Shown: positions 1-64,000 of the stretch, piece by piece
Layout of the letters: each line of letters starts with the position of its first letter
How positions within the stretch are numbered: the first letter of the stretch is position 1
From: a virus
Direction: 5' to 3' (one strand)
DNA: 64,000 nucleotides
IMG/VR virus record: IMGVR_UViG_3300021962_000058
Coordinates: 27,150-91,149 of that record
The notes under the pieces: model-generated
What the model was told of the DNA's origin: nothing
The model's input: the letters and a program-made list of their open reading frames with translations, nothing else
Database searches by the model: none
Program-made: the position numbers and the translations under genes

Positions 1-101
1 AACTACCAGAATGGATGGTCAATGAGCTTTCGTGGTACGAGGATACTGAGATTACGTTTACCTTAGAGGGTAGTGAACTTATACTTTCAGAATCCGAATG
101 A
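1..101 (+). CDS. 3' end of a small protein, AbrB/MazE-like pattern (partial)
   Basis: Hand translation from nt 3 gives LPEWMVNELSWYEDTEITFTLEGSELILSESE*, resembling the AbrB/MazE swapped-hairpin pattern; its TGA overlaps the next ATG (ATGA). Confidence 0.5.
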   Translation, partial: LPEWMVNELSWYEDTEITFTLEGSELILSESE

Positions 102-256
102 AAAAATATGATATCTATGTAAAAGATAGATGTATCTTTCATTCAGTAACTGAAAGTGAATTCAAAACGACATGGAGCACTTTGAATATTATGGTCGGAA
201 TTATGAAGACTGAATACTGTTCAGAGGACCTCCATTACAAAGAAGTAGTTGATTGA
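98..256 (+). CDS. Small hypothetical protein (52 aa), not in ORF track
   Basis: MKKYDIYVKDRCIFHSVTESEFKTTWSTLNIMVGIMKTEYCSEDLHYKEVVD*; coupled to the upstream stop; similar to the ORF at 1061-1225. Confidence 0.7.
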   Translation: MKKYDIYVKDRCIFHSVTESEFKTTWSTLNIMVGIMKTEYCSEDLHYKEVVD

Positions 257-281
257 CAATCACTACATAATACTGTATGAT
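253..281 (+). promoter_or_regulatory. Sigma70-type (early/middle) promoter
   Basis: TTGACA (253-258), 17-bp spacer, TATGAT (276-281), 22 nt before the ATG at 304. Confidence 0.75.
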
Positions 282-303
282 ATGACTGAAAATTAATCAA
301 GTT

Positions 304-1059
304 ATGACAAAAGGATTTACTGTAAAGGCAAAGAGTCCAGTAGTCACCAAAGAACCTGAATGGGACTACGACAAGGCAAGAGAAATGGTACGTGGAAAGA
401 CAATTGTATTTTGTCTTCCTGGACGTGGTGTTTCCTATACATATCTGAAAAACTTTGTACAACTTTGTTTTGATCTTGTACAAGCAGGTGCAAGTATTCA
501 GATCTCACAAGATTATAGTTCAATGGTGAACTTTGCACGTTGTAAGTGTCTGGGTGCAAATGTTCTGCGCGGTCCTGATCAAAAGCCTTGGGATGGAAAA
601 CTGAATTATGATTGGCAACTGTGGATTGATAGTGATATCGTCTTTAACAGTGAAAAGTTCTGGCAACTCGTTCTGATGGATCAAGACATTGCCGCTGGTT
701 GGTATTGTACCGAAGATGGTATGACCACCTCAGTTGCACACTGGTTGGATGAAGATGATTTCAGAGGCAATGGTGGTGTCATGAATCACGAAACTCTGGA
801 AAGCATTCAGAAGCGTCGGAAACCATTTACTGTTGATTACACTGGATTTGGTTGGGTTCTGATCAAGAACGGTGTGTTTGAGCACGAAGAGATGAAGTAT
901 CCTTGGTTTGCACCGAAGATGCAGGTCTTTGAATCTGGTGAAGTTCAAGACATGTGTGGAGAAGATGTATCCTTCTGTTTGGATGCAAAAGAAGCAGGAT
1001 TTGAAATCTGGTGCGATCCTCGCATTCGCGTCGGTCACGAAAAGTCACGTATTATCTAA
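304..1059 (+). CDS. Conserved cyanophage protein, glycosyltransferase family A (GT2-like) fold
   Basis: DxD motif in WIDSDIVF, TGFGWVLIK, GEDVSFC and C-terminal RVGHEK are typical of GT-A-like proteins. Confidence 0.7.
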   Translation: MTKGFTVKAKSPVVTKEPEWDYDKAREMVRGKTIVFCLPGRGVSYTYLKNFVQLCFDLVQAGASIQISQDYSSMVNFARCKCLGANVLRGPDQKPWDGKLNYDWQLWIDSDIVFNSEKFWQLVLMDQDIAAGWYCTEDGMTTSVAHWLDEDDFRGNGGVMNHETLESIQKRRKPFTVDYTGFGWVLIKNGVFEHEEMKYPWFAPKMQVFESGEVQDMCGEDVSFCLDAKEAGFEIWCDPRIRVGHEKSRII

Positions 1060-1060
1060 G

Positions 1061-1225
1061 ATGGCACAAGAGCGGTATAATATTCTCTGTAACGGTCGGA
1101 AAATATACCAAAACCTTACAGAGGAAGAATACTTCGATACTATGGAGGATCTGTCCCAACAGTTTTATGAGACAGGTTCTCCAAGTCCAAGCGAACTTGA
1201 AACTGAAATTTATTTGGAGAATTAA
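1061..1225 (+). CDS. Small hypothetical protein (54 aa)
   Basis: MAQERYNILCNGRKIYQNLTEEEYFDTMEDL...; ATG directly after the previous stop; C-terminal part of track ORF 908..1225. Confidence 0.7.
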   Translation: MAQERYNILCNGRKIYQNLTEEEYFDTMEDLSQQFYETGSPSPSELETEIYLEN

Positions 1226-1228
1226 ACA

Positions 1229-1384
1229 ATGGCTGCAAAATCCAGTGGTGGTCTCAACAAAAGAACGTCTTATATTCCTGGACCTCCTAAAAAGTCTCGC
1301 CAAGGCGATGGCATGGGAACCAAATATGCCGCGTCTTCTCGCAATGGAGCACGTAAAAAGTATAGAGGACAAGGTAAAGGATAA
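1229..1384 (+). CDS. Small basic hypothetical protein (51 aa), not in ORF track
   Basis: MAAKSSGGLNKRTSYIPGPPKKSRQGDGMGTKYAASSRNGARKKYRGQGKG*; GGAG Shine-Dalgarno upstream; stop overlaps the next ATG (TAATG). Confidence 0.7.
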   Translation: MAAKSSGGLNKRTSYIPGPPKKSRQGDGMGTKYAASSRNGARKKYRGQGKG

Positions 1385-2019
1385 TGGCATATTTAAACCA
1401 TAGTCTTCCTGATTGGTCTTGTTATATTCGTAATGAATTCTTATTCAACCATAAAAAGGGACATGGTGAAGTAACCAAATGTGATGTACATTCGGTCGCA
1501 AGTATTGAGAAAAGAGTTCCTCTATTTGAGGCATTTCTTGAAAATGGCGTGAATTGGACTCGGCGTCCTCTTCACGCTTTTTGCTGGAAACCCGATGCTG
1601 CAATCGAACCTCTTGAAGATATTATGTATTGGGATTGCTTTTCACCATATATTGATGTGCAAAAACGTGCTCGTCTTGCTGGATTACAGGCAGAATTGAT
1701 TCGTCCAGATGGAAAAAAGGTTCTTGGAACCTATATGTTCACTCTTGATTGGTCATGGGAGAACAAAGGAGTTCCAGATCTTAATTTTTCAGAAACTCCT
1801 GAGCATAAATGTGCTCATTTGTTCAAAGTTGAGACTGGAAATTACTATGCTTATCCAAATAATCGCATTATTTGGTATGATAATGCCTGGACTTTTAATC
1901 GAATTAATAAAAATCCTGGATATGAGATTGATTTAACGACATATTCGGTCGAAAATAAGAGAAAACTTGAAACTTCCGACCATTATATGTACGAAATTAC
2001 AGATTTGGATCAGAAATAA
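1384..2019 (+). CDS. Conserved phage hypothetical protein
   Basis: 211-aa ORF coupled to the upstream gene; Trp/Cys/His-rich (WDCFS, EHKCAH, YPNNRI); function not recognised. Confidence 0.75.
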   Translation: MAYLNHSLPDWSCYIRNEFLFNHKKGHGEVTKCDVHSVASIEKRVPLFEAFLENGVNWTRRPLHAFCWKPDAAIEPLEDIMYWDCFSPYIDVQKRARLAGLQAELIRPDGKKVLGTYMFTLDWSWENKGVPDLNFSETPEHKCAHLFKVETGNYYAYPNNRIIWYDNAWTFNRINKNPGYEIDLTTYSVENKRKLETSDHYMYEITDLDQK

Positions 2020-2057
2020 ATAAATTTTTTAATCAAACTGAGTTGAAACAATATTCG

Positions 2058-2384
2058 ATGGGCAAGCACCTGCTCCTAGAGGTGTATGATGTGGATTTTG
2101 AAGCGATTAATGACGTAGAATCGCTTCAAAATGCAATGATTAGAGGTATTAATCGTGCCAAAATGACGATTTTGAACACTTTTTCACATTGTTTCATACC
2201 ACAAGGGTGTACAGTCGTCATTGCACTTGCAGAAAGTCACGTTTCTTGCCACACTTGGCCAGAAAATGGGTGTTTGGCAGTAGATGTGTACACTTGTGGA
2301 GATGGAAACCCACGACTAATTGCTCTTGAAATCTTAAAATATCTCAATTCAGACTCATATTCACTTCGTGAAGTCGATCGTTAA
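2058..2384 (+). CDS. speD: S-adenosylmethionine decarboxylase proenzyme (pyruvoyl-dependent, class 1B-like)
   Basis: MGKHLLLE...LAE/SHVSCHTWPENG...VDVYTCG with the ESH self-cleavage motif; ATG at 2058 preferred over the TTG at 2043. Confidence 0.9.
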   Translation: MGKHLLLEVYDVDFEAINDVESLQNAMIRGINRAKMTILNTFSHCFIPQGCTVVIALAESHVSCHTWPENGCLAVDVYTCGDGNPRLIALEILKYLNSDSYSLREVDR

Positions 2385-2451
2385 ATAGACATAAGGAGAT
2401 AGCAACCTCCTTTATAAAAGTTCTGTTTTATTCATTAAAACAGGAGCTAAA

Positions 2452-2694
2452 ATGTCGAATTTACCAGTCGATAGAGACTCAAACTACATGTATCAGATGT
2501 GGGGAACCACTAGACTTACAAGTGATTATGGTAGTTTAGAGGAAAAAAGGGTGATTCAAGAGGTCATACACGATCTTGCACCTAGACATGATTTAAAAAA
2601 ACAAGAAGAATTGCATGAAAAGATTCGTAATGATGAAGATTATGATGATTGGGAGTATGGAACAGAGCCAACATATGGAATTCCTTGGAAATAG
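2452..2694 (+). CDS. Acidic hypothetical protein
   Basis: 80-aa ORF with a strong AGGAG Shine-Dalgarno. Confidence 0.7.
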   Translation: MSNLPVDRDSNYMYQMWGTTRLTSDYGSLEEKRVIQEVIHDLAPRHDLKKQEELHEKIRNDEDYDDWEYGTEPTYGIPWK

Positions 2695-2697
2695 CGA

Positions 2698-2704
2698 ATA
2701 AATA
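2698..2704 (+). promoter_or_regulatory. T4-type late promoter (ATAAATA) for the baseplate genes
   Basis: ATAAATA in the intergenic gap upstream of gp25. Confidence 0.65.
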
Positions 2705-2726
2705 ATCTGAGAAAATCTATATCTCA

Positions 2727-3125
2727 ATGGCAGTTACAAGAATATCCAGAGGATATAAAGATATTAGTCTTTCTTTTGATCCACATCCTGTGACAAAAGA
2801 TTTACCTACTTTGACGAATGAGAGAGCAATTTCAAGATCTGTCCGTAATTTGGTTGAAACTAACTTGACGGAAAGATTTTTTAATCCCTTTCTCGGATCG
2901 AATGTACGTAGATCTTTATTCGAATTTATTGATTATGGTACTGCATCTGCAATCCAAGATCAAATTGTAACTACCATTGAGAACTTTGAACCAAGGGTTA
3001 ATAATGTTCGGGTTGAGGTAGAACCAAGACCTGATGAAAATACTTTTGAAGTGGCAGTTTTTTTTGATATTATTGGAGAAACTTTAAGACAACAATTTTC
3101 ATTCTTATTAGAGGCAACAAGATAA
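2727..3125 (+). CDS. gp25: Baseplate wedge subunit gp25
   Basis: YKDISLSF, ERFFNPFLGS, IENFEPRV motifs; lies directly before gp6. Confidence 0.9.
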   Translation: MAVTRISRGYKDISLSFDPHPVTKDLPTLTNERAISRSVRNLVETNLTERFFNPFLGSNVRRSLFEFIDYGTASAIQDQIVTTIENFEPRVNNVRVEVEPRPDENTFEVAVFFDIIGETLRQQFSFLLEATR

Positions 3126-3126
3126 A

Positions 3127-5052
3127 ATGCCTTTTACACAGTTTACGAATCTAGATTTCGATCAAATTAAGACTCAAATCAAGAGTTATCTCCGTGCAAA
3201 TTCAAATTTCACGGATTTTGATTTTGAGGGATCAAACTTTTCTGTGTTGATTGACACGTTAGCGTATAACACGTATATTACGGCATTCAACTCTAATATG
3301 ATCGTGAATGAATCCTTCTTGGATTCTGCCGTTTTAAGAGAAAACGTTGTTTCGCTAGCAAGAAATATTGGTTACGTACCACGTTCCAGAAGCGCCGCTA
3401 GGGCGTCTATTACGTTTGATGTACCAACTAATACCTCCAGTCCTTTCATCACTCTACAAGCGGGTCTGGTGTGTGTTGGCGTATCAGATGACACTTCATA
3501 TAGATTCTCAATTTCTGAGGATATTACTACAACAGTAAAGGATGGAATTGCAAGATTTGGATCTTCTTCATCTCCTATCTTAGTCTATCAAGGAACATAC
3601 CTGACCAAACAATGGGTAGTTGATGGATCCCAAGATCAAAGATTTATTTTAGAAAATTCTGGAATTGATACTTCCAGAATTGTTGTGTATGTAAGAGGTA
3701 TCAATGATAGTGGATTAGGAAGAGAATATTTCAAAGTTGATAATATTTTAAATATTGATAAGAATTCTGAAATTTATTTAATACAAGAAGTTCAGGATGA
3801 GAAGTATGAACTTCTTTTTGGTGATGGATATTTTGGCAAAAAACTTGAAAATAATGCAGTAATCACTGCACGATATATTGTGACAGAGGGAGTGGACGGA
3901 AATGGAGCGTCTTCTTTTGCATTTCAAGGAAATTTTGTTGACGCATCTGGTGTAAAAGTTATTCCATCAAGACGCATTAGTATTAATACGATTGATAGGG
4001 CTAGAAATGGTGGGGACATAGAACCCATTTCATCCGTAAAATATTTTGCGCCTAGACTATACTCATCACAATATAGAGCAGTTACTTCAAGAGACTATGA
4101 GGCGATTATACAATCAATATATTCAAATACAGAATCTGTCGCTGTTGTTGGTGGAGAAGAACTAAGTCCACCAGAATTTGGAACAGTTCAGATTAGTATT
4201 AAACCAAAAAATGGTACATATGTTTCAGATTTTGATAAGCAAAATATTCTTTCAAAATTGAAGCAGTATTCGATTGCAGGAATTAATCAAAAGATAGTCG
4301 ATCTTAAAATTCTTTATGTCGAAATTGATAGTTCCATTTACTATAATGCAAATCAAGTTTCGAATGTTAACGAGTTAAGGACTCTGATTATCAATTCATT
4401 AACTGATTACTCTAAAAATATTGACATTAATAGATTTGGTGGAAGATTCAAGTATAGCAAAATAGTTCAATTGATTGATAGGGTTGATTCTGCAATCACT
4501 TCTAATATTACAAAGGTTAAGATTAGAAGAGATATGAAGGCACTGGTGAATCAATTTGCCCAGTATGAATTATGTTTCGGCAATCGTTTTCATATTAACC
4601 CACAAGGATATAATATAAAGAGTACAGGATTTACCGTACAAGGTTCTGATGATATTGTTTACTTTACAGACGTTCCAAATAAAGATGCAAACGGCAATCT
4701 AGATGGAAGTGGTAAAGGTGTCTTGGCGGTAATTAGACAAACTGATAGAGGTCAAAGTCAGGTTATTTTAAAATCTATCGGAACAGTTGATTACACTAAT
4801 GGGGAAATATTAGTCAATACTATTAATATTACTTCAACAGTTGCTGAAAATGATATCATTGAAGTTCAGGCATTCCCAGATTCAAATGATGTTATCGGTC
4901 TAAAAGATTTGTATTTAAGTTTTAATGTTTCCACCAGCAAGATAAATATGCTTAAGGATGTTATTGCCTCCGGAGAGGATATCTCTGGGGTTACTTTTAC
5001 AAGAGATTACTACACTTCAAGCTATTCTAACGGAGCAATCGAGAGGGAATAA
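3127..5052 (+). CDS. gp6: Baseplate wedge subunit gp6
   Basis: LDFDQIK...FTDFDFEGS...ESFLDSA..RENVVSLARNIGY, FGDG and RAVTSRDY motifs. Confidence 0.93.
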   Translation: MPFTQFTNLDFDQIKTQIKSYLRANSNFTDFDFEGSNFSVLIDTLAYNTYITAFNSNMIVNESFLDSAVLRENVVSLARNIGYVPRSRSAARASITFDVPTNTSSPFITLQAGLVCVGVSDDTSYRFSISEDITTTVKDGIARFGSSSSPILVYQGTYLTKQWVVDGSQDQRFILENSGIDTSRIVVYVRGINDSGLGREYFKVDNILNIDKNSEIYLIQEVQDEKYELLFGDGYFGKKLENNAVITARYIVTEGVDGNGASSFAFQGNFVDASGVKVIPSRRISINTIDRARNGGDIEPISSVKYFAPRLYSSQYRAVTSRDYEAIIQSIYSNTESVAVVGGEELSPPEFGTVQISIKPKNGTYVSDFDKQNILSKLKQYSIAGINQKIVDLKILYVEIDSSIYYNANQVSNVNELRTLIINSLTDYSKNIDINRFGGRFKYSKIVQLIDRVDSAITSNITKVKIRRDMKALVNQFAQYELCFGNRFHINPQGYNIKSTGFTVQGSDDIVYFTDVPNKDANGNLDGSGKGVLAVIRQTDRGQSQVILKSIGTVDYTNGEILVNTINITSTVAENDIIEVQAFPDSNDVIGLKDLYLSFNVSTSKINMLKDVIASGEDISGVTFTRDYYTSSYSNGAIERE

Positions 5053-5055
5053 AAT

Positions 5056-8000
5056 ATGTCGAATTTTGAGAAGAGAGTACAAATCAATAAAATTATTGAG
5101 AGTCAACTTCCAGAATTTTTAGTTTCTGATTTTCCAAAGGCAGTAGAATTTTTAAGACAATACTACATTTCTGAGGAATTTCAAGGTGGTAATGTAGATC
5201 TTGCTGATAACCTAGATCAGTACCTGAAACTTGATAATCTAGTTCCAGAAGTTATTGTAGGCGAAACAAAACTAACTTCTAATATTTCAGCATCTGCTGG
5301 AATTGTTACTGTTACATCAACAAAAGGATTTCCATCTGAGTATGGACTTCTGAAAATCGATAATGAAATTATTACCTACACTGGTATAACCACAAATACT
5401 TTTACTGGTTGTATTCGTGGATTTAGTGGAGTTACTGGATATAATTATCTGTCTAAGTTTGATATAGATGATGGATCAAACAAAAAATCTTTGGTATTTG
5501 AGGACACTGATTCTTCGAGTCATACATCTGGATCTACCGTTAAGAATCTAAGTGTTTTATTCTTACAAGAATTTTACAAGAAGTTAAAATATACCTTTAC
5601 GCCAGGACTAGAAAATAATGATTTTGTTTCCGATTTAGATGTAGGAAATTTTATTAAACATGCAAGAGATTTTTACCAGTCAAAAGGAATTGAAGAATCG
5701 GTAAAAATTCTGTTTAAAGTTCTTTATGGTGTAAATGCGGATGTCATCGACTTAGAAAGTAGATTAATTAAACCATCATCTGCAAACTACATACGCAGAG
5801 AAATCGTTACTGCTAAAAATATTTCTGGCGATCCCCTCAAATTAGAAGGACAAACTATATTCAAGTCTAGTGATATCAATACAAATGCTGCGGTATCAAA
5901 CGTAGAAATTTTAACAAGAGATAATGAAACTTTCTATAAATTAGAACTTTTTGTCGGATATGATGAAAAAGATTTAATTAATGGAACTTTCACAGTTCCT
6001 GGAAAAACAAAAGTACTTGAAAATGTTTCAATTGGATCTTCAATAATTTCAGTCGATTCAACCATTGGTTTCTCAGAGTCTGGAACTTTAAACTTAATTA
6101 GTAGTGGAAACTCTATAAAGTATACTTCGAAATCAGTCAATCAGTTCTTTGGATGTTCTGGAGTTGTTTCATTAATTCCTCTTGGATCTGATCTCAGATC
6201 TGATGAAACAATATATGGTTATGAAAATGGAAATATCAACAAAAGAGTTGATCTAAGAATTACTGGTGTTATTTCTGATCTTGTATCTGTTGATGATAGT
6301 TTATTAATAGATGAGGGTGAAGAGATTTTAGTAAGAAATCTTGGAAATATTATTGAAAATCCACCAAATGGAGAAAAAACATATAAAGAAGTATTTGCAA
6401 ATACTTGGATCTACAACACAAGTACTAGATATCAAGTAAGATCTATTGTAGGGTCAACTTTCACATTATACAGTTATATTGATAAATCTAGTCTTAGTGT
6501 AGGTGATAATGTTGATATTTTAGTCAGATCTAGTAATACAGTTGTTTTTAGTAATGCAACAGTAACTAGTATCAATACTGCTGTAAATCAAATTATTTTA
6601 AGTGGAATAACTGGATTTACTCCCCAACCTCTGGTTGAATATGATATAAGAAGAAAAATAAAGAAATCTAGTAGTTTAAACGTAAATATTGATGCTGGAA
6701 ATAATTCTTATATTTCAAATGTACTGAATCTATATACCGACAAAGAATATGGATATGTTGTTTCCAATTCTTTACCATCATATCAAATTAATGACGAATT
6801 AATTGAATCTTCCATACCAAATGGTTCTACATTGTATCTTTCTGGTTCAAATGATGATCGTAAAGCATACTCTAGTATAAAATTTCCACAAAATGTTAGA
6901 TTCATTGATGGAGATATTGTAATATATACTTCTTCTCAACCTTTGAATGGGTTAACTTCTGGATCAAAATATTATGTAAGATTACTTCAACCCAATGAGA
7001 TAAGATTATATGAATCAAGATCACTATTGGATGCGGTAAACTTAACTGATATCAGTGGAAACGTTATAGTTCCATATCTATTTTTTGGAAATACACAGAG
7101 TTTAAATACATCCAGTCACAGATTTACATTAGCAAAGCAAGAAAATAGAAATATATCAGCAAATAAAATATTAAGAAAGTTTCCACTACAATCCACAAAA
7201 ATTAATAATAGTGAACCAGTAAAAAGATCTATTGAAACAATTTCTGGTGGAATAGGAGTTTTAATCGACGGTGTTGAAATTACAAATCCAGAATCAATAG
7301 AAAAAATATATTATGGACCACTAAAACAATTTGACGTTCTTAATAGTGGAAATAATTATGATATTGTCAATCCTCCCAAAATTGTAATATCAACGGGTGC
7401 TGGCACAACCGCTTTGGTTGAACCAGTAATCAATGGAAATGTTAAAAATGTTTTTGTTGATGTTCAAGATTTTGATGTTGATGATGTTGTATCAATATCT
7501 TTAACAGGAGCAAATGGATCTGGTTGTATTTTAGAACCAGTCATAGGTGAAAGGTTTAGAGAAGTTGAATTTGATAGTAGGTCACTTAATGTAGGTGGTG
7601 GAGTAGATATTAGTGATGAGACTATTACATTTTTGAAACCACATAATTTTTATGATGGCGAACCTATCATTTATAATCAGAATGGAAATCCTGCAATATT
7701 GACAGGAAGTTTCCAAGATATATCAAATACTGTAACTGGATCATTGGTCACTAATGACCAATACATTGCAAAATTTGTTAACACAAGAACGATTAGACTT
7801 TTTAACAACATAAATGATTTTAATGCTGGAATTAATACTGTTGGATTCTCAACATTAACTACATTCGGAGGAATTCATAAATTTAGAACTTTACCTAGAA
7901 GGACACTAAGATCGGTAAAAGTTTTAAATGGAGGATCCGGATACACTTATAGGAAATTAAGAGTCAAACCAACTGGAATATCCACAGATTATAGTACTGT

Positions 8001-11000
8001 TAATTATGAAAACCATGGATTTTCTACAGGAGAAGTCATCCACTATTCGACAACAGGTACAGCAATTGTGGGTCTATCTACCCTTAATAGTTATTCTGTT
8101 GATGTAGTTAATACTGATAGTTTTAAACTTATTAATGTTGGAATTGGTGCAACATTCCAAGATGACCTTGCCAAAAATAAACACGTTTCCTTACAATCAA
8201 CAGGATCTGGATATCATATTTTTGAATATCCACCTATTACAATAACGGCAAACGTTTCTTACGGATCAACTTTTACAGGTTCTTTTAATTTTACTCCAAT
8301 AGTTACTGGAAGCATCGTTGATGCATACCTATATGAAAGTGGATCTGGATATGGATCAACTACTTTAAATCTACACAAAAAACCAACAGTTACAGTCAAA
8401 AATGGAAAAAATGCCGAACTAAAACCAATCATATCTAATGGTAGAGTAATAGAAGTACAAATATTAAGTTCTGGATATGATTATTACTCCATACCTGAAA
8501 TTTCTGTTCAGGGAAACGGGTCTGGTGCGATTATTAGACCAGTTATTTCAAATGGATTAATTGTTGATGCGATTGTATTAAATCAGGGAATTGGATATGA
8601 TTCCTTAACTACAACAATTAATGTTATTCCAAGAGGATCTGGTGCTATTTTTGATTTAAGAGTTAGAGATCTTACTCTAAATGATGCTGAAAGATATGCA
8701 AAGCACGCTAGAACAAGAACTCCAAAGATATTTTCAAGTCTGACTAATAATAAAAAAGACGACTCTTTGGTATATGGAATTTATGGATATTCACAAGATT
8801 TGGCAAATAATTATCTTGATACTGGAAATTCACACTCACCGATTATAGGATGGGCATATGATGGAAATCCAATATATGGTCCATATGGATATTCTAAACC
8901 AGATGATGTTCAGTCTGGAGTTAGACTTATAAATTCAAGTTATGTTTTAGATCCATCTTCTGTTTTTGATAGACCTCCTTCTTTCCCATCAGGATTTTTT
9001 ATCGATGATTATCGTTATGCAAGTAATGGAGACCTTGATGTGCATAATGGAAGATTTTGCAAAACACCAGAATTCCCTAAAGGAATATATGCATATTTTG
9101 CATCTGTTAAAACAAGTAGTCTATCCAATACATTAGAACCTGGATATCCCTATTTCATAGGTAATACTTTTAAGTCAACTTTTATTGAAGAAAATTCTTA
9201 TCTTGACCATTCATTTGACTTCAATAACTCAAATCTTATTAGAAATACTTATCCATATAAAATTAATGATAGATACGCTGGTTATGATTTTCTATTAGAA
9301 CCATATGAAAGATTTTCGCAAGTATCTGTTGTAGAATCTGTCAGTAAAGGTTTTGTAAAAGATATTAAGGTTAATGACGGTGGATCTGGTTATAATATAG
9401 GTGATCGAGTTATCTTTGACGAATCTAATACGGGTGGATATGGACTAAGAGCAGAAGTTTCAGAACTAATTGGAAAAAATGTTACAAAGATAGAAACAAG
9501 TTTAGAATCATATACACCATGTGTCCTTGTTTGGGATGATGATAATTATATTTCAGCTTATTACAGACCTGGATTTAATTTAAGAGATAATGATACTGTT
9601 TTAGTTGGAAGCATTTCAACTTCCATCAGTGATGTTCTTGGATCTAAAAAAGTAGGATTCAGCACGCAAACTATCGGACTTGCTGCGTCTATGACTAGTT
9701 ACTCTGATCCATCCGGTAAAGTAGAAGATATTTTTACAAGTTCAAGTGCCACTATTTCTATCGGAAATAGTATTTCCATTCAATCCGGTTTGGGTAGTGA
9801 AATTATAAGAGTGCTTAATGTATATGATAATGGAATACTTAGAGTAAAAAGATTTGGTACTACTGGTGTAGCACACTCTTTTGGAACTCAACTTAATATT
9901 TTAAGTGATAAAATTAAAATACCTGCCAAGACTACAAAATTTACCTCAGAAGTAGATAATTTAATCTACTTTAATGCAAAAAATTCAGTGGGAATTGGAA
10001 CAACTCTTGGCGGCGCGGTATCGAAAACATTTACGATAGGTGGTATTTCACAAACAATTTCTATTCCATATAGAAGCATTTACATACCCAATCATCCATT
10101 TAAAACTGGTCAAAGACTAACCTTTGAAAAATCAACCTATCCAGGCATTGATTCTTTAATAGTTGGTGATAATCCATCCAATTTAAATACTTTCCAAATT
10201 CCAGATGCAACTTCATCTGTTTATGTCATTAATAAAGGAAAAAATTATATTGGATTAGTAACTCAGGTTGGATTGACAACTAATAGTGAAGGACTATTTT
10301 TCTACAGTGATGGATCTAATAATTCCGAATATTCACTAGAAACAAACTTAACTCAAATTACAGCAGAAATTAGTAAAGTTGTCTCCACAATAAGTGTTGG
10401 ACAGACTCATGGGTTATCAGAATTTGATACTATCAAATTGAACGTGGTTCCAAATACTGTTGTTGGACTTGGTACAACTGGACCAGTTTCTGTTAAATTT
10501 AATGAATTTGGTAAAAAACTCCTGATTAATTCTATCGGTATTAATTCTTCACAAATTAATACTGTTACCAACACTATTACCATTCCAAATCATGGGTACA
10601 ATACAGGTGATAAGGTGTTTTATGATAGTGCAGAAGTTGCTTCTGGACTATCAACAGGATCTTACTTTGTAGTTAAGACAGGAACAAATACGTTTAAGTT
10701 AGCAGAAACTCTATATGAATCCCAACCAGAAACAGAAAATGTAGTAAACATTGTTGGAACAGGAGCATCAGTTCATAACATTGGTCTCATTAATCCCCAA
10801 ATTAATGTTGTTAGAAATTCTACTTTAAAATTTGACATTTCCGACTCATCTTTACGAGGATATAATTTTAAGATTTATCAGGATAAAGAATTTAAAAATG
10901 AATTTTTATCAACTACTGATAACAATGATTTTAATGTAACTGGAATTGGAACAATTGGTTTTGGAACAGCATCATTGTCAATTAAGTACACCCAAAATGT

Positions 11001-14000
11001 TCCATCAAAATTATATTATACGTTAAAAAAATCAGGATACATTAGCACTGCAGATAACTATTTTTCGAATCATTCAGAAATTAATTATGTCAACAGTGAG
11101 TACAATGGAACATATTCCGTTTTTGGAATATCGACAAGTAGTTTTAAAATTACACCTACAAGAGTTCCAAGTGTATTAACTTATACTAGTGATCAAGTAG
11201 AAAAAATAGAGTATTCAACTAAATCATCAACTGCTCTTAATGGTTCTATTGGAAAACTCAAGATTATTTCCGAAGGATTTGGATTCAAAAAACTTCCAAA
11301 ATTTGTTGAAGTAATTAGTAATAAAGGTTCTGATGCTAATTTAGTTGCGATATCTACAGATATTGGAAAAATTAAAGAAACCAGATTTAAAGCAATTGCA
11401 TATGAGTATCCATCTGACAAGACTTTAAATCCAGAAGCAGTTGTTTCTCCAATCATTACTTTGGATAATTTTGATACAATAGGAGAAATAGATATCGTTT
11501 CTGGTGGATCAAGATATGTCAATGCACCTGATCTGTTACTATTTGATGATACAACTAAACAAGTTGTAGATAGATTATCTTTAATTGCAGTAACTCCAAG
11601 TGGAGCAATTGCGGATGTAACACAAGTAGCACCAATATATGGATTAAAATCTAATCCACATAAAATAATTGCAATTAATAATTCAAATGGTGTTGGTATA
11701 AGTTCAATGGTTACCGATAGTACTTCGGGAATTGCCACTTGTACATTGTCAACTCCAATTCTTGGATTCTCTTCTCCATTGTTTAATGTTGGTGATGAAA
11801 TTTATGTAGAAGGAATACAACTTGTAAATGGTTCGACTGGAACAGGATATAATTCTGATAACTATGGATATAGATTTTTCAAAGTTGCTTCTTACACTAA
11901 TACAAATCCTGCAATATTATCTTTTGCTGTTGTAGATGAACTAGGTGTTGGACTATCAACAAATCCAGGAATAGCTAAAACTTTCCAGTCTGGATATGCA
12001 ACTATTATAAACAAAAAACATTATCCAGTAATTAATGTTATCAAGAAGAGAGGTAAATTCTTAGATAATGAGCAACTTTTTGTTGATAGTGGCAGAGGAT
12101 TTTTGGAAGAAGATCTTCATGTTAAGAGTTCCAGAGATGAATTCATTAAAGTAACTGGAACATATAATTTAAAACCAGGTAATAAAGTTAGGGGAAGATC
12201 GACAGGAGTAGTTGCAGAAGTTGTTTCATCGTCCGCAAATACATCCAAATTTAGATACAAAATCGATTATTCTACAAAACAAAACATTGGATGGTCCGAT
12301 GATGTTGGCAAGATTAGTGAGGATTATCAGGTAACCCCAGACAATGATTATTATCAGAATTTATCATACACAATTAAGAGTCCTATAACTTGGGATAAGT
12401 TATCAGGACCAGTGAACAGTATTATACACCCTGCTGGACTCAAAAATTTTGCAGATGTTGGTATAGTATCATCGACAGGTGCAATTGGTCTTTCTGGAAC
12501 AACAAACAGTTTAGTCATACTTGATGTTATTGAAGAGAAACGGGTAGATACTATTAATAATTTTGATAATACCGTAGATTATGATGTTAGAACTAATCCA
12601 GATAGATCAAAATATTTAAAACTACAAAATAGAAAGTTAACAGACTACACAGAATGTAGAACTAATAGAGTGATTATTCACGATGATATTAGTAATAGAT
12701 TTTCAAGTAGAGGATTTGAGGATCCTTTTGTAGAAATTGAAGAGATTGATGTCGCAGATACTCACGTTAGATATGTTATTCAGGTTGTAGACCCTGATAC
12801 CTTCGAATGTCAAATATCAGAATTGGTATTACAGACAACTACCCTTGATTCTATATTATTTGAAAAATACACAGAATATTCAAAAGAAATTTTAGGATAT
12901 TTCAGTGCCAATGTAGATCTTTCTGGAAGAAAAACATTAGTCTTCACTCCAACAAACAGATTTACACGAGATCATGATATCAAAATTTTAAAGAAAACTT
13001 TTGATTTCGGTCCTTCGTCTGGAATTGGAACTCAAAGTTTTGGTTCTGTCAATTTGATAGGAAGTAATATTATTGGAATTTCTAGTATTGGTGGTACTGA
13101 TAATGTAAAAACTATTGCTCAATTTTCGTCTAATAATTTTAATGGATTATTTGCAAACATTGAAATAATTAATAATATTACCAGAGAAGTAAATTATATT
13201 GATGCTACTTTAGATTTTGATGGATCAAATACATATCTTAGTGAGTATTATTTTGATAGTGCTCTCCAAGGTTACAGTTCTTCATCAATTGGATTAGTAA
13301 CTGCAATCTATGATTCAACATCAGGAATAGTTTCTTTCAGAGTAAGAAATGAAGAGGATTATACAATTGATGTCAGGACAAGTATTGTTGGATTTGGCAG
13401 TACAGGTTCTGGTGGTTCTGGTATTGGAACATATAGATTTTTAGTTCCTGGACAACCATATGGTTCCGAAAGGAGTGCAAGATTAGAATCAACGGTTGGA
13501 TTTGGTACAAATAAAGTAAGAGTAGGAATATTTGAATCTGATCTCATTTCATCATTAACATCTATTGTTAGAGTTTCTTGTGGAAATAGTTCAGCAATAC
13601 ATCAAGTTTCCTTAGTAAAGGGTGGGCAAGATATCATTGTTTCTCCTGGACCATTTGCTGCAACAAACAATACAACTGGTTTAGGAACTTTTGGATCTGA
13701 AGTTATTGGAAATCAATTCTTATTGAATTTCTACCCAGATTTTTCAAATACAAACAATACTATTCAAGCATTTAATGAAGTTTTCTACACATTCAGTGAT
13801 TTTGAAAATGCACCTATTGATTTAAATTACGGTAAGAGTTCTCAAAAAGTATTCCTTTCAGCTTATGATGGTATCAATGGAGCTCGTGCAAATAAAGTCA
13901 ATTTTAACTTGACACATAATGGCAGACCGATTTATAAAAAAGTTTTCAATCCTTCTGATTCTACCGTAGTTGATTTTGCAACTGGTATTTTCACCATTAT

Positions 14001-17000
14001 TGATCACATGTTTAATACTGGTGAAGAACTAATTTATACTCCAAAATCATCATTTATTGGAGTTGGTCAAAGCGCAATAGGAATAGGATCAACTGCAAAT
14101 TACTTGGGTATTGTTACTAATAGGTTGCCTGAAAGAGTATATCCAATTGCTCTTACACCAGACACATTTAAACTAGCAACTAGAAGATCTTATGCAAATC
14201 TAGGAATTGCTGTCACTTTTACTGATGCTGGATTAGGTAATGCTCATGAATTTGAAATGACAAAGAAACTATCAAAGAGTGTAGTTTCTCTGGATGGAAT
14301 AGTACAGCAACCGATTACATTTACTCCAATATCTCACACACTTCAATATAATAGTGGTTCTATTTCTGTCGGCATAGCAACTTTCAATCTTAGTGGAATA
14401 ACTTCTATTCAACCAAGAGACTTGATAAAAATTGATGATGAATATATGAAAGTTGTTGAAGTTGGTTTTAGCACTAATGTTGGCGGAGCTCTTCTTGGAC
14501 CAATTAATGGTATTATTCAAGCAGGAACAGCAGCAACTATTCCAACAATTTCTGTTGTAAGAGCTTCTGTTGGTAGTGCTGCAACCACTCATAGTGATGG
14601 TGCCAATGTTCAAGTTTATAGAGGATCATTTAATATTATTGGTTCTGAAATTTGGTTTATTGATCCACCAAAAGGTAACACAAGATCAAGAAGAGACGAA
14701 AGTAATCTACCATATGTAAGAGCTCAATATGCAGGAAGAACTTTCCTGAGATCAAACTATGATACTAATATGGTATTTGATGATATTTCTGATCAATTTA
14801 CTGGTATAGGTAAAACATATACAATGACAGTTGAAGGTATTAATACCACCGGTGTTTCCATTGGAAATGGTATACTCTTTATTAATGGAGTTTTCCAAAC
14901 ACCAACTACTATTAATAATTCTGGAAATAATTATGAATTCCAAAATGACAATATTGCCGGAATTTCTAGTGTTGTATTTACTGGAATTACATCAATAGAT
15001 GGTACTTATATTAAATCAGATTTTGATATCAACCAAAATCAACTACCAAGAGGTGGATTAATTGTATCACTCGGTTCTACACCTGGTCTTGGATATGCAC
15101 CACTATTGGGTGCAAAGGTTAGAGCAAATCTTGATGGATCTGGTTCTATCGTAAGTATTACTGGAATTTCCCACACTGGTCCGGGTCAATCAATTAGTAC
15201 TGCATCATATAATAATCAAACTGGTATTGTTGAAATTACAACAACTACTGATCACAACTTTGTTGGTGGAGATAGAATTAAGTTAGTTGGATTAGGATTT
15301 ACTTGCCCATCTGGAGCTGGAATAGTATCTTACTTCCCATCAACAGGACTAGATTATTCTTATGATATTGCTGGTATTATATCGGCAAGAACTTTCATTG
15401 CAAAAGTAGGAACTAGCACTTTACCCCATTCTTATATTGGATTTGGAACCGTATTCCCATGGTATGACTTAACAGAAGGTTCTGGATATAGAAGTCCAGT
15501 TTCTATTGGAATTACAGATCCTAATCATACTGGTGCGGCGGCAAGTATTACTGCGGTTGTTGGTGCTGGTGGAACACTTGGATTTATAGTTAATAGTGGT
15601 GGATCTGGATATGTTAATCCTTATATTAAAATTCCTGAACCAAATTATGAAAATATTCAAGTTGTTGGTGTTTCAAGAGTTGGAGTAGGTTCAACATCCA
15701 AAACTGGATCTAATTTACTATTAAACATTAAAATTGGACCTGCACGTGGAAACGTTGGAATTGGATCTACATTAGGAGGAATCTCATATGGTGCAGATCC
15801 ACAATTTGAATTACAAAGACGTGCAAGCACTGATGTAAAACAAACCGATATATCTTATAGTGTTGGAACTGGATCAACTCTATTCCAAGTTGAATCATTT
15901 GAAATTGCAAGAAATGGTTATGCATTCCAAGTTGGAGATGTTTTCAAACCAATCGGTCTTGTAACTGCAAAGGGACTATCAGAACCAATATCTGAGTTTA
16001 AATTAGAAGTAGTAGAGACATTCCAGGATTATTTCTCTGCTTGGTCTTTTGGTGAAATGAATTATATTGACAGTACAGCAAGCCTACAAAATGGATCTAG
16101 AACTAGATTCCCACTGATTTATAACGGACAATTATTAAGTTTTGAAATTGATCCTAATAATCCACTTTCTAGTTCAATTGACTTAGACGCTGTTCTGATC
16201 ATCTTTGTTAATGGTGTAATACAAGAACCAGGATATGCCTATAAGTTTATAGGAGGAACTTCATTTGAATTCACTGAGGCACCAAAGGCATCTGATAAAG
16301 TAGATATTTTCTTCTATCTTGGTCAAAATGGAGTTGATATTACCTTTATTGATGTCAATGAAACAATTAAAATTGGTGATGAAGTTTTTGTTGGAAAACA
16401 TCCAAACTATCAATTAATTCCTGTACAAGATAGAGATAGAACTATTTTAGATATTACTGGATCAGACATTATTGAAACTGATAATTATGTTGGTTTCGGA
16501 ATTAATGAATCTGATTTCAGGCCAATAGAGTGGACAAAACAAAAGAAAGACAAGTACATTAAAGGTGATGTTGTTTACAAATCAAGAGATTCAATTGAAC
16601 CATTTATTTACCCAACAGCGAAAATTATAGGAAATATTGATTCTGCAAGTTCTCAGATATTTGTAGATGATGCTCAATTCTTTAATTTTGAAGAAAATAA
16701 TTATGGAATTACTATAACTTCATTTGATGCTTTAATTGTCGATTCAAACGATCCAGTTTCCGCAGCATTTACTGCAACAGTTTCTATTGCTGGAACTATT
16801 TCAAATATTACAATTACAAATGCTGGACTAGGTTATTCAACAGCGACAATTCCAGTTAAAATTTCAGCTCCACCATTAATTGGTGTTGGTGTTGGAACAA
16901 CGGCAACTGCAACAGCAACTATTTCTAACGGTAGCGTGGTATCCGTCTCAATCTCTAATCCTGGACTTGGATATACTATTGCTCCTAAATTGATAGCGGA

Positions 17001-17559
17001 AATTCCCAAATCAAAAACTGAACTTATTAAAACAGTTGCAAATGTTCAAGGATTTTCTGGAATTATTACTGGCATTACTACAACAACAGGTATTGGTGGA
17101 CATCCATTAGCACTAAAAATTAATTTCCGTGCAAATGCGTCAGATGCAAATGATCTTCAAGTAGGTTATCCAATACTTGTATACAATACGAAAGTTGGAA
17201 ATGGAGTAACTTCAGTAGATAGTGGAAACACATCTATTGTAGGAATAGGAACTAGTTTCCTTGACAATGTTTACATTGTTAATTCGAAAACAAATGCTGG
17301 ACCAAACGCAGAAATAATCTGCAATATACATAGTTCGACTACTATTTCTGGAATTCCAACAACAGGATCTTTAACTTTACCATTAGGAAACATTTCTTGG
17401 GGTAGAATTTACAATTTCAGTTCTAGGGTGAATCCAGTTTCTATTGGAGTTACTGGTTTGACTGTGGATTCTGGTCTTTCCACTTTCCCAACAATTCAAA
17501 GGAGAACTTTTGGATTGAGAAATAGTGGTGCGATCAGAAAACTTTCCAATCTTCCTTAA
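5056..17559 (+). CDS. Giant baseplate wedge initiator / virion structural protein (gp7-like, 4167 aa)
   Basis: N-terminal QLPEF...FLRQYY and FYQSKG; internal YYQNLSYTIKS...IHPAG; many G-S-G-Y beta repeats; YHYH-like segment; lies between gp6 and gp8. Confidence 0.8.
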   Translation: MSNFEKRVQINKIIESQLPEFLVSDFPKAVEFLRQYYISEEFQGGNVDLADNLDQYLKLDNLVPEVIVGETKLTSNISASAGIVTVTSTKGFPSEYGLLKIDNEIITYTGITTNTFTGCIRGFSGVTGYNYLSKFDIDDGSNKKSLVFEDTDSSSHTSGSTVKNLSVLFLQEFYKKLKYTFTPGLENNDFVSDLDVGNFIKHARDFYQSKGIEESVKILFKVLYGVNADVIDLESRLIKPSSANYIRREIVTAKNISGDPLKLEGQTIFKSSDINTNAAVSNVEILTRDNETFYKLELFVGYDEKDLINGTFTVPGKTKVLENVSIGSSIISVDSTIGFSESGTLNLISSGNSIKYTSKSVNQFFGCSGVVSLIPLGSDLRSDETIYGYENGNINKRVDLRITGVISDLVSVDDSLLIDEGEEILVRNLGNIIENPPNGEKTYKEVFANTWIYNTSTRYQVRSIVGSTFTLYSYIDKSSLSVGDNVDILVRSSNTVVFSNATVTSINTAVNQIILSGITGFTPQPLVEYDIRRKIKKSSSLNVNIDAGNNSYISNVLNLYTDKEYGYVVSNSLPSYQINDELIESSIPNGSTLYLSGSNDDRKAYSSIKFPQNVRFIDGDIVIYTSSQPLNGLTSGSKYYVRLLQPNEIRLYESRSLLDAVNLTDISGNVIVPYLFFGNTQSLNTSSHRFTLAKQENRNISANKILRKFPLQSTKINNSEPVKRSIETISGGIGVLIDGVEITNPESIEKIYYGPLKQFDVLNSGNNYDIVNPPKIVISTGAGTTALVEPVINGNVKNVFVDVQDFDVDDVVSISLTGANGSGCILEPVIGERFREVEFDSRSLNVGGGVDISDETITFLKPHNFYDGEPIIYNQNGNPAILTGSFQDISNTVTGSLVTNDQYIAKFVNTRTIRLFNNINDFNAGINTVGFSTLTTFGGIHKFRTLPRRTLRSVKVLNGGSGYTYRKLRVKPTGISTDYSTVNYENHGFSTGEVIHYSTTGTAIVGLSTLNSYSVDVVNTDSFKLINVGIGATFQDDLAKNKHVSLQSTGSGYHIFEYPPITITANVSYGSTFTGSFNFTPIVTGSIVDAYLYESGSGYGSTTLNLHKKPTVTVKNGKNAELKPIISNGRVIEVQILSSGYDYYSIPEISVQGNGSGAIIRPVISNGLIVDAIVLNQGIGYDSLTTTINVIPRGSGAIFDLRVRDLTLNDAERYAKHARTRTPKIFSSLTNNKKDDSLVYGIYGYSQDLANNYLDTGNSHSPIIGWAYDGNPIYGPYGYSKPDDVQSGVRLINSSYVLDPSSVFDRPPSFPSGFFIDDYRYASNGDLDVHNGRFCKTPEFPKGIYAYFASVKTSSLSNTLEPGYPYFIGNTFKSTFIEENSYLDHSFDFNNSNLIRNTYPYKINDRYAGYDFLLEPYERFSQVSVVESVSKGFVKDIKVNDGGSGYNIGDRVIFDESNTGGYGLRAEVSELIGKNVTKIETSLESYTPCVLVWDDDNYISAYYRPGFNLRDNDTVLVGSISTSISDVLGSKKVGFSTQTIGLAASMTSYSDPSGKVEDIFTSSSATISIGNSISIQSGLGSEIIRVLNVYDNGILRVKRFGTTGVAHSFGTQLNILSDKIKIPAKTTKFTSEVDNLIYFNAKNSVGIGTTLGGAVSKTFTIGGISQTISIPYRSIYIPNHPFKTGQRLTFEKSTYPGIDSLIVGDNPSNLNTFQIPDATSSVYVINKGKNYIGLVTQVGLTTNSEGLFFYSDGSNNSEYSLETNLTQITAEISKVVSTISVGQTHGLSEFDTIKLNVVPNTVVGLGTTGPVSVKFNEFGKKLLINSIGINSSQINTVTNTITIPNHGYNTGDKVFYDSAEVASGLSTGSYFVVKTGTNTFKLAETLYESQPETENVVNIVGTGASVHNIGLINPQINVVRNSTLKFDISDSSLRGYNFKIYQDKEFKNEFLSTTDNNDFNVTGIGTIGFGTASLSIKYTQNVPSKLYYTLKKSGYISTADNYFSNHSEINYVNSEYNGTYSVFGISTSSFKITPTRVPSVLTYTSDQVEKIEYSTKSSTALNGSIGKLKIISEGFGFKKLPKFVEVISNKGSDANLVAISTDIGKIKETRFKAIAYEYPSDKTLNPEAVVSPIITLDNFDTIGEIDIVSGGSRYVNAPDLLLFDDTTKQVVDRLSLIAVTPSGAIADVTQVAPIYGLKSNPHKIIAINNSNGVGISSMVTDSTSGIATCTLSTPILGFSSPLFNVGDEIYVEGIQLVNGSTGTGYNSDNYGYRFFKVASYTNTNPAILSFAVVDELGVGLSTNPGIAKTFQSGYATIINKKHYPVINVIKKRGKFLDNEQLFVDSGRGFLEEDLHVKSSRDEFIKVTGTYNLKPGNKVRGRSTGVVAEVVSSSANTSKFRYKIDYSTKQNIGWSDDVGKISEDYQVTPDNDYYQNLSYTIKSPITWDKLSGPVNSIIHPAGLKNFADVGIVSSTGAIGLSGTTNSLVILDVIEEKRVDTINNFDNTVDYDVRTNPDRSKYLKLQNRKLTDYTECRTNRVIIHDDISNRFSSRGFEDPFVEIEEIDVADTHVRYVIQVVDPDTFECQISELVLQTTTLDSILFEKYTEYSKEILGYFSANVDLSGRKTLVFTPTNRFTRDHDIKILKKTFDFGPSSGIGTQSFGSVNLIGSNIIGISSIGGTDNVKTIAQFSSNNFNGLFANIEIINNITREVNYIDATLDFDGSNTYLSEYYFDSALQGYSSSSIGLVTAIYDSTSGIVSFRVRNEEDYTIDVRTSIVGFGSTGSGGSGIGTYRFLVPGQPYGSERSARLESTVGFGTNKVRVGIFESDLISSLTSIVRVSCGNSSAIHQVSLVKGGQDIIVSPGPFAATNNTTGLGTFGSEVIGNQFLLNFYPDFSNTNNTIQAFNEVFYTFSDFENAPIDLNYGKSSQKVFLSAYDGINGARANKVNFNLTHNGRPIYKKVFNPSDSTVVDFATGIFTIIDHMFNTGEELIYTPKSSFIGVGQSAIGIGSTANYLGIVTNRLPERVYPIALTPDTFKLATRRSYANLGIAVTFTDAGLGNAHEFEMTKKLSKSVVSLDGIVQQPITFTPISHTLQYNSGSISVGIATFNLSGITSIQPRDLIKIDDEYMKVVEVGFSTNVGGALLGPINGIIQAGTAATIPTISVVRASVGSAATTHSDGANVQVYRGSFNIIGSEIWFIDPPKGNTRSRRDESNLPYVRAQYAGRTFLRSNYDTNMVFDDISDQFTGIGKTYTMTVEGINTTGVSIGNGILFINGVFQTPTTINNSGNNYEFQNDNIAGISSVVFTGITSIDGTYIKSDFDINQNQLPRGGLIVSLGSTPGLGYAPLLGAKVRANLDGSGSIVSITGISHTGPGQSISTASYNNQTGIVEITTTTDHNFVGGDRIKLVGLGFTCPSGAGIVSYFPSTGLDYSYDIAGIISARTFIAKVGTSTLPHSYIGFGTVFPWYDLTEGSGYRSPVSIGITDPNHTGAAASITAVVGAGGTLGFIVNSGGSGYVNPYIKIPEPNYENIQVVGVSRVGVGSTSKTGSNLLLNIKIGPARGNVGIGSTLGGISYGADPQFELQRRASTDVKQTDISYSVGTGSTLFQVESFEIARNGYAFQVGDVFKPIGLVTAKGLSEPISEFKLEVVETFQDYFSAWSFGEMNYIDSTASLQNGSRTRFPLIYNGQLLSFEIDPNNPLSSSIDLDAVLIIFVNGVIQEPGYAYKFIGGTSFEFTEAPKASDKVDIFFYLGQNGVDITFIDVNETIKIGDEVFVGKHPNYQLIPVQDRDRTILDITGSDIIETDNYVGFGINESDFRPIEWTKQKKDKYIKGDVVYKSRDSIEPFIYPTAKIIGNIDSASSQIFVDDAQFFNFEENNYGITITSFDALIVDSNDPVSAAFTATVSIAGTISNITITNAGLGYSTATIPVKISAPPLIGVGVGTTATATATISNGSVVSVSISNPGLGYTIAPKLIAEIPKSKTELIKTVANVQGFSGIITGITTTTGIGGHPLALKINFRANASDANDLQVGYPILVYNTKVGNGVTSVDSGNTSIVGIGTSFLDNVYIVNSKTNAGPNAEIICNIHSSTTISGIPTTGSLTLPLGNISWGRIYNFSSRVNPVSIGVTGLTVDSGLSTFPTIQRRTFGLRNSGAIRKLSNLP

Positions 17560-17564
17560 TGGGA

Positions 17565-17572
17565 TATAAATA
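17565..17572 (+). promoter_or_regulatory. T4-type late promoter TATAAATA
   Basis: Exact consensus in the intergenic gap upstream of gp8. Confidence 0.75.
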
Positions 17573-17589
17573 CATAAAAAAGTTTAAAA

Positions 17590-19143
17590 ATGTCCGCAAT
17601 TGTTACTGATCAATTCAGAATTTTGAATGCTGGTAATTTTGTAGATTCTGTTGGGTCTATGACCAATTCATATTATGTTACTGTCGGATTACCTAATCCT
17701 ACTGTGGTGGGGTTTGGCAGATCTACTGCCTGGAATACAAATACTCCGGCACCAATTGATAATTTATCATATTTGAGTCATTATGGAGATACAATTTTAT
17801 ACGGTAAAAAAATAACCTCAGAAAATATTAGAAGAATAATCAGAAGAATTCAGTGGACTCCTGGAAGCAGATACGAAATGTATCGAGATGATTATAGTAT
17901 TGTCAATCCAAGCCCTCTGACAAATTCTTCTAGATTATATGATGCAAATTATTATGTAATGAACCAAGATTATAGAGTTTACATATGTATAGAGAATGGT
18001 TCTAGCGGTTCTAATACACGTGGTAACGTTTCTCAGGATGAACCAACGTTTACCGATTTGGAGCCATCAAGAGCTGGTACTAGTGGTGATGGGTATGTAT
18101 GGAAATATCTATTCTCAGTTTCCCCAAGTGATGTTGTTAAGTTTGATTCGACAGAATATATAACTGTTCCTAATAATTGGTTGTCTTCTACAAACTCTCA
18201 GATACAGGCAATTAGGGAATCTGGTGATTCAACTTTAAATAATAACCAAATTAAAACAGTTTATATTGAAAAATCAGGTTCGAACTACTCTAACGGATTG
18301 GGTCAAGAACTATCAATCATTGGTGATGGTACGGGTGGTAGAGTAAGGGTTGATGTTGAAAATGGTAAGATAACGAATACGATAGTAACTTCTGGCGGCA
18401 GAGATTATAGTTATGCTCTGGTTGATCTTGGATCAATAAACATAAACTCAGTTGGAACTAGTGCAAAGTTAGTTCCAATTATACCTCCGTCAAGAGGACA
18501 TGGATATGATATTTACAATGAATTAGGAACCGATAGGGTATTAATTTATGCAAGATTTGACGATTCAACAAAGGATTTTCCAGTAGATACTAGTTTTGCA
18601 CAAGTATCGATCATAAAAAATCCAACCTCAATAGGTTCAACATCAGTTTATAATGGAGACACTTTCACTAGTTTATCATCATTAAAGTTCTCACTGATTT
18701 CTGGTACTCCAACAATTGGTGAAAAAATAGAACAAATTGTTACTGGTGGAAGAGCATATGGTTATGTTGCTTCGTGGGATACTGAAACAAAGGTTCTAAA
18801 ATATTTTCAGGATAGATCACTTTATTATAACCAGACAACACTTGATCAACAAGATTATGTTGGAATTTCCACAAATGGAAGACCATTTGCATTCGAATCA
18901 TCATCGAACCAAATTCTTGGAAAATCTTCTGGATTTTCAGCCTCTATTGATACTCAATTTGATGGTAGAACAACTAATCCAACAGGATCAAAATTAATTG
19001 ATCTTGGTGTCAATTTCCAAGATGGATTAGCAGGACCTGAAATAAATAAAGGATCAGGCGATGTAATTTACGTTGATAATCGCCCAACAATTAGTAGAAA
19101 TTCGCGCCAAAAAGAAGACATTAAAATTGTACTGGAATTTTAA
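17590..19143 (+). CDS. gp8: Baseplate wedge subunit gp8
   Basis: MSAIVTDQFR, YRVYICIENG, DGYVWKYLF and C-terminal QKEDIKIVLEF. Confidence 0.9.
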   Translation: MSAIVTDQFRILNAGNFVDSVGSMTNSYYVTVGLPNPTVVGFGRSTAWNTNTPAPIDNLSYLSHYGDTILYGKKITSENIRRIIRRIQWTPGSRYEMYRDDYSIVNPSPLTNSSRLYDANYYVMNQDYRVYICIENGSSGSNTRGNVSQDEPTFTDLEPSRAGTSGDGYVWKYLFSVSPSDVVKFDSTEYITVPNNWLSSTNSQIQAIRESGDSTLNNNQIKTVYIEKSGSNYSNGLGQELSIIGDGTGGRVRVDVENGKITNTIVTSGGRDYSYALVDLGSININSVGTSAKLVPIIPPSRGHGYDIYNELGTDRVLIYARFDDSTKDFPVDTSFAQVSIIKNPTSIGSTSVYNGDTFTSLSSLKFSLISGTPTIGEKIEQIVTGGRAYGYVASWDTETKVLKYFQDRSLYYNQTTLDQQDYVGISTNGRPFAFESSSNQILGKSSGFSASIDTQFDGRTTNPTGSKLIDLGVNFQDGLAGPEINKGSGDVIYVDNRPTISRNSRQKEDIKIVLEF

Positions 19144-19146
19144 AAA

Positions 19147-22100
19147 ATGCCACAAAAGACTAACCTAAACATAAATCCTTATTATGATGATTTCAATAAG
19201 GATGACAATTATTATAGAGTTCTGTTCAAACCTGGTAGACCAGTTCAGGCGAGAGAATTAACAGGCCTCCAGTCAATTTTACAAAATCAAATAGAATCCT
19301 TTGGAAGTCATATATTCAAAGAAGGATCTATGGTAATTCCTGGTGGAGTTACTTGTGATAATGCATTTACTACTGTTAAAGTAAATAAAGATCATCTAGG
19401 TATTGATGTTACTGTATACTTAGATGCTATCACAAATTATAATAATGGAAGAGGAACAAAAGTAAAAGGCGTAAAATCTGGGGTAGTTGGAACGTTAAAG
19501 GGATATTTACTACCACCAGAAGAAGGAGTAGAAGATATTACACTTTTTGTAAAATATGTGGATGGTGGAAATGACGGACAAACATCACAATTTTCAGATG
19601 GTGAAATTTTAACCCTTGAAGAAAATATTACCTATGGTAATACTTCTTTAAATATCGGTGATAGTGTACTTACCCTAGTTTCAATTGATGCTACTAAAAC
19701 TGGATATGCAGTTGGTGTATCAAAGGGTGTCTATTTTATTAGAGGAGTTTTTGTCGATGTTCCAAATACTCAAATTGTTTTAGACCCATATAATAATGAA
19801 CCATCATATCGTGTAGGTTTTGATGTTTTAGAAGAAATTGTTACTTCGAATGATGATCCAGATTTAAATGATAATGCCAGAGGATTTACAAACTTTGCAG
19901 CTCCTGGTGCAGATAGATTAAAAATCAGTGTTAAACTTGCTAAAAAACAATTAACAGATTTTGATGACGTAAACTTTATTGAACTCGTCAAAGTTGATCA
20001 AGGTAAAATTAAAAAATTACAAAATAAATCAGAATATAGCATAATTAAAGAATACTTTGCAAAAAGGACATTTGAAGAATCAGGAAACTATGCATTAAAA
20101 CCATTTACAGTATCTGTTGCAAATTCGTTAAACAACGAAACTGGTAATGGCGGACTTTACAGAGAAGGTCAGAGAACAGAACAAGGTAATCTTCCAAATG
20201 ATAACTTAATGTCTGTTACTGTTTCATCTGGAACAGCATATGTTAAAGGGTTTGATATTGATCTTGTTGGAACAACAGTTGTTGATGTCGAAAAACCAAG
20301 ATCTGTTAAAACGGTTGATGGTGCATTAGTACCATTTGCTATGGGAAGTTTGTTAAAAGTAAATAATGTCTATGGTGTTCCATATATCAACATTGGAGCA
20401 TCGTCGAGTGGAGCACAGACAACTCAGGCTAACATTATAGAACTCTACAACAGAAGAAGGGATGGTGCTGGTACAGGGGGTACAGTTGCAAATGCTTCTG
20501 GACTAGGAACTAAAATTGGTGAGGCAAGAGTATATTGGTATGGAGTTGCTGATGCCCCATACACTGCCAATAACACCGAATGGGACTTATATCTATTCGA
20601 TGTTCAAACATATACAACTCTCTATCTTGGAAGATCATATACTACAACTGAAGTTCCACTAACATCATTTGTTAGAGGTCTTTCTAGTGGAGCAACTGGT
20701 TATTTGGCAGCAAAACCAAATGGCGCTGCATTTAGTTTATCGCAAACTTCTGGAACATTTTTAGTTGGTGAGCAAATCATTATTAATGAAAATCCAGAAT
20801 TAAAAGTTGGCGTCAGTGCTATAAACGTTTATACAACAGAGGATATTAAATCTGTATATCAAGATGCATCAACTATAAGTGGATTATCAGTTGATTTTCT
20901 AGCAGATACAGTTCTTTATGAGAGAACACCTCCAAATTTTGCAATCACTGACAAATTGAGAATTACCAGTAGTACTGGCGTATCTCGTGCTCCTGGTAGA
21001 TTTTTCTCAGGAGCAACTGGGATTAAAACAGAATCTATTATAAAGTATCAGGAAGGAACAAATACTGATCCAACATTTAATAGAATAGCATCAATAAACA
21101 CAACAGGAACTGAGATAACTCTTGCTGCAACTGGCGCTGCAGTTGCTGGTGTTTGTGATAATGGAATAGCGGCAGCAGATACTGAATCTGTATTTTCTTT
21201 AATGGAACCAAAGATTGTTAATTTGGTTTCTTCTGGACTTTATACTAATCTGCCAAGACCTAATATAGCATCTGTTGATCTATCCTCATCGGAACTTACT
21301 ATTTCTAGACAAGTTACTGGAAAATCAACAGATGCCAATGGACAATTAACACTAACTACTTCCGATGTTCTGGATGTTAGTGCTGGAATCAGTAGTGTAT
21401 TTTTTGAATCTTTCGATGCTGAAAGGTATTCCGTACACTATTCGGATGGAACAACTGATCAATTGACGGCTAGTAAATTTACACGTAGCATTGATGGTTC
21501 GTCAATTACATTTACAAAATTAACAGCAAATCAAACTAATAATGTAACTGTTAATGTTACTCTTAAAAAGAGAGCAGTTACAAATAAGTCGAAAGATTTT
21601 ATAAGAAGTAGGCAAGTATCTATTACAAGAACAAGTGGTATTTCCACTCAATCTGGACCAACTTCAAGTGGACTTTCTACCAGTAAATATTATGGATTAA
21701 GAGTAGAAGATGCTGAGATATGTCTGAATGTTCCTGATGTTGTAAATATCAGGGCTGTTTATGAGTCTACAAACACTTCAGCACCTGTTTTAGATAAGTT
21801 GGTTTTTGCGAGTGGATTAAATCTAGATAATAATGTTATTGTTGGTGAAAAAATTGTAGGTGAGGATAGTAGAGCAGTTGCTCAGGTTGTAACTAAAACA
21901 TCTACAACAGTAGAATTTGTATATTTAAACCAAAATAATTTTAAAGTTGGAGAACTGGTTAAATTTAACGAGTCTTCATTAAATATAGCAATTCAATCAA
22001 TAACAGAAGGTAGCTATATTGATAAGACTTCAAATTATGTTCTAGATAAAGGACATAAAGATCAATATTGTGACTATTCAAAAATAAGAAGGAGAGCAGG

Positions 22101-25100
22101 AAGTGCGCTTCCAGCTCGTCAACTATTAGTTATTTTTGATTATTATAAGGTTGCATCTGGAAATAATGGAGACATATTTACAGTAAATTCATATACCGAA
22201 GACAGATATTCTAGTGATATTCCATCTGTTCCAGATGGAACACGTGTTTCGGATATGATTGATTTTAGACCAAGAGTAGTTGAATTTGATCCAGCAACGG
22301 CAACTACATCTCCATTTGCATTTAGTTCTAGATCATATGAAAGTACTTATAGATATGTAATATCACCAGATGAAACTTCTTTCGTAGGATATAGTTACTA
22401 CTTACCAAGAGTTGACTTGGTAACAGTAAATCGTTTTGGTGAAGTTGAAATTGTTAAAGGAGAATCTAGTGATACTCCACGTGCCCCAATCCTAGCCGAT
22501 GATGCTATGGAATTGGCTCAAATTAGTTATCCACCATACCTCTTCAATCCACGTAAAGATCCCAGAATTCTATTAAGAGATAATAGAAGATTTACAATGA
22601 GGGACATTGCAAAATTAGAAGAGAGAATTGAAAATCTAGAAGAAGTTACCAGTTTAAGTATGCTTGAACTGAAAGCACAAACTCTAGAAGTTCTCGATGC
22701 CAACGGAAATAATAGATTTAAATCAGGTTTTATTGTTTCTAGTTTTAAAGATAAGTCACTTTGTGATCAAAGATATAGCACAATTGATGTTAGTGCATCT
22801 GAGGCACTAGGAATTGCTCCTATTGATTTCTGGTCACTTCAAGCAGAATTGGCATTAGATCCTGCAATTGATAAGACAACAGCAGATCTTACTCAAAATC
22901 TCAAATTATTAGATCCAAATATCCAAAAGACTGGTGATTTACTAACTCTTAAATATGAAGAAGTAGGTTGGATCGAACAACCACATGCCACAACAGTTGA
23001 AAATGTCAATCCATTTAATGTTATTGTTTTCGTTGGTGGTGTTGTATTAGATCCTGCATCTGATAACTGGGTAAGAACAATTTATATTGATGATCAAAGA
23101 ATTGAATCAACTGGTGCTGAATGGAAGCAACAGGCAAAAACTAAGGTTGATGTAGATACTAAAACTGAAAAAGAAACATATAAGAAGGGTGGTAATAGAA
23201 GTGAGAAGGGAGTAAGAAATGTAACAACTACAACTACAACCACGACTACAAAATATAAACCGGTTTTAAAAGGTCCATCAAGAGAATTTGATTATGTTGA
23301 AGATGTAAAAATTAGTGGCACTGTTGATCCATTCATGCGTTCTAGAAACGTATATTTCGCAGCAAATGGACTTAAACCATTTACAAAGCATTATCATTAT
23401 CTGGATAGTCAAGAAGTTGATATTATTCCAAAACTTTGTGAAATTGAAATGCAGTCAGGCACATTCCAAATTTATGAAAATGCCAGAATTTATTTGGCTG
23501 GAAAGCAAATAGGATATATCAGAATACAAAAACCAAAACATAAATTTGGCGATACTGGTAGACCTGATATTGGTGCAGGATTAGGATCTCTATCAGTTCT
23601 TGTTGAAGAATACAGTGTTGATCCATATGATAGAACTAGACCTGGACCTGGAGATGCTTATTCTGCAACATCAAAGTTAATTAATTTTGGTGTTAGAGTT
23701 TTGGCAACTGAACCAGAAAAGTATTATGGTTATGTTGCCGAAGGTGCAACAGTTGTCGGTGAAACTAGTGGAGCAACTGCAAGAATAATTAGAGCTGAAT
23801 TAATTTCAGACAACTGGGGAGATGTTATTGGAAACTTCTTCTTCAGAGATCCAAATACAAATCCACCACCACCAGTAAGAGTCACTAGTGGAACAAAAAC
23901 TGTAAAAATTACGGCGGTTCCTCCTGGCGTTACACCATTACCAGGATCAACGGTATTTGCGAGTGAAGCTATTGGAACTTATAGTGGATCTGGAACAATT
24001 TTAACACAAGAAACGAGTAGAGTTTCTGTAAGGAATCCACCCAAACCAGCAGCTTTACCAACAGATGTTAAAGTTGAAGTTAAGGCACCACATAGAGATC
24101 CATTAGCTCAATCATTTACAGTTGATGGTAAAGGTGCATTCTTAACCTCATTTGATCTTTATTTTGCAACCAAAGATCCATCTGCAAAAATTTATGTTGA
24201 ACTAAGAACCGTTGAACTTGGCACCCCAACTCAATTCCTTGTTCAAGATTATACACAAGTAGCTTTAAATCCAAATGATATAAACATTGCTGAGGATTCT
24301 TTTGAAGTTAAGAGTATGGCAGGATTCGATGATGCTGCTAGCGGATTTACTCCTGGACGGTTTGGTTATGAACAGGACTATCCTTATGCAAAATCACTTG
24401 GTTTCTCTGATGCGGATATTAGATATTTCTTAGAAAATGTCTATAAAGGTGTAATCGGTCCTAAGATGCAAGATGTATTAAAGGATCCAAATTGGGGTAG
24501 ATATAAGAGAAAGAGTATGGTAGGATTCGATGATGCTGCCAGTGGATTTACTCCTGGACAGTTTGGTTATGAACAGGACTATCCTTATGCAAGATCACTT
24601 GGTTTCTCTGATGCAGATATCAGATATTTCTTAGAGAATGAATATAATGGGATAATTGGTCCTAAGATGCAAGATGTATTAAAGGATTCAAATTGGGGTA
24701 GATATGAAAGACCACGTATACCAGAACCAGTTCCAACAAGAGTTCGTTTCCCATCCCCAGTTTACTTAGAAGCTGGTAAAGAATATGCAATTGTTATTTT
24801 ATCACCAGCATCGGATGGTTATGAAATGTGGACTGCCACTATGGGAGAGAAGACTGTTAAAACTAAAAATCTTCCAGATGTTCAAAATGTTGTTGTTACT
24901 AAACAATACATTGGTGGATCGTTGTTCAAGTCACAAAATGGAACGATTTGGACAGCAAGTCAATATCAAGATCTTACCTTTAAACTTTACAAAGCAAAGT
25001 TTGTTCCTTCTGGTACTTTAACATTCTATAATACTGATATTAACACCTTTGGAACAAATGTATCTACCCTGCAAAATAATCCAATTGAAGGATTACCAAG

Positions 25101-26970
25101 AAAACTAATGATTCCTATTACAGGAACACTAAATGCTGCTGTTGTTCCTGGAACTAAAATTGGTCAGGGATCTAGTCCAAGTGTAACTGGAATTGTTGAA
25201 AATCTTGGTGGTCCTGTTGGTGTTGTAACTGTTATTAGTGGTGGATCTGGTTATCCAGCGTCTGGAACTACAAATAATGTTCCCCTATACTCTATTAGTG
25301 GAAAAGGAACTGGTGCAACGGCAAATGTTACCGTAAGTAATGGTAAAGTAATTTCAGTTACTCCAACTGCAACAACTGGAAGTGGTTATGTAAATGGAGA
25401 AATTCTTGGAATTACTACAAGTAATATTGGTAGTGGTTCAGGAGCAAGAGTTTCTGTTGCATCTCGTGGTGCTGCTAACACAATTTACTTGACAGGTGTT
25501 CAAGGTGAAAACTTTACAAATACATCATCCATTGTTTATTACACAAATCCAACAAATGAATCTTCTAGAACAACTAGTGGGGCAACAGTAAGTGCAAACT
25601 CAACACTTATTGACGATAAATTCTCTGGAAATGTTTTTAGAATTAAACAATATAATCATGCACATCATGGCGGAAACAATGTAATCGAAGTCAAAGATGT
25701 TCTACCTGATAGAGAAAATATCCAACTCACTGTACCTGTTGGATTGAACGACACTGTTGTTTCTGTTGCAAATACAACTGTTTTTGCAAGGTTTGAGGGA
25801 ATAACAACTAGTCGTGGATATGCGTTAATAAACAATGAAGTTGTATCTTATAGTGGAATAACACAAACTTCTGGTGATAGTGGAACACTTATCATCGATG
25901 GAAGAGGATTAAATGGTAGTGCTAAAGTAGCACATACTATTGGATTTGTAACTCCATATGAAGTTAATGGTGTTTCTCTAATGAGAATTAATAAAACACA
26001 TAATATTCCTGCAACTTATTATAATTTGGAAAACTCCAACCTGGATAATTATTTCTTAGAATTTGATAGGACAACACCAACTGTCAGAAGTACAGGAACT
26101 TCAATGCTTAATTTCGAATCTCAAAAGGGATTTGGTGGAAATAGTGTTAAAATTTCCCAAAACCATCAATTTAGTTCTATTGAACCAATATTCAATATAA
26201 TTACTCCTGGAAAAGGTACAGCAGTTTCTTCACAGATAAGAACTATTTCTGGAACTAGTGCAGGTGGAACGGAAGTATCATTCTTAGATCTTGGATATGA
26301 ACCAATTCAGTTAAATAGAGTTACACATTTCCCAACTCCAAGACTAGTTGCCTCTAAGGTAAATGAAAATGCCAGATTGACAACACTTCCATCAAATAAA
26401 TCTCTAACATTAAGAGTTGATTTTGTCACTGAGGATGAAAACCTGTCTCCAGTTATGGATTTGCAAAATTCAACCTTTATACTTGGTAGAAATAGAGTCA
26501 ATAAACCAATTTCTGATTATGTTCTTGATTCTAGGACGAATGAAATTAATGGAGATCCTCATGGAGCAGTATTTGTAACTCAGATTATTTCTCTGGCACA
26601 ACCAGCTACCAGTTTAAAAGTTTTAGTTGCAGCAAACAGACAACCAGAGGCAGACATTAGAGCATTTTATAGATTATTCAAGGCAGATTCTAGTGACGTT
26701 CCACAAAGTTATGTTCCATTCCCTGGATATGATAATTTATCAGATACTGATGGTGATGGATTTGGTGATTTAATTTTAGATCTGTCCGCAAACAGTGGAA
26801 GACCTGATGCATTTGTAAATCCAGACGGACCAGAATCTTTTTCAGAATATCAGTTTAGTGTAAACAATCTAGAACAGTTCAATGGATTCTCAATTAAAAT
26901 TGTAATGTCTTCAACCAATGAGTCAACACCAGTAAAACTTAAAGATTTTAGATGTATTGCCTTAGCATAA
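19147..26970 (+). CDS. Large virion structural protein, VrlC/DUF4815-like (2607 aa)
   Basis: N-terminal NLNINPYYDDF...VLFKPG.PVQARELT.LQS, APGADR, RRFTMRDI, DPLAQSF, GSLFKSQN motifs; follows gp8. Confidence 0.85.
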   Translation: MPQKTNLNINPYYDDFNKDDNYYRVLFKPGRPVQARELTGLQSILQNQIESFGSHIFKEGSMVIPGGVTCDNAFTTVKVNKDHLGIDVTVYLDAITNYNNGRGTKVKGVKSGVVGTLKGYLLPPEEGVEDITLFVKYVDGGNDGQTSQFSDGEILTLEENITYGNTSLNIGDSVLTLVSIDATKTGYAVGVSKGVYFIRGVFVDVPNTQIVLDPYNNEPSYRVGFDVLEEIVTSNDDPDLNDNARGFTNFAAPGADRLKISVKLAKKQLTDFDDVNFIELVKVDQGKIKKLQNKSEYSIIKEYFAKRTFEESGNYALKPFTVSVANSLNNETGNGGLYREGQRTEQGNLPNDNLMSVTVSSGTAYVKGFDIDLVGTTVVDVEKPRSVKTVDGALVPFAMGSLLKVNNVYGVPYINIGASSSGAQTTQANIIELYNRRRDGAGTGGTVANASGLGTKIGEARVYWYGVADAPYTANNTEWDLYLFDVQTYTTLYLGRSYTTTEVPLTSFVRGLSSGATGYLAAKPNGAAFSLSQTSGTFLVGEQIIINENPELKVGVSAINVYTTEDIKSVYQDASTISGLSVDFLADTVLYERTPPNFAITDKLRITSSTGVSRAPGRFFSGATGIKTESIIKYQEGTNTDPTFNRIASINTTGTEITLAATGAAVAGVCDNGIAAADTESVFSLMEPKIVNLVSSGLYTNLPRPNIASVDLSSSELTISRQVTGKSTDANGQLTLTTSDVLDVSAGISSVFFESFDAERYSVHYSDGTTDQLTASKFTRSIDGSSITFTKLTANQTNNVTVNVTLKKRAVTNKSKDFIRSRQVSITRTSGISTQSGPTSSGLSTSKYYGLRVEDAEICLNVPDVVNIRAVYESTNTSAPVLDKLVFASGLNLDNNVIVGEKIVGEDSRAVAQVVTKTSTTVEFVYLNQNNFKVGELVKFNESSLNIAIQSITEGSYIDKTSNYVLDKGHKDQYCDYSKIRRRAGSALPARQLLVIFDYYKVASGNNGDIFTVNSYTEDRYSSDIPSVPDGTRVSDMIDFRPRVVEFDPATATTSPFAFSSRSYESTYRYVISPDETSFVGYSYYLPRVDLVTVNRFGEVEIVKGESSDTPRAPILADDAMELAQISYPPYLFNPRKDPRILLRDNRRFTMRDIAKLEERIENLEEVTSLSMLELKAQTLEVLDANGNNRFKSGFIVSSFKDKSLCDQRYSTIDVSASEALGIAPIDFWSLQAELALDPAIDKTTADLTQNLKLLDPNIQKTGDLLTLKYEEVGWIEQPHATTVENVNPFNVIVFVGGVVLDPASDNWVRTIYIDDQRIESTGAEWKQQAKTKVDVDTKTEKETYKKGGNRSEKGVRNVTTTTTTTTTKYKPVLKGPSREFDYVEDVKISGTVDPFMRSRNVYFAANGLKPFTKHYHYLDSQEVDIIPKLCEIEMQSGTFQIYENARIYLAGKQIGYIRIQKPKHKFGDTGRPDIGAGLGSLSVLVEEYSVDPYDRTRPGPGDAYSATSKLINFGVRVLATEPEKYYGYVAEGATVVGETSGATARIIRAELISDNWGDVIGNFFFRDPNTNPPPPVRVTSGTKTVKITAVPPGVTPLPGSTVFASEAIGTYSGSGTILTQETSRVSVRNPPKPAALPTDVKVEVKAPHRDPLAQSFTVDGKGAFLTSFDLYFATKDPSAKIYVELRTVELGTPTQFLVQDYTQVALNPNDINIAEDSFEVKSMAGFDDAASGFTPGRFGYEQDYPYAKSLGFSDADIRYFLENVYKGVIGPKMQDVLKDPNWGRYKRKSMVGFDDAASGFTPGQFGYEQDYPYARSLGFSDADIRYFLENEYNGIIGPKMQDVLKDSNWGRYERPRIPEPVPTRVRFPSPVYLEAGKEYAIVILSPASDGYEMWTATMGEKTVKTKNLPDVQNVVVTKQYIGGSLFKSQNGTIWTASQYQDLTFKLYKAKFVPSGTLTFYNTDINTFGTNVSTLQNNPIEGLPRKLMIPITGTLNAAVVPGTKIGQGSSPSVTGIVENLGGPVGVVTVISGGSGYPASGTTNNVPLYSISGKGTGATANVTVSNGKVISVTPTATTGSGYVNGEILGITTSNIGSGSGARVSVASRGAANTIYLTGVQGENFTNTSSIVYYTNPTNESSRTTSGATVSANSTLIDDKFSGNVFRIKQYNHAHHGGNNVIEVKDVLPDRENIQLTVPVGLNDTVVSVANTTVFARFEGITTSRGYALINNEVVSYSGITQTSGDSGTLIIDGRGLNGSAKVAHTIGFVTPYEVNGVSLMRINKTHNIPATYYNLENSNLDNYFLEFDRTTPTVRSTGTSMLNFESQKGFGGNSVKISQNHQFSSIEPIFNIITPGKGTAVSSQIRTISGTSAGGTEVSFLDLGYEPIQLNRVTHFPTPRLVASKVNENARLTTLPSNKSLTLRVDFVTEDENLSPVMDLQNSTFILGRNRVNKPISDYVLDSRTNEINGDPHGAVFVTQIISLAQPATSLKVLVAANRQPEADIRAFYRLFKADSSDVPQSYVPFPGYDNLSDTDGDGFGDLILDLSANSGRPDAFVNPDGPESFSEYQFSVNNLEQFNGFSIKIVMSSTNESTPVKLKDFRCIALA
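24310..24711 (+). repeat. In-frame tandem duplication, 2 x 201 bp (67 aa), inside the VrlC-like gene
   Basis: Units begin AAGAGTATGG at 24310 and 24511; about 90% nucleotide identity by eye. Confidence 0.95.
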
Positions 26971-26973
26971 AAT

Positions 26974-27195
26974 ATGGAAGATTCAAATTTCATTCCCGTT
27001 GAGGGACACAACAACCTTTTTAGAGATCGACAAACAGGTGCAATTTTGAATAAAGATAAATCAGCATACCTCAATTATATGAGGTTAAATGAGATCAAAG
27101 AAAAGGAAAAAAATGAAATTAATGAAATTAAAAAAGATATTGACGAGATTAAATCTTTATTAAAGGAACTTATTAATGGACCCAGACAAAATTAA
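26974..27195 (+). CDS. Small hypothetical protein with C-terminal coiled coil
   Basis: IPVEGHNNLFRDRQTGAILN followed by heptad pattern; tightly packed in the operon. Confidence 0.75.
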   Translation: MEDSNFIPVEGHNNLFRDRQTGAILNKDKSAYLNYMRLNEIKEKEKNEINEIKKDIDEIKSLLKELINGPRQN

Positions 27196-27376
27196 TCTAG
27201 AAAATTTAAGTAAGAGTTTTGAATACTATAAGGCAGCATCAGAAATTGATGCCATTGATTCTGTTGATACTCTTAGAAATATTGCAAAATCTTATGTGAA
27301 ACTTTATTTTAAACAACAAGAGGTTATCTCATCATTTGGATCTTCAATTGAACCTTTTGGATTCAATGAAGTATAA
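27176..27376 (+). CDS. Small hypothetical protein
   Basis: 66-aa ORF with AAGGA upstream, overlapping the previous gene. Confidence 0.7.
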   Translation: MDPDKINLENLSKSFEYYKAASEIDAIDSVDTLRNIAKSYVKLYFKQQEVISSFGSSIEPFGFNEV

Positions 27377-27379
27377 ATA
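27372..27379 (+). promoter_or_regulatory. T4-type late promoter TATAAATA
   Basis: Exact consensus upstream of the ORF at 27406. Confidence 0.75.
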
Positions 27380-27405
27380 TATTTTAGATCCTGAACTGTT
27401 TATAA

Positions 27406-27633
27406 ATGGCAGAAATTAAGGTCAGAGTAGGACAACAACCTGCGGTAAAAGTTATATCTTCACTTGCTGGTGCTCAAGGTCTTTCTTTGTCTGAGCTTAG
27501 TGATGTTAATGCCACAAATTTACTTGATGGTATGGTTCTTGTTTATAATGGTGCCACTAGAAAATGGGACGCTACACTAACCCTTACACCAGGGGCAACA
27601 CAGAATTTAGACATCAACGGGGGAAATTTCTAA
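27406..27633 (+). CDS. Small putative virion structural protein
   Basis: LSELSDV...DGMVLVYNGATRKW fibre-type motif; C-terminal NGGNF. Confidence 0.65.
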   Translation: MAEIKVRVGQQPAVKVISSLAGAQGLSLSELSDVNATNLLDGMVLVYNGATRKWDATLTLTPGATQNLDINGGNF

Positions 27634-29307
27634 ATGGCAAGTATTATCAGGATCAAAAGATCCTCAGGTACTAATAAACCTTCTAGTCTAAATTGGGGTG
27701 AATTAGCATACGTAACTGGTATTGGTAGTTATGGTGGTATTAACCAGTACAAAGATAGAATTTTTGTAGGTGATGATGGCAACAATGTAAATCCAGTCGG
27801 TGGATATTACTATGCTTCTATGATGGAGCATTCGCCAGGAGCAATCGCTGGCGTAACAAATACAAGGAATAGTGATGGTGGTATTGTTGCTATTCTTGAT
27901 AGCAATAGAAAAGTAGATCAGTGGAACGTTGATAATTTAAGACTCGATTTAAATACTTTATCATCTACTAATACTGATGGTGATATTGTTTTAGATCCAA
28001 ACGGAACTGGTGAGATTAATATTGTCGATGATACGTACTTATCATTTGGTAATGATAAAGACGTTAAAATGCGTTATGATGAAGCAACTGATAATAGATT
28101 TGAAATTGAGGGAGCTGACTGGGCATTTGCCAATGGTGTAGCAATTAATATTGGCGATGTTACAGAATCTGGTGATAAAGATAGTGGTGCCCTTGTCGTT
28201 GAGGGTGGAGTAGGAATTGAAAAAAATCTGAATGTAGGTGGAACAATAGGTGTTAGTGGTTTCGCCACAATTGATCAGATCAAGATAAAGGATAATGTAA
28301 TATCAACTATTTCCGGCAATGAATTATACTTAGATCCATATCCAGATGGATTAAGTAATGAAGGAACAGTTATTGTAAAAGGAAATTTACAAGTAGATGG
28401 AACTACAACATCTGTAAATTCAACAACTGTCGATTTAAATGATCCTATTATTGTTCTTGGTGATGTAACAAGCACAACAACAGTAATGACTACTGTTGTT
28501 GCTGGTGTAAGCACAATTAGATTAGATTCTGTTACAGGAATCAATACTGGTGACGTAGTTAGTGGAAATGCCGCCCTTTCAGTATCGGGGGTAAATACAA
28601 TAACTTCTTATGATACTGTTAATAAAATTATAACTTTAACAGATGCGACTATTGCTCCTGGAATTTCTACAACTACACAATTAACAATTACCCACGCATA
28701 CGATACTAATACTGATCGTGGTGTTGCATTTAATTATAATACAAGCACTGGAACTGCAAATAATAAAATTGGATTCTTTGGATATACTGATCAAAATAAT
28801 GTTGGAAGTGCTGCCACTGCAAGATCTTGGACCTATATCCCAGATGCAACTATCACCAATAGTGTAGTAACTGGAACCAGAGGATACCTTGATATTAAAG
28901 GTATTTACTATCAAACTGGCGACTTCAATACTCACGGTGTTGTATATTTTGATGCTGATGGATTACAAACTTCCACAAATAATCCAGCATCCCCTGCCAT
29001 TACTTCAAAGCAGATTCTAACTGCTATTACAAAGGTTACTTTATCACTCCCAACATCGATTACAGTATCTACCGGAGACATAATTAGACAAGATACAAGC
29101 AACGCTTATGGTGTTGTTGAAACTGGTGGAACATTAACCACATTAAATCTTATTGGTGTTGAAGGAACATTTGTTAATACTTATAACATTATAAAAGAAG
29201 GTGATAATGGATCTGTACAAAATCTATCAGTAATTCCTTCCTCAGTTTCGACAATATATACTAATAAACCACACTGGACATCAACCCTTGACGGAGGAAC
29301 ATTCTAA
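27634..29307 (+). CDS. Putative tail fibre / virion structural protein
   Basis: N-terminal IRIKRS...P.SL.WGELAY fibre-attachment motif, GALVVEGGVGIEKNLNVGG repeat, C-terminal LDGGTF. Confidence 0.7.
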   Translation: MASIIRIKRSSGTNKPSSLNWGELAYVTGIGSYGGINQYKDRIFVGDDGNNVNPVGGYYYASMMEHSPGAIAGVTNTRNSDGGIVAILDSNRKVDQWNVDNLRLDLNTLSSTNTDGDIVLDPNGTGEINIVDDTYLSFGNDKDVKMRYDEATDNRFEIEGADWAFANGVAINIGDVTESGDKDSGALVVEGGVGIEKNLNVGGTIGVSGFATIDQIKIKDNVISTISGNELYLDPYPDGLSNEGTVIVKGNLQVDGTTTSVNSTTVDLNDPIIVLGDVTSTTTVMTTVVAGVSTIRLDSVTGINTGDVVSGNAALSVSGVNTITSYDTVNKIITLTDATIAPGISTTTQLTITHAYDTNTDRGVAFNYNTSTGTANNKIGFFGYTDQNNVGSAATARSWTYIPDATITNSVVTGTRGYLDIKGIYYQTGDFNTHGVVYFDADGLQTSTNNPASPAITSKQILTAITKVTLSLPTSITVSTGDIIRQDTSNAYGVVETGGTLTTLNLIGVEGTFVNTYNIIKEGDNGSVQNLSVIPSSVSTIYTNKPHWTSTLDGGTF

Positions 29308-29310
29308 AAT

Positions 29311-29523
29311 ATGTCAAATGAAAGTGAAGTCGATATCAATATTTTAGTGCGTTTATATAATCAAAAATTAGCAGCACTAACAAACCAAAATATATTGCTA
29401 GAAGCAAAGTTGCAAACATTATCAGACGATTTTGCAAAAGAAAAAAATGAGCTTCTAGCAGTAAACCTTGATTTACAAAACAAATATGATGAATTGAAAA
29501 AGTCTAAAAAACCTGAAGCGTAA
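29311..29523 (+). CDS. Small coiled-coil hypothetical protein
   Basis: 70-aa ORF with heptad pattern; lies before gp13. Confidence 0.7.
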   Translation: MSNESEVDINILVRLYNQKLAALTNQNILLEAKLQTLSDDFAKEKNELLAVNLDLQNKYDELKKSKKPEA

Positions 29524-29528
29524 CAAAA

Positions 29529-30371
29529 ATGGCAAAACCAGCAAGTAGGCAAGAACTAATTGATTACTGTCTAAGGCGTCTAGGAGCGCCTGTGCTGGAA
29601 ATTAACGTTGATGATGACCAAATAGATGATCTAGTGGACGATGCCCTTCAATACTTCAATGAGCGCCACTTTGATGGTGTAGAGAGAATGTATTTGAAGT
29701 ATCAGATAAGTCAAGCAGATATTGATAGAGGGTCGGCAAAAGGTAAAAATGGTGTTGGAATTGTTACAACAACAGGAACATCCAATGTAATTGGATATGG
29801 TACAACATCATTTAACTTCTATGAAACATCAAACTATATTCAAGTTCCAGATTCAGTCATAGGTATTGAAAAGATATTTAAGTTTGATACTAGTTCCATT
29901 TCTGGTGGAATGTTTAGTATTAAGTATCAACTATTTTTAAATGATCTATATTATTTCAACTCAGTTGAACTTTTACAATATGCTATGGTTAAAAGTTATC
30001 TTGAAGATATTGACTTCTTACTAACAACTGATAAGCAAGTTAGATTTAACAAAAGACAGAATAGATTATATCTGGACCTTGATTGGGGAGCACAGTCTGC
30101 TGGTAATTTTTTAGTTTTAGATTGTTACAGAATTTTAGATCCAACTACTCATACCAAAGTTTATAATGATAGTTTCTTAAAAAGATATCTTACAGCACTA
30201 ATTAAGAGACAGTGGGGTCAAAACTTAATTAAATTTAGAGGAGTTAAACTTCCTGGTGGTATTGAATTTAATGGCAGAGAAATTTATGAAGACGCAGAAA
30301 GAGAACTAGATGAAATAACTAAGAGAATGTCAATGGATTATGAACTTCCACCATACGACTTTATTGGGTAA
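29529..30371 (+). CDS. gp13: Neck protein gp13
   Basis: LIDYCLRRLGAPVLEINVDDDQ and KRQWGQNLIKF..V.LPGG motifs. Confidence 0.93.
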   Translation: MAKPASRQELIDYCLRRLGAPVLEINVDDDQIDDLVDDALQYFNERHFDGVERMYLKYQISQADIDRGSAKGKNGVGIVTTTGTSNVIGYGTTSFNFYETSNYIQVPDSVIGIEKIFKFDTSSISGGMFSIKYQLFLNDLYYFNSVELLQYAMVKSYLEDIDFLLTTDKQVRFNKRQNRLYLDLDWGAQSAGNFLVLDCYRILDPTTHTKVYNDSFLKRYLTALIKRQWGQNLIKFRGVKLPGGIEFNGREIYEDAERELDEITKRMSMDYELPPYDFIG

Positions 30372-31798
30372 TGGCACTTAATCCATTTTTCCTACAAGGA
30401 ACATCATCTGAACAGAGATTGATTCAGGACTTAATAAATGAGCATCTTAGGATGTATGGTGTTGAAGTCATTTATATACCAAGAAAATTTGTAAATAGAA
30501 AAACTATCATAGAAGAAGTTCAATCTTCAAGATTTGATGATAATTTTGCGATTGAAGCATATGTAAATACTTACGATGGTTATTCTGGTGCGGGAGATAT
30601 TTTAACAAAATTTGGAATGAGTCTTAGAGATGAATTATTGATTACAATATCAAAAGAAAGATTTGAAGATTTTATCGCTCCATTTATGGGAGCATTAGAT
30701 GATGGAAGTGGTGAAGGTGAAATTATATTATCTACTCGCCCAAGAGAGGGGGACTTAATTTACTTTCCACTTGGAGAAAGAATTTTTGAAGTTAAGTTTG
30801 TTGAACATGAAAATCCTTTTTATCAACTAGGTAAAAATTATGTTTATGAATTGAAGTGTGAACTATTTGAATATGAGGATGAAATTATTGATACTTCTAT
30901 TGAAGAAGTAGATACACAAGTTGAAAATGAAGGATATATTACTACACTAAAACTGATTGGTGTTGGTAGAACTGCAACAGCATCTGCCACAATTGGTAGT
31001 GGATATGTTAGGGAAATTTTCCTTAATAATGATGGATATGGATATACTTCCACACCTGTAGTTGCTATAAGTAGTTCTCCCACTGGACAACCAGGAGATA
31101 ATGCAACAGCGGTTGCACTAATGTCAGTTAGAAATGGAATTAGATCTGTTGATAGAATTTATTTGACTAATGCAGGTGCTGGATATAGCACTCCACCAAC
31201 TATAAGAATTACTGGTGGTGGTGGAGCAGGTGCTGCTGCTACTTGTTCAATCGAAACTTCATATAATGGTGTAGTTAGATTTATTGTTAATGATAATGGT
31301 GTTGGATATGGTACTGCCCCCGTCGTTACAGTTTCAGCACCAGGACAAACTGGAATAGGTAGAACTGCTGTTGGTATTGCCTCTATTGGACTTGTCGGAT
31401 CTGATAGCGTAGTTCGTTTAGTATACGTTGCAAATCCAGGAATAGGATACACTTCAAATCCAACTGTGGTTATTGCAAATCCAGAAACACTTACGGGTAT
31501 TGGAACTTTCTTATTCAACGAAGTCGTTAGAGGATCTAGATCTCAAATTAGAGCAAGAGTTAAATCGTGGGATAAAGATACCAACATTCTCAAGGTTGCT
31601 AATTTAGGTATTGGAGCAACACAACCATTATTTTTACCAGGCGAAAATATTATTGGAACAGAGTCGGGAGCGATATTTACTGTTCAATATTTTGATCAAA
31701 TGGATACATATGATAAATATAGTCAAAATGATGAGATTGAAGAAGAAGCAGATCTCATTTTAGACTTTACAGAATCAAATCCATTTGGTACTTATTAA
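30371..31798 (+). CDS. gp14: Neck / head-closure protein gp14 with a Gly-rich insertion
   Basis: NPFF...EQRLIQDLINE, KFGMSLRDE, RPREGDLIYFP, PFYQLGK and C-terminal DFTESNPFG. Confidence 0.92.
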   Translation: MALNPFFLQGTSSEQRLIQDLINEHLRMYGVEVIYIPRKFVNRKTIIEEVQSSRFDDNFAIEAYVNTYDGYSGAGDILTKFGMSLRDELLITISKERFEDFIAPFMGALDDGSGEGEIILSTRPREGDLIYFPLGERIFEVKFVEHENPFYQLGKNYVYELKCELFEYEDEIIDTSIEEVDTQVENEGYITTLKLIGVGRTATASATIGSGYVREIFLNNDGYGYTSTPVVAISSSPTGQPGDNATAVALMSVRNGIRSVDRIYLTNAGAGYSTPPTIRITGGGGAGAAATCSIETSYNGVVRFIVNDNGVGYGTAPVVTVSAPGQTGIGRTAVGIASIGLVGSDSVVRLVYVANPGIGYTSNPTVVIANPETLTGIGTFLFNEVVRGSRSQIRARVKSWDKDTNILKVANLGIGATQPLFLPGENIIGTESGAIFTVQYFDQMDTYDKYSQNDEIEEEADLILDFTESNPFGTY

Positions 31799-32598
31799 TG
31801 TTAGGAACGTACTATTATCACGAAATCATAAGAAAGACTATAATAGCTTTCGGAACATTATTTAACCAAATTCACATTCGCCATACCGATCAAAACGGTA
31901 ATAGCATAAGTGATATGAGAGTTCCTATCGCTTATGGTCCGAGACAAAAGTTTCTTGCAAGAATTCAACAGCAACCAGAATTAAATAAAGCGACTCAGAT
32001 TTCACTGCCAAGAATGTCATTTGAGATGACTTCTATACAATATGATCCAAGTAGAAAGTCGAGTGTTGTTCAAACTTTCAAGACCTGTGATGTTAATGGT
32101 AATGTAAAAAAAGTTTTTATGCCAGTTCCCTATAATATTGGGTTTGAACTTAATATTTTAACTAAATTAAATGATGATGCTCTACAAATTATTGAGCAAA
32201 TTTTACCATATTTCCAACCAGGATTTAATGTAACAATAGATATGATTGAATCTATTGGTGAGAAAAAAGATGTTCCGATGGTTTTGGAAAGTATAAATTT
32301 TCAGGATGATTATGAAGGTGATTTTTCAACAAGAAGAGCGTTAATATATACATTATCATTCACAGCAAAAACATATCTGTTTGGTCCAGTTGCTGATAGT
32401 ACTGATGGACTAATTCGTAAGATTCAAGTTGATATGTACACCAGTACAGATACAGAAAATGCTAAAAGAGAACTTAGATATACATTACGTCCAATTCCAA
32501 CTGATGCAGGTCCAGATGATAACTTTGGATTTGACGAAAGATGGGAATTCCTCGATGATTCGAGAGAATATAGTCCAACACGCAAAATAGATGTTTGA
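31798..32598 (+). CDS. gp15: Tail sheath stabiliser / terminator gp15
   Basis: YYYHEIIRK..IAFGTLFN, VPIAYGP, LPRMSFE, QIIEQILPYFQP. Confidence 0.93.
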   Translation: MLGTYYYHEIIRKTIIAFGTLFNQIHIRHTDQNGNSISDMRVPIAYGPRQKFLARIQQQPELNKATQISLPRMSFEMTSIQYDPSRKSSVVQTFKTCDVNGNVKKVFMPVPYNIGFELNILTKLNDDALQIIEQILPYFQPGFNVTIDMIESIGEKKDVPMVLESINFQDDYEGDFSTRRALIYTLSFTAKTYLFGPVADSTDGLIRKIQVDMYTSTDTENAKRELRYTLRPIPTDAGPDDNFGFDERWEFLDDSREYSPTRKIDV

Positions 32599-32604
32599 TA
32601 GATT

Positions 32605-33027
32605 ATGTCAGAAAATTATGATAGTATCGATAACGCTTTAAACATTAAGAGTGAAATCGTAAACGTAGAGAAAGAAACTCCTATCGTTAAAGTAGAATCT
32701 ACTAGCGATGGAGATATTAGAAAAGATTATGAGTATACTAGGGCAAACTTATATTCTCTTATAGAAAAGGGTCAAGAAGCAATTAATGGAATAATGGAGC
32801 TTGCTGCTGAAAGTGATCAACCAAGAGCATATGAAGTTGCGGGTCAATTAATTAAAAGTGTTGGAGATGTAACTGATAAACTTATTGATTTACAAAAGAA
32901 ACTCAAAGATGTTGAAGAAGATGTGGTAAAAACAACAAATAATGTTACTAACAATGCGGTGTTTGTTGGTTCAACATCAGAACTGTCTAAACTTCTGAAA
33001 CAAGGTTTTCTAAATAATAAAGAGTAA
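32605..33027 (+). CDS. gp16: Terminase small subunit gp16
   Basis: DYEYTRANL...ESDQPRAYEVAGQL...FVGSTSEL. Confidence 0.92.
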   Translation: MSENYDSIDNALNIKSEIVNVEKETPIVKVESTSDGDIRKDYEYTRANLYSLIEKGQEAINGIMELAAESDQPRAYEVAGQLIKSVGDVTDKLIDLQKKLKDVEEDVVKTTNNVTNNAVFVGSTSELSKLLKQGFLNNKE

Positions 33028-33040
33028 ACTTTTCAGATGT

Positions 33041-35062
33041 ATGAGTTGGTCTAATGATTACAAAAAATCAATAGACTGTAAAAATCCAAAGGGTTTTTCT
33101 CAAAAGGCACATTGTGCTGCCAGAAAGAAAAGACAAAGAGGCGAAGAGACAAAATCAATGTCACCATTTAACGAAGACGTGCAAAGTGTAAAGAAGATTA
33201 AGTTCTCCAAATTTACACACAAAACTCCCCATCTAAAAGGCGGTCAACACGTTTTAGATCCAAATGTGGATTTAAAGCAATTAGTTCATCACGCAACTGT
33301 TCAGTATCTTGATCGTGATGCTGATGGTGATATTGACATCTATGATGCTTCTAGTAAAAAAACACCTGATGAAAATGTTATGAGTGCTCCTGGTGAAGCA
33401 CAAAAGAGATCTTTGAAACTAATTGCAAAGCAAAAAGGTGAAATGCTTCATACAAAAAGAGGCTCAGCATTTGAAGGTGTTGAAATGAGATATTGCAAAC
33501 TTTGCAGAAAAATGGAAGCAAGAACGGATTGTTCATATGGACCTACAATGTGGGATAAGTATTCGGTAGCAAAAGTTCATCCAGCCAACGAAGCGAAAGA
33601 TCACGAGTATTCAATGGCTCGTTCGGAACTCTCTACCATTGTTAATGGTGCCAAGAGACTTCAGAAAAAAATGAAGAAAGGTGAAGGTGAGATTGAGGCT
33701 TGGGTTCAGTCAAAAATCACCAAAGCAGCAGATTATATTGATTCGGCAGCAGATTATGTTGATAGTGGTGAAATGAATAAGGAAGAAGTTGAAATATTAG
33801 AAGGTAAAAGAGACGGTAAATCTGCAAAGGATCCTGGTTATTCATTAAGAGATTGGTTTAAAGGTGGTGGATGGGTTCAGGCAGGTGGTAAGTATGATGG
33901 TAAACCTTGTGCCAAACAACCAGGTCAAAAAACAAAGCCATTCTGCCGCGATGCCGATGATCGTGCTGCAATGAGCAAATCTGAAAGAACAAGAAGAGCA
34001 GCAAAAAAGCGTAAAGAAGATCCAAATCCAAATAGAAGTGGAAAAGCAAAATTTGTAAGTGCTTCTTATGAACCACAAGGTCAGCAACTTGATGAGTTAT
34101 GGGGAAAGGTTGCTCTTGGTGCAGGTGCAATGTTTATTCCATATCTTTTGAAAAAATTTGCAAAACCTGCTGTAGATAAAGTAATTAATGAACCAGCAAC
34201 TGGATCTGGAACTTTAGTTGATAAATTAAAGCAGAAAAGAGATACTATCAATCAGATGAATTCTTATGAATTACAAGGTGAAGTGATTGATGAAGCAGGA
34301 AAAAAATGCTGGAAAGGATATAAGAAGGCAGGAACTCAAACACTTTTTGGAAAAACTTATAATCGCTGCGTAAAGGAAGAAGTTTGTCCCGTTTGTGGAT
34401 ATGATCCCTGCGAATGTTTAGAAGGATCTCTCCAAGAGAAAAAAGATGCTTGCTATCATAAAGTAAAGTCACGTTATAAAGTTTGGCCAAGTGCATATGC
34501 ATCTGGTGCATTAGTTAAGTGTCGTAAAGTTGGAGCAGATAGTTGGGGAACTAAATCAGAAAGCACTGATGCACTTGGATATGATTGGGATACACCAATT
34601 AGAGAAAGACCAGATAGATATTGCCCCAAATGTGAAAAACTAGAACTAAGAAATGAATGTAAATATGGAACTAGATACTGGGATATGTTTTCACTTCCAG
34701 CAGAATTGATCGGATCAAAAAAAGAATATAATATAACTATGCCTTATGCAGGCAATGTGAAAGAAAAATATCAGTTTTCAAATTGGAGAGAAGAACTTGC
34801 AGAGGACTGGCAAAAAGTTAATCGTCAAGACAAAACTGATGGATTAAGTCCCGCTGCAGTAAAAGCATATCGTCGTGAGAATCCAGGTTCAAAACTTCAA
34901 ACTGCAGTAACTGAAAAGAAACCAAAAGGTAAGAGAGCAAAGCGTCGTGCATCATTCTGCCGCAGAATGAAGGGTATGAAGTCTAAACTGACTTCTGCAA
35001 AAACTGCAAGAGATCCAGATTCAAGAATTAACAAAGCACTACGTCGTTGGAGGTGTAACTAA
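33041..35062 (+). CDS. Modular hypothetical protein (673 aa), putative internal head polyprotein
   Basis: String of short basic Cys-containing modules separated by acidic linkers ending in Glu; CTAAATA late-type promoter at 33010-33016. Confidence 0.75.
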   Translation: MSWSNDYKKSIDCKNPKGFSQKAHCAARKKRQRGEETKSMSPFNEDVQSVKKIKFSKFTHKTPHLKGGQHVLDPNVDLKQLVHHATVQYLDRDADGDIDIYDASSKKTPDENVMSAPGEAQKRSLKLIAKQKGEMLHTKRGSAFEGVEMRYCKLCRKMEARTDCSYGPTMWDKYSVAKVHPANEAKDHEYSMARSELSTIVNGAKRLQKKMKKGEGEIEAWVQSKITKAADYIDSAADYVDSGEMNKEEVEILEGKRDGKSAKDPGYSLRDWFKGGGWVQAGGKYDGKPCAKQPGQKTKPFCRDADDRAAMSKSERTRRAAKKRKEDPNPNRSGKAKFVSASYEPQGQQLDELWGKVALGAGAMFIPYLLKKFAKPAVDKVINEPATGSGTLVDKLKQKRDTINQMNSYELQGEVIDEAGKKCWKGYKKAGTQTLFGKTYNRCVKEEVCPVCGYDPCECLEGSLQEKKDACYHKVKSRYKVWPSAYASGALVKCRKVGADSWGTKSESTDALGYDWDTPIRERPDRYCPKCEKLELRNECKYGTRYWDMFSLPAELIGSKKEYNITMPYAGNVKEKYQFSNWREELAEDWQKVNRQDKTDGLSPAAVKAYRRENPGSKLQTAVTEKKPKGKRAKRRASFCRRMKGMKSKLTSAKTARDPDSRINKALRRWRCN

Positions 35063-35379
35063 TGAAATCTTTTAGAGAGTTTCTTTCCGAAAGTGTAAAT
35101 ATAGCAGGTGACTTTAATGGAAACCTTTATATTAATGGTTCTGAACAACAATCAGAACCTGTTGGAGAATCTTTCTTTGCTGACGTAGTTTGGGAAGGAA
35201 AGATGTATCGTTTAGAAGTTGAAGGTAAGATGATGCATAAAAATGAACTTGCTGAACAAATTCAAGAAGAATATCCTGGTGCAATTGTTCATAACATTTA
35301 TCCTTCACAATCACAAAGTTCTTTAAGAATCAAAAATTCACAAAGATATCAACCAGAAAGACTGACTTGGACTGATTAA
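35062..35379 (+). CDS. Hypothetical protein with T4 capsid-targeting-like leader
   Basis: Starts MKSFREFLSE; coupled to the upstream stop. Confidence 0.7.
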   Translation: MKSFREFLSESVNIAGDFNGNLYINGSEQQSEPVGESFFADVVWEGKMYRLEVEGKMMHKNELAEQIQEEYPGAIVHNIYPSQSQSSLRIKNSQRYQPERLTWTD

Positions 35380-35381
35380 TT

Positions 35382-36716
35382 ATGGCACAATGGAATAAGA
35401 ATACACAGGACTTTCTGAATCAAGAAAGAACTTTATTTGAAGTTAATGGTGTTGCTACCAGAGACGGAAAAATTGTAGATAAATTTAATCGGTTTCCAGT
35501 AGATGTTCTTCCAGCAAATGCAGATGCTTTTGGAAGAACAAGAGTATCAAACCCATTAACACTTTTCGATTCATCTCATAGGTACAGAGATAATAACCTG
35601 TGGGATAGTTTAATAGTTGGAACTGGTTCTACTGTTGGATTTGCAACTACAGCAGGTTTGGTTGATATGACTGTTGGTGTTGGAAGCACCGCATCAGTTA
35701 TCAGAGAAACTACAAAAGTATTTTCATATCAACCAGGAAAATCTCTGTTGACTATGAATACTTTTATATTGAATCCACCAAAAGAAAATCTAAGGCAAAG
35801 AGTTGGGTATTTTGGTGCCGATAATGGAATATATTTTGAGGTTGATGGTACTACAGCATATTTTGTAGAAAGAAGTTTGTCATTAGGAACAGAAACAAGA
35901 GTTGCTCAATCAAATTGGAATATTGATAAGTTAGATGGAACAGGTGTTTCTGGAATTACCTTAGACCTATCCAAAGCACAAATTCTTTGGATGGATATTG
36001 AATGGTTAGGACTTGGAAATGTAAGACTTGGATTTATAATTAATGGAAATTTTATTCACGCACATACTTTCCAACACGCAAATATAATTCAATCAACATA
36101 TATTACAACAGCATCACTTCCTTTGAGGTATGAAATTAGCAACACTGGAATTACAACGAGTACAAGCACACTAAAACAAGTTTGTTCTACAGTAATTTCC
36201 GAAGGCGGATACGAACTTCGTGGATTGCAGCAAGCAGTTTCAACACCTATTACAGCACCAGTAGATTTGCCAACTCCTGCTGGGACATATTATCCAGTCA
36301 TTTCCATTAGACTTAAAGCACCAATTAATGGACAACCAGATAGATTAGATGCAATTGTTATTATGACGGCACTATCAATTATGGGAACTGGAAATGGTCC
36401 CCAATATAATTGGCAGGTGAGAGCAAGTGCAACTACATCGGGAGGAACTTGGGTGAGTGCTGGAACAGACTCTGCGATTGAATATAAAATAGATGGTGGA
36501 ACCGTTAGTGGTGGAAGAGTCCTAGCATCTGGATTCCTTACGTCGGCAAACCAATCATCACAATCAGTAGATATTCTTAAAGAAGCACTCTTCAAGTTTC
36601 AGTTAGAAAGAAATGGATTAACTAAAACTCCATATGAACTAACGTTAGTTGCGGCATCTGATACTGCGGGTGCTGATATTTTTGCTTCATTAGACTGGGA
36701 AGAAATTAGTAGGTAA
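35382..36716 (+). CDS. Conserved hypothetical protein, probably beta-rich and virion-associated
   Basis: 444 aa; DAFGRTRVSNPLTLFDS, YQPGKS and EWLGLG.VR.G motifs; Gly/Thr-rich. Confidence 0.7.
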   Translation: MAQWNKNTQDFLNQERTLFEVNGVATRDGKIVDKFNRFPVDVLPANADAFGRTRVSNPLTLFDSSHRYRDNNLWDSLIVGTGSTVGFATTAGLVDMTVGVGSTASVIRETTKVFSYQPGKSLLTMNTFILNPPKENLRQRVGYFGADNGIYFEVDGTTAYFVERSLSLGTETRVAQSNWNIDKLDGTGVSGITLDLSKAQILWMDIEWLGLGNVRLGFIINGNFIHAHTFQHANIIQSTYITTASLPLRYEISNTGITTSTSTLKQVCSTVISEGGYELRGLQQAVSTPITAPVDLPTPAGTYYPVISIRLKAPINGQPDRLDAIVIMTALSIMGTGNGPQYNWQVRASATTSGGTWVSAGTDSAIEYKIDGGTVSGGRVLASGFLTSANQSSQSVDILKEALFKFQLERNGLTKTPYELTLVAASDTAGADIFASLDWEEISR

Positions 36717-36722
36717 TTAATT

Positions 36723-36746
36723 ATGAGTGAAGTTTATCTTGTATAA
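36723..36746 (+). pseudogene. Orphaned 5' remnant of gp17 (MSEVYL)
   Basis: ATG AGT GAA GTT TAT CTT G matches the gp17 start MSSDVYLG (GAT GTT TAT TTG G) about 530 bp downstream. Confidence 0.6.
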
Positions 36747-36749
36747 ATA
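36742..36749 (+). promoter_or_regulatory. T4-type late promoter TATAAATA
   Basis: Exact consensus at the left edge of the HNH insertion. Confidence 0.75.
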
Positions 36750-36771
36750 TTTTTTAGATTGGGATTGAAAT

Positions 36772-37257
36772 GTGTCTGCTATTATTAAAGTTCCAAGAGA
36801 AAGATTAAGTCCTAAAACAGTAAGAAATATTGCTCGCAAAAATTGGGGATTGACTTGGGAACAAATGAAAGGTATGGATGTTCATCATTTCCCACCAAGA
36901 TGTGAAGGTGGAAAAGATATACCAGAGCATTTATATGTTTGTAGTAGAGAACTACATAAGTATGGGTGGCATAATGATGCTTGGTTTATGGAAAATTTAA
37001 ATAAGGCAACTCAAAAAAATATTGGTAGGAAACATAGTAAAGAAACTTGTAGAAAGAAAAGTGAGGCACTGAAAGGTCGCTCTTTTGGTCATAAGTATGA
37101 GGGTGGAGAAAAACACCCAAACAGTAAAAGAGTTTCCATCAATGGGAGAGTTTATGTTTCTCAACAAGAAGCAGCAGATGATGTTGGAATAACAATACAA
37201 GGTCTTTCATATAGAATGAAACACTGGGGTCCAGACAGGGGGTATGAGTATGTCTAG
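36772..37257 (+). mobile_element. Free-standing HNH homing endonuclease with NUMOD3-like and HTH DNA-binding modules
   Basis: DVHHFPPRCEGGKD.PEHL...LHKYGWH (HNH-like), GRKHSKETCRKKSEALKG (NUMOD3-like), GEKHPNSK, INGRVYVSQQEAADDVGI (HTH); overlaps the gp17 start. Confidence 0.8.
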
Positions 37258-38938
37258 TGATGTTTATTTGGGTAATCCTCTGCTCAAAAAAGCCAACACG
37301 CCTATTGAGTTTACGGAAGAACAGATTATTGAGTTCTTAAAATGTAAAGAAGATCCTGTATATTTTGCTAGAAATTATATTAAGATTGTGTCTCTTGATC
37401 ACGGTCTAGTTCCTTTTGAGATGTACCCATTTCAGGAGAGATTAATTGAAAATTTCCACAAAAATAGATTTAATATTTGTAAGATGCCACGTCAAACTGG
37501 TAAGTCTACTACTTGTGTATCATATCTTCTGCACTACGCTGTTTTTAACGATAATGTTAACATCGCCATCTTAGCAAACAAAGCATCAACTGCTAGGGAT
37601 CTTCTAGGAAGATTACAACTTGCTTATGAAAACTTGCCGAAGTGGATGCAACAAGGTATTATATCGTGGAACAAAGGTAGTTTAGAATTAGAAAATGGCT
37701 CCAAGATTTCATCTAACTCTACTTCTTCATCTGCTGTCAGAGGCGGATCCTATAATGTCATCTTTCTTGACGAGTTCGCTTTCATCCCGAATCACATTGC
37801 TGATGACTTCTTTGCCTCTGTTTATCCTACTATTTCTTCTGGACAGAGCACGAAGGTAATCATCGTTTCAACGCCACGCGGTATGAATCATTTCTACCGT
37901 ATGTGGCACGATGCTGAACGCAACAAGAATGAATATGTGCCAACTGATGTTCATTGGTCAGAAGTTCCTGGTAGAGATGAGGCGTGGAAAGAGCAGACTA
38001 TTGCCAACACTTCTGAACAGCAGTTCAAAGTTGAGTTTGAATGTGAATTCTTAGGATCTGTCAATACTCTTATCAATCCATCAAAATTAAGAAATCTTGT
38101 CTATGAAGATCCTATAAAGAGAAATGCTGGATTAGACATTTATCAAAATCCAATAGAGGAAAATAATTATTTGATTACAGTTGACGTTGCTCGTGGATTA
38201 GGTAACGATTATTCTGCTTTTATTGTTTTTGATATTACACAGTTTCCATATAAGGTTGTTGCAAAGTATAGAAATAATGAAATTAAACCAATGCTATTTC
38301 CTAGCATTATTCACGAAGTTGCCAAAGGATATAATGATGCTTGGTTATTAATTGAGGTAAATGATATTGGCGATCAAGTTGCAAGTATTCTTCACTTTGA
38401 TCTCGAGTATGATAATGTTTTGATGTGTGCGATGCGTGGTCGTGCAGGTCAAATTGTTGGATCTGGATTTAGTGGGAAGAAATCGCAGTTGGGAGTAAGA
38501 ATGACTTCTGCTGTGAAAAAGTTGGGATGCTCTAACTTAAAAACTCTATTAGAAGATGATAAGTTACTGACTGTTGATTATGACATTATATCAGAACTTA
38601 CAACATTTGCACAGAGGCATAATTCATTTGAAGCAGAAGAAGGATGTAATGATGACTTGGCAATGTGTCTTGTTATATTCTCTTGGTTAGTTGCTCAAGA
38701 TTACTTCAAAGAAATGACGGACAATGATGTTCGTAAGAGAATCTATGAAGAGCAAAAAAACCAGATTGAGCAGGATATGGCACCATTTGGATTTATTTTG
38801 GATGGTCTGGATGAAGAAATTTTTGTTGATGAGAAGACGGGAGATAGGTGGATTAATGCAGCATCGAAGGATAATAATTTGGAAGTTTGGAATTTAGATG
38901 AATATGGAGACAGATCTTATATGTGGGATTATCGATAA
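37244..38938 (+). CDS. gp17: Terminase large subunit gp17
   Basis: YLGNPLLKK, Walker A PRQTGKST, Walker B IFLDEFAF, nuclease residues VDVARG and NDDLAM; start may be ATG 37250. Confidence 0.96.
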   Translation: MSMSSDVYLGNPLLKKANTPIEFTEEQIIEFLKCKEDPVYFARNYIKIVSLDHGLVPFEMYPFQERLIENFHKNRFNICKMPRQTGKSTTCVSYLLHYAVFNDNVNIAILANKASTARDLLGRLQLAYENLPKWMQQGIISWNKGSLELENGSKISSNSTSSSAVRGGSYNVIFLDEFAFIPNHIADDFFASVYPTISSGQSTKVIIVSTPRGMNHFYRMWHDAERNKNEYVPTDVHWSEVPGRDEAWKEQTIANTSEQQFKVEFECEFLGSVNTLINPSKLRNLVYEDPIKRNAGLDIYQNPIEENNYLITVDVARGLGNDYSAFIVFDITQFPYKVVAKYRNNEIKPMLFPSIIHEVAKGYNDAWLLIEVNDIGDQVASILHFDLEYDNVLMCAMRGRAGQIVGSGFSGKKSQLGVRMTSAVKKLGCSNLKTLLEDDKLLTVDYDIISELTTFAQRHNSFEAEEGCNDDLAMCLVIFSWLVAQDYFKEMTDNDVRKRIYEEQKNQIEQDMAPFGFILDGLDEEIFVDEKTGDRWINAASKDNNLEVWNLDEYGDRSYMWDYR

Positions 38939-39180
38939 TGGATTTCGATATAGACATAGATGATCAACTCAATACTCAACACCTACTTTTTTTAGAACGC
39001 CAATGCAGGGTCTGCAAAAAGACTAAAAGTCTGATAGATGACTTTTATCTTACTAGAAAAGGAAGAGGTATTTTCCCATCAGCGTACTCATATGAGTGCA
39101 AAGAGTGTACTAAAAAGAGAATTATAGAGAAACGAAAGAGTAATTTAGATATAATAAATTGGGAATATCCAGACTGGTAG
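38938..39180 (+). CDS. Small Zn-finger hypothetical protein
   Basis: CRVC...DFY...YSYECKEC; ATG overlaps the gp17 stop. Confidence 0.7.
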   Translation: MDFDIDIDDQLNTQHLLFLERQCRVCKKTKSLIDDFYLTRKGRGIFPSAYSYECKECTKKRIIEKRKSNLDIINWEYPDW

Positions 39181-39220
39181 TTGTTCACGCACTGTTTCCC
39201 CAATGAAAGTAGTCTTTTTC

Positions 39221-39227
39221 ATAAATA
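39221..39227 (+). promoter_or_regulatory. Late promoter ATAAATA for gp18
   Basis: Intergenic match upstream of the GGAG Shine-Dalgarno and gp18 ATG. Confidence 0.7.
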
Positions 39228-39258
39228 TTTTTAGATTAATTCTGGATGGAGAATAAAG

Positions 39259-41427
39259 ATGCCTCTAAATTTAGCATCTCCTGGAATTCTAGTAAGAGAG
39301 GTTGATTTAACTATTGGAAGAATTGATCCAGTTTCTGGGTCAATTGCTGGTATTGTAGCTCCTTTTGCGAAAGGACCTGTTGGTGTTCCTCAACTCATAG
39401 AAAACGAGAACGACCTGTATCAAACTTTTGGACAACCATATTCGGTTGATAAGCACTACGAGCACTGGATGGTTGCGTCATCATATCTTGCTTATGGCGG
39501 ATTGATGAGAGTTGCGAGAGCAGATGATCAACAGTTAAAAAATGCTTTTGTCGGTGCTGGTACTAGCATTAAGATTAAGAGCGAAGAGCATTATGTTCAG
39601 TTGGGATACGATTTAAATGTTATTCCAAACTTTACCTTCGTTGCCAAAAACCCAGGAACTTGGGCAAATGGTGTTAAGGTTGCAATCATTGATGGAAAAG
39701 CAGATCAAATTCTGACAGGTATTTCTACATCTAATGTTCAAGTTGGATACGGATTTACTGTTGCAATTCCCGATGGCACAGTTTTACCTGGAATTGGTAT
39801 AACATCACTTATCGGTGGTTACTTTAAAGGAATTATTACCGAAGTTGGTGATGGTGAAATTTCAACCAAACTGGTGGGTGTCGTAACCGCAACTGGCGGT
39901 ATGGTAAATGTTGATTATCAACAGAATGGAATATACGCACTTCCACAAACTGGAGCAGTCGCAATCCACACAAATGGTGTAGGAACTGCATTTACAAGTA
40001 GATCATATACTGGAGAAAAAGATTGGTTCGAAAATCAATCAATCACTCTAAGTGTAGGTAAGATTGATTGGGATTCGATTGCAAATAAACCTGGAACTTC
40101 GGCGTTTGTTTCTGGAAGAGGTGGAAGATTTGACGAAATGCATATTGTTCTAATTGATGATAAAGGAACAATTACTGGTAATGCAGGTACTATCTTAGAA
40201 AAGCATCTTGCTCTTTCAAAAGCAAATGATGCAGAATATTCAGTAGGAAGTACTTCTTATTGGAGAAAATATCTTGAAACTAATTCAAGATACATTTTTG
40301 GTGGATCGGAACCAGTTGGAATTGTTACAACTGGATTCAGTGGAAATGGTGTTCCACAGTTCGAACTAAATGATGATGCTGGATGGGATCAACCTGCACA
40401 AAACGTAGTTTTTGCTGGAACAGGATCAAATACTTATACTCTTGCAGGTGGTTTAAATTATCAAGGAAAAACTGATCTGTTAACAACAGGGGCACTATAT
40501 TCTGGATTAGACGATATTATAAGTGGTCTTGAACTATTCGAGAACACTGAGGAAATTGAAGTTGATTTCATTCTAATGGGATCAGCAAATTATAGAAAGG
40601 ATGAGGCACAGGCACTAGCAAACGCTTGCGTTGCGATTGCAGAGTATAGAAAAGATGCTGTTGCATTTATTTCACCATATAGACAAGCATTCTTGAATGA
40701 TTCTTCTGTTGGAACAGTAACTGTAAATAACATCGATACCATTACAGATAATGTCGTAAGTTTTTATGCACCAATAACCTCAACAACTTATGGAATCTTT
40801 GATAGTGGTTATAAGTACATGTATGACAGATTTAATGATACATTTAGATATGTTCCACTAAATGGAGATATTGCTGGATGCTGTGCAAGAACTGATATTC
40901 AACAGTTCCCATGGTTCTCTCCCGCAGGAACTTCAAGAGGAGCAATTCTAAATGCAGTTAAACTTGCATACAATCCAGGCAGAAGACAAAGAGACATTCT
41001 GTATTCTAACAGAATTAACCCAGTAATCTTCTCACCAGGTGCAGGTATTGTTCTCTTCGGTGATAAAACTGGATACGGTAAGTCATCGGCGTTCGATAGA
41101 ATCAACGTTCGCAGACTCTTCATCTATCTGGAAGATGCAATTTCTTTTGCTGCTAAGGACTTCCTCTTTGAATTCAACGATGAAATTACAAGAACCAGTT
41201 TTGTAAATATTGTTGAACCTTTCCTACGCGATGTTCAGTCCAAGAGAGGTATCTTTGATTATGTTGTTATTTGTGATGAAACAAACAATACTGGGGAAAT
41301 CATTGATGCGAATGAATTCATCGCAGACATTTACATCAAACCAGCAAGATCGATTAACTTCATCGGTCTGACCTTCATTGCCACCAGAACTGGTGTTGCA
41401 TTTGAAGAAGTAATCGGTTCCGTTTAA
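39259..41427 (+). CDS. gp18: Tail sheath protein gp18
   Basis: LASPGILVREVDLT, PWFSPAG..RG, SAFDRINVRRLF, KPARSINFI. Confidence 0.96.
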   Translation: MPLNLASPGILVREVDLTIGRIDPVSGSIAGIVAPFAKGPVGVPQLIENENDLYQTFGQPYSVDKHYEHWMVASSYLAYGGLMRVARADDQQLKNAFVGAGTSIKIKSEEHYVQLGYDLNVIPNFTFVAKNPGTWANGVKVAIIDGKADQILTGISTSNVQVGYGFTVAIPDGTVLPGIGITSLIGGYFKGIITEVGDGEISTKLVGVVTATGGMVNVDYQQNGIYALPQTGAVAIHTNGVGTAFTSRSYTGEKDWFENQSITLSVGKIDWDSIANKPGTSAFVSGRGGRFDEMHIVLIDDKGTITGNAGTILEKHLALSKANDAEYSVGSTSYWRKYLETNSRYIFGGSEPVGIVTTGFSGNGVPQFELNDDAGWDQPAQNVVFAGTGSNTYTLAGGLNYQGKTDLLTTGALYSGLDDIISGLELFENTEEIEVDFILMGSANYRKDEAQALANACVAIAEYRKDAVAFISPYRQAFLNDSSVGTVTVNNIDTITDNVVSFYAPITSTTYGIFDSGYKYMYDRFNDTFRYVPLNGDIAGCCARTDIQQFPWFSPAGTSRGAILNAVKLAYNPGRRQRDILYSNRINPVIFSPGAGIVLFGDKTGYGKSSAFDRINVRRLFIYLEDAISFAAKDFLFEFNDEITRTSFVNIVEPFLRDVQSKRGIFDYVVICDETNNTGEIIDANEFIADIYIKPARSINFIGLTFIATRTGVAFEEVIGSV

Positions 41428-41448
41428 TTAAACTAGAGGTTTAGAACT

Positions 41449-42039
41449 ATGCCAGCTAGAAATCAAATTAATCCACCCCCACTAAGGAAGATCACCGACT
41501 TTAAAAATAAGTTAACTGGTGGTGGTGCTCGCCCTAACCTCTTTGAGGTTGTCCTTACTTTCCCAGATGCTGCTACTCCAAATACAACAACGATTGAAAA
41601 ATCTAGATTTATGATCAAGGCAGCTAACCTGCCTGCATCAAACGTTGCTCCAATTGATGTTCCTTTTAGAGGTAGAATTCTAAAAGTTGCAGGAGACAGA
41701 ACCTTTGATTCTTGGACGGTTACCGTTATCAACGACACTGATTTCTCTATTCGTTCCGCTTTTGAAAAGTGGATGAATACATTTAACAGATTGTCCGATA
41801 ACACTGGTTTAACCAATCCAGCAGATTATCAGTCCGATGCTTATGTTTATCAATTAGATCGTGACGGATCTGTACTAAGATCATATAGAATGTATGATTT
41901 GTTCCCAACTCAGGTATCTCCTATTGAACTTTCATATGATGCTCAGGGTATCGAAGAGTTTACAGTAGAACTTCAAGTTCTTTGGTGGGAAGCAATTAAA
42001 GGAACTGGCACAAATGCTGGTGGTGAAGATATTAACTAA
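41449..42039 (+). CDS. gp19: Tail tube protein gp19
   Basis: GGARPNLFEV, FRGRILKVAGDRTFDSWTVTV.ND, IEEFTVEL. Confidence 0.96.
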   Translation: MPARNQINPPPLRKITDFKNKLTGGGARPNLFEVVLTFPDAATPNTTTIEKSRFMIKAANLPASNVAPIDVPFRGRILKVAGDRTFDSWTVTVINDTDFSIRSAFEKWMNTFNRLSDNTGLTNPADYQSDAYVYQLDRDGSVLRSYRMYDLFPTQVSPIELSYDAQGIEEFTVELQVLWWEAIKGTGTNAGGEDIN

Positions 42040-42070
42040 ATAATAGAATAAAGAGTCAAAAGATTATACT

Positions 42071-43777
42071 ATGGCAAAACTTTTTGGTTTTTCTATTGAT
42101 AGTAACAAAAACCAATCTCCTTCGGTAGTATCCCCCGTACCTCAAACCAATGAGGACGGGGTTGATAATTATATTGCTAGTGGATTTTATGGTCAATATA
42201 TTGATATCGAAGGAGTTTATCGAACAGAGCATGATTTAATCAAAAGATACAGGGAAATGGCACTTCACCCAGAGTGTGATGGTGCCATTGAAGATGTTGT
42301 CAACGAAGCTATTGTTAGTGATCTATACGATTCTCCAGTAGAGATTGAACTTTCTAATTTGAATGCTAGCGAATCACTTAAAAAGAAAATAAGAGAAGAA
42401 TTTAGATATCTAAAAGAAATCATGGACTTTGATAGAAAGTGCCATGAGATTTTTAGAAACTGGTATATTGATGGAAGAATTTATTATTTGAAGGTCATTG
42501 ATCTTAAGAATCCTCAGGCAGGAATTCAGGATCTAAGATACATTGATCCTATGAAGATGAAGTATATTCGTCAGGAAAAGAAAAATAATAAAGATCCTTA
42601 TGCTAGAGTAAATTCAAGAAACACTGAAAACTCTCTACCCCATAGTCCAGAATTTGAAGAGTATTTCTTATATACTCCAACACCAAATTATCCAACAGGA
42701 ATGATTTCAGGCGCTGGTTCTGGAAAATCAGTTAAGATTGCAAAAGACTCAGTTGTATATTGCACTTCTGGTCTTGTAGACAGAAATAAAAATACTGTTC
42801 TTTCTTATCTTCATAAAGCAATCAAAGCACTCAATCAACTGAGAATGATTGAGGACTCTCTTGTTATTTACAGATTATCAAGAGCACCTGAAAGAAGAAT
42901 TTTCTATATTGATGTTGGCAACCTTCCAAAGGTAAAAGCGGAACAATACCTTAAAGAGGTTATGTCTCGTTATAGAAATAAACTTGTATATGATGCTTCA
43001 ACTGGTGAAGTTCGTGATGACCGCAAGTTTATGTCTATGATGGAAGATTTTTGGTTACCTCGCCGTGAAGGTGGTAGAGGAACTGAAATCACCACTCTTC
43101 CTGGTGGGCAAAATCTTGGAGAACTTGCCGATATTGAATACTTCCAGAAAAAACTGTATAGAGCACTTGGAGTTCCAGAATCAAGAATTGCTGGAAGTGG
43201 TGATGGATTTAATCTCGGAAGATCATCGGAAATTTTAAGAGACGAACTTAAATTTGCAAAGTTTGTTGGTCGTTTGAGAAAGAGATTTGCTCAAATGTTC
43301 AATGATATGTTGAAAACGCAATTGATTCTCAAAAACATTGTCAGTCCAGAAGATTGGGATGTAATGTCAGATCATATTCAATATGATTTCTTATACGATA
43401 ATCAATTTGCTGAACTTAAAGAGTCAGAACTTCTAAATGGACGTTTAGGAACACTTGCAACAATTGAACCTTACATTGGAAAATATTTCTCAACAGAATA
43501 TGTAAGAAAGAAAATTCTTCGTCAAACTGATTCAGAAATCATTGAGATTGATGAGCAGATTGAGGATGAAATTCAAAAAGGAATTCTTCCAGATCCTTCA
43601 ATGGTTGATCCAATCACTGGTGCTCCATTACCACAACCTGGTGAAGGAAATGGTATGGCAGGAATGGGTCAAGATGCAATGGGAATGGGTGAGATTCCAA
43701 CAGAGCCAGGTCTAGATGCACAAGCAAATGTAACAGACGCCCAAATGCAAAAAGATGCTAAAAAGGCTGAGATATAA
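42071..43777 (+). CDS. gp20: Portal protein gp20
   Basis: YRLSRAPERRIFYIDVGNLPK, EDFWLPRREGGRGTEITTLPGG. Confidence 0.97.
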   Translation: MAKLFGFSIDSNKNQSPSVVSPVPQTNEDGVDNYIASGFYGQYIDIEGVYRTEHDLIKRYREMALHPECDGAIEDVVNEAIVSDLYDSPVEIELSNLNASESLKKKIREEFRYLKEIMDFDRKCHEIFRNWYIDGRIYYLKVIDLKNPQAGIQDLRYIDPMKMKYIRQEKKNNKDPYARVNSRNTENSLPHSPEFEEYFLYTPTPNYPTGMISGAGSGKSVKIAKDSVVYCTSGLVDRNKNTVLSYLHKAIKALNQLRMIEDSLVIYRLSRAPERRIFYIDVGNLPKVKAEQYLKEVMSRYRNKLVYDASTGEVRDDRKFMSMMEDFWLPRREGGRGTEITTLPGGQNLGELADIEYFQKKLYRALGVPESRIAGSGDGFNLGRSSEILRDELKFAKFVGRLRKRFAQMFNDMLKTQLILKNIVSPEDWDVMSDHIQYDFLYDNQFAELKESELLNGRLGTLATIEPYIGKYFSTEYVRKKILRQTDSEIIEIDEQIEDEIQKGILPDPSMVDPITGAPLPQPGEGNGMAGMGQDAMGMGEIPTEPGLDAQANVTDAQMQKDAKKAEI

Positions 43778-43780
43778 ATA
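43773..43780 (+). promoter_or_regulatory. T4-type late promoter TATAAATA
   Basis: Exact consensus overlapping the gp20 stop. Confidence 0.7.
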
Positions 43781-43805
43781 AATTTATAATTAATAAAACA
43801 ATTTT

Positions 43806-43979
43806 ATGGAAGATCTTATCGACTTGATCGCAACTGATGCATCAGCATCGGATGTTCGTGACAAAATTCACGATATTCTTTATTCAAAAGCAGCAGAGAG
43901 AATTGAACTCGCAAAACCATACGTAGCATCGTCTATGTTTGGTGAGTCTGAAGTAGAAGAAACAGAGGATCAAGAATAA
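43806..43979 (+). CDS. Small acidic protein (57 aa), putative prohead core protein (gp67-like position), not in ORF track
   Basis: MEDLIDLIATDASASDVRDKIHDILYSKAAERIELAKPYVASSMFGESEVEETEDQE*; lies between gp20 and gp21; stop overlaps the next ATG. Confidence 0.7.
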   Translation: MEDLIDLIATDASASDVRDKIHDILYSKAAERIELAKPYVASSMFGESEVEETEDQE

Positions 43980-44254
43980 TGGCCAATAGAATTAAAGTTC
44001 TTGGGGCAGAAGCAGCACTTCCAACTACAACCGGAACGGCGACTAGTTTTAGTTCGGCAACGGTTGTTCGTTTAGTTAATACTGCACCGACCACAGAATA
44101 TCTAGTTACAGTGGTCGAAACACAGGGTGGAACCGTTGTTGGTTCTTTCACTCTACCTCGACTACAAACTGAACTTTTGGAAAAATTACCATCACATTGT
44201 GTGTATGCGGCGAATGCTGCTGTTTTGGGAGCAAAAGTAGGATTCACAAACTAA
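43979..44254 (+). CDS. Hypothetical protein, possibly virion-associated
   Basis: 91-aa ORF coupled between the small acidic gene and gp21. Confidence 0.7.
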   Translation: MANRIKVLGAEAALPTTTGTATSFSSATVVRLVNTAPTTEYLVTVVETQGGTVVGSFTLPRLQTELLEKLPSHCVYAANAAVLGAKVGFTN

Positions 44255-44258
44255 AACA

Positions 44259-44909
44259 ATGAAACTCATCACAGAAGAAATTCAAAAGGTAGAATTTATT
44301 ACCGAAGGCAAAGGTTTAAAGCAAAAAATGTATATTGAAGGTGTTTTCCTTCAAGGTGATATTTGCAACCGTAATGGAAGAATGTATCCAATGGAAACAC
44401 TCTCCCGTGAGGTAAAAAGATATACCGAATCTTTTATTAATAAAGGTCGTGCTCTTGGTGAACTTGGACACCCTGATGGACCAACAGTCAACCTTGATCG
44501 TGTTTCTCATAAAATTGTTTCTCTCACTGCAGAAGGAACAAACTTTAGAGGTAAGGCACAACTTCTCGAAACTCCAATGGGTAAGATTGCAAAATCTCTT
44601 ATTGGTGAAGGAGTTTGTCTTGGCGTTTCTTCTCGTGGTGTTGGTTCATTAAAGATGACCAATGAGGGTCATAAAATTGTTGGCGAAGATTTTATGCTAG
44701 CAACTGCTGCTGATATTGTTGCCGATCCTTCTGCACCTGATGCTTTTGTTCAGGGAATTATGGAAGGTAAAGAGTGGGTTTGGGAAGGGGGAATTCTTCG
44801 TGAAAGACTTGCAGAACAAACTCAAAAGAGAATTAATACTCTGGTTGATCAAAGAAGACTTGAAGAGCATAAGTTGAATTTATTCAACGAATTTCTTTCA
44901 AATCTTTAA
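44259..44909 (+). CDS. gp21: Prohead core protease gp21
   Basis: NRNGRMYP, ALGELGHP (catalytic His), GVSSRGVGS (catalytic Ser), DIVADPSAPDA. Confidence 0.96.
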   Translation: MKLITEEIQKVEFITEGKGLKQKMYIEGVFLQGDICNRNGRMYPMETLSREVKRYTESFINKGRALGELGHPDGPTVNLDRVSHKIVSLTAEGTNFRGKAQLLETPMGKIAKSLIGEGVCLGVSSRGVGSLKMTNEGHKIVGEDFMLATAADIVADPSAPDAFVQGIMEGKEWVWEGGILRERLAEQTQKRINTLVDQRRLEEHKLNLFNEFLSNL

Positions 44910-44911
44910 TT

Positions 44912-44919
44912 TATAAATA
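44912..44919 (+). promoter_or_regulatory. T4-type late promoter TATAAATA for gp22-gp23
   Basis: Exact consensus in the intergenic gap. Confidence 0.8.
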
Positions 44920-44949
44920 AATATAGATTATCTAAGAATCTAAACAAAA

Positions 44950-46035
44950 ATGTCCGTTGGTAGAAATTTACAAGAAATGGAAAACGTAGTAACCAAAGGG
45001 GCTGCACCTGCCGATCCAATGCCACAAACTGGCATCGAGTACGAAGATTTAGGTGGTCCTACTCCCGAAAATTATCGTCCAGATGACGATTCTTCTAAAC
45101 TCAAAGACCCATCTGCAACTCTTGCTCAGGTAAGAGACATTGTTAATGCGAAAGCAATGAAAGCAGAAGAGACTGAGATTGAAGATGAAGTCATTGAAGA
45201 GGAAACCGAAGAGGAAGAGACCGACCTCGAAGGTGAGGAAGGTGGTGAAGATTCAGAAGAAGATACCGCCGAAGAAGAAGTAGAAGAAGTAGAAGAAGAG
45301 TTTAACATCGATGAAGATGTAAACGCTCTTCTCGAAGGTGAGGAGCTTTCTGAGGAATTCCAAGAGAAAGCACGCACCATCTTCGAAGCAGCGATTAAGT
45401 CGAAAGTTGCCGAAATCAAAGAGTCTCTCCAAGAGTCATATGCAGTTGCTCTTGTAGAAGAACTCAATGCTATCAAATCGGAACTTACCGAAAGAGTCGA
45501 TGCATATCTTGAGTATGTCGCTGATGAGTGGTTCCAAGAGAATGCACTCGCAGTTGAGCACGGTCTTAAGACCGAAATGACCGAATCATTCCTCGTTGGA
45601 ATGAAGAGTCTTTTTGAAGATCATTATGTAACAATCCCTGAAGATAGATATGATGTAATCGAGAGCATGGTAGATAAACTTGATGAAATGGAAGAAAAAC
45701 TCAACGAGCAAATTCAAAGAAATGTTGCTCTTAATAGAAGATTAGCTGAGTCGGTTGCTGATGTAATCTTTGCAGATGTCGCTGAGGGTCTTGCACTATC
45801 TCAGAAGGACAAACTCGCTTCTCTTGCCGAAAATGTTGAGTTTGAAAGTGAAGCAGACTATCGTGAGAAGCTAGTAACTCTGAGGGAATCATATTTCCCA
45901 GCAAACACTGGTACTCAAAGAAGCACAACTGAGAATCTCTCAGAAGAAGTCTCATCTGATGAAACGATCACTGAATCTGTTTCGCCAGTAATGGCTGCTT
46001 ATTTAGAGACTCTTGCTAGAGCTTCTAAAAAGTGA
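44950..46035 (+). CDS. gp22: Prohead core scaffold protein gp22
   Basis: Acidic coiled coil with LSEEF.EKA.TIFEAA and VDAYLEYVADEW..EN.LAVE; between gp21 and gp23. Confidence 0.93.
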   Translation: MSVGRNLQEMENVVTKGAAPADPMPQTGIEYEDLGGPTPENYRPDDDSSKLKDPSATLAQVRDIVNAKAMKAEETEIEDEVIEEETEEEETDLEGEEGGEDSEEDTAEEEVEEVEEEFNIDEDVNALLEGEELSEEFQEKARTIFEAAIKSKVAEIKESLQESYAVALVEELNAIKSELTERVDAYLEYVADEWFQENALAVEHGLKTEMTESFLVGMKSLFEDHYVTIPEDRYDVIESMVDKLDEMEEKLNEQIQRNVALNRRLAESVADVIFADVAEGLALSQKDKLASLAENVEFESEADYREKLVTLRESYFPANTGTQRSTTENLSEEVSSDETITESVSPVMAAYLETLARASKK

Positions 46036-46084
46036 TTTTTAGATCATAATCAAACAACAACACTTTTAAAAGAGGTAAATTCAA

Positions 46085-47485
46085 ATGCAAATGTTCAATG
46101 CTGAGCAATTGCAGGAGAAGTGGGCACCTATCCTCGACTATGAGGGTCTTGATTCAATCAAAGATTCGCATCGTAGAGCGGTAACCGCTATCCTGCTAGA
46201 AAACCAAGAGAGAGAACTCCGTGAGGAGAGAGCATTCCTCTCTGAAGGTCCTACTGTTAGCACCCTTTCTGGAACCGGTAATCCTGGTTTCTCTGCCGGC
46301 GCTTCTGCACCTGTTGCTGGTTTCGACCCCGTTCTGATCTCCCTGATCAGACGTTCAATGCCTAACCTGGTCGCTTATGACCTCGCTGGCGTTCAACCAA
46401 TGAACGGTCCTACTGGACTCATCTTCGCAATGCGCTCGAAGTACAACACCCAGAGCGGCACCGAAGCACTGTTCAACGAAGCAGATACTGCATTCTCTGG
46501 TCAGTCAACCAACCTCAACAACACTCAGGGTTGGACTAACGGAACCGTTGGTCTTGGTACTACAACCCAAAGAGGAACCAATCCTGGTCTTCTCGATCCT
46601 ACTTTCCCTGCAACTGGCGATGCTAGTACCTACAACGTAGGTCAGGGTATGCGTACCGATGTTGCTGAGAATCTTGGCGACGGTACTGAGGGTCACTTCA
46701 ATGAGATGGCATTCTCGATCGAGAAGGTCACTGTTACTGCGAAGTCCAGAGCACTGAAAGCTGAGTACTCACTCGAACTCGCACAAGACCTGAAGGCAAT
46801 TCACGGTCTGAATGCAGAAGCTGAGCTTGCAAACATCCTCAGCACCGAGATCCTCGCAGAAATCAACCGCGAAGTTATCCGTACCATCTATAACGTTGCT
46901 GAGTCTGGTGCTCAGGCAAACGTTGCTACCGCTGGTACTTTCGACCTCGATGTTGACTCCAACGGTCGTTGGTCAGTTGAGAAGTTCAAGGGTCTTATCT
47001 TCCAGATCGAGCGCGACGCTAACGCAATCGCACAAAGAACTCGTCGTGGAAAGGGCAACATGATCCTCTGCTCCGCAGACGTTGCTTCCGCCCTGACAAT
47101 GGCTGGTGTACTTGATTACACCCCCGCCCTCAACGCTAACCTCAACGTTGATGACACTGGTAACACCTTCGCTGGTGTTCTGCAAGGTAAGTATCGTGTT
47201 TATATCGATCCTTATTCGGCAAACGTTTCTGCTAACCAGTACTACGTTGTTGGTTATAAGGGTTCTTCCCCTTATGATGCAGGTCTGTTCTATTGCCCAT
47301 ACGTACCCCTCCAGATGGTACGTGCGGTTGGTGAGGACACCTTCCAGCCCAAGATTGGCTTCAAGACCCGCTATGGTATCGTTGCTAACCCATTCTCACA
47401 GGGTACAACCGCTATCACTGGCGACGGTCTGGTACGTAACGCAAACCGTTACTACAGAAGAGTCAAAGTAACCAATCTAATGTAA
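46085..47485 (+). CDS. gp23: Major capsid protein gp23
   Basis: KWAPILD, GVQPMNGPTGLIFAMR, KSRALKAEYSLELAQDLKAIHGL, FQPKIGFKTRYG. Confidence 0.98.
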   Translation: MQMFNAEQLQEKWAPILDYEGLDSIKDSHRRAVTAILLENQERELREERAFLSEGPTVSTLSGTGNPGFSAGASAPVAGFDPVLISLIRRSMPNLVAYDLAGVQPMNGPTGLIFAMRSKYNTQSGTEALFNEADTAFSGQSTNLNNTQGWTNGTVGLGTTTQRGTNPGLLDPTFPATGDASTYNVGQGMRTDVAENLGDGTEGHFNEMAFSIEKVTVTAKSRALKAEYSLELAQDLKAIHGLNAEAELANILSTEILAEINREVIRTIYNVAESGAQANVATAGTFDLDVDSNGRWSVEKFKGLIFQIERDANAIAQRTRRGKGNMILCSADVASALTMAGVLDYTPALNANLNVDDTGNTFAGVLQGKYRVYIDPYSANVSANQYYVVGYKGSSPYDAGLFYCPYVPLQMVRAVGEDTFQPKIGFKTRYGIVANPFSQGTTAITGDGLVRNANRYYRRVKVTNLM

Positions 47486-47507
47486 AATACATTTACATTA
47501 AAGTTTT

Positions 47508-47532
47508 AGAGGGGAGAAATCCCCTCTTTTTT
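47508..47532 (+). terminator. Intrinsic terminator after gp23
   Basis: AGAGGGGA-GAAA-TCCCCTCT followed by a T tract. Confidence 0.85.
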
Positions 47533-47534
47533 AT

Positions 47535-47542
47535 TATAAATA
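47535..47542 (+). promoter_or_regulatory. T4-type late promoter TATAAATA for the GIY-YIG gene
   Basis: Exact consensus immediately after the terminator. Confidence 0.75.
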
Positions 47543-47566
47543 AAGGATACATACCTTTTTGATAAA

Positions 47567-48070
47567 ATGGCATTTATATATAAAGCAACAAACAAAGTTA
47601 ATGGTAAAATTTATATCGGGAGAACATCCTACGACAAATTATACAAAAGAATTAATTCTCACTTTTGGTATTCTAAAAATAAAGATTGCAACATACCATT
47701 TGCAAATGCCCTAAAAAAATATGGAAGAAATCAATTTGAATGGGAAATTTTAGAGGAATGTAAAAATGAAGATATGGGGCAAAAAGAAATTTATTGGATA
47801 GATAAGTTAAAACCAGATTACAATGTTACTCTTGGTGGTGATGGGGGACATTATGGAAGAATATGCCCAGAAAATGTGAAGTTAGCATCTAAAATTGCAA
47901 ACAGTAAACCTGTCATAGATACGAGAACTGGAATCGTGTATGAAAGTGCAACAGAAGCATCAAAAAATCTTGGTATTTCCAGATCCAGTATTTCTAGAAG
48001 TTGCGCAAAAGATGAATCTAAAAGTCGCCCAAATAGAAAACCTTGGTTTAGATATATAGAGAATAAATAA
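47567..48070 (+). mobile_element. Free-standing GIY-YIG homing endonuclease (Seg-like) with C-terminal NUMOD1-like HTH
   Basis: FIYKATNKVNGKIYIGRT, conserved R, E.YWI and YN..LGG; C-terminal GIVYESATEASKNLGISRSSI. Confidence 0.88.
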
Positions 48071-48089
48071 AAATAAAACTAGTAGAAAA

Positions 48090-48248
48090 ATGAAACCTAC
48101 TCCTAGACAATCGCAAGAAATTCATAAGAACTATGAAAAGGTTGTTGAGCATCTCATCAGTGAAGGTTATGCAGAGGATAAAGAATCTGCCAATAACATC
48201 ATTAATGGTATGAGTGAGACTTGGTTCAATCTCATAGTTAATGATTGA
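48090..48248 (+). CDS. Small protein (52 aa) consisting of the 'EGYA' domain, not in ORF track
   Basis: MKPTPRQSQEIHKNYEKVVEHLISEGYAEDKESANNIINGMSETWFNLIVND*; ATAAATA at 48063-48069; similar to segments of the ORFs at 56037, 58190 and 59076. Confidence 0.75.
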   Translation: MKPTPRQSQEIHKNYEKVVEHLISEGYAEDKESANNIINGMSETWFNLIVND

Positions 48249-48250
48249 TA

Positions 48251-48886
48251 ATGAAGACTTTTAAAGAATTTTGCGGCGATGCTGATATTTTAGAATTTTG
48301 GAATCCATTTGCATCTAAACCGCAAGTAAAACCAAAAGCAAACACAAAAGTTCTTGCTTATAAGAACTATAATCCTGGTGTTTTGGATAAGTCTACTGGA
48401 AAATTCACCCAACGTCCTCATAGTGAAGCAGAACAACAGAGGTATGGTTGGAAACCAGTAACTGTAAGCACTTACAGTAAGGCAGATACTCCCGGTTCAT
48501 TAACTGCAAGTGGTCATAAATTTGATGACACTCAAAGACTAGTTGCTGTTCCATATGCATCTAAAACAAGCTCTAAACCTTCTATTCCATTTGGAACAAA
48601 GTTACAAATAACAAAAGCACCAGGAACAAAGGCACCAATTGCAACAACTACTGTTCGTGACACTGGAAACTTTGGACGAGCTGGAGATTATAATAAACAA
48701 ACATATGCAGATGCAGCATTACAAACTACTAGAGATTTTACAGGAAACCCCAATATTACTGCAATAGAAGCTGGTAAACAAAAAGTTTACGTTAGAACTT
48801 TATCAAAACCAAAACCAAAAATTCCTGATTTGGGCGTAAAGGTAAATATGAGTATTCCAAAAATAGTTCCAACTAAGAAAAAATAA
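48251..48886 (+). CDS. RlpA/3D-like (double-psi beta-barrel) domain protein with capsid-targeting-like leader
   Basis: Starts MKTFKEF; contains STY...TASGHKFD...VAVP...IPFGTKLQI...VRDTG...AD, resembling the RlpA/3D pattern. Confidence 0.65.
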   Translation: MKTFKEFCGDADILEFWNPFASKPQVKPKANTKVLAYKNYNPGVLDKSTGKFTQRPHSEAEQQRYGWKPVTVSTYSKADTPGSLTASGHKFDDTQRLVAVPYASKTSSKPSIPFGTKLQITKAPGTKAPIATTTVRDTGNFGRAGDYNKQTYADAALQTTRDFTGNPNITAIEAGKQKVYVRTLSKPKPKIPDLGVKVNMSIPKIVPTKKK

Positions 48887-49419
48887 TGACATCTTGTAAT
48901 TGGGCAAACCAAATTAGCAACAGAAACTTTTTATCTGTCACTGGATTCAAATTTACTTTGGCAAGATATCCAAAAGTAGATTTTTTCTCCAATAGTGCCA
49001 GAATACCACAAATTACTCTGGATGTTGCCAGACAATCATCATATTTAAAAGACCTTGATGTTCCAGGTGAAAAATTAAATTATGGAGATCTAACTATAAA
49101 ATTTGTGGTTGATGAAAATATGGAAAATTATATTACAATTTACGATTGGTTGGTTGGGTTAGGTTTCCCAGAAATTACAACTCAATTTAAAGATCTAACA
49201 ACTGTTGAAAATAAAAGAGATATGAAAGCACAATTTAGTGATGGAACTCTGCGCGTTTTGAACAGTAATTTTAAGGAAGTTGCGAAAGTTAAATTTTTAG
49301 ATTTATTTCCAGTCTCACTGAGTTCTCTTGATTTTGATGCGTCAGCATCTGATGTCCAATACTTTACAGCAGAGGCATCTTTCAAGTATACTGTATATCA
49401 ACTTACATCATCGATTTAA
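48886..49419 (+). CDS. gp3: Tail completion / tail tube terminator gp3
   Basis: NRNFLS..GFKF, PGEKLNYGDL.IKF.VDENMENY, FPVSLSSLDFD; precedes uvsY. Confidence 0.9.
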   Translation: MTSCNWANQISNRNFLSVTGFKFTLARYPKVDFFSNSARIPQITLDVARQSSYLKDLDVPGEKLNYGDLTIKFVVDENMENYITIYDWLVGLGFPEITTQFKDLTTVENKRDMKAQFSDGTLRVLNSNFKEVAKVKFLDLFPVSLSSLDFDASASDVQYFTAEASFKYTVYQLTSSI

Positions 49420-49850
49420 TGGATCTTGATCAAATTCAGGAGATGTGGCAGAAAGATTCTGTCATCGATCCTGATAACTTACACGATGAGTCTTTAAAAA
49501 TACCCCAACTTCACGCAAAGTATTATACACTCTACAATACAATTACCTTGCTGCGTGAAAGGGCAAGAGAGACTCATAGCAAGGTAAAACTCGAACGATA
49601 CAACTACTACACAGGAAAGGCACCTATTGAGGTTTATGAAGAAGAACCTTTCCCATATAAGGTCAGAGATAAAGAGGCATTACAGAGGCATATGGATGCC
49701 GATGAGAAACTGAATAAGATAGATCTAAAAATCAGATACTATGACATTATGTTAAAGTTTCTGGAAGAAGTGATCAAAACAATTTCAAACAGAACTTTTC
49801 AAATCAAAAATGCTATCGAATGGCATAGATTCCAAGCAGGGTTTAGCTAA
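49419..49850 (+). CDS. uvsY: Recombination mediator UvsY
   Basis: W.KDS.ID...L..ESLKIPQLHAKY, YYTGKA, R.FQIKNAIEW.RF.AG. Confidence 0.93.
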   Translation: MDLDQIQEMWQKDSVIDPDNLHDESLKIPQLHAKYYTLYNTITLLRERARETHSKVKLERYNYYTGKAPIEVYEEEPFPYKVRDKEALQRHMDADEKLNKIDLKIRYYDIMLKFLEEVIKTISNRTFQIKNAIEWHRFQAGFS

Positions 49851-49866
49851 ATAAAAATAAAACAGG

Positions 49867-50274
49867 ATGAAGACTTTTAACGAGTTTCAAGAGCAACTGT
49901 CACTATCACAAGCATTTCAAAAAGCAGGAAAGGGACCAGGAGTTGGAGACTGGGAAAGTTCTAGAACTTTAAATAGTTTGAGGGGTGCATCTACAAGCGA
50001 TAGAGCAAAACCAAAGGGGAGCAAGGCAGGAATTCCAACCGTACCTTTAAATCAGGCAACTTATAGGGGAAGAGCAGAAGCAGATAGAAATCCAAAATAT
50101 CAAGAGAATCCGGACTATACTGGACCAACAATTGGGTTTGGAGGTTCTCCTGGAACTAAAGATAAAATGCCGGGAACAACGCCAAGTAATAATCCAAGTT
50201 TATCTACAACAAAATTAAAATCAAAACCACTATCTACATCAAAACCAAAATCAAATTATTCTAACTTTATATGA
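49867..50274 (+). CDS. Hypothetical low-complexity protein with capsid-targeting-like leader
   Basis: Starts MKTFNEFQEQL; own CTAAATA (49847-49853) and AGGA Shine-Dalgarno; inserted between uvsY and uvsW. Confidence 0.7.
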   Translation: MKTFNEFQEQLSLSQAFQKAGKGPGVGDWESSRTLNSLRGASTSDRAKPKGSKAGIPTVPLNQATYRGRAEADRNPKYQENPDYTGPTIGFGGSPGTKDKMPGTTPSNNPSLSTTKLKSKPLSTSKPKSNYSNFI

Positions 50275-50281
50275 TTACATA

Positions 50282-50304
50282 GGAGGCAGAAATGCCTCTT
50301 TTTT
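50282..50304 (+). terminator. Intrinsic terminator
   Basis: GGAGGCA-GAAA-TGCCTCT followed by a T tract; ATAAATA late promoter follows at 50312-50318. Confidence 0.8.
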
Positions 50305-50339
50305 ATTGCCAATAAATATTTTTGTATTGATATGAACTT

Positions 50340-51803
50340 ATGTCACACTTGGTTATATCTAAAAAGAATGAGGTCTATCTTCAAGTAAAAGCAGAACCTC
50401 ACGTCTATTATGAACTTGCAGATCAGTTCACATTTGACGTACCAGGTGCCAAGTTTATGCCTCAGTTCCGTAACAGACACTGGGATGGAAAAATACGCTT
50501 GTTTAACACACAAACTGGTGAGATCTATGTTGGTCTTTTAGATAAGGTCACTCGTTTTTGTGAAAATCACGATTACACATATGAGTTCATAAACAATAAG
50601 TTTTATGGACTTCCTTTTGAGGTAAATGAACATATCTCAAAAGAAGGTGTAAAAGATTATATGACTTCTATTTGCAAGTATGCTCCCCGCGAGTACCAAG
50701 TTGAGGGAGTATACGACGCTTTAAGACATAATCGCAAGTTGCTGATATCTCCAACTGCTTCTGGAAAGTCGTTGATGATATATTCGATTGTCCGATATTA
50801 CGTTGAGAAAGGACAAAATACTCTGATAGTCGTTCCGACGACATCCCTTGTAGAGCAGATGTATAAAGACTTTGCAGATTATGGGTGGGATGTTGGTTCA
50901 TACTGCCACAAGATTTATGCGGGAAAAGAGAGAGAAACAGACTCTCAGGTAATCATCACAACCTGGCAGTCTATCTACAAACTTCCCCGTCAATACTTTT
51001 CAAGATTTAATGTGGTAGTTGGAGATGAAGCACACCAGTTCAAGTCTAAGTCATTAGTATCTATAATGACAAAACTTTCTGATGCAAAATATCGGTTTGG
51101 TTTTACTGGCACACTTGATGGTACACAAACTCATAAGTGGGTTCTAGAAGGTTTGTTTGGTCCTTCTTATAAGATCATCAGAACAGAAGAACTGATGCAG
51201 AAAGGACACGTTGCCAAACTGGATATCAATATACTTCTATTGAAACACCCACCGAATAAGTTTGAAACCTTTGAGGATGAGGTTCAATATATTATCAATC
51301 ACGAGAAACGTAACAAGTTTATTCGCAATCTTGCTCTTGATCTCAAAGGCAATACTCTAATTCTTTTTTCAAGAGTCGAAGGTCACGGTCAACCTTTGTA
51401 TGACCTCATAAATAAGAATATCGATGAAAATCGTCACGTGTTTTTTGTACACGGTGGAGTAGATACAGAGGACAGAGAAAAAGTTAGAGAAATTACCGAA
51501 AAAGAAAATAACGCAATCATTGTTGCTTCTTACGGAACTTTTTCTACGGGTATTAATATTAAAAACCTACACAATGTTATCTTTGCTTCTCCAAGTAAAT
51601 CAAGAATTAGAAATCTTCAATCAATTGGAAGAGTTCTAAGAAAAGGAGACAACAAGACAAAAGCGACTTTATATGATATTGCCGATGATATCAGTTATAA
51701 GTCAAGAAAAAATTATACACTCAATCATTTAATCGAGCGAATCAAAGTTTATAACGAAGAAAACTTTAACTATGATATTGTAAACATACCGCTAAAAAAC
51801 TAA
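50340..51803 (+). CDS. uvsW: UvsW RNA-DNA/DNA-DNA helicase (SF2)
   Basis: WDGKIRLF, SPTASGKS, GDEAH, GFTGT, LQSIGRVLR. Confidence 0.96.
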   Translation: MSHLVISKKNEVYLQVKAEPHVYYELADQFTFDVPGAKFMPQFRNRHWDGKIRLFNTQTGEIYVGLLDKVTRFCENHDYTYEFINNKFYGLPFEVNEHISKEGVKDYMTSICKYAPREYQVEGVYDALRHNRKLLISPTASGKSLMIYSIVRYYVEKGQNTLIVVPTTSLVEQMYKDFADYGWDVGSYCHKIYAGKERETDSQVIITTWQSIYKLPRQYFSRFNVVVGDEAHQFKSKSLVSIMTKLSDAKYRFGFTGTLDGTQTHKWVLEGLFGPSYKIIRTEELMQKGHVAKLDINILLLKHPPNKFETFEDEVQYIINHEKRNKFIRNLALDLKGNTLILFSRVEGHGQPLYDLINKNIDENRHVFFVHGGVDTEDREKVREITEKENNAIIVASYGTFSTGINIKNLHNVIFASPSKSRIRNLQSIGRVLRKGDNKTKATLYDIADDISYKSRKNYTLNHLIERIKVYNEENFNYDIVNIPLKN

Positions 51804-52216
51804 TGGGAGAAGAGTTTTACGCAGCAATCAAACTAGTAACAGGTGAAGAAATATTTTCTTTAATATGCGTTGATGATAACGATGGGGATCCTATTGTAAT
51901 ACTTCAAAATCCTGTCATAATGAAAGTTGTTACTAATCACATAGGACAGTACGTTAAAGTAAAACCTTGGATGGAAGTACCATCTGATGATTTCTTTATC
52001 ATTAAGTACGATAAGATCGTTACTATGACTGAAGTAAAAGAAAGTCAAATGATAACCTTTTACGAAAGATATATTAACGATGAAGATGTTGATATTGAAC
52101 TAGATGGTAAGGTTCAGATATCTGATAAAATGGGATATATCTCTTCTGTTGAAGATGCTAGAAAGACTTTGGAGAATATTTTCCGTAAAGATCTTAAAGA
52201 TAATAAAGAAAGCTAG
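51803..52216 (+). CDS. Conserved hypothetical protein (Sm-like fold pattern)
   Basis: IKLVTGEEI...LQNP...KPWM pattern; between uvsW and gp55. Confidence 0.7.
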   Translation: MGEEFYAAIKLVTGEEIFSLICVDDNDGDPIVILQNPVIMKVVTNHIGQYVKVKPWMEVPSDDFFIIKYDKIVTMTEVKESQMITFYERYINDEDVDIELDGKVQISDKMGYISSVEDARKTLENIFRKDLKDNKES

Positions 52217-52243
52217 ATTCTCATCTTCAACGGGAACAAACAT

Positions 52244-52272
52244 ATTCTAATCATAATTTCCAATGTTGTCAA
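52244..52272 (-). promoter_or_regulatory. Antisense sigma70-type promoter
   Basis: Minus strand reads TTGACA (52272-52267), 17 bp, TAGAAT (52249-52244). Confidence 0.6.
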
Positions 52273-52293
52273 GCCCCCAAAGTATGCTATAAT
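52266..52293 (+). promoter_or_regulatory. Sigma70-type promoter for gp55 (extended -10)
   Basis: TTGTCA (52266-52271), 16 bp, TGcTATAAT with TATAAT at 52288-52293. Confidence 0.7.
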
Positions 52294-52329
52294 GAACATA
52301 ACAAAAATTTATCTACTGAGACCGATGTT

Positions 52330-52854
52330 ATGTCCAAGAAGAAATCCGAACATTATGTAAATAACAAGGAGTTACTTGAAGCACTGATTGTTTATAGAAC
52401 AAAAGTTGAAAAGTCATACTTGAAGATTTACGATAAAGATCTTACAAAGCAACCAAAAGAAGAAAGAGCAAAGCACTGGGAAGGTAAACCACCGATCTCA
52501 AACTATCTGGGTGAATGTTTTCTTAAAATCGCTACACACCTCTCATACAAACCGAACTTTGTGAACTATATGTTTCGGGATGATATGATTTCTGATGGTA
52601 TTGAAAACTGCGTCCAGTATATTCATAACTTTGATCCAGAGAAGTCAAAGAATCCATTTGCTTATTTTACTCAAATCATTCACTACGCTTTTCTCCGTCG
52701 TATTCAGAAAGAGAAGAAGCAACTGGAAATCAAGACCAAGATTATCGAACGGACTGGTTTTGATGAGGTAATGATGGTTGACGACAGCTTGCTTTCTGGT
52801 AGCAGTTCCGACTATAATACGATCAAGGACAATATTGCTTACAAGAATCGATGA
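52330..52854 (+). CDS. gp55: Late transcription sigma factor gp55
   Basis: HYVNNKELL, NFVNYMFRDDMISDGIENC, NPFAYFTQI..YAFLRRI.KEKKQ. Confidence 0.96.
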   Translation: MSKKKSEHYVNNKELLEALIVYRTKVEKSYLKIYDKDLTKQPKEERAKHWEGKPPISNYLGECFLKIATHLSYKPNFVNYMFRDDMISDGIENCVQYIHNFDPEKSKNPFAYFTQIIHYAFLRRIQKEKKQLEIKTKIIERTGFDEVMMVDDSLLSGSSSDYNTIKDNIAYKNR

Positions 52855-53891
52855 AGGTTGCGATCATTACAGATCAGCATTTTGGTGCTAGGAAATCGTC
52901 CAAGTTTCTCCACGACTATTTTAAAAAGTTTTATGATACCGTTTTCTTTCCATATCTTGAAGAGAACAATATCAAAACTGTTGTTGATATGGGGGATACT
53001 TTTGATAACCGTAGATCAATTGATCTTTGGGCACTTGAATGGGCAAAAGAGAACTATTATGATCGCCTTCAACAAATGGGTGTGACGGTTCATACGATTG
53101 TCGGAAACCACACCGCATACTATAAGAATACTAACTCGGTCAATTCAGTAGGTCTTCTTCTCAAAGAATATGATAATATTAAAATCTATTCTGAAGTAGA
53201 AGAAGTTAAGTTAGATAAATTAAAAGTACTTTTTGTTCCATGGATTAATCAAGAAAATGAGGAGACTACTTTCAAATCTATTCAAAATACATCTTGCAAA
53301 TGCGCGATGGGGCACCTTGAACTCAACGGATTTAGAGCTCATCGCGGACACGTCATGGAAGACGGTATGGAGAGCGAACTATTTGAGAAGTTCGAACTTG
53401 TCTTCTCGGGACACTATCACACTCGATCGAACAACGGGAAAATCTACTATCTAGGAAATCCTTATGAGATGTTCTGGAATGATGTAAATGATACTCGCGG
53501 ATTTCATATCTTTGATACAGAAACATTAGGATTTGATCCGATCAATAATCCATATAAACTTTTTTACAACGTTTATTATGATGATACCCCATATCAAACA
53601 TTTGATACTCGTGAGTATGTCGGAAAAATTGTAAAGGTTATTGTAAAGAAAAAATCCGATCCGAAGAAGTTTGAAAAGTTTATTGATAAATTGTATTCAT
53701 CTGGAATTCAAGAACTCAAAATTGTAGAGAATTTTGAAATTCATATTGATGAAGATTTTGAAGTCGAAGAGTCTGAAAATACAATTTCTATTTTGAATAG
53801 ATATATTGATGAATCTGAGATTGATTGTGATAAATCAATCATCAAGGGTATTTTACAAAAGATATACTCACAAGCTTGCGAGGTTGAGTAA
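52851..53891 (+). CDS. gp47: Recombination endonuclease subunit gp47 (Mre11/SbcD-like)
   Basis: Phosphoesterase motifs DQHFG, GDTFD, GNH, GH and SGHYH. Confidence 0.95.
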   Translation: MKVAIITDQHFGARKSSKFLHDYFKKFYDTVFFPYLEENNIKTVVDMGDTFDNRRSIDLWALEWAKENYYDRLQQMGVTVHTIVGNHTAYYKNTNSVNSVGLLLKEYDNIKIYSEVEEVKLDKLKVLFVPWINQENEETTFKSIQNTSCKCAMGHLELNGFRAHRGHVMEDGMESELFEKFELVFSGHYHTRSNNGKIYYLGNPYEMFWNDVNDTRGFHIFDTETLGFDPINNPYKLFYNVYYDDTPYQTFDTREYVGKIVKVIVKKKSDPKKFEKFIDKLYSSGIQELKIVENFEIHIDEDFEVEESENTISILNRYIDESEIDCDKSIIKGILQKIYSQACEVE

Positions 53892-54178
53892 TGTTTCTTC
53901 TGACTCTTAAAGATCAAAAAGAAGACGGGGCATACGCTGTTCAAAACAGATACGGGGAAAAAGTTCTTTTCCTCTTTGAAGAAGAAGATGATGCCGTTCG
54001 CTATGCTTTGATGCTTGAAGATCAGGAAGATACAGAAATGGATGTTGTAGAGGTTGATGATGCCCTTGCAATAATGACCTGTAAGAGGTATAATTACAAA
54101 TATGCCGTCGTTACAGCAAACGATATTGTTATTCCCCCTAAACTGAATGATAACCTTTCAAAAGATCCGTTGGCGTAA
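53891..54178 (+). CDS. Small acidic hypothetical protein
   Basis: 95 aa; GAYAV...LFLFEEEDDA.RYA; coupled between gp47 and gp46. Confidence 0.75.
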   Translation: MFLLTLKDQKEDGAYAVQNRYGEKVLFLFEEEDDAVRYALMLEDQEDTEMDVVEVDDALAIMTCKRYNYKYAVVTANDIVIPPKLNDNLSKDPLA

Positions 54179-55874
54179 TTTTCTTTCTACTGGAAACAGT
54201 TTTACAGAAGTTGATTTCCAAAGTAATCACACAAATCTTATTATTGGAACGAACGGAGCTGGTAAATCCACTATTCTGGATGCTTTGACTTTTGTTCTGT
54301 TTAATAAACCATTCAGGAAGATTAATAAACCTCAACTTGTAAATACAACTAATGAGCGTGAATGTGTTGTAGAAGTTGAGTTTACAATTAATACTCGTCA
54401 GTACCTTGTTCGTCGTGGTATTAAACCGTCTGTTTTTGATATCATTGTAAATGGTACTCCAATGCATCGTGAAGCAGATGATCGTGCGATGCAGCGTATT
54501 CTTGAAGAAAGTATTCTCAAACTTAATTACAAATCTTTTACTCAGATTGTAATTCTTGGTAGCAGTACTTTTGTTCCATTTATGCAACTTACGACATCGA
54601 ATCGTCGTGAGGTGATCGAAGATCTTTTGGATATTCGTGTATTCTCTGCAATGAATAACCTTGTAAAGGATAAACTTCGTGAAAAGAAAGAGCAAGTTAA
54701 ATCTCTGGATTTGAGAAAAGATAATATTAAAGATAAGATGAAGATGCAAGAAGACTTCATCGAAGAACTTGAAAATCGTGGTAATGCTAATATTAATACA
54801 AATAGAGAAAAGATTACCAATTTAGATTCTGAGATTCAAATTTACATTTCTCAAAATTCTAAAACAGAAAAAGAAGTCTTCGAGTTAACAAAAGATCAAG
54901 AAGAGGTAATCGGTGCTGGTGATAAGTTAGTAAAATTAAACAATCTAAAAGGTAAAATCTCCCAGAAAGTATCTGCTATTACCAAAGAACATAAGTTTTT
55001 TACTGAAAATACGGTATGCCCTACTTGTACTCAAACCATTGAAGAAGAGTTTCGGTTAAATAGAATTACCGACGCTCAAAATAAGGCAAAGGAACTTAAA
55101 GATGGTTATGAAGAACTTGAACAAACAATAAAGTTCGAACAGGAGCGAGAGCGTCAATTCAACGCACTTTCCAAGGAGATTACGAAACTCAACCATGAGA
55201 TTTCTCAAAACAATACTCGGATATCACTTAACCAGCGACAAATCCGAGATCTTGAAAATGAAATTCAAACTATTACCCAAAACCTTGCAAACCGAAATAC
55301 TGAGCATGAGAAGTTAGAAGAATTTCGCTCCAATCTCCAAAAAACATTTGAAGAATTAGCAAAGAAAAAAGAAGAAATCGTTTATTACGATTTTGCCTAT
55401 TCCTTACTCAAGGACGATGGCGTTAAAACGAAGATAATTAAGAAGTATCTTCCGTTCATAAATCAGCAGGTGAATCGTTACCTTCAGATGATGGACTTTT
55501 ATATTAATTTCAATCTGGATGAAGAGTTTAACGAAACGGTAAAATCACCCATTCACGAAGACTTTTCTTATAGTTCATTCAGTGAGGGTGAGAAAATGAG
55601 AATCGACCTTGCCCTTCTCTTTACTTGGAGAGAAGTCGCCAGAGTAAAAAACTCCGTCAATACCAATCTGCTGATTATGGATGAGGTCTTTGATTCTTCG
55701 CTTGATGGTTTCGGAACCGATGAGTTCTTGAAGATTATCCGTTATGTCATTAAGGATGCTAATATCTTTGTGATCTCTCATAAGTCAGACCTGCATGACA
55801 AATTTGAAAGTGTCATAAGGTTTGAAAAAGTCAAAGGTTTTTCTCGTATGCTGTCCCCACAAGCACAAGACTAA
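54147..55874 (+). CDS. gp46: Recombination endonuclease ATPase subunit gp46 (Rad50/SbcC-like)
   Basis: Walker A GTNGAGKS, Zn hook CPTC, signature FSEGE, Walker B LLIMDEVFD. Confidence 0.96.
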   Translation: MITFQKIRWRNFLSTGNSFTEVDFQSNHTNLIIGTNGAGKSTILDALTFVLFNKPFRKINKPQLVNTTNERECVVEVEFTINTRQYLVRRGIKPSVFDIIVNGTPMHREADDRAMQRILEESILKLNYKSFTQIVILGSSTFVPFMQLTTSNRREVIEDLLDIRVFSAMNNLVKDKLREKKEQVKSLDLRKDNIKDKMKMQEDFIEELENRGNANINTNREKITNLDSEIQIYISQNSKTEKEVFELTKDQEEVIGAGDKLVKLNNLKGKISQKVSAITKEHKFFTENTVCPTCTQTIEEEFRLNRITDAQNKAKELKDGYEELEQTIKFEQERERQFNALSKEITKLNHEISQNNTRISLNQRQIRDLENEIQTITQNLANRNTEHEKLEEFRSNLQKTFEELAKKKEEIVYYDFAYSLLKDDGVKTKIIKKYLPFINQQVNRYLQMMDFYINFNLDEEFNETVKSPIHEDFSYSSFSEGEKMRIDLALLFTWREVARVKNSVNTNLLIMDEVFDSSLDGFGTDEFLKIIRYVIKDANIFVISHKSDLHDKFESVIRFEKVKGFSRMLSPQAQD

Positions 55875-56020
55875 TGCAAGTCCCAAATCGCTATCATCAT
55901 TCAAAGAAGGAGCAAAAGCGAAAACTGAAACCGCAAGCACTCCGACAAGCAAAGGCACGACGCCAAGCACTCAAGAACCGCCTCTCACGGGGCGGTTCTT
56001 CTTTTTTGATAAATATCTAA
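55874..56020 (+). CDS. Small basic protein (48 aa), not in ORF track
   Basis: MQVPNRYHHSKKEQKRKLKPQALRQAKARRQALKNRLSRGGSSFLINI*; ATG overlaps the gp46 stop (TAATG). Confidence 0.65.
   Translation: MQVPNRYHHSKKEQKRKLKPQALRQAKARRQALKNRLSRGGSSFLINI
55973..56007 (+). terminator. Intrinsic terminator inside the 3' end of the small basic ORF
   Basis: AAGAACCGCC pairs perfectly with GGCGGTTCTT (10 bp), followed by CTTTTTT. Confidence 0.85.
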
Positions 56021-56036
56021 AAAGTATCTTTCAAAG

Positions 56037-58160
56037 ATGAGCGACGAAAATTATAAGGGTTTACAAGAAGCATATAATTCAATTTACGAAGCATTAAATG
56101 ATCAGTCTGAATTGGACAATCTTCGTAAAGCATCTGCTCAGGCAACGATGGCAGGTCCATCAAAAGAAGCACAAGCATTGATGAGTGATAGAACAAAGAG
56201 AATGCTTGGTGCAGATAAATTAAAGGCAGGTATTGCTGGACAAGAGAGAGTGCAGAGAATGATGAGTGGTGCTCCAGAACCAACTGCACCAAAACCATCC
56301 TCAACTACATCAGCACCAGCACCATCATCGACAAGACCATCCACAACAATTCAACCAGGAACTTTTGGTACAACGATGGGACCTGGACCCACATTTAGAG
56401 GTGGACCTGTTCCTCCTCCAATTGTAAATCGTAATGCTATTCAACCCACTGATTGGGGATCTATAAAGTCTCCTACTTCAACTCAACAGACACAAACCCC
56501 ACAGGCACCAAAACCTCCTGTTCCTGATAGAAGTGCAGATTATCAAAAAGCTTGGAATAATCGTAACAATCCAATTGCTAAGGGGCAAATAAGAAATACC
56601 TGGAATCAAATGTCGCCAGAAGAAAAGGCAGCGGCAAAAGAATGGGCAAAGGCAAATAACAAGAACTGGCAAGAAATGGGTCTTCCAGAAAGTGTTAATC
56701 TCTATGATCAAGTTCTAGAAATTCTTCTTGATGAAGGTTATACTGAGCAAGAGAGCAACCAAATTATGGTTGAACTTGTAAATGAAGCGGCTTGGAATGA
56801 TTTTCTTAAAGCAGTTCAGAGTAGAACTGGAATTGGAAAACCTGGTGTTGGACCTGGACAAGTTGCTAAAAATGTTTTAAGAGCAGGGATATCTGATATT
56901 CTTGGAACATCTATTGGAGCAGGATCTGCACCATCTGCATCTGCACCAGTAAAGGCACCAACTGTAAGAACTCAGTCACCTGCACCAATTGTTAGAACAT
57001 CCACTGCAAAAATAAGAACCGCTCCAAAAGGAGCAAACATTGCTCCCGATCCTTGGAAAGGTGGAACAACTGGAAATAAAATAAATGATATTACTCAAAA
57101 ACCAACTGCAAAACCAACTACTACAAGAGCACTAACTGGATCTTCTGGACCTAATGTTCGTGGAGCATTACCATCTTCGTCTAGTTCTGCTCGTGGTGGT
57201 GCTATAACTCCTACTGCTAAACCTGGATCTGTAACTCCTGCTGCCAAACCAGTTAGTGGAAAACCTGTAAGTACAAGAATTCAACCAGTAACTGTTAGAG
57301 AAATTCCAAGTTCATCAAAAGGTCTACCAGGATCTAATGTTCGTGGACTGCTACCACAAGGTGTGAGAAATGTTCTTCCAGATCCATGGAAACAAGCTTC
57401 TGATACTATTTCTGGTGCTAGAAACTTGTGGAGTAGAGTTCAACAAGCAACTAAACCACAAGCACAATTAAAACCAACACAGACTAATGTTCGTGGATTG
57501 TTACCAGCAGCAAAACCAACACCATCAACTCAGGCAGCAAAACCTGCAACCTCAGTAAGATCTCAACAGTTCCAAGATGTTCAGAGATTGAATAGAATGA
57601 CTGGTGGTGGTTTAATGGGAGAACTTCCAAGTACAAAACCAGCATCTAAACCTGCTCCTAAATCAACTCGTGTTGATAAGTTGGCACCAAAACCAGCAAA
57701 AGCAACAAAACCAGCAGTAAAACCACAAACTCCTGGCGGTGGTTCTAAGATTCTTCAAGGACTTGGAACACTTGCTTCACTTAGAAATCTTACGCCACTT
57801 GGAGTTGCCGCTGCTGTAATGGCACCTAGACCAACTGCTGATGGTACTTTAACTGCTGCTATGAAGCGTGGTGATGTTGCTCCACCTGCACCAAAACTTC
57901 CTGCACCAGCAAAACCTGCTGCTGCTAAACCAGCATCTAAACCAGCATCTAAACCAGCATCTAAACCAGCATCTAAACCTGCTGTTAAATCTACTGTTAC
58001 TAAACCAGCATCTAAACCTGCTGCTAAACCAGCAGCACCAGTTGATACAGATCTTCAAAAATATGATGAATTAAGAAAAACTGATCCTGCAAAAGCAAAG
58101 GAATTGGGAACTAAGATTTGGCTTAGAAAGTATGGTATTCCTGGATCAGATTACGCATAA
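56037..58160 (+). CDS. Pro/Ala/Lys/Thr-rich low-complexity protein with 'EAY' leader and 'EGY' domain
   Basis: 707 aa; ATAAATA at 56009-56015; KPAS repeats; NVRG(A/L)LP three times. Confidence 0.8.
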   Translation: MSDENYKGLQEAYNSIYEALNDQSELDNLRKASAQATMAGPSKEAQALMSDRTKRMLGADKLKAGIAGQERVQRMMSGAPEPTAPKPSSTTSAPAPSSTRPSTTIQPGTFGTTMGPGPTFRGGPVPPPIVNRNAIQPTDWGSIKSPTSTQQTQTPQAPKPPVPDRSADYQKAWNNRNNPIAKGQIRNTWNQMSPEEKAAAKEWAKANNKNWQEMGLPESVNLYDQVLEILLDEGYTEQESNQIMVELVNEAAWNDFLKAVQSRTGIGKPGVGPGQVAKNVLRAGISDILGTSIGAGSAPSASAPVKAPTVRTQSPAPIVRTSTAKIRTAPKGANIAPDPWKGGTTGNKINDITQKPTAKPTTTRALTGSSGPNVRGALPSSSSSARGGAITPTAKPGSVTPAAKPVSGKPVSTRIQPVTVREIPSSSKGLPGSNVRGLLPQGVRNVLPDPWKQASDTISGARNLWSRVQQATKPQAQLKPTQTNVRGLLPAAKPTPSTQAAKPATSVRSQQFQDVQRLNRMTGGGLMGELPSTKPASKPAPKSTRVDKLAPKPAKATKPAVKPQTPGGGSKILQGLGTLASLRNLTPLGVAAAVMAPRPTADGTLTAAMKRGDVAPPAPKLPAPAKPAAAKPASKPASKPASKPASKPAVKSTVTKPASKPAAKPAAPVDTDLQKYDELRKTDPAKAKELGTKIWLRKYGIPGSDYA
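57927..57974 (+). repeat. Coding tandem repeat (AAACCAGCATCT)x4 encoding KPAS
   Basis: Four perfect 12-bp copies with degenerate copies nearby. Confidence 0.95.
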
Positions 58161-58161
58161 C

Positions 58162-58169
58162 TATAAATA
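58162..58169 (+). promoter_or_regulatory. T4-type late promoter TATAAATA
   Basis: Exact consensus upstream of the ORF at 58190. Confidence 0.75.
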
Positions 58170-58189
58170 ACTAAAAAACTATTGGTAAA

Positions 58190-58999
58190 ATGGAAGCAAA
58201 ACTAGTAAAAGACCTGATGGAGGCGTATGCTTCCGTTTATGCTCAACCAGAAGAAGTCATTGCTGAATCTGATTGTGAGTGTGAGGATGAGGAAAAGTCT
58301 GAAAAAGAGACTCCTGAAATGAATGGTAAGAAGAAAGGAAAGAAGGAAAAAGAAGATGAAGATGAAATGAAAGAAGGATATATCTCCGAAGATCCTGTTC
58401 AAGATTATCGTGATATGAAGAGGGCAAAGGAAAATGCTGCTGGAATGAGAGGTTCTGAATTAAGTCATTCCACTAATTCTACGGGTGGTGGATCTGCTAA
58501 ACAAAAACCTCAGAAACCAGAACCAAGAAGTAGAGAGTTTTCTCACGGTGGTAGTTCTCAACCAAGAAGTAGAGAGTTTGCTCGTGAAGAAGTAGAAACT
58601 GATCTCTTTGATATTATTCTTGAGTATCTGGTTGCCGAAGGTTATGCCGATACTAATCAATCAGCTCTTGTCATTATGGCAAATATGAGTGAGGATTGGA
58701 GACAGAATATTGTTGAGACTATTGCTGGTGGAGGATATACTCCAAATCCAGTTGGAAATGCAATCAGAACTGGTGCTGGACTTCTCCAAAAGGCAATGAG
58801 TAATCCATCAGTTCAAGGTGCAATTAAAACTGGTTCTGAAATGTTAAAAAAGAAAGCACCAACTGGTGGATATAGCACCCGTCCTGGTGACGGAAAACCA
58901 TATGCAGATGGTCCTCTCTGGGGTCCTGGTTCTGGTGATGCACCAAAACAACCACAAAGAAAACCACAAGCACCTATGAGAGACGAACCTCTCTGGTGA
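58190..58999 (+). CDS. Hypothetical protein with 'EAY' leader and 'EGYA' domain
   Basis: MEAKLVKDLMEAYASVY; DLFDIILEYLVAEGYADTNQSALVIMANMSEDWRQNIVE. Confidence 0.8.
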   Translation: MEAKLVKDLMEAYASVYAQPEEVIAESDCECEDEEKSEKETPEMNGKKKGKKEKEDEDEMKEGYISEDPVQDYRDMKRAKENAAGMRGSELSHSTNSTGGGSAKQKPQKPEPRSREFSHGGSSQPRSREFAREEVETDLFDIILEYLVAEGYADTNQSALVIMANMSEDWRQNIVETIAGGGYTPNPVGNAIRTGAGLLQKAMSNPSVQGAIKTGSEMLKKKAPTGGYSTRPGDGKPYADGPLWGPGSGDAPKQPQRKPQAPMRDEPLW

Positions 59000-59022
59000 T
59001 TGATTAAATAAATTTCATTTTT

Positions 59023-59048
59023 GGAGGTCATATGACCTCTTTTTTTTT
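59023..59048 (+). terminator. Intrinsic terminator
   Basis: GAGGTC-ATAT-GACCTC followed by a long T tract; ATAAATA follows at 59050-59056. Confidence 0.8.
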
Positions 59049-59075
59049 AATAAATAACTAAAAAACTATAACAAA

Positions 59076-59600
59076 ATGGAATCAAAAGAAGTTAGAGGTT
59101 TGATGGAAGCATATTCTTCCGTTTATGAGCAGAGTATGCTTGATACTGTCGTTGATACTGCTACCAGTGCTGTAAAACCACCAGTTCAGAGACAGGCAAA
59201 TAAAAAATATGGTCCTCTTGGTGGATATGTTGCCGGTAGAGAAGTTGATAAAATTGGCAATCAGGTAAAAAGTGGAGATTATGGTGGCGCTTTAAACCGT
59301 GCAGTACAGGGCGCTGGAAAATTGTTTAACTCTGTTGATATGTTTGACATTGTAAAAGGACACCTTCTCGACGAAGGTTATGCAGATACCGAAGAAGCAG
59401 CTCTTGCTATTATGGCGAATATGAGTAAAGAGTGGAAGAAGAGTATTGTTGAGCAAGCAAAGGATGACTTGGAATCACCAGATTACAAGAGAGCAAAGGG
59501 GATTGTGAATAAAGGAGGATCAGGAAATGCGGGTGGCACATACAAAGGTGACAAACCAGGTTATGATCCGATCACTGGAATTCGTTTAAAGGGAGTCTGA
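59076..59600 (+). CDS. Hypothetical protein with 'EAY' leader and 'EGYA' domain
   Basis: MESKEVRGLMEAYSSVYE; DMFDIVKGHLLDEGYADTEEAALAIMANMSKEWKKSIVE. Confidence 0.8.
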   Translation: MESKEVRGLMEAYSSVYEQSMLDTVVDTATSAVKPPVQRQANKKYGPLGGYVAGREVDKIGNQVKSGDYGGALNRAVQGAGKLFNSVDMFDIVKGHLLDEGYADTEEAALAIMANMSKEWKKSIVEQAKDDLESPDYKRAKGIVNKGGSGNAGGTYKGDKPGYDPITGIRLKGV

Positions 59601-59656
59601 CCCACTTCCCAAACTGGCACATAAGAGGGTCTCACCACCCTCTTTTTTTGTATAAT
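59597..59656 (+). promoter_or_regulatory. Box + hairpin + TATAAT element, copy 1
   Basis: CAAACTGGCACA box, AAGAGGGT/ACCCTCTT hairpin with T tract, TATAAT at 59651-59656. Confidence 0.65.
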
Positions 59657-59677
59657 GATTTCATACGCATCAGACCT

Positions 59678-61822
59678 ATGACTGTCCGCCACGAAATCAA
59701 GTCCCAACTTGCCAAACTGCTTGCCACTGAGGATCTTGTTGTTGAGCATAAGAAGGTGGAGACTGCTTGCTTCAACGTTCATACTCGTGTTCTGACTCTG
59801 CCTCTATGGGAACGTGCAAGTGGAACTGTTTATGATCTGCTGGTGGGTCATGAAGTCGGACACGCTCTCTATACACCTGACGAGAATTGGTTGAAGGAAC
59901 ACAAGATTCCACCACAGTTTGTGAATGTAGTGGAGGATGCTCGTATTGAGAAACTAATGAAGCGTCGTTATGCTGGTCTTGCTAAGACTTTCTATAACGG
60001 ATACAAAGAACTTGCCGATGAGGATTTCTTCCAAATCAAAGATGATAATCTAGAAACTTATAATCTTGCCGACCGTGCAAACCTCTGGTTCAAGGTTGGT
60101 AACTATGTGGATGTGCCCATTGAGCGTGGTGAAGAGACTGAAATCATCAACCTGATTGCGGAAACTGAAACCTTCGCTGATGTTCTAATTGCCGCAGAGG
60201 TACTTTATAATTATTGCAAACACAAGCAAGAAGAAGAAACCAAGACTCCGATGGACAATCTGGAATCTCAGGATTCTGGTGCAAGTCAACAACCTGCTTC
60301 TGATTTTTCAGATCAGCAAGAGGGTGAGAATGACCAACCTCAGGGAGATACTTCTGAATCTCCTGCTTCTAGTGAAACTAATCAAGAGAAGAAACCTACT
60401 TCTCAGAGTTCTGAAAAGGATGAAGAACCCGAAGTCAAGACGATGGATAATCTTGAAGAGGCACTTAAAGATCTAGTCAATAATGACGGTTATGAGAATG
60501 TTTATCTTGAACTTCCTCAGGTTGATCTGAATAAGATTATTGTTCCTAATGCAGAGATTCACGAAAAGTGTTTTTCGGAGTGGAACAACTATCTTGAAAG
60601 GAACGAATATTCTGAAAATGATATTTTTGGTGAGGTTGATAAGAAGTTTGCGGAGTTCAAGCGTTCTGCTCAAAAAGAGGTCAACTATCTAGTGAAAGAG
60701 TTTGAGTGTCGCAAGGCAGCAGATTCTTATGCTCGTGCTACAACTGCTCGTACTGGTGTTCTTGACTGCTCTAAACTTCATACCTATAAGTACAACGAAG
60801 ATATTTTTCGTAAAGTAACTACACTTGCCGATGGTAAAAATCACGGTCTAGTGTTTGTATTGGACTGGTCTGGTTCAATGGGTGATGTAATGGTGGATAC
60901 TGTCAAGCAACTTTTCAATCTTGTTTGGTTCTGCAAAAAAGTTTCTATTCCTTTTGAAGTCTATGCTTTCACTACTGACTATCCTCTTGTGAAGTATGAT
61001 GATGATGGTAAAGCAACCCTCCGTGATCTCTCCTATAAAAAGCGTGATGGTCTTATTCAAGTTGGGGAGTGGTTTTCTATGATGAATCTGATTACCAGTA
61101 AAGTGAATGGTAAGAATTTGGATATTCAAATGAAAAATATTTTTCGCCTTGCAGCATCATTCCGATATAATTCTTATGCACGTTATTCTGCTCCTCTTGG
61201 GATGAGTCTTTCTGGTACTCCTTTGAATGAGGCAATGATTTCTCTTCATCAGATTCTTCCAAAGTTTCAGAGTGAAAACAAACTTCAAAAAGTTCAGTGT
61301 GTTGTATTGAGTGATGGTGAAGGATCTATGCTCAAATATCATCGTGAGGTTCAGCGTCGCTGGGAGGAAGAACCTTTTATGGGCACAGCACATATTGGTC
61401 CTAATGCTTTTATTCGTGATCGTAAGACTGGTATGACCTATTCTTGTGATTGTGATTATCACGAGTTCACTGACATTCTGCTTCGCAATCTTCGGGATAG
61501 GTTTACTGATATTAACTTTATTGGTATTCGTGTTCTTGAATCACGTGATGCTGGTTCTTTTATTCGTCGTTATTGTGGATTCTTTGGACCTGATTATGAA
61601 AAGACAATGAGTTCTTGGAAAAAGGAGAAAGCATTCACGATTAAGAAGTCTGGGTATCACTCTTACTTCGGTCTTTCTGCCAGTGCTCTTGCTCAGGACA
61701 GTGAATTTGATGTACAAGAATCTGCAACCAAAGCACAAATCAAATCTGCTTTTGTGAAAAGTTTGAAATCCAAAAAGATGAACAAAAAAATTCTTGGTGA
61801 GTTTGTCGAGTTGGTTGCCTGA
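59678..61822 (+). CDS. CobT-like protein: N-terminal HEXXH metallopeptidase-like domain, acidic linker, VWA domain
   Basis: HEVGH, NVVEDARIE, acidic linker, MIDAS DWSGSM...GTPL...SDGE; upstream of the AAA+ gene; ATG 59678 preferred over the TTG at 59648. Confidence 0.85.
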   Translation: MTVRHEIKSQLAKLLATEDLVVEHKKVETACFNVHTRVLTLPLWERASGTVYDLLVGHEVGHALYTPDENWLKEHKIPPQFVNVVEDARIEKLMKRRYAGLAKTFYNGYKELADEDFFQIKDDNLETYNLADRANLWFKVGNYVDVPIERGEETEIINLIAETETFADVLIAAEVLYNYCKHKQEEETKTPMDNLESQDSGASQQPASDFSDQQEGENDQPQGDTSESPASSETNQEKKPTSQSSEKDEEPEVKTMDNLEEALKDLVNNDGYENVYLELPQVDLNKIIVPNAEIHEKCFSEWNNYLERNEYSENDIFGEVDKKFAEFKRSAQKEVNYLVKEFECRKAADSYARATTARTGVLDCSKLHTYKYNEDIFRKVTTLADGKNHGLVFVLDWSGSMGDVMVDTVKQLFNLVWFCKKVSIPFEVYAFTTDYPLVKYDDDGKATLRDLSYKKRDGLIQVGEWFSMMNLITSKVNGKNLDIQMKNIFRLAASFRYNSYARYSAPLGMSLSGTPLNEAMISLHQILPKFQSENKLQKVQCVVLSDGEGSMLKYHREVQRRWEEEPFMGTAHIGPNAFIRDRKTGMTYSCDCDYHEFTDILLRNLRDRFTDINFIGIRVLESRDAGSFIRRYCGFFGPDYEKTMSSWKKEKAFTIKKSGYHSYFGLSASALAQDSEFDVQESATKAQIKSAFVKSLKSKKMNKKILGEFVELVA

Positions 61823-61878
61823 TCCAATTTTCAAACTGGCACAGTAGGGGGTTTCTACCCCTCTTTTGCTTGTATAAT
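61819..61878 (+). promoter_or_regulatory. Box + hairpin + TATAAT element, copy 2
   Basis: CAAACTGGCACA box, G-rich/C-rich hairpin with T tract, TATAAT at 61873-61878; same spacing as copy 1. Confidence 0.65.
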
Positions 61879-61910
61879 TACTTTGTTGAAAAAAACAACC
61901 TAACTACATC

Positions 61911-63014
61911 ATGCCTCGCAAGTCTTCTGTGAACGATCAACAACTTATTGAAAGCATCAAAGAACTTTACGGATCTGAAATCACTGCTGGAGATCTGAAA
62001 GGATTTTGTGCTTCTCGTTCTCTGAACTATCAAACTGTAACTCGTCGCCTTGAAAATTATAAAACCTCACGTGGTCGTTGGAATTTGGAAGTGACTCAAC
62101 AACGTGTTGATGAGATTGAGCGTTCTTTCCAAGCACCTGCCGTTCTTCCTGCCGCCGAACAAAATCTTATTCCTGACAAAGATGATACCTTCGTCAAGTT
62201 TGGTAACTTTAATGATATTAAAAAAATTATTCAGTCCCGTATTTTTTATCCTGCATTCATTACGGGTCTTTCGGGTAATGGTAAAACGTTCTCTGTTGAG
62301 CAAGCGTGTTCTCAACTTAACCGTGAACTCATCCGTGTAAACATCACCATCGAAACTGATGAAGATGATCTGATTGGTGGTTTCCGTCTTGTGAATGGCG
62401 AAACTGTGTGGCACAATGGTCCTGTGGTCGAAGCACTTGAACGTGGTGCCGTGTTGCTGCTGGATGAGATTGACCTTGCTTCCAACAAGATCCTGTGCCT
62501 TCAATCTATTCTGGAAGGTAAGGGTGTGTTCCTTAAAAAGATTGGTCGCTTTGTGAAACCTGCTGCTGGTTTCAATGTGATTGCCACCGCCAACACCAAA
62601 GGTAAGGGTTCTGATGATGGACGATTCATCGGCACCAACGTGCTCAATGAGGCATTCCTGGAACGCTTCCCTGTGACCTTTGAGCAGTCCTATCCCGCCC
62701 CTGCAACCGAGCAGAAGATCCTGGAAGGCATCGCTCTGGATCTTGGCGTGGAAGACCGCGACTTCTGCAAGCGCCTGGTGGACTGGGCAGACATCATCCG
62801 CAAGACCTTCTACGATGGTGGTATTGAGGAAATCATCAGCACCCGCCGTCTGGTTCATATCATTCGTGCTTACAGCATTTTCCAAGACAAAGCAAAGGCA
62901 ATCCAAGTTTGTGTGAATCGCTTTGACGACGAAACCAAGCAAGCATTCCTTGAACTCTATGACAAGGTTGATGCTGATTTCCAACTTCCTGTTGACGAAC
63001 AGCAGGCAAACTGA
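61911..63014 (+). CDS. cobS: CobS-like MoxR-family AAA+ ATPase
   Basis: Walker A GLSGNGKT, DLIGG, Walker B LLLDEID, TANTKG, NEAFLERF, ISTRRL. Confidence 0.9.
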   Translation: MPRKSSVNDQQLIESIKELYGSEITAGDLKGFCASRSLNYQTVTRRLENYKTSRGRWNLEVTQQRVDEIERSFQAPAVLPAAEQNLIPDKDDTFVKFGNFNDIKKIIQSRIFYPAFITGLSGNGKTFSVEQACSQLNRELIRVNITIETDEDDLIGGFRLVNGETVWHNGPVVEALERGAVLLLDEIDLASNKILCLQSILEGKGVFLKKIGRFVKPAAGFNVIATANTKGKGSDDGRFIGTNVLNEAFLERFPVTFEQSYPAPATEQKILEGIALDLGVEDRDFCKRLVDWADIIRKTFYDGGIEEIISTRRLVHIIRAYSIFQDKAKAIQVCVNRFDDETKQAFLELYDKVDADFQLPVDEQQAN

Positions 63015-63020
63015 TAGAAT
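62992..63020 (+). promoter_or_regulatory. Sigma70-type promoter for the downstream replication genes
   Basis: TTGACG (62992-62997), 17 bp, TGaTAGAAT with TAGAAT at 63015-63020. Confidence 0.6.
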
Positions 63021-63022
63021 AT

Positions 63023-63047
63023 AAGGAGGTCAATGTGCCTCCTTTTT
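63023..63047 (+). terminator. Terminator-like hairpin after cobS
   Basis: AAGGAGG...CCTCCTT followed by Ts. Confidence 0.55.
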
Positions 63048-63067
63048 ACCCTTTACTATGAAACAAA

Positions 63068-63574
63068 ATGTCAGAAAACTTTGAGAGCACTTACGAAAGT
63101 TCAATCCCTAATCAAGATTTCTGGGAGGAAGATGGTATTAGTTTAACTGGAAATCCTTATGCCTCACCAGATACAATCATCTTTGGATCACGACTTCCTG
63201 GTGGTCTTGGTGAAGATCATCTATCATTGAATATGCCTTCCACTTTTAATTTGAAAATGCCCGAAGATACAAATAAAAACGGTTTCTGGAAATATGAAGA
63301 AGATAAAACTCTGAAAGCAGTAGAAGAATACCTTTCTAGTACTTATCATTCTCATTACACTTCTGAACAATCTAAAACTCAAACTCTTGATTTGATTGAG
63401 AGTATTGGTGATGCAGAAGCATTTACTCGTTCAAATGCTATCAAATATCTCTCGCGCTTTGGTAAGAAGAATGGTAAATCTAAGATGGACATTCTGAAAG
63501 CAATCCACTATTGTGTTCTTCTTTATCACTTTGCTGGTCTGCACAAGAATAATTCCAACAACTATCCTTATTGA
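63068..63574 (+). CDS. Conserved hypothetical protein, DUF3310-like C-terminal domain
   Basis: TY.SHY...QTLDLIE...F.RSNAIKYLSRFGKKNG....DILKAIHY. Confidence 0.75.
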   Translation: MSENFESTYESSIPNQDFWEEDGISLTGNPYASPDTIIFGSRLPGGLGEDHLSLNMPSTFNLKMPEDTNKNGFWKYEEDKTLKAVEEYLSSTYHSHYTSEQSKTQTLDLIESIGDAEAFTRSNAIKYLSRFGKKNGKSKMDILKAIHYCVLLYHFAGLHKNNSNNYPY

Positions 63575-63576
63575 TT

Positions 63577-64000
63577 ATGAAACTCCAAGATAAAACTATG
63601 AAACTTTCTGATAATACTCTTGTTATTCTTAAAAACTTTGCGGGAATCAATAATTCTATTCTTGTGAAAGAGGGTAACAAACTTCGTACTATTTCTGTTG
63701 CAAAGAACATCCTTGCAGAAGCGGATATTACGGAAGAGTTTCCTCGTGACTTTGCCATTTATGATCTGAACCAGTTTCTGAATGGTCTTGGTTTGCACCA
63801 AGATCCTGATCTTGATTTTACTGAGCAGTCTTATCTCAGCATCAAAGAGGGTAAGCGTCGGGTGAAGTATTTCTATGCTGATCCTAATGTGATTATTTCA
63901 CCCCCTGATAAGGAGATTCAACTTCCTTCGGCAGATGTTTGTTTCCAACTGGACAGCACTTCTCTTGAAAAACTTGTCAAGGCAGCAGCAGTGTATCAAC
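63577..64000 (+). CDS. gp45: Sliding clamp gp45 (runs off the window end)
   Basis: Hand translation MKLQDKTMKLSDNTLVILKNFAGINNSILVKEGNKLRTISVAKNILAEA...FAIYDLNQFL; alternative start at 63598. Confidence 0.92.
   Translation, partial: MKLQDKTMKLSDNTLVILKNFAGINNSILVKEGNKLRTISVAKNILAEADITEEFPRDFAIYDLNQFLNGLGLHQDPDLDFTEQSYLSIKEGKRRVKYFYADPNVIISPPDKEIQLPSADVCFQLDSTSLEKLVKAAAVYQ

Follow-up and report, generated by a model that had tools for sequence, protein, structure and literature searches.

The window analysed here, a stretch of 64,000 nucleotides from a viral genome, contains an ORF of 673 aa that is read through without a stop from 33041 to 35062 on the plus strand and encodes a protein of 76 kDa with a pI of 9.5. 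The sequence-only reading had placed this ORF between gp16 and gp17. It does lie directly behind gp16/TerS (32605-33027), but three ORFs (105 aa, 444 aa and HNH-type) intervene before gp17/TerL at 37244-38938. A late promoter of its own was rejected, since TATAAATA is missing ahead of the ORF; the closest upstream copy is at 27372. The ORF appears to be co-transcribed with gp13-gp16. The features of the ORF, its neighbour and the head genes are as follows (CTS, capsid-targeting sequence).

33041 to 35062, plus strand: polyprotein-like ORF P0001 (673 aa), phrog_727 / T4-GC119 'structural protein'
33041 to 33175, plus strand: module A (residues 1-45), basic, 2 Cys, ending in SPFNE, pLDDT 73-84
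33176 to 33475, plus strand: module B (residues 46-145), largely low-confidence, with the EF-hand-like loop DRDADGDIDIYD, ending in SAFE
33476 to 33592, plus strand: module C (residues 146-184), first RYCxxC..CxYG..WD..HPANE copy, Cys3-His, zinc-ribbon-like, pLDDT 88-89
33593 to 33802, plus strand: module D (residues 185-254), acidic, two-helix, DHEYSM..., ending in EVEILE
33803 to 34063, plus strand: module E (residues 255-341), GKRDGKSA..YSLRDWFKGGGWVQAGGKYDGKPC..C.., strongly positive net charge
34064 to 34096, plus strand: portable linker copy 1, SYEPQGQQLDE (residues 342-352), near-duplicate of copy 2
34097 to 34261, plus strand: module F (residues 353-407), hydrophobic helix LWGKVALGAGAMFIPYLL and helical tail
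34262 to 34294, plus strand: portable linker copy 2, SYELQGEVIDE (residues 408-418), near-duplicate of copy 1
34295 to 34438, plus strand: modules G (residues 419-447) and H (residues 448-466), a 48-aa cassette
34439 to 34561, plus strand: module I (residues 467-507), KKDACYHKVKSRYKVWPSAYASGALVKCRKVG, DUF5872-like
34562 to 34765, plus strand: acidic spacer (residues 508-522, ending in PIRE) and module J (residues 523-575), the second RYC copy
34766 to 34804, plus strand: leader KYQFSNWREELAE (residues 576-588), resembling the T4 CTS, E588 invariant
34805 to 35059, plus strand: module K (residues 589-673), DUF6321, net charge +20, pI 11.4
35062 to 35379, plus strand: neighbouring 105-aa ORF, starting with MKSFREFLSE, a near-perfect T4-type CTS
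44259 to 44909, plus strand: gp21 prohead protease (Peptidase_S77, E=5.5e-37), candidate processing enzyme
46235 to 46246, plus strand: FLSE in gp23 (residues 51-54), likely maturation site

We resolved about eleven small, mostly basic modules, in keeping with the dozen or so short modules proposed earlier, and all eleven Glu-ended motifs described for them were found (PFNE45, SAFE145, PANE184, EILE254, QLDE352, VIDE418, VKEE447, SLQE466, TKSE507, NVKE575 and ELAE588). The RYC module, said to occur twice, does so at residues 150-176 and 526-552, with a Smith-Waterman score of 88 versus 23.1 +/- 4.3 for shuffled sequences (z=15, 0/500). The two linkers read as near copies lie at the positions given for them and share the form SYExQGxxxDE (score 37 versus 17.7 +/- 4.2 shuffled, z=4.6, 1/500). 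Likewise, the stretch noted as EF-hand-like, DRDADGDIDIYD (residues 91-102), matches the 12-residue EF-hand loop pattern, and the one module described as a hydrophobic helix corresponds to LWGKVALGAGAMFIPYLL. Module G (AGKKCWKGY..C) is a small three-stranded sheet and module H consists of CPVCGYDPCEC. The [ILV]-x-E rule given for T4 gp21 does not hold at all of these joints: P3 is A or F at PFNE, SAFE and PANE, and TKSE and VKEE do not fit. In the 673-aa protein alone, [LIV]xE occurs 10 times versus about 5.8 expected by composition, which is mildly above chance; at the level of sequence, the junction-motif signal is strong only when homologues are compared.

The AlphaFold2 model of the 673-aa protein (pTM 0.23) consists of confident beads, with the junctions in intervening stretches of pLDDT <50, and the cleavage-type motif is conserved at the module junctions, within or beside such segments. 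Foldseek found nothing in the PDB at E <= 0.001; alpha-defensin-like matches to one sheet of about 30 residues were non-significant and were set aside. Module E matched only unnamed viral clusters in the ESM Atlas.

The protein matches the phrog_727 profile with E=3.8e-85, and residues 596-670 match DUF6321 (PF19846) with 51.5 bits, compared to a Pfam gathering cut-off of 28.5. Moreover, the S-P4 orthologue, found by tblastn, carries the annotation 'structural protein, T4 GC0119'. By these matches the protein is a member of the cyanophage family phrog_727 / T4-GC119 with a C-terminal DUF6321. The family is large, with at least 8,000 and at least 7,417 matches at E <= 0.001 in two word-indexed homology searches, in each of which 8,000 candidates were scored. 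When ten pieces of the protein were scanned against Pfam and PHROG, the matches were limited to DUF6321, DUF5872 (below threshold) and unnamed phrogs; an NCBIfam scan of the whole protein and the ten pieces gave no match, and neither did a PDB sequence search.

Among 120 homologues, the order of the modules is permuted, including ABCDEFGHIJK, ABE_IJD_GK, AJDE_FI_GK and BECDIGH_K, and the Glu-ended leaders are kept. Whether modules are shuffled between phages with the linkers retained had been named as a check of the polyprotein reading, which colinear homologues lacking conserved Glu-ended linkers would have refuted; the opposite is seen. In relatives of 80-94% identity, the indels lie exactly between Glu sites and comprise whole cassettes. 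Two close relatives, P0004 and P0007, lack the 48-aa G+H cassette, with the gap in register and bounded by Glu on both sides, and the cassette of spacer and module J (about 70 aa) is missing from P0002, P0003 and P0007. Module A is the customary N-terminus of long family members, and in some relatives it is substituted by a CTS-like leader or a different Cys-rich module. The homologues are mutually related, so that such counts do not represent independent events. Overall, about eleven autonomous mini-modules are strung together in the protein, and they are recombined as cassettes between phages.

We compiled a junction-motif table from 33 non-redundant proteins, in which Glu at P1 and a hydrophobic P3 stand ahead of module F in 8/8 cases and ahead of module E in 15/15. 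Module K is preceded by P1 Glu in 29/29 and by a hydrophobic P3 in 27/29, and module G by P1 Glu in 20/23. Ahead of module F, L/I-D-E was found in 16/16 distinct leaders, and ahead of module E the relatives carry [IVLM]-x-E or a CTS-like N-terminus. There are exceptions: Gly-Ser-Gly replaces Glu ahead of module I in about half of the leaders, and some other joints also lack the motif or have A/F at P3. This leader analysis is anchored on module-start motifs and is thus free of border bias. Furthermore, [LIVM]xE occurs 225 times in linkers and module edges versus 144.7 +/- 10.4 in region-wise shuffles (z=7.7), with the module cores unenriched, in a test that is biased towards this result since its borders are the Glu-based segmentation of the sequence-only reading. 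VTE625 within DUF6321 was considered as a myovirus-specific extra cut site and rejected as a general feature: it is confined to the nearest subfamily, and T or G takes its place in the remaining multi-module forms.

The Glu-ended linkers might be mere recombination joints, conserved DNA patches that aid the exchange of cassettes and have no role at the protein level. The two linker copies have 10+7+7 identical bases, and the cassette indels are located at linkers, as such joints would predict. However, 109 distinct 10-mers stand ahead of DUF6321, all keeping P1 Glu, with a hydrophobic P3. Leaders that are so diverse in sequence and yet keep these two positions indicate selection on the peptide and not on a DNA homology patch, and we regard pure recombination joints as very improbable.

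Several leaders resemble the T4 CTS, MKTYQEFIAE, in which residues 4 and 7 serve targeting and residues 8 and 10 processing (PMC9026906). The N-terminus of the 673-aa ORF, MSWSNDYKK, is not of this type, and the protein holds the internal leader FSNWREELAE; the pattern of KYQFSNWREELAE is W-x-E-x-L-x-E, compared to Y-Q-E-F-I-A-E in T4. Some relatives carry T4-like decapeptides, for example MKTFKEFI..E, either at the start or internally. CTS-like N-termini were found in nine relatives, for example MKTFKEFIQIVE|KLDGKSA and MLTFQEFITE|ATPAWQRK, and seven internal CTS-like decapeptides stand immediately ahead of modules. The neighbouring 105-aa ORF opens with MKSFREFLSE, which indicates that this phage employs the capsid-targeting tag.

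The gp21-type S77 gene is located 9 kb downstream of the 673-aa ORF. A matching FLSE site in gp23 had also been pointed out, and it is present (..RAFLSE54|GPTV); judged by its position relative to the conserved gp23 core, FLSE|G is likely where the major capsid protein is cut during maturation. The specificity of the cyanophage gp21 is taken over from T4. With a head-protease motif at nearly every joint, the 673-aa protein is probably taken up by the capsid and processed into small proteins. We propose, with a probability of about 0.6, that it is a late-expressed precursor of head cargo cut by gp21, a polyprotein equivalent of the internal proteins of T4.

Modules also exist as separate small genes, which begin at the predicted cut points, exactly past the Glu and without leaders, in phages without an S77 protease. 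Module K (DUF6321) is found as a stand-alone gene of 84-105 aa in podoviruses, and module I as an unannotated ORF of 54 aa in roseophage CRP-901. Conversely, the IMG/VR contigs with S77 bear Glu-leader forms in 6/6 cases, on contigs that are few and in many cases incomplete. The genomic context of short homologues of the CTS type was judged indirectly, from phage records and IMG/VR loci.

Homologues have been detected in virions by shotgun tryptic analyses, which are uninformative on processing: T4-GC119 in S-SM1 with 13 peptide counts (PMC3037559 Table S8) and ORF160 in S-CREM2 with 7 peptides (PMC10665884). The orthologue of Syn9 is annotated yet was undetected in virions (PMC3037559). The detections agree as well with a full-length virion protein, an uncleaved string of beads whose leaders would have a different use, such as repeated docking to the scaffold core or the capsid interior. 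The flexible linkers of the AlphaFold2 model are compatible with either state, and in the T4 CTS the determinants of targeting and processing are separable (PMC9026906). Against the uncleaved form, a T4 CTS with Asp at position 10 retains its targeting but is not cut (PMC9026906). Ahead of the DWQ-type DUF6321, P1 is Glu in 109/109 distinct leaders and Asp in 0, at an E:D ratio of 1.13:1 across the family overall, which fits a Glu-specific protease better than charge-based docking. Stand-alone modules that begin right past the Glu also argue against the uncleaved form, which we regard as unlikely.

Most of T4 gp22 is expelled from the head after cutting. The 673-aa protein could similarly be an accessory of the scaffold or core, most of which leaves the head once gp21 has cut it, its modules being no functional cargo. 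Such an accessory would share the motif logic of a cargo precursor, the leaders and module D, all acidic, are scaffold-like in composition, and the missing detection in Syn9 would fit. Nevertheless, peptides are present in purified S-SM1 and S-CREM2 virions, and the modules are small, very basic folds with paired Cys, which are conserved and occur as independent genes in protease-less podoviruses. An expelled accessory is thus improbable.

As a head cargo precursor, the 673-aa protein would join the prohead core, and gp21 would cut several of the leaders, or most of them, past their Glu. The cut would yield fragments of 2-11 kDa, mostly basic (pI 8-11.4), together with small acidic linker peptides; DUF6321 with DWQKVN as its start would have a mass of 9.8 kDa. 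The basic fragments, DUF6321 foremost, may remain with the packaged DNA and would probably exit with it at infection, and the variable set of modules may serve host-specific tasks, for example DNA protection or counter-defence. More tentatively, the internal targeting and cleavage leaders might act as universal couplers, through which any small gene could be joined to a single precursor of head cargo. The outcome would be a combinatorial and rapidly reshuffled set of ejected mini-proteins (DNA-coating, metal-binding, membrane-active or counter-defence), with the same kit present as separate genes in protease-less phages.

We found no description of this system in the literature on DUF6321, cyanophage internal proteins, capsid-targeting sequences, or polyproteins and prohead proteases. 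One of the closest parallels is offered by T4 IPI, IPII, IPIII and Alt, which carry an N-terminal CTS and are processed by gp21 (Mullaney and Black 1996; PMC9026906, PMC3012670). Both systems encode a T4-type S77 protease and place a leader of the form aromatic-x-x-aromatic-[IL]-x-E ahead of the cargo. In each, the leader is conserved, whereas the cargo, which is small and in many cases basic, varies strongly among related phages; expression is late, from the structural gene block. In contrast to T4, many cargo units are fused here in one frame with the leaders as internal linkers, the protein starts with a basic module instead of a CTS, and cleavage and ejection are predictions. The modules show no similarity to IPI, IPII or IPIII in the Pfam, NCBIfam and PDB sequence searches, where only DUF6321 and a weak DUF5872 matched.

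Inner-body and head proteins of phiKZ, 201phi2-1 and SPN3US are cut several times past Glu by a gp21-like protease (PMC5694885, PMC10052503). Common to these and to the proposed precursor are multiple cuts past Glu, made within a single head protein by a prohead protease acting in trans, at a short motif whose P3 is small or hydrophobic. Their products are retained in the head and then ejected, as we propose from the sequence for the 673-aa protein; however, they shed propeptides and leave one large mature part, whereas the 673-aa protein consists entirely of small modules in shuffled order. Polyvalent proteins also join several unrelated domains in one polypeptide of highly variable architecture, with predicted packaging and delivery with the DNA and a proposed proteolytic release (Iyer et al. 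2017, PMC5512222). They carry enzymatic effectors and usually an embedded peptidase, whereas Pfam and NCBIfam scans of the whole 673-aa protein and its ten pieces detected neither, and it would depend on the separate prohead protease.

The adenovirus core precursors pVII and pre-mu are cut by the viral protease within the capsid. They share with the proposed precursor the origin of very basic, DNA-associated peptides by a capsid-resident protease, but they belong to an unrelated virus lineage with an unrelated protease, are single-unit precursors and do not shuffle modules.

Few viruses of the ocean are as abundant as T4-like cyanophages, and the sole role given so far to the phrog_727 family is that of a 'structural protein'. 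If our proposal is true, the equivalent of T4 internal proteins in cyanophages would be identified, a function would be assigned to DUF6321 and several unnamed mini-domains, and the hypervariable gp16-gp17 region would be a site of cargo exchange. It would also provide a natural multi-cargo packaging design for the engineering of T4-type capsids. Moreover, a set of small proteins would be predicted to accompany the DNA into the host, as candidates for early host takeover or counter-defence.

The product of the 673-aa ORF is best read, at a probability of about 0.6, as a head-cargo precursor that is incorporated into the prohead and processed by the Peptidase_S77 prohead protease gp21 after Glu residues in the leaders preceding its modules. 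The ORF stands among the clustered late structural genes of a T4-like cyanomyovirus, within a 91-kb virus record that contains the window; among isolates, freshwater Synechococcus phage S-SRM01 is closest (56% protein identity across 68% of the query).

Genes around the 673-aa ORF
29529-30371, gp13-like adaptor
30371-31798, gp14
31798-32598, gp15
32605-33027, gp16 (TerS)
33041-35062 (+), ORF encoding the 673-residue product
35062-35379, 105-aa ORF
35382-36716, 444-aa virion protein
36772-37257, HNH-type ORF
37244-38938, gp17 (TerL)
3' of gp17, gp18, gp19 and gp20
44259-44909, gp21 (Peptidase_S77)
44950-46035, gp22
46085-47485, gp23

Since TATAAATA, sought as its own late promoter, was not found 5' of the ORF, it is probably transcribed together with the structural genes upstream. 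This sequence does stand at 36742 (region 36717-36750) before the HNH-type ORF, which overlaps the gp17 start from immediately upstream; a separate sequence-only note takes this ORF for a homing element inserted where gp17 begins, in its first codons. Directly 3' of gp23, a GIY-YIG endonuclease (47567-48070) whose DNA-binding domain is I-TevI-like is a probable free-standing homing endonuclease. The gp14 neck protein (475 aa) is extended at its C-terminus, where it matches repeats of large virion structural, baseplate and fibre proteins (phrog_701, 708, 5342).

The 673-aa protein matches phrog_727 (E=3.8e-85) and has DUF6321 at its C-terminus. By tblastn, relatives were located in 469 phage records, for the most part from myoviruses of Synechococcus and Prochlorococcus, and some of them are annotated as 'structural protein' or 'virion protein'; two word-indexed homology searches, scoring 8,000 candidates each, gave at least 8,000 and at least 7,417 matches at E <= 0.001. 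The S-P4 orthologue also lies right after TerS and is labelled T4-GC0119. T4-GC119 was classed as a structural protein by Sullivan et al. 2010 (PMC3037559, Suppl. Table 8). Of 16 cyanomyovirus genomes, 15 carry its gene, 276 to 2985 nt long, and S-PM2 lacks it; virions of S-SM1 gave 13 peptide counts for the protein, and in those of Syn9 it went undetected (PMC3037559). ORF160 of S-CREM2, a relative with three modules, was likewise detected in virions (7 peptides; PMC10665884). Both the S-SM1 and S-CREM2 detections come from shotgun tryptic studies and are therefore silent on processing.

Using profiles made for eleven segments (A-K) of the protein, we annotated 120 homologues. Module A at the N-terminus and K (DUF6321) at the C-terminus are nearly fixed in position, while the inner modules are permuted: ABCDEFGHIJK here versus ABE_IJD_GK, AJDE_FI_GK, A_EHIJD_GK, BECDIGH_K and BCDGEI_G_K in others, with 64 different gapped architectures in all. 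The sequence-only reading had asked whether modules are shuffled between phages with linkers retained, and this is what we observed, the order being not colinear and the Glu-ended leaders persisting. Compared with relatives at 80-94% identity, the protein has or lacks whole cassettes, each fitting exactly between two Glu residues. P0004 and P0007 lack residues 419-466 (G and H; joint ..IDE/KKDACY, the slash marking the junction), P0002, P0003 and P0007 lack about 70 residues that hold J, and P0003 carries 42 additional residues immediately past PANE184.

The motifs listed in the sequence-only reading were all found at their coordinates. The duplicated RYCxxC..CxYG..WD module (C and J) scored 88 in alignment versus 23.1 +/- 4.3 in shuffles (z=15), and the near-copy SYExQGxxxDE linkers 37 versus 17.7 +/- 4.2 (z=4.6). 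The EF-hand-like loop DRDADGDIDIYD (residues 91-102, 33311-33346) fits the canonical 12-residue calcium loop and is kept in module B homologues; the region around it is predicted to be disordered. Within the 673-aa protein itself, [LIV]xE occurs 10 times versus about 5.8 expected from composition, which alone is not significant.

Across the family, a hydrophobic-x-Glu closes the leader before a module start, irrespective of the upstream module. Among 33 clusters at 70% identity, the final leader residue (P1) was Glu in 8/8 leaders of the hydrophobic-helix module F, 20/23 of G, 29/29 of K and 15/15 of E, and two residues before it (P3) stood L (8/8), I/L/V (19/23), L/I/V/F (27/29) and I/V/L/M (15/15), respectively. 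At D, P1 was Glu in 25/33 and P3 was A, M or F; at I, Glu was found in 14/31 and the remainder had Gly-Ser-Gly. A portable linker, [SH][YF]EP[EQ]G..[LIV].E, stands before F, G, H, I or K, depending on the protein. At linkers and module edges, [LIVM]xE was enriched (225 versus 81.8 +/- 8.6 in whole-protein and 144.7 +/- 10.4 in region-wise shuffles, z=7.7 for the latter) and in module cores it was not (87 versus 97.7 +/- 9.1); in this test the borders came from the Glu-based segmentation of the first reading and the sequences are homologous to one another. That segmentation plays no part in the analyses that take module-start motifs as anchors. All gathered sequences with DWQ-type DUF6321 gave 109 distinct 10-residue leaders, with Glu at P1 in 109/109 and Asp in none, at a family-wide E:D ratio of 1.13, and with L/F/I/V/M at P3 in 105. 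Such strict use of Glu over Asp speaks against the main rival, an uncleaved, flexible virion protein docked in the core by its leaders, which we regard as rather improbable. That the Glu-ended linkers are recombination joints and nothing else is very improbable, as this would not account for peptide-level conservation over 109 different leaders.

Cleavage of a head-cargo precursor by gp21 has a precedent in T4, where residues 1-10 of IPIII (MKTYQEFIAE) direct cargo into the prohead; positions 4 and 7 of this capsid-targeting sequence (CTS) serve targeting, 8 and 10 serve gp21 processing, and cleavage is prevented when residue 10 is Asp (PMC9026906). The tag is all that the diverse internal proteins of T-even phages have in common (PMC3012670). 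Nine family members carry a T4-like tag at the N-terminus, joined straight to a module (MKTFKEFIQIVE/KLDGKSA, MKTFKSFLLE/ARKSGD, MLTFQEFITE/ATPAWQRK, MKTFIQFIEE/DKSPAWQR), and seven have an internal tag immediately ahead of one (KLKSFDEFMSE/ASPAWQRK, KIKTFNQFVTE/ASAAWQRK, GTKMKTFKSFME/K); the last retains its Met, the expected outcome of gene fusion. A 483-aa protein on IMG/VR contig 3300034198_008553 (L065), with MKTFKQIRE at its N-terminus and MKTFKSFME, Met kept, at residues ~217-235, looks as if two CTS-tagged genes had recently been fused in one reading frame. The 673-aa ORF has no N-terminal CTS of its own; its leader FSNWREELAE588/DWQ has the W-x-E-x-L-x-E spacing. The FLSE site reported for gp23 was confirmed, RAFLSE54/GPTV preceding the conserved core. 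Three other, otherwise unrelated ORFs of the window begin with a T4-like CTS and are candidates, by these starts, for further head cargo.

ORFs with a CTS-like start
35062-35379, MKSFREFLSE
48251-48886, MKTFKEFCGDADILE (MKTFKEF..)
49867-50274, MKTFNEFQEQ

AlphaFold2, run with 79 aligned homologues, gave pTM 0.23 and mean pLDDT 60, with confident beads at about residues 1-40, 147-178, 261-328, 415-448, 463-504, 517-559 and 588-673. The proposed junction Glu residues all fall, in this model, within or beside stretches of pLDDT <50 (41-117, 133-146, 179-192, 229-256, 329-351, 405-414, 449-462, 505-516, 560-587). Hypothetical cuts at twelve junctions would yield thirteen pieces of 1.7-11.2 kDa; computed pI is 8.2-9.9 in eight and 11.4 in the DUF6321 piece (net charge +20), and modules D and H and both spacers are acidic. 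One may speculate that such pieces are too small for ordinary gels and that the protein for this reason escaped the Syn9 study, which was gel-based. The predicted three-stranded sheet of module G (residues 419-447, 34295-34381) gave non-significant Foldseek matches to alpha-defensins (E >1; TM to target 0.7-0.87 across ~30 residues), a modelled resemblance of shape only, with two Cys in the module. Within DUF6321, V623-T624-E625 (34907-34915) is invariant in the closest subfamily, and most other forms, multi-module or stand-alone, have VTT or VTG; VTE625 is possibly an extra, lineage-specific cut site.

Modules also occur as free genes. Prochlorococcus podovirus P-SCSP1k has DUF6321 as an 84-aa gene beside its capsid gene, and pelagiphages HTVC035P and HTVC023P have it as genes of 84 and 105 aa, each time without a leader. 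Roseophage CRP-901 (L007, OQ401623.1) has module I alone as a 54-aa ORF (2483-2647, MPAKKPKRDACY...) and an overlapping 91-aa ORF resembling E (2604-2879), both lacking GenBank annotation and just 3' of gp68 and a DUF2213 fragment. Of the stand-alone DUF6321 proteins at 80 IMG/VR loci, most begin MAK[ST]P-AWQRK, at the predicted cut point of the multi-module forms. A Peptidase_S77 was found in S-SKS1, which has the multi-module form, and none in P-SCSP1k, HTVC035P, HTVC023P or CRP-901. Among 29 IMG/VR contigs, S77 was present on six, with Glu-leader forms on 6/6 and multi-module forms on 5/6, and on 0/6 contigs at least 50% complete with leaderless stand-alone forms; with so few cases, and with many of the contigs fragmentary, this co-occurrence is supportive and not decisive. 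A scaffold accessory that is degraded fits poorly both with free modules in protease-less phages and with the virion detections, and is unlikely.

We found neither an embedded peptidase nor an enzyme domain in the 673-aa protein, and full-text literature searches gave no account of a cyanophage multi-module head-cargo system. By sequence it belongs to none of the T4 internal proteins, the phiKZ-like head proteins or the polyvalent proteins; its proposed mode of action is like that of CTS-bearing T4 internal proteins and of those head proteins of phiKZ-like phages that are cut more than once (PMC5694885), and conceptually it is similar to polyvalent proteins (PMC5512222). Judging only from composition, DUF6321 and the other basic pieces may bind DNA, the Cys3-His RYC module and CPVCGYDPCEC may bind zinc, the EF-hand-like loop calcium, and the hydrophobic helix may contact membranes. 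As a head-cargo precursor, the protein would enter the prohead, where gp21 would cleave it following the Glu residues of the leaders; its basic pieces would stay on the DNA and probably be ejected along with it.
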